Below, piece after piece: positions 1 through 64,000 of a DNA stretch of 64,000 bases; positions within the stretch are counted from its first letter, which is position 1, and every line of letters begins with the position of its first letter. The notes under the pieces were generated by a model. It was not told where the DNA came from and did no database searches. It saw nothing but the letters and a program-made list of their open reading frames with translations. The translations under genes and the position numbers were made by a program. Location: assembly GCF_988243305.1 (NCBI RefSeq), contig NZ_OZ547136.1. The stretch is one strand, 5' to 3'.

Positions 1-48
1 TATTTCTGTCACACTCTTTAGTGATTGATAACAAAAGAGGTGCCAGGA

Positions 49-1290
49 ATGAACAAAACGCTAATCGCCGCAACTGTGGCAGGGATAGTTTTACTCGCTT
101 CAAATGCTCAGGCACAAACCGTACCGGAAGGCTATCAGCTGCAGCAAGTGCTCATGATGAGCCGCCATAACTTACGTGCGCCGCTGGCGAACAATGGCAG
201 TGTGCTGGAGCAGTCGACGCCGAATAAATGGCCAGAATGGGACGTCCCCGGTGGGCAACTCACCACCAAAGGTGGCGTGCTCGAAGTGTATATGGGCCAT
301 TACATGCGTGAATGGCTGGCAGAGCAGGGGATGGTAAAATCGGGGGAATGCCCGCCGCCGGACACCGTATATGCCTATGCCAATAGTCTGCAACGTACCG
401 TTGCGACTGCACAGTTCTTTATTACCGGCGCATTCCCCGGGTGTGATATTCCTGTGCATCACCAGGAAAAAATGGGCACTATGGACCCAACCTTTAACCC
501 AGTGATCACCGATGATTCCGCCGCATTCAGTGAACAGGCGGTGGCGGCAATGGAGAAAGAGCTCAGCAAACTCCAGCTTACCGACAGCTACCAGCTACTG
601 GAAAAAATCGTTAACTATAAAGATTCCCCTGCCTGTAAAGAGAAACAACAATGTTCGCTGGTGGATGGCAAAAATACCTTTAGCGCGAAGTATCAACAAG
701 AACCAGGTGTTTCCGGGCCGCTGAAAGTCGGCAACTCGCTGGTAGATGCGTTTACTTTGCAATATTACGAAGGTTTTCCGATGGATCAGGTGGCCTGGGG
801 AGAAATCAAATCTGACCAGCAGTGGAAGGTGTTGTCGAAGCTGAAAAACGGTTACCAGGACAGCCTGTTTACCTCACCGGAAGTGGCGCGCAATGTTGCG
901 AAACCGCTGGTCAGTTATATCGACAAAGCCCTGGTCACCGATCGCACCAGCGCACCGAAAATCACGGTGTTAGTTGGGCACGACTCCAACATTGCCTCTC
1001 TATTAACGGCGCTGGATTTCAAACCGTATCAGTTGCATGACCAGAACGAACGCACGCCGATTGGCGGCAAAATCGTTTTCCAGCGTTGGCATGACAGCAA
1101 AGCCAATCGCGATTTGATGAAAATTGAATATGTGTACCAGAGTGCGGAACAGTTACGTAATGCCGATGCGTTAACCCTTCAGGCACCTGCGCAGCGCGTG
1201 ACGCTGGAATTAAGCGGTTGTCCGATAGATGCCAACGGTTTCTGCCCAATGGATAAGTTTGATAGCGTGTTGAATGAAGCGGTGAAATAA
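49..1290 (+). CDS. agp: periplasmic glucose-1-phosphatase (histidine acid phosphatase family)
   Basis: ORF 25..1290. The internal Met at 49 gives signal peptide [29 protein letters not shown] acid-phosphatase motif present. Sequence recognised as E. coli Agp; synteny with yccJ-wrbA. Confidence 0.93.
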
Positions 1291-1297
1291 CAGAAAA

Positions 1298-1320
1298 CTC
1301 CCCCGCGAGAAGCGGGGGAG
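1298..1320. terminator. GC-rich hairpin between convergent agp and yccJ (likely bidirectional terminator)
   Basis: ctcccccgc-gagaa-gcgggggag perfect 9-bp stem directly after the agp stop codon. Confidence 0.6.
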
Positions 1321-1327
1321 TCGCGTA

Positions 1328-1555
1328 TTAAACGTTTTTACGTTCGATGGTCTGTTCGCCCCAAAAAAGCGAATCTTTATCGGTCTTAGCAAAGGCTTTG
1401 ACTAACACTTCATCGCTACCTTCTTCCCAAATCTTTTCCGCCATTTTTTCGTCGTACCCGGCGACTTCGAAAATGGCCTCGGCTATTTCCGGCGACGTAT
1501 TGCGCAGAGATGCCCATTCACCGACGTGATGAGCTTTCGCTTCTTGAGTTGGCAT
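1328..1555 (-). CDS. yccJ: small conserved protein YccJ
   Basis: 75-aa [22 protein letters not shown]... recognised as YccJ; located upstream of wrbA as in E. coli. Confidence 0.9.
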
Positions 1556-1575
1556 GCGTATCCTCCTGTTGAAGA

Positions 1576-2172
1576 TTAGCCGTTAAGTTTAACTGCCAGA
1601 CCTGCGACATATTCCCCTTGATAACGAGCAATAGACAGTTCTTCCTGGCTGGGCTGGCGTGAACCGTCACCGCCTGCGATGGTGGTTGCGCCGTACGGCG
1701 TACCGCCGCGAACCTGTGAAACGTCAAATAATTCCTGCGCTGCGTAGCCAATGGGGACAATCACCATGCCGTGATGCGCAAGGGTCGTCCAGGTGGATGT
1801 GATGGTTTGTTCCTGACCGCCGCCAGTACCGGTGGAACTAAAGACGCTCGCCAGTTTTCCGTATAGTGCGCCGGAAGCCCACAGGCCGCCCGTCTGGTCG
1901 AGGAAGGTACGCATTTGACCGGACATGTTGCCAAAGCGGGTAGGTGTACCAAAAATAATGGCGTCGTAATCGGCCAGTTCTTGCGGGGTTGCAACCGGTG
2001 CAGTTTGCGTTTTACCACCTGCTTTTTCAAATAATTGCGGCGGCATGGTTTCCGGTACACGCTTAACGACAACTTCTGCGCCATCCACTTCGCTTGCACC
2101 CTCAGCGACTGCGCGTGCCATCGTTTCAATATGTCCGTACATGGAATAATAAAGCACCAGAACTTTAGCCAT
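1576..2172 (-). CDS. wrbA: NAD(P)H:quinone oxidoreductase, flavodoxin-like WrbA
   Basis: 198-aa [22 protein letters not shown]... with the flavodoxin-like fold signature; recognised as WrbA. Confidence 0.95.
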
Positions 2173-2544
2173 TTCTAACCACTCCTCGTGTTATCTCTAT
2201 TCCGTAGCGATTCGCTACCACTTATTTAAAGATAAGACGTCCTTTTCAGAGTGCAAATTTCACAACCACTTATTTGATTTATAACAACTTTCACAAGCAC
2301 GTAATTTTGTCGCAAAATGACACATTTTTATCTCATCGCGTTTTTTTAATCATAAGAGCGGCTTATGGATAATTATTGGAGATGATATCTATTCTCGCTA
2401 AGAAGCTGTTGCAGGATATTACTAAACGCGGGTCTGCCCGCGTCAGTTCACTAAGCTTAGTCCCACGTAGCGAAAATATGGCAGCCGCCATACGCCGCGT
2501 TAATTCTATGCAATATGATGTCTATACCCAGACGGAGGTCAGTA

Positions 2545-2718
2545 ATGGCAAACCATCGAGGCGGTTCCGGCAATTTTGCAGAAGACCGCGAAAGAGCATC
2601 AGAAGCAGGTAAAAAAGGTGGACAGCACAGCGGGGGTAATTTCAAAAATGACCCGCAGCGCGCATCAGAAGCAGGTAAAAAAGGTGGCAAGAGCAGTCAC
2701 GGCAAAAGTGACAACTAG
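2545..2718 (+). CDS. ymdF: KGG-repeat stress-induced protein YmdF
   Basis: Internal Met of ORF 2515..2718 gives the 57-aa MANHRGGSGNFAEDRERASEAGKKGG... with two RASEAGKKGG repeats. Confidence 0.85.
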   Translation: MANHRGGSGNFAEDRERASEAGKKGGQHSGGNFKNDPQRASEAGKKGGKSSHGKSDN

Positions 2719-2772
2719 CCGGACTAATCAGTGACGAATGCATTTTTGTCTGAAGCTCGTCAAAAAGTCATC

Positions 2773-2797
2773 ACCGCCGGTTACCCCGGCGGTTTTC
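2773..2797. terminator. hairpin plus T-tract after ymdF (convergent with rutG)
   Basis: accgccgg-ttac-cccggcggt followed by tttct. Confidence 0.55.
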
Positions 2798-2800
2798 TGT

Positions 2801-4129
2801 TTATGGCTCCTGATGAACAACTTCTGGCGGTGGAACGTCAACCAACCTTCTACTTAACAACGCATTGAGTAAAATCGCGCCAAAGGTTGCTGTACCGATC
2901 CCTCCCAACGTAAAACCGCCCAGCGTGAGAGCAAAATCACCCGCGCCCAGCACTAAGGTTACTGCGACCATAATCAAATTACCGTTCTGGCTTAAATCGA
3001 CACGGTTTTGTACCCAGATCCGTGCGCCTGCGACGGCAATCAGCCCAAACACAACAATTGAAGCACCACCAATCACCGGTGCAGGAATGGTATGGATCAG
3101 CGCGCCAAATTTCGGCGAAAAGCCCAACAGCATGGCGATGACGGCAGCAGCAACAAATACCAGCGTCGAGTAGACTTTGGTCACGGCCATCACACCGATA
3201 TTTTCAGCATAGGTGGTCACGCCGCTACCGCCGACAGAGCCGGAAAGCATCGTTGCCAGACCATCGCCTACGAATGCCCGCCCCATATACGGGTCCATAT
3301 AGCGTCCGGTCATCCCGGCGACCGCCTTGAGATGGCCTAAGTTTTCCGCCACCAGAATCACCGCCACGGGCGCAATCAGCATCATTGCCTGACCATTAAA
3401 AGCCGGAGTGGAAAAATGCGGCAGACCGAACCAGGCAGCATGGCTGACGAGAGTAAAATCGACGGCTTTTCCCAGCCCTAAAACGTTGGTCATCACGCCA
3501 TACAGCAGACAGGCGACAATTAATCCTACGAGAATCAATAATCGCTGGATCATGCCACGTGTAAACACCGCCACCAGCCCAATACACAGCACCGTCATTA
3601 CCGCCATCCAGCTATCAAAGGCCGAAGCCGATACACTTTTCACTGCGATAGGCGCTAAGTTCAGGCCAATCGCCATCACCACCGCACCCGTCACCACCGG
3701 CGGCATCAGCCGTTCAATCCAGCGCGTACCGATTTTCATCACCACCAGGCCAATGACGGTATAAACCAGCCCACAGGTGATAATCCCGCCCAGCGCAATG
3801 CTGATATTCGGGTTAATGCCCTGACCGTTAAAGCCCGTCGCGGCAATCACCACGCCGACAAAAGCCGCGCTGGAACCGAGATAACTGGGGACGCACCCGC
3901 CGGTAATAAAGAAAAACAGTAACGTGCCGATCCCCGACATTAAAATGGAAAGGTTGGGATCCAGCCCCATCAGAATCGGCATTAACACCGTCGCGCCAAA
4001 CATCGCCACCGCGTGTTGAACGCCCATTATTGCCGTCTGAGCAAACGGCAATCGTTCATCCGGCGCGACCACGCCGCTCTCTGTAGAGGTCGATTTTAAC
4101 TGCCAGTGAGGAAAACCGAACATTGCCAT
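2801..4129 (-). CDS. rutG: pyrimidine (uracil/thymine) permease, NCS2 family
   Basis: ORF 2801..4156; Met at 4129 gives the 442-aa MAMFGFPHWQLKSTST... polytopic membrane protein recognised as RutG; last gene of the rut operon. Confidence 0.9.
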   Translation of the reverse strand: MAMFGFPHWQLKSTSTESGVVAPDERLPFAQTAIMGVQHAVAMFGATVLMPILMGLDPNLSILMSGIGTLLFFFITGGCVPSYLGSSAAFVGVVIAATGFNGQGINPNISIALGGIITCGLVYTVIGLVVMKIGTRWIERLMPPVVTGAVVMAIGLNLAPIAVKSVSASAFDSWMAVMTVLCIGLVAVFTRGMIQRLLILVGLIVACLLYGVMTNVLGLGKAVDFTLVSHAAWFGLPHFSTPAFNGQAMMLIAPVAVILVAENLGHLKAVAGMTGRYMDPYMGRAFVGDGLATMLSGSVGGSGVTTYAENIGVMAVTKVYSTLVFVAAAVIAMLLGFSPKFGALIHTIPAPVIGGASIVVFGLIAVAGARIWVQNRVDLSQNGNLIMVAVTLVLGAGDFALTLGGFTLGGIGTATFGAILLNALLSRRLVDVPPPEVVHQEP

Positions 4130-4149
4130 CAGCTGTCTCCTTAAGGAGG

Positions 4150-4644
4150 TTAACAAGCAGGGCGCATCAACGCGTGATAACTGCGATCAAACCACACCAG
4201 CCCGTAGGGGGTGGCGTGACGATGAATCGCTTCGATGGCGCAAAACAGAATGTCGTGGGTGCCGACGCTCACCACCTGGCTGATACGGCAGTCAAACGAA
4301 ACCAGAGCCTCCTCCAGTTGCGGGCATCCGGTCACACCAGTCTGCCAGCGGGCGGCGGCAAAGCGGTGTTCCATGGGCGTTTTGCCGCCAAAAAGGTTTG
4401 AAAGCGGCTCCTGCCCGGCGCTAAGTGTATTTACACACAGCGTTCGATTTTCATTGAATACCGGCCAGACGGACGCCCCACGATTCAGGCACACCAGTAA
4501 TGTGGGCGGCGTATCGGTCACGCTGCAGACGGCGCTGGCGGTGAACCCGGCGCGCCCGGCTGGACCGTCCGTGGTGATAATATTGACCGCCGCGCCCATG
4601 CAGGACATCGCATCGCGAAAAGTTTGTTGATCGACAATGTTCAT
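4150..4644 (-). CDS. rutF: FMN reductase of the Rut pathway
   Basis: 164-aa flavin reductase-like ORF; position in the rutA-G operon. Confidence 0.9.
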
Positions 4645-4654
4645 AGTTTGCTCC

Positions 4655-5245
4655 TTACATCAGCCCGCAGGCTTCTTCAAAGGACAGACGTGGCAGGCGC
4701 GCATAAAGCTTGCTGCTATCGCCATAGCCGATATTAATCAGCAGATTGCTCTTCAGCGTGCTGCCCGTAAAAAAGGCGTCGTCCACGTGTTGACGATCAA
4801 AGCCGGACATCGGGCCGGTATCCAGCCCCAGCGCCCGGCAGGCGACGATCAGATAGGCCGCCTGCATGGAACTGTTGCGAAACGCTGTTTCTTCGGCAAG
4901 TTGTGGGCTGGAGGTAAACCAACTGCGGGCATCGCCGTGAGGAAACAGCTGTGGTAACCGTTCATAAAATTCACTGTCCCAGGCGACGATCGCGGTGACG
5001 GGCGCGGTCAGGGTTTTTTGCAGATTGCCGCTGGAAAGCGCCGGGCGCAGACGTTCTTTTCCTTCTGCAGTGCGGATAAACACGATCCGTGCCGGAGAAC
5101 AGTTAGCTGATGTCGGCCCCCATTTCATCAGGGCATAAATCTCCCGTAACGTCTCATCGCTGACGGGTGTCTCCCGCCAGCCGTTGTGAGTGCGGGCATC
5201 GGTGAATAGGGTGCTAAGCGCACCAGGGCTAACGGCTTCGTTCAT
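4655..5245 (-). CDS. rutE: nitroreductase-family malonic semialdehyde reductase
   Basis: 196-aa nitroreductase-like ORF in rut operon order. Confidence 0.9.
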
Positions 5246-6054
5246 AGCAATTCCTTACAGGCGGCTTCACGGTGATGTAACAGGCTGGCAAGCCCGTTGA
5301 GTAACAGAGCATTAAACGTTTCGGGATCGGTCACGTTGCAGGCGTGTCCGCCATAGCGCATCACCATTTTCTGGCTATCGGGCAGGGCGGCATGAAGTTC
5401 ACTGGAACATGCTGATGGCACCAGCAGATCATCACTGGCGCAGATGATTTGCACCTGGCAGCGGATGCGATCCGCATGGTGACTAAAGTCAGCGCGTTTG
5501 AGGGCGTTAAGTCGACGCAGTAAATTATTTTTGCCCTGAAAATGCGCCAGTGCCAGCGCGTCTTCTGCCTCCAGGCGAGGTGCGCGGGCCGCTATCCAGT
5601 CGGCGGGATAGAGGAACAACGGCTGCGCTTCCACCCATGCCTGCGCGCCGCCGCTATGTAGTAACTGCTCGCGAACCTGAAAACAGCGGCGCGTATGGGC
5701 GTTTATTCGTAGCCAGCCGTTAACGCTGACCAGCACAGTTACCGACGCGGGATAATCCAGCGCCAGCTGCATTCCCACCAGCGCACCGAGCGCATGGCCG
5801 ACCACCGCGTAACGCTCAATCCCTACGGTTACCAGCGCCTGATGCAGTTCCGCTGCCATCTGGGTGATACTGTAATCTTCTGCCAGCGTGTCGGGATTAT
5901 TGCCGGTGCCGCGCTGGTCGTAACAGACTATCTGATACTCCTGCTCCAGCACCGCCAGTTGCGGTAACCAGTAACTGCCGCTACCGCCAAGACCCGAAAT
6001 CAACACCACTACGGGCGCATCAGCATAAGGGGGAGGTGAGAGTGAAAGTTTCAT
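5242..6054 (-). CDS. rutD: alpha/beta-hydrolase RutD
   Basis: ORF 5242..6081; Met at 6054 gives [26 protein letters not shown]... with the GHALGA nucleophile elbow. The start codon choice is uncertain. Confidence 0.85.
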
Positions 6055-6061
6055 CGCGGCC

Positions 6062-6448
6062 TCACTTGGCGATATGCGCAATTGTGGCGATTTCCACCAG
6101 CGCGTCAGGTTTTACCAGTCCGCACTGAATGCAGAATCGCGCCGGTTTATCACCCGGAAAAAACTCGGCGTAGATTTCGTTAATCGCGGCGTAATTTTTC
6201 CAGTCGGTAATAAAGATGCTGTTGAAGGTCACGTCCGCCATCGTGCCACCCGCCGTCTCGATCACCTTGCGGATGGTTTCCAGAACGTGGCGGGTTTGCG
6301 CCTTTGGGTCATCGGCAAACAGCACGTTATTATGTTGATCAAAAGCCAGCGTACCGGAGACATACACCACGCCATCCGCCAGCGTGCCGGGAACGAAGGG
6401 AGCCAGCGGTGCGCTGCTGCCAGCGGGAATAATTACGGATTTTGGCAT
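6062..6448 (-). CDS. rutC: RidA/YjgF-family aminoacrylate peracid reductase
   Basis: 128-aa RidA-like ORF; rut operon order. Confidence 0.9.
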
Positions 6449-6459
6449 CGTTAAACTCC

Positions 6460-8300
<1,841 letters not shown>

Positions 8301-8530
8301 ATCCTTTTCAGCCGCGTAATGGTTTGTTTGCAAAGCGGATGCCAGTTTTTAAAAAGTGAATGTTATTAATATGTTAATGTTAAGTTGTCTAAAATATCTG
8401 GAAAAAAGTGGACTAAACGGTCAAAACAGTTGCACATAAAACATGCATCCGTGCGCGATGAAAGTGCAGAAGGTCGAGGCCGGGCAGGGGTTTTGCTATC
8501 CTGTTGCCAATCTACAAGAGGGGAGAGCGC

Positions 8531-9169
8531 ATGACGCAAGGCGCAGTGAAAACAACGGGTAAACGTTCGCGCGCAGTGAGCGCGAAGAAAAAAGCGATTC
8601 TTAGCGCAGCACTGGACACTTTTTCACAATTCGGTTTTCACGGCACAAGGCTGGAGCAGATCGCAGAGTTGGCAGGCGTTTCAAAAACCAATTTGCTGTA
8701 TTACTTCCCGTCAAAAGAGGCGCTGTATATAGCCGTACTGCGGCAGATTCTCGATATCTGGCTGGCACCGTTAAAAGCGTTTCGTGAAGATTTCGCCCCG
8801 CTGGCGGCGATCAAAGAGTACATCCGTCTGAAGCTGGAAGTCTCACGCGATTATCCGCAGGCTTCACGTCTGTTTTGTATGGAGATGCTGGCAGGCGCAC
8901 CGCTGTTAATGGATGAACTGACGGGTGATTTGAAAGCATTAATTGATGAGAAATCGGCGCTGATTGCCGGTTGGGTCAAAAGCGGCAAACTCGCGCCGAT
9001 TGATCCGCAGCATTTGATTTTTATGATTTGGGCTTCCACTCAACATTACGCCGATTTCGCCCCTCAGGTGGAGGCGGTGACAGGCGCGACGTTGCGCGAT
9101 GAGGTATTTTTCAATCAAACGGTTGAAAACGTGCAGCGGATTATTATTGAGGGGATTCGACCACGTTAA
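8531..9169 (+). CDS. rutR: TetR-family repressor of the rut operon
   Basis: ORF 8504..9169; Met at 8531 gives the 212-aa MTQGAVKTTGKRSRAVSAKKKAIL... with a TetR HTH; divergent from rutA. Confidence 0.9.
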   Translation: MTQGAVKTTGKRSRAVSAKKKAILSAALDTFSQFGFHGTRLEQIAELAGVSKTNLLYYFPSKEALYIAVLRQILDIWLAPLKAFREDFAPLAAIKEYIRLKLEVSRDYPQASRLFCMEMLAGAPLLMDELTGDLKALIDEKSALIAGWVKSGKLAPIDPQHLIFMIWASTQHYADFAPQVEAVTGATLRDEVFFNQTVENVQRIIIEGIRPR

Positions 9170-9208
9170 AGATGCCGGAGGAGGTTGTAACATCCTCCGG
9201 CTTCCTGC

Positions 9209-12200
9209 TTAACCGATCGTCATTAAACTGGCGTTACCGCCAGCGGCAGCGGTATTCACACTCAGCGAACGCTCGATATACAGCCGTTCCAGCAGGATAT
9301 TGCTTTCGCCACGGGCAAAACCCTGCACCGAAACAATTGCGCCATCCCGCGCGGCAACTGCTTCACACAATGCGCGAAGCTGATCCGAATCACCGTGGAA
9401 GATCACCGCATCAAACGGTTGAGCGGTTATATTTTCCGCTTTCGCCAGTTGAATACGTTCGCTGACTGCCGATGGCAATGCCTTCACTAACTGACGATGC
9501 AGCGCGTCATCCGGCCACAGCACCTGGCTGCCCACCGCCAGCACGGCGGCGAGCTGAGTCAGCGCATCCTGCTCATCATCCGCAATACACAACACGCGCT
9601 CGCGCGGCAGCAGCGTCCAGGTGTTGCGTTCACCCGTCGGCCCTGGCAGCAATCGTTGTGTTCCTGCCTGCGCCAGCTCGCCATATTGCGTACATAACGC
9701 CTGCAATTCTGGACGGTTTGCCGCCCATTCCCGCAGTGCATTTAGCGGCTGAGTCAATGCGGCTTTCAACTGCGCATCGACCGGATACTCTGCATCCTGA
9801 CGCGCGAGCGTCACTGCCAGTGCACTTTCCGGGCGATTCGCCAGCAGACGGTAGAGATAGAGCGGACCGCCTGCTTTCGGCCCGGTGCCGGACAACCCTT
9901 CGCCGCCGAATGGCTGCACCCCGACCACTGCGCCCACCATATTACGGTTAACGTACAGGTTACCGACATGGGCCGAGCCAGTGACCTGGGCGATGGTTTC
10001 ATCAATGCGCGTATGGACGCCAAGCGTCAGACCATAACCGGAAGCGTTAATTTGCTCGATCAGCTCCGGCAGCTGGTTACGGTTATAACGCACCACATGC
10101 AGCACCGGACCAAAGACCTCTTTTTGCAATTCGGCAAAGTCATCCAGTTCAATCAGCGTCGGGGCGACAAAGGTGCCGCTTTGCCATTCACGGGCATCTT
10201 CACTGTTTTCCCGCACTGCCTGGAACACCGGACGGCCTTTACTACGCATAGTCTGAATATGACGCTCAATATTGGCTTTCGCTTCGCTATCAATCACCGG
10301 ACCGATATCGGTGGTCAGGCGACCAGGATTACCCATCCGGCATTCGGCCATTGCGCCGCGCAGCATTTTCAACGTGTGGTCGGCAATCTCATCTTGCAGG
10401 CACAGCACGCGCAGTGCCGAACAACGCTGGCCCGCACTGTCGAACGCTGAGGCCAGCACATCTATTACGACTTGTTCGGTCAGGGCGGAGGAGTCGACAA
10501 TCATCGCGTTCATGCCGCCGGTTTCCGCGATGAGCGGAATAGGGCGACCCTGAGCGTCCAGGCGGCTGGCGATATTGCGTTGCAGTAACGTAGCGACTTC
10601 GGTTGAACCGGTAAACATCACCCCGCGCACGCGATCATCACCCGTCAGTTGCGCGCCCACGGTTTCCCCCTGACCTGGCAGCAATTGCACCACGCCTGGT
10701 GGTACACCCGCTTCCAGCAAAATTGCGATCCCTTGCGCGGCAATCAGCGGCGTTTGTTCTGCCGGTTTTGCCAGCACGCTGTTACCTGCCGCCAGTGCGG
10801 CGGCGATCTGCCCGGTGAAAATAGCCAGCGGGAAGTTCCACGGACTGATACACACCACAGGCCCTAATGGACGGTGGGTTTCGTTAGCGAAATCATCCCG
10901 CACCTGTCCGGCGTAGTAGTGGAGAAAATCGACCGCTTCGCGCACTTCGGCAATGGCGTTACTGAAGGTTTTTCCGGCCTCACGCACCAGAATACCAATC
11001 AGTTGCTGCATCTGGCTTTCCATCAGCACGGCAGCGCGATGCAAAATCGCCGCGCGTTCAGCCGGAGGCGTGGCAAACCAGATTGGCGCGTTATTAACCG
11101 CACTTTCCAGCGCCAGTTCTACTTCACGCGGCGTGGCTTCACGCACATAGCCCACAATATCTTTCGGTTCCGCAGGGTTAATAACGGGCGACATCTCACC
11201 AGCCGTGACCGGTTGTTCCAGCATTGGCAAGGCCTGCCATTTTTGCAGTGCACTATTGAGCAGGGCAGAAGAGAGCGAGGCCAGACGGTGTTCGTTAGCG
11301 AGATCCAGCCCTGCCGAGTTGTCGCGCCCGTGACCGTAAAGATCGCGCGGCAGGGGAATTTTCGGATGCGGTAATCCAGTTTGCCCTTCCTGTTGCGCCA
11401 GTTTTTCTACAGCAGTGACCGGATCGGCGACCAGTTCATCCAGTGGCAAAGAGGTGTCGGCAATACGGTTAACAAACGAGGTGTTAGCACCGTTTTCCAG
11501 CAGGCGGCGCACCAGATACGCCAGCAGCGTTTCATGTGTGCCAACCGGGGCATAAATACGACACGGACGGTTAAGTTTGCCGTCGGCAACTTTCCCGGTG
11601 ACCTGCTCATACAGTGGCTCGCCCATACCATGCAGGCACTGGAACTCGTACTGACCCGGATAGTAGTTTTGACCCGCCAGTTGATAAATTGCCGCCAGCG
11701 TATGGGCGTTGTGCGTCGCGAACTGCGGGTAGATTAAATTCGGCACCGCCAGCAGCTTTTTCGCACAGGCGAGATATGAAACGTCGGTATACACCTTGCG
11801 GGTATAAACCGGATAACCTTCAAGGCCGTCCATCTGTGCACGCTTGATTTCACTATCCCAGTACGCGCCTTTCACCAGGCGAATCATCAGACGGCGACGG
11901 CTGCGGGTGGCGAGATCAATCAGGTAATCAATCACCAACGGACAGCGTTTTTGATAAGCCTGAATAACAAAACCGATGCCGTTCCAGCCTGCCAGTTCCG
12001 GCTCGAAACAGAGTTTTTCCAGCAGATCGAGGGAGATCTCCAGACGATCGGCCTCTTCGGCATCGATGTTAATACCAATATCGTACTGACGCGCCAGCAG
12101 GGTGAGTGATTTCAGACGCGGGTAAAGCTCTTCCATTACCCGATCATACTGGGCGCGGCTGTAACGCGGATGCAGCGCCGACAGCTTGATTGAAATGCCC

Positions 12201-13171
12201 GGACCTTCATAGATGCCACGACCATTGGACGCTTTACCAATGGCGTGAATCGCCTGCTGATAGGAAACCATATACGCCTGTGCATCTGCGGCAGTCAGCG
12301 CGGCTTCGCCCAGCATGTCGTAAGAGTAACGGAAACCTTTCTCTTCCAGCTTGCGGGCATTGGCTAACGCTTCCGCGATGGTTTCGCCAGTGACGAACTG
12401 CTCGCCCATCAGGCGCATCGCCATATCCACACCTTTGCGGATCAGCGGTTCACCGCTCTTACCGATAATGCGGTTCAGCGAGCGGGAGAGGCTGGCTTCG
12501 TTATGGGTGGAAACCAGTTTGCCGGTAAACAGCAGCCCCCAGGTGGCGGCATTAACAAACAGGGACGGGCTACGACCAATGTGTGACTGCCAGTTACCGT
12601 TGCTGATTTTGTCGCGAATTAACGCATCACGGGTGGCTTTGTCGGGAATACGCAACAACGCTTCTGCCAGACACATCAGCGCCACGCCTTCCTGCGATGA
12701 CAGCGAAAACTCCTGCAATAACCCCTGGACCATACCTGCGCGACCACTGGCATTTTTTTGATTACGCAGTTTATCGGCCAGTTGATATGCCAGTTTATGC
12801 GCCTGTTCAGCAACTGGCTGCGGCAGGCGGGCTTGTTCCAGCAGCATCGAAACCGCTTCGGTTTCCGGGCGGCGATAGGCCGCGGTGATCGCGGCGCGGG
12901 AAACCGACTGGGGCAAAATTTGCTCGGCAAAGTCGAGGAATGGCTGGTGTGGTTCCTCTGCCGGAGTCGGTGCTTCATCGCTCTCATTGGCAGCGCCAGA
13001 AAGCAGCGCAGGTAGCTCCGGCAGAGTATCGCTGTTTTCCAGTTGTTCGAGATAAGAAAAAATCGCCTGCTTAATTAACCAGTGTGGTGTGCGATCGATA
13101 CGTGTCGCGGCAGACTTAATACGCTCACGCGTCGCGTCGTCCAGCTTAACCCCCATGGTGGTGGTTCCCAT
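9209..13171 (-). CDS. putA: trifunctional PutA: proline dehydrogenase / P5C dehydrogenase / transcriptional repressor
   Basis: ORF 9209..13237; Met at 13171 gives the 1320-aa MGTTTMGVKLDDATRERIKSAATRIDRTPHWLIKQAI... (ribbon-helix-helix N-terminus). Aldehyde dehydrogenase motifs in the C-terminal half. Divergent from putP. Confidence 0.95.
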   Translation of the reverse strand: MGTTTMGVKLDDATRERIKSAATRIDRTPHWLIKQAIFSYLEQLENSDTLPELPALLSGAANESDEAPTPAEEPHQPFLDFAEQILPQSVSRAAITAAYRRPETEAVSMLLEQARLPQPVAEQAHKLAYQLADKLRNQKNASGRAGMVQGLLQEFSLSSQEGVALMCLAEALLRIPDKATRDALIRDKISNGNWQSHIGRSPSLFVNAATWGLLFTGKLVSTHNEASLSRSLNRIIGKSGEPLIRKGVDMAMRLMGEQFVTGETIAEALANARKLEEKGFRYSYDMLGEAALTAADAQAYMVSYQQAIHAIGKASNGRGIYEGPGISIKLSALHPRYSRAQYDRVMEELYPRLKSLTLLARQYDIGINIDAEEADRLEISLDLLEKLCFEPELAGWNGIGFVIQAYQKRCPLVIDYLIDLATRSRRRLMIRLVKGAYWDSEIKRAQMDGLEGYPVYTRKVYTDVSYLACAKKLLAVPNLIYPQFATHNAHTLAAIYQLAGQNYYPGQYEFQCLHGMGEPLYEQVTGKVADGKLNRPCRIYAPVGTHETLLAYLVRRLLENGANTSFVNRIADTSLPLDELVADPVTAVEKLAQQEGQTGLPHPKIPLPRDLYGHGRDNSAGLDLANEHRLASLSSALLNSALQKWQALPMLEQPVTAGEMSPVINPAEPKDIVGYVREATPREVELALESAVNNAPIWFATPPAERAAILHRAAVLMESQMQQLIGILVREAGKTFSNAIAEVREAVDFLHYYAGQVRDDFANETHRPLGPVVCISPWNFPLAIFTGQIAAALAAGNSVLAKPAEQTPLIAAQGIAILLEAGVPPGVVQLLPGQGETVGAQLTGDDRVRGVMFTGSTEVATLLQRNIASRLDAQGRPIPLIAETGGMNAMIVDSSALTEQVVIDVLASAFDSAGQRCSALRVLCLQDEIADHTLKMLRGAMAECRMGNPGRLTTDIGPVIDSEAKANIERHIQTMRSKGRPVFQAVRENSEDAREWQSGTFVAPTLIELDDFAELQKEVFGPVLHVVRYNRNQLPELIEQINASGYGLTLGVHTRIDETIAQVTGSAHVGNLYVNRNMVGAVVGVQPFGGEGLSGTGPKAGGPLYLYRLLANRPESALAVTLARQDAEYPVDAQLKAALTQPLNALREWAANRPELQALCTQYGELAQAGTQRLLPGPTGERNTWTLLPRERVLCIADDEQDALTQLAAVLAVGSQVLWPDDALHRQLVKALPSAVSERIQLAKAENITAQPFDAVIFHGDSDQLRALCEAVAARDGAIVSVQGFARGESNILLERLYIERSLSVNTAAAGGNASLMTIG

Positions 13172-13197
13172 GCCATTACTCCTGTTGTTCTGAAAGG

Positions 13198-13406
13198 TGC
13201 AACTTAACGTTATCGTGAAATATCCATTATGTTGCAACTTTGTGCAACCATGTTAAATGTGACCTACGTAGCAAGCTTAAAAATGAATGAAATGTTAATA
13301 AAAGAAATCGATATGACAGGGATTAAAAAAATAACTCAGACTTTTTCTCTGCGGCAGTTAACATTTTTGAAAGGTGCAACCGCAAAAAATGTGAGAGAGT
13401 GCAACC
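13198..13406. promoter_or_regulatory. put control region with five PutA operator half-sites (GTTGCA / TGCAAC)
   Basis: TGCAAC/GTTGCA hexamers begin at 13199, 13231, 13243, 13375 and 13400 in the putA-putP divergent intergenic region. This matches the known PutA GTTGCA operator motif and the known number of sites. Confidence 0.7.
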
Positions 13407-13593
13407 TGATGAAAAATAGTGTCGCTGAGCACTAAAATTTAATGTAAATGGTGTGTTAAATCGATTGTGAATAACCAGCGCTTCCGGCAGGATACGGTCG
13501 CCCTGGTAAAACATAAACTCTGCTACCCCGTTCCGGTGGCAGATATAACGGCAAGTTTCGACATTGCCGATAATAATTTTTTGGAGACTTTAG

Positions 13594-15102
<1,509 letters not shown>

Positions 15103-15678
15103 GGGACTTAGCCTGCGGCGGTTTTGTTTGGCTTCAGCAGCGGGTTGCGCTCCCTTAATGTGCCTCGCCATATAAATTGAATGGTGCAGGGGGCGGCCAA
15201 TCGCCGCCACCCCCTGCACCCCGGGCTCTGGCGAACAAAATCGCCGCTGCGCGGTACCTTCAGCTTATCCCCTTCGGCTACCGGGTCGGGCGCGAGGTAA
15301 TGTCCTATAAGACGCGCCCTCAGCCCACATCCATGTGGGCTGCCCTGGCCTTCGGGGAACGCTTCAGCGACTTTGACGCCACCAACACCCGAGCTGTTAT
15401 TATGTTCCGGGCAAAAAGTTAGATTTGATAATCGCGGATGGACGAAATTGCTTGATACACCCGCTTATCAGTTTTACATGGAAGCTCTGATGCATTGAGT
15501 CTGGACAGTTTTGTCGGCTGGATAAGGCGTTTACGCGGCATCTGGCAAGAACACATGGCTCGTTGTAAACAATCCCATCTTTGTACCTGGAATAATCGTT
15601 TATATCCCTTGCCATTACCTCTCTTTGTTTACATTCCAACATCATTTTATAAACATTCCGCTTGTATTTTTCTTTGCC

Positions 15679-15697
15679 GTAATGATAATCGCTATCA
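15679..15697. promoter_or_regulatory. Fur-box-like sequence upstream of efeU
   Basis: gtaatgataatcgctatca resembles the GATAATGATAATCATTATC Fur consensus; efeUOB is known to be Fur-regulated. Confidence 0.45.
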
Positions 15698-15755
15698 CTG
15701 CGATTTACTTTTCTTTGCATAGATTGACTCAGAAAAACGTTTAAGGGTGGGTGGC

Positions 15756-16586
15756 ATGTTTGTTCCATTTCTCATTATGTTGCGCGAAGGACTTGAAGCC
15801 GCGCTGATTGTCAGTTTGATTGCCAGCTATCTTAAGCGTACCCAGCGAGGCCGATGGATTGGTGTGATGTGGATTGGCGTGTTGCTTGCCGCTGCGTTGT
15901 GCCTGGGCTTGGGTATCTTCATTAACGAAACCACCGGCGAATTTCCGCAAAAAGAACAGGAACTGTTTGAAGGTATCGTGGCGGTGATCGCCGTGGTGAT
16001 CCTTACCTGGATGGTTTTCTGGATGCGCAAAGTGTCGCGCAACGTCAAAGTACAACTGGAGCAGGCAGTCGATAGCGCATTGCAGCGTGGGAATCATCAT
16101 GGCTGGGCGCTGGTGATGATGGTCTTTTTTGCCGTTGCAAGGGAGGGGCTGGAGTCGGTCTTTTTCCTGCTGGCGGCGTTTCAACAAGATGTCGGGATCT
16201 GGCCGCCGCTGGGTGCAATGCTCGGTCTTGCTACAGCCGTGGTGCTCGGCTTCCTGCTCTACTGGGGCGGTATTCGCCTCAATCTTGGTGCATTTTTTAA
16301 ATGGACCAGCCTGTTTATTCTCTTCGTCGCCGCAGGGCTGGCGGCTGGTGCCATTCGCGCATTTCATGAAGCCGGATTGTGGAACCACTTTCAGGAAATC
16401 GCCTTCGATATGAGCGCGGTGCTCTCAACTCACTCGCTGTTTGGCACGCTGATGGAAGGGATTTTTGGCTATCAGGAAGCGCCGAGCGTCAGCGAAGTCG
16501 CCGTCTGGTTTATTTATCTCATCCCGGCGCTGGTGGCATTTGCTCTGCCACCACGCGCAGGGGCGACAGCGTCTCGCTCCGCGTAA
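15756..16586 (+). CDS. efeU: ferrous iron permease EfeU (Ftr1 family), uninterrupted
   Basis: ORF 15747..16586; Met at 15756 gives MFVPFLIMLREGLEAALIV... with two REGLE motifs (REGLEAA, REGLESV). No frameshift, unlike the K-12 allele. Confidence 0.9.
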   Translation: MFVPFLIMLREGLEAALIVSLIASYLKRTQRGRWIGVMWIGVLLAAALCLGLGIFINETTGEFPQKEQELFEGIVAVIAVVILTWMVFWMRKVSRNVKVQLEQAVDSALQRGNHHGWALVMMVFFAVAREGLESVFFLLAAFQQDVGIWPPLGAMLGLATAVVLGFLLYWGGIRLNLGAFFKWTSLFILFVAAGLAAGAIRAFHEAGLWNHFQEIAFDMSAVLSTHSLFGTLMEGIFGYQEAPSVSEVAVWFIYLIPALVAFALPPRAGATASRSA

Positions 16587-16643
16587 CAAATACGACGCAA
16601 ACTCTTGCTTAGTTACAACATACTTTAAAGGGATAGTCTCGTC

Positions 16644-17771
16644 ATGACCATTAACTTCCGCCGTAACGCATTGCAGTTTAGCGTGGCTGCGCTGTTCTCT
16701 TCTGCTTTTATGGCTAACGCCGCTGATATTCCGCAGGTCAAAGTCACTGTGACAGATAAACAGTGCGAACCGATGACCATTACGGTTAACGCCGGGAAAA
16801 CACAGTTCATTATTCAGAACCACAGCCAGAAGGCGCTGGAGTGGGAGATCCTCAAAGGCGTGATGGTGGTGGAAGAGCGGGAAAATATCGCCCCTGGTTT
16901 TAGCCAGAAAATGACGGCGAATTTACAGCCTGGCGAATACGATATGACCTGCGGTCTGCTGACTAACCCGAAAGGGAAGTTGATCGTCAAAGGTGAGGCA
17001 ACGGCGGATGCGGCGCAAAGTGATGCGCTGTTAAGTCTTGGTGGTGCAATTACTGCATATAAAGCGTATGTCATGGCGGAAACCACACAGCTGGTGACCG
17101 ACACCAAAGCCTTTACCGACGCGATTAAAGCAGGCGATATCGAAAAAGCGAAAGCACTGTATGCACCGACGCGCCAGCACTATGAGCGCATTGAACCGAT
17201 TGCTGAATTGTTCTCCGATCTGGATGGCAGCATTGACGCCCGTGAAGATGATTACGAGCAAAAAGCCGCCGATCCGAAATTCACCGGTTTCCACCGTCTG
17301 GAAAAAGCATTGTTTGGCGACAACACCACCAAAGGGATGGATAAGTACGCTGACCAGCTTTATACCGATGTGGTCGATTTGCAAAAACGCATCAGTGAAC
17401 TGGCTTTCCCACCTTCAAAAGTGGTCGGCGGTGCAGCCGGACTGATTGAGGAAGTGGCAGCCAGCAAAATCAGCGGTGAAGAAGATCGCTACAGCCACAC
17501 CGATCTGTGGGATTTCCAGGCTAACGTTGAAGGCTCGCAGAAAATTGTCGATCTACTGCGTCCACAACTGCAAAAAGCCAACCCGGAACTGTTGGCAAAA
17601 GTCGATGCCAACTTTAAAAAGGTCGATACCATTCTGGCGAAATACCGTACTAAAGACGGTTTTGAAACCTACGACAAATTGACCGATGCCGACCGGAATG
17701 CACTGAAAGGACCGATTACTGCGCTGGCGGAAGATCTGGCGCAACTTCGCGGTGTGCTGGGACTGGATTAA
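16644..17771 (+). CDS. efeO: periplasmic iron-uptake protein EfeO (cupredoxin + peptidase M75 domains)
   Basis: 375-aa ORF with a signal peptide; operon position. Confidence 0.9.
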
Positions 17772-17776
17772 ACGTT

Positions 17777-19048
17777 ATGCAGTATAAAGATGAAAACGGC
17801 GTGAATGAACCGTCACGCCGACGTTTACTGAAAGGGATTGGTGCACTGGCGCTGGCGGGAAGTTGTCCGGTCGCTCATGCACAAAAAACGCAAAGTGCGC
17901 CGGGTACGCTTTCACCGTATGCACGCAATGAGAAACAGCCGTTTTATGGTGAGCATCAGGCAGGGATCCTGACACCACAACAGGCTGCAATGATGCTGGT
18001 GGCGTTTGATGTGCTTGCCAGCGATAAAGCCGATCTTGAACGGTTGTTTCGCTTGTTGACTCAGCGTTTTGCTTTTCTGACTCAGGGCGGAGCGGCACCA
18101 GAAACGCCAAATCCGCGCCTGCCACCACTCGATTCCGGCATTCTTGGCGGCTACATTGCGCCCGATAATCTCACCATCACGTTATCGGTGGGTCACTCAT
18201 TGTTTGATGAGCGCTTTGGCCTTGCGCCACAGATGCCAAAAAAGTTGCAGAAGATGACGCGTTTCCCTAATGACTCGCTGGATGCGGCGTTATGTCATGG
18301 TGATGTGTTGCTACAAATTTGCGCCAACACCCAGGATACGGTGATCCATGCGCTGCGCGATATCATCAAACACACGCCGGATTTGCTCAGTGTGCGCTGG
18401 AAGCGGGAAGGGTTTATTTCCGATCACGCGGCGCGTAGTAAAGGCAAAGAGACGCCGATAAATTTGCTGGGTTTCAAAGACGGCACTGCCAATCCCGATA
18501 GCCAGAATGATAAGTTGATGCAACAAGTGGTGTGGGTGACGGCAGATCAGCAGGAGCCTGCGTGGACAATCGGCGGCAGCTACCAGGCGGTGCGGTTGAT
18601 TCAGTTTCGGGTGGAGTTTTGGGACAGAACGCCACTGAAAGAACAGCAGACGATTTTTGGTCGCGACAAACAAACCGGTGCGCCGCTGGGAATGCAGCAT
18701 GAGCATGATGTTCCCGATTACGCCAGCGATCCGGAGGGGAAGGTGATTGCGCTGGACAGCCATATCCGGCTGGCGAATCCCCGCACGCCAGAGAGTGAGT
18801 CCAGCCTGATGCTGCGTCGTGGCTACAGTTATTCGTTGGGCGTCACCAACTCCGGACAACTGGATATGGGGCTACTGTTTGTCTGTTACCAACACGATCT
18901 GGAAAAAGGCTTCCTGACAGTACAAAAAAGGCTCAATGGCGAAGCGCTGGAGGAATACGTTAAACCTATCGGCGGCGGTTATTTTTTTGCGCTGCCGGGG
19001 GTGAAGGACACGAACGATTATCTGGGAAGGGCGCTATTACAGGTTTGA
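17777..19048 (+). CDS. efeB: Tat-exported DyP-type haem peroxidase / deferrochelatase EfeB
   Basis: 423-aa ORF with twin-arginine signal [16 protein letters not shown]; DyP-like C-terminus. Confidence 0.9.
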
Positions 19049-19059
19049 ACGACGCAAAT

Positions 19060-19086
19060 ATGCCCGATGCGCAGGTTTATCGGGCA
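19060..19086 (+). terminator. hairpin after efeB
   Basis: atgcccgat-gcgcaggtt-tatcgggcat inverted repeat just after the efeB stop. Confidence 0.5.
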
Positions 19087-19116
19087 TGAGTTTGGTGCAC
19101 AAATTATTAATCACTT

Positions 19117-19153
19117 GTAGGTCGGGTAAGGCGTTCACGCCGCATCCGGCAAG
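19117..19153. repeat. REP (repetitive extragenic palindrome) element
   Basis: gtaggtcgggtaaggcgttcacgccgcatccggcaag matches the E. coli REP consensus type. Confidence 0.65.
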
Positions 19154-19203
19154 CTTTTACCAGTACTGCGAATCCTGCTGAAAGCACACAGCTTTTTTCA
19201 TCT

Positions 19204-19221
19204 CTGTCATCACTCTGTCAT
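19204..19221 (+). promoter_or_regulatory. Pho box (PhoB binding site) of the phoH promoter
   Basis: ctgtcatcactctgtcat is two direct CTGTCAT repeats at 11-bp spacing upstream of phoH. Confidence 0.6.
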
Positions 19222-19370
19222 CTTTCCAGTAGAAACTAATGTCACCGAAATGGGTGTTTATCGTTAAATATAAGTGAATATATTGTTGCAATGAATGCGA
19301 GATCTGTTGTACTTATTAAGTAGCAGCGGAAGTTCCCGGCAGTGATAGTCAGTCACTATGGAGATCGCGG

Positions 19371-20435
19371 ATGGTAACGTCCTGTACTGGACATGTTTTA
19401 GATAATCAGCGCGCCACCACTCGCGGAGATTTCTCCTCCGGTAGTCATCTCGTCACTTTGTATTTTCAACCTCATCCTTTCTTTTCATGTGTTACCGACG
19501 CCGTAAACGGTGCGCGTAGCCGTTTTTCGGCATTTTATCCAAAAGCAAACTATGGCTTACAAGGAAGCCAACCCTCTGATGTTCGTGCGCATAATCGCGC
19601 TGCCAACGGCGCGTGTGATGAATACAAACAACTCAAGGTGCTCTCCATGGGAAGACAAAAAGCAGTGATCAAAGCTCGTCGCGAGGCAAAACGTGTGCTG
19701 AGACGGGATTCGCGCAGCCATAAGCAGCGTGAAGAAGAATCGGTCACCTCGCTTGTGCAGATGAGCGGCGTAGAAGCCATTGGTATGGCCCGCGACAGTC
19801 GCGATACCTCGCCCATCCTCGCGCGAAATGAAGCGCAATTGCACTATCTGAAGGCTATTGAGAGTAAGCAGCTGATATTCGCCACGGGCGAAGCCGGGTG
19901 CGGAAAAACCTGGATCAGCGCAGCAAAAGCGGCAGAGGCCCTGATACATAAGGATGTCGACAGGATTATCGTCACCCGTCCAGTTCTGCAAGCCGATGAA
20001 GATCTTGGCTTCTTACCTGGAGATATCGCAGAAAAGTTTGCTCCCTATTTTCGTCCGGTCTACGACGTGCTGGTCCGGCGCTTAGGGGCTTCCTTTATGC
20101 AGTACTGCCTGCGACCGGAAATAGGGAAGGTGGAAATTGCGCCGTTCGCCTATATGCGTGGACGTACCTTTGAAAATGCAGTCGTCATTCTTGACGAGGC
20201 GCAGAATGTGACTGCCGCGCAAATGAAAATGTTTTTAACCCGCCTCGGGGAGAACGTGACGGTTATCGTCAACGGTGATATCACGCAATGCGATTTGCCT
20301 CGCGGCGTGCGCTCCGGATTAAGTGACGCGCTGGAACGTTTCGAAGAAGATGAAATGGTCGGGATCGTCCGATTCGGTAAAGAGGATTGCGTACGTTCGG
20401 CACTTTGCCAACGTACGCTACATGCATACAGTTAA
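19371..20435 (+). CDS. phoH: phosphate-starvation-inducible ATPase PhoH
   Basis: 354-aa ORF with Walker A GEAGCGKT and Walker B VILDEAQN; recognised as PhoH. Confidence 0.9.
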   Translation: MVTSCTGHVLDNQRATTRGDFSSGSHLVTLYFQPHPFFSCVTDAVNGARSRFSAFYPKANYGLQGSQPSDVRAHNRAANGACDEYKQLKVLSMGRQKAVIKARREAKRVLRRDSRSHKQREEESVTSLVQMSGVEAIGMARDSRDTSPILARNEAQLHYLKAIESKQLIFATGEAGCGKTWISAAKAAEALIHKDVDRIIVTRPVLQADEDLGFLPGDIAEKFAPYFRPVYDVLVRRLGASFMQYCLRPEIGKVEIAPFAYMRGRTFENAVVILDEAQNVTAAQMKMFLTRLGENVTVIVNGDITQCDLPRGVRSGLSDALERFEEDEMVGIVRFGKEDCVRSALCQRTLHAYS

Positions 20436-20451
20436 GTGTATTATCGGCGCA

Positions 20452-20477
20452 GAGCCCGGGCGAACCGGGCTTTGTTT
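20452..20477 (+). terminator. rho-independent terminator after phoH
   Basis: agcccgg-gcgaa-ccgggct followed by ttgtttt. Confidence 0.6.
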
Positions 20478-20997
20478 TATTTCATTAACAGCAAAGACTT
20501 TCACTTCAGGTTAACGTTCTGGGGGGCGACTTTGAGCGTGTTGATAAGCTGAAATGAATTCTGGTTTAGATACTTTTACCAGGCATTTTTCGTCATAGCA
20601 CGCGACCAATGTAATGCCGCCAGCGCGGAGAGTTTTTTGCCTATCTTTTTCCAGCCATTCAACCTGTACAGGAGGTCTGGTGCCAATTTTGCGTATGAGG
20701 TTTAATCAACAATGGGCCAAAATTTGACTGACTGATTAACACCGAATATATTCTCCTGATTTTATTTTTTAGGGATAATATTAAAAATATAAGGTTAATC
20801 TTAATTAAATTTTTGGCTAATATTGTGTGTTGTTATTTTTTGTGGACGGCAAGCCGCAATGGCAAAATAGGTATGGTTGTAATAATCAAAACATGATACT
20901 AACTATATATAGATCGTTGAATTGTTGGCATGTAACTCGCTACAGCGAGTAGCGTTAGTAATGAAATATAATCAACATGGATAGGTGAAGATTAATT

Positions 20998-21684
20998 ATG
21001 AGCTTTATGGTTTTTGTAACTTGTTTGACAATTGCATTTGTCGCCGGTTTTGCTGTTGCCAGAAAATTGACACTCCGAAAAGTTGCCTCATCGGTAATCA
21101 TCACTAGATCGCAACCAGTCCCTTCCTCTGCAACTTCCCCTGCTGCTAAGGCGTCGACAAGGAGCTATACACCGCAGAAAACCTATCGTGACTCTCGTTG
21201 GCAAGAACGAGATGAGTTGTTCCAGGGAATGGTTGCCGAAGGTATTTTATTGGAAGGAAAAGAGTGGTTAATTACGCGTTGTGAAAAAATTTATTTTGAT
21301 AATCTGGAGAAATGGTTTGGACATTCTTGTCATATCCATTGCCAGGTCTCTCTGGGGCGCTTGATCAACTTTCCAGAACAACCCGAGTTTAGCGAAGAAG
21401 AAAGAAAGCGTTTCTTTGCAATTTATAATGGAATGGCAATGGATTATGTTCTGGTTTCAAAGAAGAACAATAAAATAGTCTGTGTTATTGAGCTGGATGA
21501 GCCGAGTCATGAAAGGGCAGATCGCATTATTCGTGACCGTTGGTTGAATACGATTATGACTATTGCACGGGTGCCTTTTGTACGAGCTTCTGTCACTAAA
21601 TTGGATGAAATCCCTCCGGTCTGGGATACCCGTGACAAAATTCGCCCATTAGCCGCGGCGACAAAGGGTGAACCGTTGCATTAA
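20998..21684 (+). CDS. membrane-anchored DUF2726-like (PD-(D/E)xK nuclease-fold) protein
   Basis: 228-aa ORF. N-terminal hydrophobic helix MSFMVFVTCLTIAFVAGFAVA. C-terminal DYVLVSKKNNKIVCVIELDEPSHERADRIIRDRWLNTIMTIARVPFVRA fits the DUF2726 pattern as I recall it. Preceded by a very AT-rich leader. Confidence 0.6.
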   Translation: MSFMVFVTCLTIAFVAGFAVARKLTLRKVASSVIITRSQPVPSSATSPAAKASTRSYTPQKTYRDSRWQERDELFQGMVAEGILLEGKEWLITRCEKIYFDNLEKWFGHSCHIHCQVSLGRLINFPEQPEFSEEERKRFFAIYNGMAMDYVLVSKKNNKIVCVIELDEPSHERADRIIRDRWLNTIMTIARVPFVRASVTKLDEIPPVWDTRDKIRPLAAATKGEPLH

Positions 21685-21690
21685 CTAAGT

Positions 21691-21790
21691 ACCCCGGTCA
21701 GGGCTTCTCATCTCCCCCGGTGTGTGCAATATACGAAAAAAAAGCCCGTACCTTCGTACGAGCTCTTCTTTAAAGATGGCGGTGAGGGGG
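21691..21790. repeat. direct repeat copy A: terminator-containing flank ending in an antisense tRNA-Ser 3'-end-like core (putative att)
   Basis: About 100 bp, near-identical to 21872..21969. Ends in tggcggtgaggggggatt, the reverse complement of the 3' end of tRNA-Ser (serX/serW type) as I remember it. Contains a minus-strand hairpin plus T-run (gagctcgtacgaaggtacgggcTTTTTTTT). Confidence 0.75.
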
Positions 21791-21871
21791 GATTGACTCG
21801 CTTCGCTCGCCCTGCGGGCAGCCCGCTCACTGCGTTCACGGTCTGTCCAACTGGCTGTCGCCAGTTGTCGA

Positions 21872-21969
21872 ACCCCGGTCGGGGCTTCTCATCCCCCTGT
21901 GTGTGCAATATACGAAAAAAAAGCCCGTACCTTCGTACGAGCTCTTCTTTAAAGATGGCGGTGAGGGGG
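21872..21969. repeat. direct repeat copy B of the putative att/flank repeat
   Basis: The last ~70 bp are identical to copy A. Ends in tggcggtgaggggga and is followed within 160 bp by the integrase start. Confidence 0.75.
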
Positions 21970-22129
21970 ACCGCCTGAAATAAATCTGACTTAATCCAGG
22001 GGTGTTATATAATTTCATTATAAACAATGTATTACACTTTTTGTTGTCCGATATTATCTAATGTATTCTTAGTGAAGCGAGAGACTAATGGCATACTGGA
22101 TGGCATACCAGAGTGACGGGAATTAGCGT

Positions 22130-23332
22130 ATGGCAGTATTGACGGATACGAAAGCAAGACATATCAAACCTGATGACAAACCATTGCCCCATGGGGGAAT
22201 TACCGGACTGACCCTTCATCCTTCTTCAGTAAAGGGGCGGGGGAAATGGGTTTTTCGTTATGTAAGTCCGGTGACACAAAAAAGACGTAATGCTGGATTG
22301 GGAACTTACCCAGAGGTCAGTATTGCTGAAGCTGCACGTACTGCCCGGATAATGCGAGAGCAACTTGCTGCAGGTGATGATCCTCTGGAGATTAAAAAGG
22401 CTGAATCTGAGAAAGTCGCTATCCCAACATTTGCCGATGCAGCCAGGCGTGTACATGCAGAACTGTCTCCTGGATGGGAAAATCCAAAGCATGTAAGGCA
22501 GTGGTTATCGACGCTTGAGAATTACGCGTTTCCTCAACTGGGAGCAAAAACGCTGGATTCGATTACGGCTGCGGACGTGGCAGAAACACTGCGTCCAGTC
22601 TGGTTAACCTTATCAGAAACGGCAAGCCGGGTTAAACAGCGCATTCATGTTGTTATGCAGTGGGGATGGGCGCACGGTTTTTGTGTAGCAAATCCTGTTG
22701 ATGTGGTTGACCATTTGCTTCCTCAGCAGACAAGAGGACGTGATGAACACCAACCCGCAATGCCCTGGAGGCAGTTACCGCTTTTTGTGGCGACCAGTGT
22801 GTATACCGATGAACCTTATAATGTTACCCGCGCACTGTTATTAATGGTGATACTTACAGCAACTCGCTCGGGCGAAGCCAGGGGAATGCGCTGGGCTGAA
22901 ATTGATTTTCATAAGCGGGTATGGACTATACCTGCAGAAAGAATGAAAGCTAGGCTACAGCATCGTGTTCCTTTATCCCGGCAGGCTATTTACATTCTGG
23001 AAAATATACGTGGCCTGCATGATGAACTGGTGTTCCCTTCACCCAGAAAGCAGCAGATCCTTTCCGATATGGTGTTGACAAGTTTTCTGCGTAAAAAGAA
23101 AGCCGTCAGTGACATTCCGGGGCGAGTTGCCACGGCACATGGTTTTCGCTCAACATTCAGGGACTGGTGTAGCGAACAGGGGTATTCGCGGGATCTGGCG
23201 GAAAGGGCGCTCGCTCATACGCTGAAAAATAAGGTTGAGGCGGCATATCATCGTACTGATCTACTGGAGCAGCGTGTACCGATGATGCAGGCATGGGCGG
23301 ATTATGTGATGTCTCAAATTGTGAATAAATAA
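22130..23332 (+). CDS. int: P4/CP4-57-type tyrosine integrase
   Basis: 400-aa ORF. N-terminal DUF4102-like LTDTKARHIKPDDKPLPHGGITGLTLHP...GKWVFRY. Catalytic R (TATRSGEARGMRW), HxxR (HGFRSTFRDW) and Y (VEAAYHRTD). Confidence 0.9.
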   Translation: MAVLTDTKARHIKPDDKPLPHGGITGLTLHPSSVKGRGKWVFRYVSPVTQKRRNAGLGTYPEVSIAEAARTARIMREQLAAGDDPLEIKKAESEKVAIPTFADAARRVHAELSPGWENPKHVRQWLSTLENYAFPQLGAKTLDSITAADVAETLRPVWLTLSETASRVKQRIHVVMQWGWAHGFCVANPVDVVDHLLPQQTRGRDEHQPAMPWRQLPLFVATSVYTDEPYNVTRALLLMVILTATRSGEARGMRWAEIDFHKRVWTIPAERMKARLQHRVPLSRQAIYILENIRGLHDELVFPSPRKQQILSDMVLTSFLRKKKAVSDIPGRVATAHGFRSTFRDWCSEQGYSRDLAERALAHTLKNKVEAAYHRTDLLEQRVPMMQAWADYVMSQIVNK

Positions 23333-23518
23333 TAGTGAAAATGTATATTGTACGATCATGATTTGATATGTGATCGTAGCAGTAGTAATTAAGAAACCGC
23401 TTTTATGTCAAATGTATTGAGCTGATAATTATCAGATCGTCAGGAAAGCGTATTTTGATTAACAGGGGATTACTTAACAATCCCCTTTTTATAAAAAATA
23501 ATTTGCCTGTTTAACTCT

Positions 23519-25336
23519 TCACTCCTGCTGAGACTGAATTATTCCTAGTGCGTCATAAATCAGTCTTCTGCGTAGTTTATTGTTTTTATCTGCACCATAT
23601 AACATAAATATATTTTCAACTTTTTCTTCAGGTGTTCTGAGATAATGGATAAGAAAGGTTATCATTCCAACACAATGGAATAAAGTGAATCCATCAAACA
23701 GGCTTATCAGGTTTCCTTTTTTTTCCCGTGTTGTAAGTATTTTTTCGCGGGTAAGAATATTTGCCAGTTCATGGGGGGCTGATATGTTTCTGCTGTCTAT
23801 AATGTCATTTATTTTACCAAGGGCTATATCAACTTCCTGTAATAGGTTATTTATCATAGCTGAGTGAATGTTATTGGTTTCATGTTCCTGACAGTTTATG
23901 AACTTATAAATCATTGAGTTATACAGAAATATTACTCTTCCTAATAAATATGTGTTTGTGTCATTTTGAAGACAGGACTCTGGGTATTCGTGATCCAGTG
24001 AAATAAGGTTAATGGACTCGCCCTGATAAGTCATAAAATAATTGATGTCATTTAATAATGCTCGGATATTTACATGATTTTTACTGAATTTTATTTTAAA
24101 TGCTATCTTTAGTATAGCAAACGCGGCAATGATAAATCCAAAAGGTAATTTCTCATAGTTCAGTTTATTGATGGTGCGATGAACACTTTCAGTCTTTCCT
24201 GAAGTAAGTTGTCTCAAACAGTTAACAAATTCTGTATAGCCATTTAAGACATAATGGCATGAAGAATCTTTTAAAGAGTTTTCTATGTTTTGTAATGTGA
24301 CGCCGTTGTTCAATGTATAAATGTAACCGCCAAAGACAATGTTTTCAATCTCAACGACACAATTTATTGTTTTTTGTTCAGGATAAAGATAAATATCAGA
24401 AATACTATAGTCTCGTATTGCGTCAATGGCATCCCACGATAATGCACTGTCAATTTTCAGTGTATAAAATGGTGAGTTCTCATTAGGAAAGTAATATATG
24501 TATTTGTTCAGTATATTCATTACATCTATTGGGTTGGTTAAATATAATAACTGGCATTCATATTCTGAAACTTCTCTTTCGCTTATCAGCATTTTATATA
24601 AAGTTGCCAGGGTGCTTGTTAATGAAGTTCGTCTTTCGAAAGCCAGTAATATAGTGAGATAATAACATGCAACCTGAACTTTATCTAAGTCAGAAATTAT
24701 TTTTTCCTTGTCTTCATTACTTAAATAAAGCAGATGTTTACAGGTTTCTTTGCATGTGTTGATAGTTGCGATAAGTTTTGTTTTTCCTGGTGTACTGTTT
24801 TTGCGAATATTACGAATGAATTCATATACGCCATCAAAGATATCTTTGAAATGCGCATTCGCTGGCGTGTATCCGGATAAACATAACTTAACGTAATTTC
24901 GCAGATATGTCCTTGCAGCATGATATATATCATCCTCATTATCCGGTATCTGAGTGAGAAAAGAATGAATATGATAGTAAAATGCCATCTCATTATCCGG
25001 GCGATATGTGTTCCTGATGTCGAGTGCGAGAATCATTGGTACAATGTCATTAAAATATTTTTGTTTTATTATTTGATGTGTTTTGTCTGTAAAAACAGAA
25101 TAGTGCATTAGCTTAACATAGAGATCTTCATATCTCCTAAATATAACTTTTCGTTGTTCTTTACTCAATACTTGTTCTTTATCAATAATGTTTATTAATT
25201 CATCAAACATGTCGCCCAGTGAATGTTGATGTGAGGAAAAATTTTTAATATTTCGGATGTCACGGCTATTCTGGTTTTTAGCCAGAACACCAAAACATGA
25301 AAAGACATCATACATTATAGTGATAAAATTATACAT
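23519..25336 (-). CDS. hypothetical 605-aa protein, low-GC orphan
   Basis: Long uninterrupted ORF in a strikingly AT-rich segment. I recognise no domain. Has one or two hydrophobic segments (LPFGFIIAAFAILKIAF, FTLFHCVGMITFLIHYL). Confidence 0.6.
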   Translation of the reverse strand: MYNFITIMYDVFSCFGVLAKNQNSRDIRNIKNFSSHQHSLGDMFDELINIIDKEQVLSKEQRKVIFRRYEDLYVKLMHYSVFTDKTHQIIKQKYFNDIVPMILALDIRNTYRPDNEMAFYYHIHSFLTQIPDNEDDIYHAARTYLRNYVKLCLSGYTPANAHFKDIFDGVYEFIRNIRKNSTPGKTKLIATINTCKETCKHLLYLSNEDKEKIISDLDKVQVACYYLTILLAFERRTSLTSTLATLYKMLISEREVSEYECQLLYLTNPIDVMNILNKYIYYFPNENSPFYTLKIDSALSWDAIDAIRDYSISDIYLYPEQKTINCVVEIENIVFGGYIYTLNNGVTLQNIENSLKDSSCHYVLNGYTEFVNCLRQLTSGKTESVHRTINKLNYEKLPFGFIIAAFAILKIAFKIKFSKNHVNIRALLNDINYFMTYQGESINLISLDHEYPESCLQNDTNTYLLGRVIFLYNSMIYKFINCQEHETNNIHSAMINNLLQEVDIALGKINDIIDSRNISAPHELANILTREKILTTREKKGNLISLFDGFTLFHCVGMITFLIHYLRTPEEKVENIFMLYGADKNNKLRRRLIYDALGIIQSQQE

Positions 25337-25476
25337 AACATTCTCCTTTTATTGCACTATATAAAATTTTAACATTATATCATTTTGCTTTTCTGTTAAC
25401 TGGTTTTCATTTTTGAATCAATATTTTCTGAACAGGGTAATAGTACACGTATTAACAGATTATGTCAGAAGGCCCC

Positions 25477-26239
25477 GGTGATGCCTTCTGACGATAGATT
25501 AATGTTGTATTCTATTGGTATCTGGAGACCATATGGCAACAGTTACAGTATATTCTCCCCGCTGTAATTCCTATAAAGTGTACCGTTATGATCACAGCAC
25601 CTCAGATCATGAGCGTTTCCAGTGCTAATCCTGCAAACGTGTATTTCAACTGAATTACATCTACGAAACCCGAAAACCAGGCATTAAAGAGCAAATTGTT
25701 GAAATGGTTCATAACGGAGCCGGGGGTCGCGATAGCTCCAGAACGCTGAAGGTGGATATCAACACCGTCATTCTCACTTTAAAAAACGCTCACCACGTAA
25801 AGTAACCATATCTCCAGCCGCCAGTGTCGATGTGGCACTTATCTGTGAACTTGATGAACAATGGAGTTTTGTCGAAAACAAAGCTCGTCAGCAGTGGCAC
25901 TGGTACGCGTATAAGACCAAAGCTGACGGTGTGCTGGCTTACACTTTTGGTCCTCGCACTGATGAAACATGCCGTGAGTTGCCGGAATTCCTGAAGCCAT
26001 TCTCCGCAGGCATGATAACCAGAGACAACCGGAGCAGTTATACCAGAGAAATGCCACAGGATAAGCATCTTGTCGGCAAGATATTTACCCGGCGCATTGA
26101 GCGCAACAATCTGACACTTCGTACTCACATCAAACGACCTGCCCGGAAAACGATTTGCTTTTTACGCTCCCTGGAAATTCACGAAAAGCCATTGGTTCAT
26201 TTATCGAAAACACATGTACTACTGACAGGAGTCATTACC
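25477..26239 (+). mobile_element. divergent IS1-family element, decayed
   Basis: Left end ggtgatgcc... resembles the IS1 IR, and the right end ...gtcattacc is a partial match. InsA-like frame MATVTVYSPRCNSYKVYRYDHSTSDHERFQC*SCKRVFQL... carries an in-frame stop. InsB-like ORF 25832.. (ICELDEQWSFVENKARQQWHWYAY...RIERNNLTLRTHIKR). Length ~763 bp. Confidence 0.65.
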
Positions 26240-26435
26240 AGGGCCTCTTTTGCTGTTTTTTTGCCATGAATGATAATGAGAATCGACAGCGATAAGGGAA
26301 AAGTAAAATAACACTAATGCTGTCGTTTTCTATCATATTGATTTTTAATTATTTATTGTCTTTTTTCTCAACCCATTTTTTTACGCAGACAAATTTACCC
26401 GGGGAATACAAACTGTAACGACAGTTCACCACACT

Positions 26436-26744
26436 ATGGGGGATAAAATGCCAGATCAATCCGGACACTGCAGGACTCCTTCACGCATCTTACGGATGCC
26501 TGAACTGAGCCAATTGTTAGGTATATCTCGTTCGACAATTTACGAAAAAATGAATCCGTTATCGAAATACTACGATGCAACCTTCCCCAGGCCGGTACGT
26601 CTTGGTAGTGGTTCTGTGGGCTGGCGTTCATCAGCTATTGACGAATGGCTTACTTTACATACTGTACCTGCCAGATCAGCAGTCAAAGGTGTTAATGACG
26701 AAGTGAGACATACGCTTTCTTCAGATATGACCATGAGCAGATAA
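26436..26744 (+). CDS. alpA: AlpA-family (MerR-like HTH) phage/island transcriptional regulator
   Basis: RILRMPELSQLLGISRSTIYEKMNP...YDATFPRPVRLGSGSVGWRSSAIDEWL matches the AlpA/Prophage CP4-57 regulatory family pattern. Confidence 0.8.
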   Translation: MGDKMPDQSGHCRTPSRILRMPELSQLLGISRSTIYEKMNPLSKYYDATFPRPVRLGSGSVGWRSSAIDEWLTLHTVPARSAVKGVNDEVRHTLSSDMTMSR

Positions 26745-26851
26745 GTTTTTGTCATCACGTGATCACCTCAGGAGGAAAAAGAAGCATAAGAACAATTTAG
26801 CCAGAAGTTTAATTGATAAACAAAATTTCCAGCATTCATTGTTGAAAGAGC

Positions 26852-26905
26852 AGCTATTGTCGCTATTGTCGCTATTGTCGCTATTGTCGCTATTGTCGCT
26901 ATTGT
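26852..26905. repeat. six tandem 9-bp units (agctattgt then cgctattgt x5), iteron-like
   Basis: Directly readable perfect tandem array. A 2-unit version of the same motif recurs at 27353..27390 upstream of the DUF3987 gene. Confidence 0.9.
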
Positions 26906-26937
26906 AGCGGTAATTGCTGCTATAACCGAAACGTATT

Positions 26938-27204
26938 ATGAAAAAGGAAGCATTTATGCCTTACATCAAACCGGATATGCCGTATTCAGTATATGCATGA
27001 CCATCAATGATAGGGAAGGCAATAATTAAAGCTCAATACAATAAACAAGTACCTCTGACTCTGGTTGCAATGTCAGTATTAACAGCGATGTCAATTGCCT
27101 GTCAGAATCAGGTTGACGTATGCAGTCCCGGAAATTTACGTGGGGCCGTTAATATTTACACTATGGTTCTGGAGAAAGGGAAAAGACCGGGGGAAAGGTA
27201 TTAG
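26938..27204 (+). pseudogene. truncated, frameshifted duplicate of the 5' end of the DUF3987 gene
   Basis: MKKEAFMPYIKPDMPYSVYA* followed by ...AIIKAQYNKQVPLTLVAMSVLTAMSIACQNQVDVCSPGNLRGAVNIYTMVL... This parallels MKREAFMCLLAPENPYPIYALPPLVRNAIIETQKNTQAPLAMVATSALTAISIACQNQIDVCRPGNLHGPVNLYSLIL of the downstream gene. Confidence 0.6.
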
Positions 27205-27404
27205 TGAAATAATTTCCGGAGGTATTAAGAATGAGAAATATGAATGATATTTCGTGGTGAATAATACAGTCTTCACTGAATTAACCTTATCGGTTTATTA
27301 AACATCAGATCTACAAATGCTCTGTATTTCTCAGAGCATCAGGTCTGAATAGCAGCTATTTTCGCTATTGTAGCGGGATTTGCTGCTATTTTACTAACCC
27401 ATTA

Positions 27405-28856
27405 ATGAAAAGAGAGGCTTTTATGTGCTTACTTGCACCAGAAAATCCTTATCCGATATATGCACTACCACCGCTGGTGAGAAATGCAATAATTGAAACT
27501 CAAAAAAATACACAGGCACCTTTGGCTATGGTGGCAACATCCGCATTAACAGCGATCTCAATTGCCTGTCAGAATCAGATTGACGTGTGCAGACCTGGAA
27601 ATTTACATGGGCCTGTTAATCTTTACTCTCTGATTCTGGCTGATTCCGGTGAAAGGAAAACGACCGTGGATAAAGTGTTTATGAAAGCATTTTATCTCAG
27701 GGATGAAGCCCTGGCGGATGAATACGCGAAACTGGTTGAGAATTACAGTACAGAAAAGGAAATATGGGAGCAAAAACAAAAAGCGCTGGAATCAAAATTT
27801 CATAAAGAGATTCGTGCCGGTAAAGATTACAAGGCAACAGAATCAGAGCTTGAAACGCATCTGAATAAACCTCCTGTTCCGCCGCAGATACGTCGAACAA
27901 TTTTTAATGAGACAACGATAGAGGGAATGTTAAAATATTACTCCGATAGCAATCGCTCTTTTGCTCTTGTATCCAGTGAAGGGGGGGTAATTTTTGACAG
28001 CCGGGCCATGAGTAAACTGGGAATTATTAACACTTTGTGGGATGGAGGTTCTCTTTTCATCGACAGGAAATCATCTCCCGGAATTAATTTGAAGGAGCCA
28101 AGACTGACGATATCGGTGATGATTCAGCCTGATGTTTACCACAAAGGTTTTTGTACGCGAAAAAAAGAAATTGTGAAAACGTCAGGACATCATGCAAGGT
28201 TTTTGATGTGTCAACCAACATCAACGCAGGGGACAAGGATAATAACCGGAGATAATTATTCATCACAGTATCAGGATTTGTTTGAAGAGAGGATCAATGA
28301 GCTTATTGATGAAAGTCTGGCGATGAGTGGTGAACGACGTTGCCTTCACTTTTCTCCTCAGGCTGCCAGAATCTGGACGGATTATTACAATGATGTGGAA
28401 TCGAAGCTGGGGGGATTGGGGCCTTTAAGACATTGCCGGGAATATGCTGCTAAAAATGCAGAGTATATGGCAAGACTGGCAGGACTTATTTACCATTCGA
28501 GCGGTGAAGAGGGGGAGATTTCCCCTTACACTGCAGAAATGGCGAGAGAATTAGCAATATGGTACGGTAATGAGTATGTGCGGTTGTCTAATCCGTTAAC
28601 TTTTGACAACTCTGCCCTGACCGTACCTGTGCGACTCATTCCAGAGGAGCTTGAACTTTTCAACTGGATAAAAAGCTATTGTATTGAGAAGGGGATCCTC
28701 TGTATGAAAAAAAATGACATTTTACAGCGTGGTCCGAACCGTTTCCGGAAAAAGGATAAAATCAACTGGTTACTGGATTTACTGTATGAACAAAACAGAG
28801 TTGTACCGGTTATTGAGGGAAAAACGTTGTGTGTCGCACCTAACTTTGACCTCTGA
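27405..28856 (+). CDS. DUF3987 / YfjI-like protein (P4-alpha-related replication/helicase-loader-like island backbone protein)
   Basis: 483-aa ORF. N-terminal YPIYALPPLVRNAI...APLAMVATSALTAISIACQ...SGERKTTVD is the typical DUF3987 signature. Same position as yfjI in CP4-57. Confidence 0.75.
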   Translation: MKREAFMCLLAPENPYPIYALPPLVRNAIIETQKNTQAPLAMVATSALTAISIACQNQIDVCRPGNLHGPVNLYSLILADSGERKTTVDKVFMKAFYLRDEALADEYAKLVENYSTEKEIWEQKQKALESKFHKEIRAGKDYKATESELETHLNKPPVPPQIRRTIFNETTIEGMLKYYSDSNRSFALVSSEGGVIFDSRAMSKLGIINTLWDGGSLFIDRKSSPGINLKEPRLTISVMIQPDVYHKGFCTRKKEIVKTSGHHARFLMCQPTSTQGTRIITGDNYSSQYQDLFEERINELIDESLAMSGERRCLHFSPQAARIWTDYYNDVESKLGGLGPLRHCREYAAKNAEYMARLAGLIYHSSGEEGEISPYTAEMARELAIWYGNEYVRLSNPLTFDNSALTVPVRLIPEELELFNWIKSYCIEKGILCMKKNDILQRGPNRFRKKDKINWLLDLLYEQNRVVPVIEGKTLCVAPNFDL

Positions 28857-29676
28857 ACGACTTAATCGTTGAGTACATATAGTCTCCTCTGCTACTTGCG
28901 GAGGAGACTAATGTCTTTACCATGTCAGCGTTGTATTAGAAAACTCTGGTACAGGTCAGTCAGTAAATATAACTGGTGTAACCACTATTTACTATTGGAT
29001 AGAGTGTTGCTCAGGATATTGTCGGCTTTAGTCTGAGGTGAGGTGGGGCCTTCATTGTTTTCGTGTTCAATAAATAATTTAGGTTAATTAGTATTATTAG
29101 TGGAAGTTATGTGATCTGTTATGTTGTCTTGTACGCACTTAACACTGGTTACGTACCGGAACACTATTAGAGTATGTTATGGCTCTGTTACAGTTTATAG
29201 GTATGAAAAAATATAATCTTTCCTGTATGAAATAATATTCTTATGGTGTGTGGGGTATGGTCTGTATACCATCATTTTTATGGTGAAGTTAAATATCTGT
29301 AGAGGCCTTAAGCTGGGTCGCTGTTTTTACTTAATGGTACAGAAGTATTAATAGCGGTGTTGCCTGTGGCTACCCGATACTGGCTTTTGTGAATGTCAGA
29401 TTACTTCCTGTAAGTGATTGAATGGTACTTCCTTAAACTCAATTCTATGAGGTGTGTTTTTACCATTGTAATTCGTACTGGTCCTCAGTTTAAGTGAGTC
29501 TTACTGTACTCTGAAATATTACCTCTTTGGAGTAATGAGGTAATACGAAACAGTTTTATCAGGTTGTCTGTGCTGCTGGTTACCTCGTTTATTAATGCCG
29601 CGGTACGGCGTTTCTGTACTCTCAGTATTTATGTAATTCCACCTTCCTGTAACTTTTATAAAGTAAGGACTATAAA

Positions 29677-30240
29677 ATGTATAATGCTAATCCCAATTAC
29701 GAAATGGACTTCATGATTCTGAAAGACGTGAATGAACACATGGAAGGTCTGTTTCAACGTTTTTCTAAACTGTTACCTTTCAGAATTGATTTTGCCTACA
29801 GGAAAGACACGCCCAGTTTTGGTCATTCCTGTAGGCACAGTATGTGTATTGAAATGCACCGCTTACTTAGTGAAACCCAAACGATGCTGGCGGGATATTA
29901 CTGGGTAATGGAATATACGTCAAACAAGGGACTTCATATTCATTTTATCGGCTACTTGGATGGGCAACGTCACAAGAAATTTTATCGGATATCCAGGCAA
30001 CTGGGAGATATCTGGAGTCGGATCACGGAAGGGGAGGGTTATTTTCACCTGTGCAGTACTAAAGACAAATACTCGGTGCGTATCGATCACGTGATTCACT
30101 ATAGTGATAAGTCTGCGGTAGACGGTTTACGTTACGCCCTTAGCTACCTGGCTAAACAGGATCAGAAAGAACACGGTATTATTCTGGGCCGTAGCAGGCT
30201 TCCCGAAAAAAGCAACCGGGGCCGACCACGACATAACTGA
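29677..30240 (+). CDS. inovirus Gp2-family / YagK-YfjJ-like protein (HUH-type)
   Basis: 187-aa ORF with LLPFRIDFAYRKD and GLHIHFIGYLDG (HUH-like) motifs; same position as yfjJ in CP4-57. Confidence 0.7.
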   Translation: MYNANPNYEMDFMILKDVNEHMEGLFQRFSKLLPFRIDFAYRKDTPSFGHSCRHSMCIEMHRLLSETQTMLAGYYWVMEYTSNKGLHIHFIGYLDGQRHKKFYRISRQLGDIWSRITEGEGYFHLCSTKDKYSVRIDHVIHYSDKSAVDGLRYALSYLAKQDQKEHGIILGRSRLPEKSNRGRPRHN

Positions 30241-30394
30241 ATTACAGTTGTATTAGGTATTAAAATTAAGTTTCTGTAAGTTGTTGGGAGGTGCTTGAGT
30301 TAATAGGCAGAAGAGGGCGGGGCGCTTTGTCATCAGTGTAGGGGACCCGAATTTCTGCCGTGGTACCTCAGTGGATCGGATACAGGTAACGAAT

Positions 30395-30739
30395 ATGGTT
30401 CATAAATCTGACAGTGATGAATTAGCTGCACTGAGGGCAAACATAACTTGAAGCTTATGGGATTGAATGGCGACGTAAACCGCAGAGTCCTGTGCAGTGC
30501 GTTTCCGTATTATCCACGGATGAGAAAGTTGCGTTATTTTGTCGACTGTTTCGCGGGCGTGATGATGTATGGGCCCTTCGATGGGAAAGCAAAACCAGCG
30601 GCAAATCAGGGTACTTGCGGGCCTGTGCTAACGAATGGCAGCCGGGAATAGCGGTAAACTCCGGATAAAATGTGGGGACTGCGCTCACCGTCAGTTGATC
30701 CCTGTATCTGATCTCATCATCTACCACTACACGGTTTAA
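30395..30739 (+). pseudogene. 5' remnant of an archaeo-eukaryotic-primase/helicase-type conflict-system gene (two frameshifts, premature stops)
   Basis: Three frame segments: MVHKSDSDELAALRANIT* / LEAYGIEWRRKPQ...STDEKVALFCRLFRGRDDVWALRWESKTSGKSGYLRACANEWQPG...* / KCGDCAHRQLIPVSDLIIYHYTV*. From memory this matches the conserved N-terminus of that family. Confidence 0.5.
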
Positions 30740-30902
30740 CGGGGCCGCGTCATCTCGGCGTTGCCCGATAAATTCTTTTCTACGTATAATAACCAGAATG
30801 AACGTGTAAAACACCATAGTATTCAGAACTATAAACATCGAAACCTGCCATATTGACCAGAATAAATGACCTTATTTTTACTGAAATTTAAGGAGAACAC
30901 CG

Positions 30903-33900
30903 TTGGAAGTAGAAATGTGGGATGGTGGCTTACAAGAACAGGAAGTATTGGCTATCGAGAAAATAAAAGCTGCTTTTTCAGTCAACGTATCTAAGCCTGA
31001 CAAGCCTTTCCGTAGCGGTTCAATTAGTGAGCAGCTAAAAAGCTATGGTTTTATCGGCAATGAAATGTTCCCTTGGAAAGGTTATGCAGGTTTTCGATTT
31101 GTTGAGGCAAAAAAAGAGGGGGAATTCGATTTAGTTATTGTAACACACTGCAACGTGATCATTGTTGAACTGAAAGACTGGAACCATCAGCCTGTAACCG
31201 CACGCGGAGATACTTGGTTTAAAGGCGATAAGAACATGGGGCGCTCGCCAGTAAGCGTGACTCGTAGCAAAAAATTCATGCTGGACAAAAAACTCAAGCG
31301 TCTGGTAGACCGTTTTACGAACAAAGGCTATATCCCGATTGTTCATTTTTTTGTTGTGATGACCGGCAATGCAGATTTCAGCGCGCTGCCGGAGGAACAA
31401 CGGCGCCATACGATCTCGTTAAAAGATTTCCTGAAGTTTGCCGATCGCGGGAGCTTCAATAACTATTTCAAACCGCACCCAGCTACCAAGGTTCTTAACA
31501 AGGATTTCCATCTTTTCGATGATTTGTTCCTAGGGCCTCAGACGGCACCAAAAGCCTTGAGAGTTAATGGCTATGAAGCTAATGATATGATTTTCGAACA
31601 TCCTAAAAAGGTGTATCGAGAATATCTGGCAAAATCTGAGATATCAACGAACAGCGAAGCGCTACTCAGAGTATGGAATTTTAGAAATATAACGGGAACG
31701 AAAGCGAATACCCCGGAAGGACGAGCTCAGATTGTTTCACGTGAGCGCGAAGTGTTACAGCACATCAATCACCAGAATCGTGACCTGTATAACCACTGTC
31801 TCAGGTCTTTGACGAGTTTTCAGAAAGACGAGGTGACGGCCGAGTATAGCGAAGTCTACGAAGTTCCGCCGGGTCATGTCCGGTTTAATGAGTTTATCGG
31901 AAAATATGGTAAGAACTTTTCTGATATGGACCGCTTGAATGTGGTGAAACTGCTCATTGCAAAGTTTAGTGATCTCCATGAGATGAAAATTGCGCACAGG
32001 GATGTCGCCGATCACAGTCTGTGGATTTCACCTTCAAAAGAAGTTGCTCTTTCGAACTTTATTTCGGCTTACCACCAGCCAGCCGGAACGGTTGGCGATT
32101 ACCGTAAGCTTTTATCCGTAGGTGCAGTCCACGTAAAAGACATGCTTGATAAGGGCGAGCTTACGCCTTTTCAGCAAGATGTTCATACTCTGGGCCTTGT
32201 CGCCTGGCACTTATTTAGCGGTATGCGCATGTCGCCAAAGAGTCTGGAGAAAGTACAGGACAACATGCTAAACAGCCAGCACTGGTATTCATCTGTATTA
32301 CGGGATGCCGTTGCCGCAAAATTCACTTCTGCAACAGAATTCTTTGATGCCCTGAAACAAGCCGAACCTGCTGGCAAGGATATTCCAACATTTGATGATA
32401 CTGAGCTTGACCCTTACCGACATGCTATCAATCACGCTCGTCAATACCCGGAAGACGATGGCTTTCAGTTTCAGGTCGAAACAGTCGACAAAGAAGTCTA
32501 TATCTCGAAAGGAAGGCTCGTGAAGGCTTGGCTGAATGTTGGGGGACAGGGATACGATCCGTCAATTAATTTCCAGGTTCTGAAGTTTTTAAAGCAGGTT
32601 GAGCGGCTTTCTTCAGTTAAAACAACGTATCTACCTCAAATTCGTGAATTCGGTATCGCATCAAAATCATCAAGCCTATATATGGTCACGGATCAGGTAC
32701 AGGGAGAAACCTGGGATAAAATAGCGGTCCCCGATGATGAAAAAATCGACCTCATTGGTAAGTTTGTCGCCGCCGTTGAGCACTTACATGGTCTGGGTGT
32801 TTCTCACGGGGACATCCACCCTGGCAATGTGATATTTGAGACACAGAGCCGTTTGCTTTTTCTCATCGATATCCCCGATTTTTCACCGTCCGGTGACGAA
32901 CCTAAAAATCACAGTTACAGCCCTGAATACATTGATAATTGTACTTCTTTTGAACGTGACAACTATGCAGTGATGAAGATGTCCTGCGAGTTGCTAGGCA
33001 TGTCATGGGGGCTGGAATCAGACATTTATCCGACAATCGCGAATGCTATCCGAGCAGAGCTGGAAGATCCGGTTTTTGGGTTTAAGGATTTAGGCCGCTT
33101 TAAAAAAGCGATAGATAGTAATGACCTGGTGCCAGAACAAGACCTGATAGAGATTACTGCAGGAAATGCCGATGAAATAATCTCTATTCTGCCTGATAAC
33201 GGGCATCTGTATGTCAAAGTTAAGTCAAATCCTAAAGCGCCAGCTGAAGTAAATGTGACTTTCTCTGGGATTGGTGGCAGTTTTACTGCGGTGTTCAACA
33301 AAGATCAGAAGACGCTGGTTCATGGCTTCAGGCCACGGGCTCGCGTCACAATTCGTAAGCAAGATATTGATGAAAGCCAGTTCGAAATTGATACTGGCAT
33401 CAAGATTATTCCCGGCAGTCCGCAGGATCTGTCGGCGTTGACAGTATTGCTTAATGAAGAAGAATCTTTTGCGCGGGCAATCGAGTTGATTGCCGCAACT
33501 GAAGATGTTCAGGTACAAGAGCCACTTACGCTTCAGCTAAAAGATACCTTTGCAAGGCTTGATAAGCAGACGCTTGAACCTTCTTTAAGAGAAGTGCTGG
33601 AAATCCCAACAGTGAAACTGTGGCGCGCCATTCTGGATACTGAAACAGAATCTTATCCAAACATTGAAATCAGCGGTGAAGTGGTCCCGGTTGCAGATGC
33701 TCATGGAGAGCTTCTTCTCCCTTACTCTGCTGATGTTGATCCACTCGGTGCTTTCAGAAGTAGTGATGAAGTCGAAGCCTTACAGGTCGATCAGGAAGGT
33801 GTTGAGCGATTTATTGGTGAAGTGTCACTTAAGAAGTCAGAGCTCAAAGAGATTCGTCTTGTCAAAGTTAGTTCAGCAGCCTTCAAGCTGAAGGATTCTG

Positions 33901-64000: not shown

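Follow-up and report, generated by a model that had tools for sequence, protein, structure and literature searches.

Tandem repeats next to a P4-family integrase: an RtT-type array of the native serX 3' flank beside the att junction of a serX island

The tandem ~100-bp repeats at 21691-21969 of the window, by which we mean the whole 64-kb stretch of DNA analysed, are best explained as two known things lying side by side, namely an RtT-type array of the native serX 3' flank and the att junction of an island of the SpLE1/OI-48/SRL-PAI/PAI-serX family. We put the probability of this reading at roughly 0.93. The homology of the repeats, the empty site, both island junctions, and the family identity of the integrase were observed in the present comparison. 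Both components have already been described, and the island family is very common.

In this reading, the E. coli DNA that natively lies 3' of serX, a tRNA-Ser(GGA) gene, is built of tandem ~180-bp units, each consisting, in tRNA sense, of an intrinsic terminator, an RtT-type structured segment, and a ~19-nt copy of the tRNA 3' end. Of this array, the window retains the terminator that once lay directly 3' of serX, one full unit, another terminator, and part of one more unit, which is truncated. The island would have entered through recombination, catalysed by its P4-family integrase, between attP and the 14 bp that close serX. The original 14 bp (21956-21969) would have been displaced and have stayed on the native flank beside int, and an intact serX would have been restored beyond the window, at the opposite island end, where the DNA downstream of it, a new terminator included, comes from the island. 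The second "core" at 21777-21790 is a pseudo-3' end of the kind present in every RtT unit.

Layout of the tandem repeat and the RtT-type character of its unit

The preliminary description had reported two near-identical direct repeats, and the alignments agreed with it. In a global alignment, 21691-21790 and 21872-21969 were identical in 96 of 100 columns, with one 2-nt indel and two mismatches that clustered in the 21691-21721 part, and the final 71 nt of the copies were identical. A repeat search of the window returned 21713-21790 and 21892-21969 as a direct repeat of 78 nt (99%). Both copies close with TGGCGGTGAGGGGG (21777-21790 and 21956-21969), which occurs twice in the window against a chance expectation of 0.01. 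That these cores are the reverse complement of the tRNA-Ser 3' end had been proposed and proved correct: the right core is exactly the last 14 nt of K-12 serX, and the left core matches the K-12 serX end over 15 nt exactly, or over 18 of 19 nt with one G absent from the G-run. ARAGORN found no tRNA in the 64-kb window, in agreement with the reported lack of an intact tRNA-Ser.

The minus-strand hairpin followed by T8 that had been noted in each copy was likewise recovered. The segments 21726-21776(-) and 21905-21955(-) are identical, each consisting of a hairpin and U8, and each folds at -20.5 kcal/mol (z = -4.87), with 0 of 200 shuffles as stable. A simple terminator scan returned weak plus-strand hairpins only and missed these strong minus-strand terminators, which became apparent on folding, likely because the stem runs on into A/U tracts. 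The three hairpins proposed for the 81-bp spacer (21791-21871) are all contained in the minimum-free-energy fold of 21777-21911(-), which has an energy of -56 kcal/mol (z = -3.0). Weak Rfam matches of the terminator hairpins to MicC and to the Thr and Leu leaders lay well under threshold and were rejected as terminator look-alikes. The features of the region are listed in Table 1; in addition, the truncated unit ends a few bases from the stop codon of the DUF2726 gene, and the distal terminator belongs to the same sequence class as the terminator directly 3' of serX in K-12.

Table 1. Features of the serX-flank array and the adjoining island end (window coordinates)
Feature	Position	Strand	Basis
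DUF2726-domain gene of the chromosomal flank, convergent with the serX-flank array	20998..21684	+	ORF list; Pfam PF10881, E = 9.6e-19
Distal end of the array: 5' remnant of one more RtT-type unit, truncated and diverged	21691..21721	-	tRNA-sense reading, alignment with the K-12 units
Distal copy of the unit's intrinsic terminator	21736..21771	-	Fold, -20.5 kcal/mol, z = -4.87
Complete RtT-type unit: 81-bp spacer and pseudo tRNA-Ser 3' end (21777-21794, 18/19 nt)	21777..21911	-	Rfam RF00391, fold
serX's own intrinsic terminator, proximal copy, with the island now between it and serX	21915..21950	-	Fold, serX-version sequence
Displaced last 14 nt of serX: att core, island direct repeat and boundary	21956..21969	-	Exact serX-end match, published repeat
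Integrase-side arm of the former attP	21970..22129	+	Sequence; functional roles putative
P4-family tyrosine integrase of serX/serW islands (SpLE1, OI-48, SRL-PAI, PAI-serX)	22130..23332	+	Pfam, nucleotide identity

The complete unit was identified through the Rfam scan, in which RF00391 (RtT RNA) covered 21777-21911(-) over the full model (1-130) with 43.5 bits (E = 2.5e-6). This is 1.5 bits under the gathering score of 45 because of small deletions in the G/C runs of the window unit; the K-12 serX units scored 46.3, 46.3, and 36.1 bits. Both the terminal helix and the internal hairpin of the RtT family are present in the fold of the window unit. At the same place in other strains, one or two "RtT sRNA" features are annotated by PGAP. 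The four closest genomes lack this annotation, and slightly more distant ones have it, a pattern that fits a unit scoring just below the cut-off and indicates that RtT annotation is threshold-dependent. PGAP thus overlooks copies just below the Rfam threshold, such as the window unit. In addition, its note "processed from tyrT transcript" is put on serX units too, which is wrong for the serX locus.

The 178-bp repeats of the E. coli tyrT-tyrV operon, rttR, are attributed to Bosl and Kersten (1991, as cited in PMC3318445). The tyrT-tyrV RtT repeats (RF00391; rttR) resemble the serX array in several respects. Both are composed of tandem ~180-bp units located directly downstream of a tRNA gene (the period is 179 in the window, 181 at K-12 serX, and 178 at K-12 tyrT), and in both a ~19-nt copy of the cognate tRNA 3' end closes each unit. 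They also share the 5' core GATGAGAAGC..CGAC....GTTCGA, the 3' part CCCG.AGGGCGA...GAGT.AATCC, and the terminal helix. The serX units differ in being attached to tRNA-Ser(GGA) rather than tRNA-Tyr, with helix bases and a 3' tail that follow tRNA-Ser, in the middle of the unit, in the intrinsic terminator that each of them carries, and in lacking a documented RNA product. No paper linking RtT with serX was found in the literature searched. We treat the serX array as already described on the basis of Rfam, the PGAP annotation, and older repeat surveys.

The att junction and the island family

The integrase had been placed about 160 bp to the right of the repeats; its ORF (22130-23332) starts 161 bp past 21969 on the plus strand, and its Pfam architecture is Arm-DNA-bind_3, Phage_int_M, and Phage_integrase. 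A comparison with serX islands of other strains, which the preliminary description had suggested, assigned the junction together with int (21940-23340, 1401 nt) to a known family: its nucleotide identity was 99.7% with SpLE1 of Sakai, and UTI89 and Nissle gave 99.5% and 99.4%, respectively. The same segment was found in 1267 of 5426 genomes. The annotated start of the SpLE1 feature in Sakai is the base equivalent to window position 21956. The 14-bp direct repeat TGGCGGTGAGGGGG has been published for OI-43 and OI-48 of O157 strain EDL933 and for SpLE1, and is identical in SRL-PAI of Shigella flexneri; the P4-family int of OI-43/OI-48 sits at the cryptic ser'X end, and islands of this family can occupy serX as well as serW (Bielaszewska et al., 2011, PMC3064760). 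Site-specific excision has been shown experimentally for OI-43/48 and SRL-PAI (PMC3064760; review PMC7545054). The serX islands of CFT073, UTI89, and others, as well as the 14-bp repeats of SRL-PAI, are listed in the same review, and the start it gives for PAI-UTI89-serX, 1080842, fits the UTI89 match at 1080947 (PMC7545054).

The other end of the island was examined in E. coli SW4848, with which the window is colinear over rut-putA-putP-efeUOB-phoH-DUF2726-[repeats]-int-island and 99.3% identical at the junction. In SW4848, an intact tRNA-Ser adjoins ghrA and is separated from int by ~82 kb; its CCA abuts island DNA, and the identical 14 bp, CCCCCTCACCGCCA in tRNA sense, bounds both island ends. 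For the genome of the window, the serX-proximal island end, which lies outside the window, is taken from SW4848 on the strength of this colinearity; it would comprise an intact serX followed by GATTACAAGCGC... and would be expected to adjoin ghrA. Right after the serX CCA, the SW4848 end (L005 31005-31052) carries an island-borne intrinsic terminator (-17.5 kcal/mol, z = -5.9). Since the island brings its own terminator, the regenerated serX keeps one although the native terminator is ~82 kb off.

The right-hand copy, with its core at 21956-21969, is thus the true att junction, and the island boundary in the window can be placed exactly at 21956/21969. The proposal that both repeats are att junctions held for this right core, which is the published 14-bp repeat and bounds both island ends in SW4848, and failed for the left core, which is part of a native RtT unit. 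The orientation of the core relative to int had been called unusual and taken to suggest a rearranged or tandem-island history. However, int beside the cryptic ser'X end with the intact serX at the far end is the normal layout of the SpLE1/OI-48 family, as seen in the published islands (PMC3064760) and in the Sakai annotation, and this integrase is present in 1267 of 5426 genomes.

In phage P4 and the leuX-type islands, the canonical order is tRNA, then int. These elements have the same integrase architecture as the window island and likewise use a tRNA 3' end as attB; in contrast to them, the window int is distal to the intact tRNA and antisense to the core, which is a trait of the serX/serW family. 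With SpLE1, OI-48, OI-43, and SRL-PAI, the window island shares the 14-bp repeat, the P4-family int at ser'X, and, as predicted from SW4848, probably the intact serX at the far end. It differs from them in its cargo, which is colinear with the SW4848 island and includes a DUF3987 protein, a large AAA-domain protein, enterotoxin-like and malX/malY-like genes, and IS elements. Its chromosomal flank is a DUF2726 gene, annotated likewise in related genomes, versus ycdU for OI-48, OI-43, SpLE1, and SRL-PAI, and its junction carries one RtT unit versus none in Sakai SpLE1. PAI-CFT073-serX, PAI-UTI89-serX, and the serX island of Nissle 1917 have the same insertion site and near-identical integrases (99.4-99.5%).

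On the island side of the core, the sequence GGCGGT-CCCCCTC-ACCGCC consists of 6-bp inverted repeats flanking a 7-bp segment. Inverted repeats around a short central segment are the usual shape of a tyrosine-recombinase core. A promoter-like site (10 of 12 matches) is located at 21986-22013 before int. Two adjacent copies of TGGCATAC are present at 22089-22108 and nowhere else in the window, and the other island arm of SW4848 contains two further copies in the same orientation; these copies are candidate arm-type sites.

Several further observations were made on the island and its flank. Two large island ORFs, 23519-25336(-) of 605 aa and 39435-41012(-) of 525 aa, had no Pfam match; the former is conserved beside int in SW4848 as well as in Sakai, where it is annotated as ECs_1300, "membrane protein". 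IS3-family transposase ORFs (rve and HTH_21) occupy 38165-39473, 47018-48343, and 58510-59400 of the window. Pfam scored the ORFs 38542-39432 and 58510-59400 identically, and these two appear to be copies of a single IS; 38165-39473 and 47018-48343 are insertions relative to SW4848. On the chromosomal side, the Rfam model Ysr251 (Yersinia sRNA 251) matched 20237-20430(-) with 192.8 bits (E = 1.2e-53), antisense to and wholly inside phoH (19371-20435, plus strand); this match probably reflects the conservation of phoH and not an independent RNA gene.

The island position probably affects transcription of the displaced flank. The minus-strand terminators would now serve only to shield the DUF2726/phoH side against leftward transcripts. 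The window's own RtT unit is probably little transcribed because it has lost the tRNA promoter, the island lying between the unit and the serX promoter and the unit itself lying behind a terminator.

The serX flank without the island and the origin of the second core

In K-12, which has no island at serX, the chromosomal neighbourhood seen in the window closes with serX-ghrA, and serX is followed by three units at a perfect 181-bp period and a partial one. In tRNA sense, the terminator of each unit is followed by an RtT body and then by 19 nt that copy the serX 3' end. The tyrT-tyrV locus of K-12 has the same design at its 178-bp period, with tRNA-Tyr ends. Between phoH and the serX-flank array, K-12 carries pgaDCBA-dgcT-IS3-ymdE-ycdU (~11 kb; L003 3058-13830), versus the DUF2726 gene alone at 20436-21690 of the window, and the point at which the array is truncated differs between the two lineages.

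An in-silico empty site, in which window positions 21300-21969 were joined to the rest of K-12 serX and ghrA, was searched for in complete E. coli genomes. A contiguous DUF2726-array-serX-ghrA arrangement was carried by 512 genomes, at one place. The best matches covered the query completely in a single piece at 98.6% identity and were annotated as DUF2726, tRNA-Ser, and ghrA. A one-unit tandem array therefore exists without any island.

The number of full RtT units at the serX site is zero in Sakai, one in the window and in SW4848, two in 2024CK-00188 and many others, and three in K-12. Among the strains inspected it thus ranges from 0 to 3, and it varies at occupied (0-2) and empty (1-3) sites alike. 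Unequal crossing-over or slippage would account for the growth and shrinkage of the array, unequal exchange being the simplest cause.

The variation at occupied sites could also be read as the work of the integrase, if the pseudo-3' ends of the RtT units were secondary attB sites and recombination among the cores set the copy number or permitted tandem islands. The full-length serX units of K-12 and SW4848 do share 19 nt of the tRNA end and the whole downstream flank with the true attB, and the putative core site (a 6-bp half-site, the 7-bp overlap CCCCCTC, and ACCGCC) differs at its outermost base only. However, a synthetic junction of the RtT body, the core, and the tRNA-proximal island end was present in 0 of 5426 genomes: every match in this search started with the 19 shared nt, at a place annotated as tRNA-Ser. 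Moreover, empty sites show the same copy-number variation, so homologous unequal exchange suffices, and the pseudo-site of the window has a one-base deletion in the C-run. We consider a role of the pseudo-3' ends as integration sites highly improbable.

In K-12, serW is followed by a paralogous terminator of ~40 nt, after which the flank diverges; RtT units are absent there although the serW tRNA is identical to that of serX. OI-43 inserts at serW, which shows that RtT units are not required for integration. As a source of the window flank, serW was rejected, since the terminator and the neighbouring genes match serX and not serW. The serW 3' flank of K-12 runs into CRISPR-DR4-type repeats (50.1 bits; L151 1254-1341, serW-clpA interval), which form the orphan CRISPR-like array already known between clpA and infA.

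The preliminary description had regarded both ~100-bp copies as att junctions multiplied by successive integration and deletion of islands, which would make the spacer a relic of an earlier island. An exact 14-bp att core is indeed present in both copies, and islands of this family excise and can sit at serX and serW (PMC3064760). The presence of the one-unit array at the empty sites of 512 genomes nevertheless removes such an origin, and the island-free K-12 has three copies. In addition, the spacer shows homology to the RtT repeat of tyrT and to neither island arm, and other taxa have the same arrays after intact genes for tRNA-Ser and tRNA-Tyr. This scenario is accordingly very unlikely, and the upstream "second att site" should not be taken as a sign of tandem or successive integrations.

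Ser-type units in other taxa and their meaning

The core pattern TGAGAASCNNCGACNNNNGTTCGA was searched for in metagenome and viral contigs and was found at >120 metagenomic loci and 13 viral-contig loci. At every locus with a tRNA on the contig, the units followed tRNA-Tyr(GTA) or tRNA-Ser (mostly GGA). Most tandem units on these contigs end in a copy of the tRNA 3' end, typically of 19 nt (mostly 18-20, range 10-20), and last or single units often retain the T-stem strand alone. In a set of 80 distinct metagenome units, changes in the terminal helix go along with changes in the internal hairpin and with the tRNA type (Tyr or Ser). Positions 3-4 of the terminal helix were paired in 79 of 79 units, as A-T in the 51 of Tyr type and as G-C in the 28 of Ser type, and the pairs of the internal hairpin are U-A or C-G. 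The pair counts are anchor-based, since the terminal-helix consensus that RNAalifold derived from a MAFFT alignment combining Tyr and Ser units was poor and out of register. The two-state helix pattern may have arisen from few evolutionary events or from tRNA copying.

Occurrence at many unrelated loci had been named as a finding that would turn the repeats into a generic dispersed element, and the family does extend to tyrT and to tRNA-Ser and tRNA-Tyr genes of other taxa. Although it thus occupies more than one locus (serX and tyrT in K-12), a REP- or ERIC-like intergenic repeat resembling a tRNA end by chance can hardly be entertained, given that units lie downstream of a tRNA-Tyr or tRNA-Ser gene wherever the contig has a tRNA, that most tandem units close with an 18-20-nt copy of the upstream tRNA's 3' end, that the helices switch from G-C to A-T exactly with the tRNA type, and that only 0.01 matches to the 14-mer were expected by chance.

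The combination of a native RtT-type array and an att junction, as proposed for the window, was also encountered in another taxon. At the end of two ~45-kb prophage contigs from IMG/VR, L139 (~7330-8115) and L143 (~10100-10711), a displaced tRNA-Ser end of 26 nt precedes 3-4 Ser-type units with a period of ~166, and the same array lies 3' of an intact tRNA-Ser(GGA) on contig L079 (1507-2095). This is an independent parallel of the window anatomy with a different integration system. Contig L139 carries a 392-aa ORF just within the prophage end.

Finally, the unit resembles a T-arm interrupted by ~70 inserted nt: GGGG-TTCGA-[insert]-AAT-CCCCC followed by the acceptor 3' strand. We tentatively raise the idea, which at present seems doubtful, that the Ser-type RtT units form a distinct and so far unnamed subfamily of tRNA-linked, T-arm-like repeats whose evolution is coupled to that of the class II tRNA next to them (Tyr or Ser) and which carry near-perfect copies of an integrase core that are unused in 5426 genomes. 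If this were true, recognition of attB by this integrase would need tRNA sequence beyond the last 19 nt, for example the T-loop or the 5' strand of the T-stem, and the arrays could act as processing decoys, as insulators, or as spare 3' ends for the repair of a tRNA gene damaged by mobile elements.

Follow-up and report, generated by a model that had tools for sequence, protein, structure and literature searches.

A dyad of short repeats beside yfjI in a CP4-57-like island: candidate iterons of a predicted MCM-like helicase

In the window, by which we mean the whole 64,000-nt stretch of DNA that was analysed, a CP4-57-like island carries int, alpA, a dyad, a yfjI relic, a second dyad, yfjI and yfjJ in that order (Table 1). 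The first of these dyads includes six tandem repeats of 9 bp, and the locus raises the question of what these repeats are and which protein reads them. A sequence-only reading had proposed that they are binding sites for the DUF3987 protein (YfjI) or for AlpA, and had drawn a parallel with the origin of P4. The yfjJ-like product is of the YagK/YfjJ, inovirus Gp2 type, and no packaging or capsid genes were seen in the island. We know of no report of CP4-57-type islands replicating after excision.

Table 1. Coordinates of the repeat elements and neighbouring genes in the window
Feature	Position	Strand	Basis and description
alpA-family gene	26448–26744 (alternative start 26436)	+	Pfam Phage_AlpA, E 5.6e-19; RefSeq same gene, strain 3059
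Dyad element A	26849–26923		AGCA, six forward 9-bp units and inverted arm TAGCGGTAATTGCTGCT
9-bp tandem array, VNTR	26853–26906	+	TRF; GCTATTGTC x5 + GCTATTGTA; 2- to 6-unit alleles among complete E. coli genomes
yfjI' relic	26956–27204	+	Start of a yfjI paralogue, ~85 codons; alignments
Relic/intact-module junction	27216–27347		M19/PT62 alignment and comparison with single-copy locus L010
Dyad element B	27348–27390		Two forward and two inverted units; 32 nt 5′ of the yfjI start
Intact yfjI	27423–28856 (alternative start 27405)	+	Pfam DUF3987, E 5.3e-84; predicted MCM-like AAA+ helicase
yfjJ-like gene, third of the module	29677–30240	+	Weak Pfam REP_ORF2-G2P, YagK_YfjJ_C; RefSeq annotation

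Two dyad elements precede a relic and an intact copy of yfjI

Analysis with TRF revealed a period-9 array between 26853 and 26905 (5.9 copies, 100% matches, score 106). Direct reading showed it to consist of five copies of GCTATTGTC (26853–26897) and one of GCTATTGTA (26898–26906), followed by GCGGTAATTGCTGCTAT, so that the six tandem 9-mers claimed earlier were confirmed, as was a two-unit version of the same motif at 27353–27390. The exact 9-mer was confined to the array within the 64-kb window. Matches with one mismatch numbered 25 outside the array against 13.5 expected, which is near chance, and eight of the 25 fell within the two elements. A scan of the 64 kb for clusters of the pentamers GCTAY/RTAGC found no third place beyond these two elements, and none near int.

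Each motif also contains an imperfect inverted repeat that the earlier reading had missed, the 9-mers being the forward arm of a dyad. In element B the arms are 20 nt long (27348–27367 and 27371–27390) and 80% complementary. Element A has the pentamer cluster pattern '>>>>>><>' and stands in an inverted-repeat relation to copy B; its forward arm holds six units as against two in the other copies of this element.

Alignment of the two copies showed that 26889–27215 corresponds to 27355–27680, with a longest ungapped stretch of 203 nt at 78% identity, and that homology between the relic and yfjI stops at about 27215. The motifs are each followed by a yfjI-type gene start, as had been proposed, the first belonging to a dead gene with approximately 78% DNA identity to the intact one. 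Its description as truncated and frameshifted after about 85 codons also holds, with a 10-bp deletion at approximately 27172 relative to both the intact copy and the M19 relic, although the reading frame that opens at the ATG at 26956 already meets an in-frame TGA at 26998–27000. RefSeq labels 27007–27204 as 'DUF3987 domain-containing protein'.

The window owes its two dyads to an alpA-dyad-yfjI' remnant, older and diverged, in front of an intact dyad-yfjI-yfjJ module. Of the segmental duplication suggested earlier, what stands is that a module is present twice and that its repeat has expanded in one of the two; a recent event in place is disfavoured by the ~78% identity and by the fact that the relic-plus-intact layout is common to islands with unrelated alpA genes. 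The last ~45 bp of the junction between relic and intact module resemble, weakly and by eye, what comes after the alpA stop codon in M19-type islands.

The element adjoins yfjI homologues across Proteobacteria

Among loci of the enterobacterial type, all except L135 carried the element as a dyad of four GCTATT-like hexamers located approximately 30–60 nt 5′ of yfjI. The dyad of E. coli K-12, for example, reads GCTATT-TCC-GCCATT|AATAGC-GG-AATAGC. The YfjI proteins of these dyad-bearing loci shared only 36–45% identity with each other. In Morganella, Comamonas, Rhodoferax, Budvicia and one Serratia-like locus the dyad came immediately 3′ of yfjI, and yfjJ could be on one side or the other. It lay 5′ of yfjI in Halomonas, where the upstream gene is of the XRE type, and in Marinobacterium, where there is no ORF of at least 45 amino acids within 320 nt upstream. 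Three loci (L068, L073 and L131) had dyads that were perfect palindromes. The variant of the motif tracked the type of YfjI and not the type of AlpA.

Analysis of 80 distant yfjI loci revealed 56 pentamer clusters in 37 of them, compared to 1.2 per shuffle, and approximately 48 of the 56 were 56–270 nt 3′ of the yfjI homologue. Overall, at least 50 of the 80 loci had arrays of this type beside the yfjI homologue (shuffles gave about one cluster); approximately 30 had no array by exact-match criteria. A search for k-mers enriched upstream of the distant homologues found nothing, as their arrays sit 3′ of the gene; a strict palindrome scan did not pick up these 3′ arrays either. Few further loci were gained by scanning viral contigs with YfjI queries.

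The common extended form, found with primase-linked relatives, has four forward units spaced 6-9-9 and four inverted units spaced 9-9-6. Twelve of 14 extended loci had arms offset by exactly 54 nt, and the spacer sequences were unrelated. The same geometry was built from other cores (GCGAC/GTCGC, GCTAA/TTAGC, GTGAC/GTCAC and GCGGT/ACCGC), always with matching arms, and the 6-9-9/9-9-6 signature with these other cores was absent from shuffles. In the primase-linked relatives the pentamer differs by lineage, yet the two arms change together. Extended arrays occurred with primases and never with YfjJ, while their pentamers and register were those of the compact dyads. The compact 2+2 dyad of the enterobacterial islands thus appears to be kin to the 4+4 arrays, a relationship suggested by the common pentamer, register and adjacency to yfjI and not by alignment. 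Across Proteobacteria, an element with a GCTAY core, a 9-bp register and forward followed by inverted units adjoins yfjI homologues whatever the neighbouring genes.

The extended arrays sit within an ORF, which leaves a small chance of a contribution at the protein level. However, all 48 forward units started with GCT, a triplet used for 11% of Ala codons by the neighbouring genes, and 40 of 48 inverted units started with GTA, as against 17% of Val codons. Coding of Ala/Thr linkers, considered for L085, L097, L099 and L115, was rejected, as codon usage and the co-variation of the arms showed such arrays to be constrained at the DNA level even within ORFs. The constraint would accordingly seem to act on DNA rather than on protein or RNA.

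Candidate iterons of YfjI and alternative readings

The AlphaFold2 model of intact YfjI had a pLDDT of 86, and its best Foldseek matches were MCM, ComM and RuvB. A C-terminal domain (residues ~405–477), modelled separately with a pLDDT of 90, matched winged helices at TM 0.65–0.71. YfjI is therefore predicted to have a winged helix at the C terminus of an MCM-like fold; comparison of its sequence with the PDB gave no match. Within the domain, the residue aligned to Q435 was Gln in 20 of 22 loci with T at pentamer position 3 and Arg or Lys in all seven loci with G (Gln 20/22 versus 0/7, Fisher p = 2e-5, a statistic that treats about 29 related sequences without regard to phylogeny). Two close pairs differed at this position, L118 and L059, 68% identical in the domain, and L055 and L084, 77% identical. 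The model places the residue in helix two of the winged-helix domain and not in the classical recognition helix.

A PriCT-DUF3987 protein has been shown by experiment to be an oligomeric 5′-3′ helicase (PMC11724360). We found no functional study of YfjI itself in the literature and no origin or DNA target described for any DUF3987 helicase, and no description of the element turned up in the literature searched on yfjI, DUF3987, AlpA and CP4-57.

The reading we favour, at a probability of roughly 0.55, is that the 9-mers are cognate iterons of the YfjI helicase within a dyad inherited together with yfjI. The pentamers would be read by the winged helix at the C terminus of YfjI, and the dyad would most likely serve the excised island as its origin of replication or as the place where the helicase loads. 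Where the dyad lies between alpA and yfjI, as it does in enterobacterial islands, a protein bound there could also dampen expression of yfjI. The features expected of iterons were found in the form of a regular register (period 9 with six units in the window, 6-9-9/9-9-6 in relatives), linkage to a gene, and co-variation between repeat and protein. Of the two proteins first proposed to bind the 9-mers, the comparative evidence favours the DUF3987 protein, with an origin-like role plausible, and speaks against AlpA. No DnaA boxes were found at the dyads of the window, the nearest box with one mismatch being inside yfjI at 27665 and matches being absent or at chance level, and no AT-rich unwinding region was marked by the dyads, around which the GC content (0.38–0.41) was like that of the surroundings.

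Four other readings of the dyad were weighed against a YfjI site. The dyad symmetry lies directly 5′ of the gene in all enterobacterial-type loci carrying the element, which would suit an autoregulatory operator and nothing more, at which a dimeric or tetrameric regulator (YfjI or another island protein) controls yfjI transcription with no part in replication; Rep proteins of iteron plasmids do repress their own genes at inverted repeats. A promoter-like TTGAAA-16-TATTGT that overlaps the second 9-mer of copy A could be taken as further support, but such matches occur at chance frequency (11 found, 9.8 expected) and this one was not conserved in copy B or K-12, so it was rejected as a promoter. 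In most relatives, moreover, the array is 3′ of yfjI, 1.36 kb upstream or inside a downstream ORF, a poor fit to a promoter-bound site, and we consider an operator alone unlikely. Nor is it probable that YfjI is a mere neighbour of sites bound by something else, such as a host protein or a YfjJ/Gp2-type, rolling-circle-type initiator acting at a hairpin. Compact dyads capable of forming hairpins, some of them perfect palindromes, do co-occur with YfjJ-type genes, and YfjJ weakly matches the REP_ORF2-G2P family. However, the same pentamers and register recur in the extended arrays where primases take the place of YfjJ, the dyad keeps beside yfjI whichever side yfjJ is on, and it is with a YfjI residue that the pentamer co-varies; the lineage-specific changes of core speak against a conserved host factor.

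A site at which AlpA, an excisionase-type winged-helix protein, activates the downstream operon is disfavoured and would be very surprising. The element is directly 3′ of alpA in the E. coli islands, and AlpA activates the genes of PICIs (PMC6092414). Against this, a single type of motif accompanies two very different classes of AlpA (28–29 alignable residues at 32–34% identity), and the motif also occurs 3′ of yfjI, in modules with primases, and where no alpA-type gene lies upstream (an XRE-type gene in L120, no ORF of at least 45 amino acids within 320 nt in L124). There is no copy 5′ of K-12 alpA, and none near int or elsewhere in the window. The AlpA antiterminator of P. aeruginosa was set aside as a model, since that protein is different and larger and its 6-bp site lies within a promoter. 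An RNA hairpin in the alpA-yfjI transcript, acting as a terminator, attenuator, processing site or stabiliser, is likewise disfavoured and most improbable. Copy B has a folding energy of -22.8 kcal/mol (z = -2.2), and UUUUAC comes after it, but the U tract is absent after copy A and after K-12-type elements, and copy A folded no better than shuffles (z = -0.14). Sense and antisense stability were equal over 16 instances (8 versus 8), C.A mismatches were frequent, and the 4-nt spacers of the extended arrays were not complementary between arms; no Rfam family matched and a terminator scan was negative.

As candidate iterons of YfjI, the repeats can be set beside several known systems. The iterons of plasmids F, P1, R6K and pPS10 are repeats of 17–22 bp beside the rep gene, with inverted copies serving autoregulation; repeat sequence and Rep specificity change together, and repeat number matters for control. 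The element resembles such theta-plasmid iterons in having short repeats in a fixed register beside a replication-protein gene and in the joint change of sequence and specificity. It differs in having pentamer or hexamer cores at 9-bp spacing that form a dyad and not one direct array, in lacking DnaA boxes or AT-rich 13-mers nearby, and in being paired with a predicted MCM-like helicase and not a Rep-type initiator. In P4, the alpha primase-helicase uses its C-terminal winged helix to bind the type I repeats of ori and crr. The likeness extends to a P4-type integrase island, an AlpA/Vis-type gene, a C-terminal winged helix and two repeat clusters per element. Unlike P4, however, YfjI has no primase domain (DUF3987 and the winged helix alone), and the second cluster belongs to a gene relic. 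The P4 type I repeat TGTTCACC had no matches in the window, and the 50 best fold matches to the winged helix of YfjI did not include the origin-binding domain of P4 alpha. The parallel with P4 drawn earlier thus survives as a functional analogy and fails at the level of the repeats and the primase domain.

The PICI origin, for which a plasmid maintenance test was used, has two sets of iterons beside pri-rep in an island with int and alpA (PMC6092414). In the PICI/SaPI layout these sets sit just 3′ of pri-rep with an AT-rich region between them. Distant YfjI relatives are similar to PICI/SaPI origins in having two opposed sets 3′ of the gene, whereas the element of the window is compact (2+2) and 5′ of yfjI, and the spacer between the sets of the relatives is not clearly AT-rich. 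No PICI-like iterons were found 3′ of yfjI between 28850 and 29700. Site II of SV40/polyomavirus large T, with four GAGGC units, and the papillomavirus E1 site present opposed units for the head-to-head assembly of hexameric helicases. The similarity here, purely an analogy, is in several opposed units of 5–6 bp and a helicase with its own DNA-binding domain; those helicases belong to superfamily 3 as opposed to an MCM-like fold, the proteins and sequences are unrelated, and the YfjI hosts are bacterial.

Genomic islands, satellites and phages commonly encode YfjI/DUF3987 proteins, which E. coli K-12 (CP4-57) and O157:H7 also have. What the comparison offers for them is a candidate cis site of fixed geometry (a 9-bp register, opposed arms and a 54-bp offset when extended) together with a hint of recognition in the pairing of Gln or Arg with T or G. 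If the YfjI reading is true, loading-site recognition would be defined for a whole class of MCM-like bacterial helicases, and the site would aid in marking replication modules in unannotated islands.

Repeat number of the relic array in E. coli

Comparison of repeat number among related islands, as had been suggested, gave a range of 2 to 6 units. In complete genomes of E. coli, the array by the relic had 2 units in approximately 806 records, 3 in 88, 4 in 124, 5 in 12 and 6 in one. Match spans among genomes were 266, 248, 239 and 230 nt in one search, and 2601, 2592 and 2565 nt in another. The number of units changed in whole-unit steps among strains that were otherwise 99.5–99.9% identical, as in a VNTR. 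Copy B showed no variation in 9-bp steps across 60 records, sampled as a spread from 1403 for E. coli. Replication slippage is the likely and best account of the expansion, since the two ancestral units in copy A have 8 of 9 bases in common; it would be easier there than in copy B, where the units match at 7 of 9.

By default the extra units are read as neutral. We think it somewhat more probable than not that the two-unit dyads are real while the six-unit array and the whole of copy A are an inert, slippage-prone microsatellite decaying by a pseudogene: copy A precedes a dead gene, and it is this copy that ranges from 2 to 6 units whereas copy B was constant in the sample. Such inertness is compatible with a YfjI site in the dyad and rivals just the idea that repeat number matters. 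On the other side, YfjI acting in trans could still bind copy A, and arrays of 5–6 units adjoin intact genes in the relatives L078 and L118. The opposite idea, by analogy with P4 ori plus crr, iteron 'handcuffing' or decoy sites, is that the relic dyad and the yfjI dyad form a two-site system in which slippage between 2 and 6 units would be a heritable dial on YfjI titration and so on the replication, copy number or stability of the excised island; we regard this as a long shot.

The array is similar to bacterial VNTRs and slipped-strand microsatellites in its perfect short tandem units and in a number that differs among near-identical strains. Unlike anonymous repeats, or contingency tracts in coding regions or promoter spacers, its unit is a half-site of a conserved element with a putative function. 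The 9-bp VNTR is a minor point that may provide a strain marker or a natural allelic series for dosage effects.

Anatomy and repeat number of the two dyads

Direct reading of the sequence between alpA and yfjI, the DUF3987 gene of the window, identified six 9-mers head to tail, five copies of GCTATTGTC and then GCTATTGTA, which Tandem Repeats Finder described as 5.9 copies of period 9 with 100% matches. The array was directly followed by GCGGTAATTGCTGCTAT, and the same composite with two units (copy B) preceded the intact yfjI. Both the six-unit element (copy A) and copy B were imperfect inverted repeats, the arms of copy B being 80% complementary. Rather than standing free as an array, the 9-mers thus make up the forward arm of a dyad. 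A scan of the whole 64-kb window for pentamer clusters revealed no place beyond copies A and B.

Features of the island around dyads A and B
Feature	Position	Strand	Remarks
P4-type integrase gene (int)	22130-23332		First in island gene order
605-aa ORF	23519-25336	-	Between int and alpA; without Pfam or family match
IS1 remnant	25533-26269		Frameshifted; ~170 bp upstream of alpA
alpA	26448-26744		Followed by dyad A
Palindrome	26746-26779		Directly 3' of alpA stop
Six 9-mers (copy A)	26853-26906		Forward arm of dyad A
yfjI relic			Between dyad A and dyad B
Two-unit composite (copy B)	27353-27390		Arms 27348-27367 and 27371-27390
Intact yfjI	27423-28856		After dyad B; DUF3987, E 5.3e-84
yfjI-yfjJ spacer	28857-29676		Gene-free, 820 bp
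Terminator-like hairpin	28880-28910		Strong; in the yfjI-yfjJ spacer
yfjJ-like gene	29677-30240		Last of the module
Primase-domain remnant	30395-30730		RefSeq 'TOTE conflict system archaeo-eukaryotic primase domain' protein
1656-aa AAA-domain protein, then 478-aa hypothetical protein	30903-37306		After the primase-domain remnant

Alignment of 26889-27215 with 27355-27680 showed ~78% identity. The yfjI relic carried an in-frame TGA at 26998-27000, 14 codons in, and a 10-bp deletion near 27172, and its homology to yfjI ended just past the Walker A region. The islands M19 and PT62 also had the relic and intact arrangement, with two units per copy and an unrelated alpA, and their homology to the window started exactly at the motif. 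A single-copy arrangement of alpA, dyad and yfjI was found at locus L010, whose yfjI was 96% identical to that of the window. As the double arrangement occurs with unrelated alpA genes and a single-copy form exists, the duplication was neither recent nor local. The sequence-only reading had described a segmental duplication with the repeat expanded in one copy; the duplicated module and the six versus two units stand, a recent or local origin does not at this level of identity, and the relic is best taken as what is left of a second, diverged module.

Copy A units in E. coli complete genomes were inferred from the match spans of two queries. Spans of 266, 248, 239 and 230 nt (266-nt query across copy A) and of 2601, 2592 and 2565 nt (2.6-kb query) all differed by whole-unit steps. 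Allele counts, derived from bands of identity plus a synthetic query with three units, were six units in one record (strain 3059, which matches the window at 99.9% identity), five in 12, four in 124, three in 88 and two in about 806. Repeat number in copy A, whose comparison among related islands had been proposed, did vary, from 2 to 6 units. Copy B, before the intact yfjI, showed no 9-bp steps in 60 records taken from across a set of 1403, with spans of 271, 270 or 272 nt. The ancestral two units shared 8/9 bases in copy A and 7/9 in copy B, so that slippage is easier in copy A; constraint on copy A is probably also weaker than on copy B. The tandem array by itself is an ordinary slippage polymorphism; what makes it of interest is the conserved, helicase-linked element that it brought to light.

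Dyads and extended arrays beside yfjI in relatives

Further dyads came from scanning viral contigs for the pattern and from loci found with YfjI proteins. The palindromic instances from these sources all lay between an alpA-type and a yfjI-type gene, ~30-60 nt before the yfjI start. The K-12 dyad consisted of four hexamers, two forward (GCTATT-TCC-GCCATT) and two inverted (AATAGC-GG-AATAGC). The dyad was still recognisable where YfjI was only 36-45% identical and the flanks were unrelated. The motif variant tracked YfjI type, and the K-12-type motif accompanied two widely differing kinds of AlpA, the K-12 type (L007, L015, L035) and the M19 type (L018, L027, L039, L044).

In other genera the dyad stayed beside yfjI and the neighbours differed. 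The order was alpA-yfjI-dyad-yfjJ in Morganella (L073) and Comamonas (L068), yfjI-dyad-yfjJ in L117 (a one-mismatch match), yfjJ-yfjI-dyad in Budvicia and a Serratia-like contig, and dyad-yfjI in Halomonas (L120, after an XRE-type gene) and Marinobacterium (L124, no upstream ORF of at least 45 aa); in Dechloromonas and relatives the dyad was 1.36 kb upstream, before a 310-aa ORF. A dyad that can stand 5' or 3' of yfjI fits poorly with a promoter, operator or leader RNA of that gene.

Eighty distant yfjI loci (28-36% identity, one genome per species) were searched for GCTAY/RTAGC pentamers in clusters of four or more. This revealed 56 clusters in 37/80 loci, against 1.2 per shuffle replicate, ~48 of the 56 being 56-270 nt 3' of the yfjI homologue. 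The usual form was four forward units (6-9-9), ~26 nt of unrelated sequence and four inverted units (9-9-6), with a forward-to-inverted offset of exactly 54 nt in 12/14 loci. A second search, for the same spacing signature with any pentamer, found this architecture in 13 more loci, built on four different cores, and gave zero hits in shuffles. These cores were GCGAC/GTCGC (L059, L071, L088, L090, L096), GCTAA/TTAGC (L050, L087, L092, L108, L113), GTGAC/GTCAC (L084) and GCGGT/ACCGC (L099), and the two arms always matched each other, i.e. changed together. Overall, arrays were present in at least 50/80 distant loci. Primase neighbours (Prim-Pol, PriCT-Toprim) accompanied the extended arrays, and YfjJ-type neighbours the compact 2+2 or 3+3 dyads. 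In L078 and L118, arms with 5 and 6 units stood beside intact genes, so unit number is naturally variable within the family.

The compact 3+3 dyad of Undibacterium (L045, 5067-5114), ~680 nt 3' of yfjI, read GCTATT TTT GCTATT CCC GCTACG in its forward arm and AATAGC AAA AATATC AAA AATAGC in its inverted arm, a form intermediate between 2+2 and 4+4. The 4+4 arrays with the exact 54-nt offset (L055, L062, L065, L076, L078, L079, L083, L086, L093, L103, L118, L122) lay ~60-150 nt downstream of the yfjI homologue, within an open frame 105-280 codons long whose start is at the yfjI end and whose predicted peptide would be of the type ATATxATxAT...VAxVAxVAVA.

Although the extended arrays sat within an open reading frame, the constraint on them acts on nucleotides and not on protein. 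GCT started 48/48 forward units and GTA 40/48 inverted units, compared to 11% of Ala and 17% of Val codons, respectively, in adjacent genes; the alternative cores altered the encoded amino acids and the arms stayed complementary. An RNA structure is opposed by the folding of 16 compact instances, in which sense and antisense stability divided 8 vs 8 (mean difference -0.6 kcal/mol), by C.A mismatches no rarer than G.U and by 4-nt spacers of the extended arms that were not complementary. Additionally, copy A and the K-12-type elements had no U tract behind them, and Rfam gave no match.

YfjI as candidate reader and a proposed role

The AlphaFold2 model (pLDDT 86) of YfjI, the predicted MCM-like helicase, comprised an N-terminal domain, then an AAA+-like core and, beyond a disordered linker (392-404), a C-terminal winged helix (405-477), which reached pLDDT 90 when modelled alone. 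The nearest Foldseek matches of the full-length model were MCM helicases (best E 2.4e-4), followed by ComM and RuvB; its C-terminal domain grouped with DNA-binding winged helices (BlaI/MecI, MarR and the MCM4 winged-helix domain; TM 0.65-0.71, with weak E-values, as expected for 76 residues). Experiments showed that a PriCT-DUF3987 protein forms oligomers and acts as a Walker-dependent 5'-3' helicase, and DUF3987 was placed in superfamily 6 (PMC11724360). Primase fusions of DUF3987 are frequent (PMC5862659).

In the winged-helix alignment, the residue aligned with Gln435 of the window was Gln in 20/22 loci with T at pentamer position 3 and Arg or Lys in 7/7 loci with G (Fisher p = 2e-5, ignoring phylogeny). 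The switch also separated two close pairs, L118 (GCTAC, QQF) and L059 (GCGAC, LRR), 68% identical in the domain, and L055 (GCTAC, QQY) and L084 (GTGAC, QRH), 77% identical. This co-variation is the strongest pointer to YfjI as the putative reader, and it may represent a simple recognition code. The Gln435 position is in the second helix of the winged helix, not the classical recognition helix.

Building on the anatomy of both elements, their yfjI linkage, the co-varying arms, the nucleotide-level constraint and the variable repeat number, we propose that YfjI would bind the pentamers via its winged helix. The opposed arms would then place helicase assemblies head to head, by analogy with other helicase-loading origins, and the dyad would thus be the island's origin or loading site. 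Against an origin, no DnaA boxes, P4 repeats or obvious AT-rich unwinding region were found beside the window dyads. In enterobacterial islands, where the dyad separates alpA from yfjI, feedback on yfjI might be a further effect. Slippage within the relic copy most likely produced the six-unit arm, which is probably neutral.

Three known kinds of site come closest: the iterons bound by plasmid Rep proteins, the ori/crr of P4 together with the winged helix of its alpha protein, and PICI origins, in which two iteron sets lie 3' of pri-rep (PMC6092414). The dyad element did not match P4 in the sequence-specific comparisons, and in this window it is not positioned as in PICIs. The likeness to the SV40 T antigen pentanucleotide palindromes is by analogy only. 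Literature searches found no paper on the dyad element or on any yfjI function.

Island surroundings

The region around the array is a CP4-57-like island inserted adjoining dgcT, and the alpA-yfjI-yfjJ order is also that of E. coli K-12 CP4-57. Despite the P4-type integrase directly adjoining dgcT, ARAGORN found no tRNA or tmRNA genes in window 1-64000. The 605-aa ORF sits where K-12 has yfjH, and M19-type islands have a different hypothetical ORF of ~545 aa in its place. With the IS1 remnant upstream, the native alpA promoter region of this island may have been displaced or replaced. The palindrome behind alpA, centred on TCACGTGA (TTTTTGTCATCACGTGATCACC), was specific to this alpA type.

The yfjI-yfjJ spacer was unusually long, had AT-rich stretches (GC 0.30 at 29050-29300) and contained no repeat array; the Morganella and Comamonas dyads lie in the corresponding spacer. 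The primase-domain remnant and the two genes after it are probably a degraded defence or conflict module, and the primase-domain gene is intact in M19. In the right-hand 27 kb of the window, sugar-utilisation genes were interspersed with IS elements and pseudogenes in a mosaic.

Follow-up and report, generated by a model that had tools for sequence, protein, structure and literature searches.

The segment at positions 30395-30727 of the window (the whole stretch of 64,000 nucleotides that was analysed) is very probably a non-functional stub of a gene for a 786-aa AEP-TOTE/SF2-helicase protein, and the rest of that gene has been replaced by a type I Mokosh system together with its own flank. 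The stub is an ordinary pseudogene that is already recorded in the RefSeq/PGAP annotation, and in that respect it is nothing new. There is little importance in the stub itself, an already-flagged pseudogene beside an already-named defence system. Its use is that of a landmark, which shows where the conserved backbone (int, AlpA, YfjI, Gp2/YfjJ) gives way to the variable payload in a common family of E. coli islands and gives a relative date for the coming of Mokosh with respect to the loss of the earlier occupant. The intact form of the lost gene is a candidate conflict gene. The features concerned are:

29677-30240, plus strand: Gp2/YfjJ-like (HUH Rep-like) backbone gene, 187 aa, intact
30241-30394, plus strand: intergenic region before the former AEP-helicase gene, kept intact (3 differences in 154 sites compared with EDL933)
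30395-30727, plus strand: AEP-TOTE primase/SF2-helicase pseudogene remnant, codons 1-117 of 786 (from PF22548, alignments with intact alleles, the megablast end and PGAP)
30728-30733: six junction bases, TACACG, which in a three-way alignment have no counterpart in either the old gene or the Mokosh flank
30734-30914, plus strand: native Mokosh 5' flank, brought in with the operon (homology to a Chimaeribacter arupi plasmid)
30915-35873, plus strand: mkoA, encoding NERD, Ser/Thr kinase and Upf1-like SF1 helicase, 1652 aa, intact (1656 aa if the start is TTG at 30903)
35870-37306, plus strand: mkoB, 478 aa, intact, matching PADLOC MkoB PDLC03923 over its full length (E 1.9e-151)
37307-37371: about 65-70 bases between the end of Mokosh homology and the IS66 fragment, delimited by the end points of the comparisons
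37372-37458, plus strand: part of the interior of an IS66-family tnpC gene, at which the replaced segment ends on the right (homology starts at 37371/2)

Reading frames and identity of the remnant

An earlier note on this DNA, made from the letters alone, had described three consecutive frame segments broken by stop codons, and all three are present in the sequence. The first piece (30395-30448) translates as MVHKSDSDELAALRANIT and is followed by TGA at 30449, the second (30447-30665) runs LEAYGIEW...IAVNSG and ends before TAA at 30666, and the third (30668-30736) reads KCGDCAHRQLIPVSDLIIYHYTV before TAA at 30737. The second piece consists of 73 aa and not 72. Joined together, the pieces (114 aa) match the Pfam family AEP-TOTE, PF22548, with an E-value of 1.1e-16 and 61.6 bits over profile positions 1-68 of 230, which is above the Pfam gathering score of 27 bits. 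The NCBIfam models gave only a weak PrimPol_Msp match of 24 bits against a cut-off of 200. The resemblance of the stub to AEP-TOTE is far beyond chance.

An intact homologue is found in E. coli O157:H7 EDL933 (WP_000233452.1, 786 aa), directly after the Gp2/YfjJ gene. The protein contains the domains AEP-TOTE (residues 49-277, 329 bits against PF22548 over profile positions 1-228), DNA_primase_S (147-245), ResIII (423-565) and Helicase_C (639-738), and the motifs of the AEP catalytic core (DxD, sxH and hD) are seen as DFD at 142-144, GAHVW at 176-180 and DRLF at 216-219. When aligned, the first 351 nt of the EDL933 gene and the stub are about 91% identical, both are located in the same position directly after Gp2/YfjJ, and the region upstream is 98% identical. 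The stub differs from the EDL933 gene by deletions of 17 bp and 1 bp, stops at codon 117 and is without the catalytic AEP core and the helicase. The proposal that this was the N-terminus of a gene combining an AEP primase with a helicase is thus borne out both by the Pfam match of the joined pieces and by an intact homologue with both parts. No closer intact E. coli allele was found above about 91% identity to the stub; the inspected matches of at least 95% (H1, H57) were the Mokosh-linked stub.

In strain 2013C-4538 the counterpart of 30395-30730 (locus L001, 9155-9490) is annotated by PGAP as a pseudogene with the label 'TOTE conflict system archaeo-eukaryotic primase domain-containing protein; frameshifted; incomplete; missing C-terminus'. 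The DNA of such annotated copies, for example C6999_RS13690 in NZ_CP027582.1, is 100% identical to the stub with the same junction and neighbours, but the island of the annotated copy adjoins clpA whereas that of the window lies at the serX-side locus. The stub displays both frame disruption and truncation when compared with an intact homologue at the same position. That the pieces are chance ORF fragments, or the product of a sequencing or assembly artefact, has next to no probability; this explanation was rejected given the Pfam match, the identity of about 91% with the intact gene at the DNA level and the recurrence of exactly this sequence in about 250 independent complete genomes.

Lesions and extent of decay

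Three lesions separate the stub from a working gene. Alignment of the DNA with intact alleles shows that 17 bp have been deleted at 30441/30442 and 1 bp at 30650/30651, and in both megablast and alignment the homology with the old gene stops abruptly after 30727, so that codons 118-786 are gone. Because the two deletions sum to 18 bp, the third piece is back in the original frame. The earlier count of about 115 surviving codons agrees well with the 333 nt that remain, which represent codons 1-117 of the intact gene minus 18 deleted bases. The limits of 30395-30739 first given for the remnant hold as far as 30727, while the last residues of the third piece (Y-T-V-stop) belong to the junction and to incoming DNA.

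All AEP catalytic motifs are missing because the stub ends at residue 117 and every one of them lies beyond that residue in the intact protein. Judged by what is left of it, the stub is a relic of a PF22548 family member and not a working member. ResIII/DEAD and Helicase_C domains are absent after the stub and throughout the window, and a tblastn search of the 64 kb with the intact protein gave nothing below E 0.2 except the stub. A simple insertion into the AEP-helicase gene was therefore rejected, as there is no 3' fragment in these 64 kb, and the 3' part has been removed and not displaced. The earlier view that the upstream region of the 1656-aa gene replaced the rest of the old gene was accordingly correct, with the breakpoint at 30727/8.

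The extent of decay is smaller than the term 'decayed', used in the earlier note, would suggest. It fits the two indels and the truncation, but the remaining divergence is mostly allelic. With the indels set aside, the stub and the EDL933 allele differ in 29 of 333 sites, distributed as 10, 5 and 14 over codon positions 1, 2 and 3; these counts are based on EDL933, and the reference Esc22 was left out for its own frameshift. For comparison, the divergence from EDL933 is 3 of 154 sites in the intergenic region and 16 of 564 in the Gp2 gene. Since 17 of the 29 changes are synonymous, the pattern indicates that most of the divergence arose between working alleles and not by decay after inactivation.

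The incoming operon and its joins

Its two genes identify the incoming operon as a complete type I Mokosh, a known anti-phage system. The first gene matches PADLOC MkoA (PDLC03921) over its full length with 2206 bits and contains the Pfam domains NERD, Pkinase, AAA_11 and AAA_12 as well as the NCBIfam IGHMBP2-family helicase, and it overlaps mkoB by 4 bp. In mkoB no HxKxxxxD motif was found by regular expression, and there was no Pfam match, PLD included. MkoB of Mokosh has been described as a PLD nuclease (bioRxiv 10.1101/2022.05.11.491447). The earlier note took the scar as independent support for a defence role of the operon. The role itself is upheld by the PADLOC matches to MkoA and MkoB, but it rests on the match to Mokosh and not on the scar.

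The operon has a counterpart on a plasmid of Chimaeribacter arupi, in which a Mokosh locus homologous to 30734-37291 sits directly after an AVAST type 1 system. The segment 30734-30914 is about 89-91% identical to the avs1c-mkoA intergene on that plasmid, and because this homology starts at 30734 the segment is the 5' flank of Mokosh itself. A promoter scan gave a promoter-like site in this flank, TTGCCC-18-TATAAT at 30761-30790, which agrees in 10 of 12 positions, although the number of such sites is not enriched compared with shuffled sequences. Mokosh is most likely transcribed from this site, which would have been brought along with the operon, and possibly also by read-through from the retained old promoter.

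Homology with other Mokosh loci ends at 37291-37300. The IS66 fragment that follows is 92% identical to the tnpC gene of ISEc23 (L008, 17760-17847) and has thousands of IS66 matches. In Nissle-type islands this fragment comes directly after the Gp2 gene and extends 30 bp further to the left. As these islands have neither stub nor Mokosh, the fragment is an older scar. No direct or inverted repeats of at least 8 bp were found at the two joins of the cassette, and no IS ends. Both joins therefore look like illegitimate recombination. A search for a hairpin or origin-like structure at the breakpoint was likewise negative, in that the DNA folds no better than shuffled sequences (z 0.02 for the intact gene and -0.60 for the window).

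Close relatives of this Mokosh operon are found beside other defence genes. In the Chimaeribacter arupi plasmid (L097, 1774-15571) AVAST type 1 is directly upstream, in a second relative (L008, 3414-16241) a trio of histidine kinase, response regulator and nucleosidase resembling Detocs is nearby, and in an IncHI-type plasmid (L009, 10033-21318) TnsD and TIR-domain proteins are found in the vicinity.

The variable slot

The backbone of the island in EDL933 has the order integrase, minus-strand ORF, AlpA-like regulator, DUF3987 fragment, YfjI and Gp2/YfjJ-like gene. The Gp2/YfjJ gene of the window is 97% identical to the EDL933 copy (16 mismatches in 564 sites), is called 'inovirus-type Gp2 protein' by PGAP in identical DNA, and gives sub-threshold Pfam matches to REP_ORF2-G2P and YagK_YfjJ_C. 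The slot after this gene was found in seven arrangements among the islands compared:

EDL933: intact AEP-helicase gene, then IS66
Esc22: full-length but frameshifted copy of the AEP-helicase gene
The window: stub and Mokosh
CP52E and NY1601: stub ending at 30725, 2 bp earlier, then a second Gp2 module, which in CP52E is split by an IS3-family element
Nissle 1917 and other UPEC islands: a stub that already stops at about 30624, followed by DUF417/TetR/DUF1471 genes
A second Nissle-type island (SYNB1934, N31): stub absent
K-12 CP4-57: abpB/abpA and rnlA/rnlB

Alignment of the related islands thus provides the intact version of the gene (EDL933) and both ends of the replaced segment, the left join at 30727/8 and the right at 37371/2. 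It also supports the turnover of cassettes after the Gp2-like gene that was proposed from the window, whereas the designation of the slot as a defence hotspot is correct only for several of the occupants (Mokosh, AbpAB and RnlAB). Others are not defence genes, namely the DUF417/TetR genes, the second Gp2 module and IS elements.

Some observations concern the rest of the window. The left 22 kb (1-21900) constitute the rut/put/efe/pga chromosomal flank, with best E. coli matches of about 97% identity in 3-5 pieces, and this flank places the island at the serX-side locus. No tRNA genes are present in the window. A 605-aa ORF on the minus strand (23519-25336), which lies between the genes for the integrase and the AlpA-like regulator, is conserved in every island with this backbone and has no annotation beyond hypothetical. 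Two IS copies of 1312 bp (38163-39474 and 58131-59442), both containing a 296-aa ORF, are 100% identical and point in the same direction, and the first of them interrupts an 'enterotoxin' gene that is intact in strain 2013C-4538.

Distribution and order of events

The stub is abundant in E. coli. The DNA of the window is E. coli-like. The 662 bases at 30241-30902 were found by megablast to be identical in many complete genomes, with 280 genomes covering at least 80%, and the same stub-Mokosh junction is present in about 280 complete genomes. An 80-nt probe across the 17-bp deletion gave a contiguous match in about 1000 of 5426 complete E. coli genomes. With a 933-nt probe, 1719 genomes have some copy of the stub or gene and 728 have a version that reaches well past the breakpoint, which leaves about 990 genomes with truncated copies only, a number close to that of the deletion carriers. 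The sampled long alleles (about 25) span 951 nt for the 933-nt probe, so they keep both deleted segments, and none of them carries the 17-bp deletion.

The 17-bp deletion is common to the window, the variant in E. coli CEA601S (L005) and the classes ending at 30725 and 30624, and it was present in all truncated remnants that were examined. Only the two Mokosh classes, the window and CEA601S, carry the 1-bp deletion. Stubs of the 30725 class (L007 8280-8350 and L015 8280-8400, compared with 30715-30733 of the window) stop two bases short of the Mokosh junction, run on into a second Gp2/YfjJ module and have the 17-bp deletion as well. The CEA601S stub (L005, 7858-8336) is a mosaic with a Nissle-like left part and a window-like right part, which reveals homologous exchange inside the pseudogene. 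In the same strain mkoB is interrupted by an IS3 element (13476-15143).

Because the 17-bp deletion is also found in remnants without Mokosh, the AEP-helicase gene was probably dead before Mokosh arrived. The following history is proposed. In its intact form the AEP-TOTE/SF2-helicase gene of 786 aa follows the Gp2/YfjJ gene in CP4-57-like integrative islands of E. coli, and the 17-bp frameshift would have killed one allele before the downstream neighbours were exchanged; the truncation may also have been earlier. A 6.6-kb segment with mkoA, mkoB and its own upstream region has replaced everything from codon 118 to the middle of the neighbouring IS66 copy, and would have done so after that frameshift. 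Mokosh would in this way be one of several later neighbours, replacing an already dead gene. That two truncations lie so close together, at 30725 and 30727, on the same dead allele is most simply explained by common descent. Since the mosaic in CEA601S shows exchange inside the stub, the 17-bp deletion could instead have spread between islands by recombination and need not be ancestral.

Two other sequences of events were considered. Mokosh might have recombined into a live AEP-helicase gene and removed its 3' part in one step, with the small deletions as later decay. This would fit with the Mokosh class, whose remnant reaches furthest (to 30727) and whose junction is clean, with no more than 6 non-matching bases, and with the restriction of the 1-bp deletion to the two Mokosh classes. 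It is nevertheless rather unlikely, because the 17-bp frameshift is also found in Mokosh-free remnants cut at 30725 and at about 30624 beside unrelated DNA, and because the deleted allele occurs in about 1000 genomes, a long version is missing from about 991, and 0 of about 25 sampled long alleles are deleted. It is also conceivable, but very unlikely, that one ancient dead stub, with the 17-bp deletion and cut at or near 30727, serves in CP4-57-like islands as the fixed left border of a cargo-exchange site to which payloads such as Mokosh, the second Gp2 module and the DUF417/TetR genes have been joined repeatedly, within 0-2 bp of one position. If this were true, it would point to site-preferring recombination or to selection that keeps the stub as a promoter or boundary element.

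Function of the lost gene

The earlier note placed the gene among conflict systems. The EDL933 protein matches the PADLOC model PDLC01465, 'PrimPol' (CAS-associated), over residues 2-352 (E 2.5e-147), and the annotation of the 2013C-4538 and EDL933 loci shows no cas genes within 9 kb. The annotated neighbours within 9 kb of the EDL933 gene are YfjI, Gp2, a 58-aa ORF and IS66. Pfam searches showed no TPR, OB or TBP domains in the equivalents of YfjI and Gp2 in the window, a search that covered these two genes and not the 58-aa ORF. Nothing experimental on the AEP-TOTE helicase was found in the literature searched.

More than 592 relatives of the AEP-helicase are present in species-representative genomes. 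The best 80 of these are 63-73% identical and all belong to Beta- or Gammaproteobacteria, and since there is no enterobacterial locus among them this set is uninformative on close relatives. A Gp2 or YfjI homologue is found beside the AEP-helicase gene in none of these 80, and genes for type I R-M, RhuM, YhcG or AbiE are found within 7 kb in 27. Of the 80 proteobacterial loci, 17 have an ORF of about 181 aa immediately before the AEP-helicase gene and on the same strand; it is conserved, has no Pfam match and is a possible partner gene.

Mobile elements commonly have AEP primases as replication proteins. The lost gene might thus have been the island's own replication primase-helicase, in other words part of the backbone, and the stub would in that case represent decay of a mobile module and not turnover of defence cargo. 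The location directly after the genes for a HUH Rep-like protein and DUF3987 (YfjI) in an int/AlpA island of E. coli is in line with such a role. However, that association is not repeated in the 80 best proteobacterial relatives, about a third of which lie near restriction or other genes of the kinds listed above; the helicase is of type SF2 (ResIII/Helicase_C) and not of the replicative SF3 or DnaB type; and the same slot in K-12 CP4-57 is occupied by AbpAB and RnlAB. A replication gene is consequently considered unlikely, and the gene neighbourhoods of the relatives speak rather for a conflict gene that stands alone.

Possible function of the stub

The stub itself, we infer, does nothing. 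A conceivable use would be that its promoter or 5' leader drives or regulates the cargo (Mokosh), or that the 18-codon ORF or a transcript has a role. The upstream 154 bp are 98% conserved compared with EDL933, and a stub of at least 212 nt is found in about 1000 E. coli genomes with three junction classes, which could be taken as signs of retention. Against this, Nissle-type islands have lost both the stub and the intergenic region but kept the backbone, the upstream region has diverged strongly in the CP52E class, and the flank of Mokosh, which is conserved in an unrelated plasmid, has its own 10/12 promoter match. There is neither a match in Rfam nor an unusual fold; a scan of 29600-31200 for non-coding RNA gave only a chance snoRNA match (E 0.55). 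Retention of the stub for its usefulness is therefore highly improbable. A 127-aa ORF on the minus strand (30455-30838) was rejected as a gene, as it has no Pfam match and is absent from the PGAP annotation.

Comparison with known systems

TOTE stands for TPR, OB, TBP and Effector according to Aravind et al. 2022, as cited in PMC12458937. Because no TPR, OB/CSD or TATA-binding-protein-like (TBP) partner genes accompany the E. coli gene, it shares the TOTE domain but not the TOTE system.

Mokosh type I consists of a helicase with a Ser/Thr kinase and a partner gene and defends E. coli against phages (bioRxiv 10.1101/2022.05.11.491447; Millman et al. 2022). The operon in the window agrees with this in its helicase and Ser/Thr-kinase architecture and in matching both PADLOC models over their full length. 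It differs in that MkoA also has an N-terminal NERD domain, and in that the 478-aa MkoB shows no HxKxxxxD by simple pattern search and has no Pfam match.

Satellite-like islands with int, AlpA and HUH-Rep genes at tRNA genes carry large variable payloads of defence and non-defence operons, according to the available text of a preprint (Bell et al. 2025, PMC12458937). The cargo treated in that text is ARMADA, Druantia and Zorya at tRNA-Leu, and neither the AEP-helicase stub nor the Mokosh junction is described in it. The elements themselves, as presented there, are of the same kind as the one in the window, with an integrase, an AlpA-like regulator and a Rep-like rolling-circle initiator.

The cryptic prophage CP4-57 of K-12 has a different attachment site, on the ssrA side, and different cargo, and no AEP-helicase gene or stub is listed for it. 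Its backbone nevertheless has the same order, intA-yfjH-alpA-yfjI-yfjJ, and anti-phage genes (abpB/abpA and rnlA/rnlB) follow yfjJ in CP4-57.
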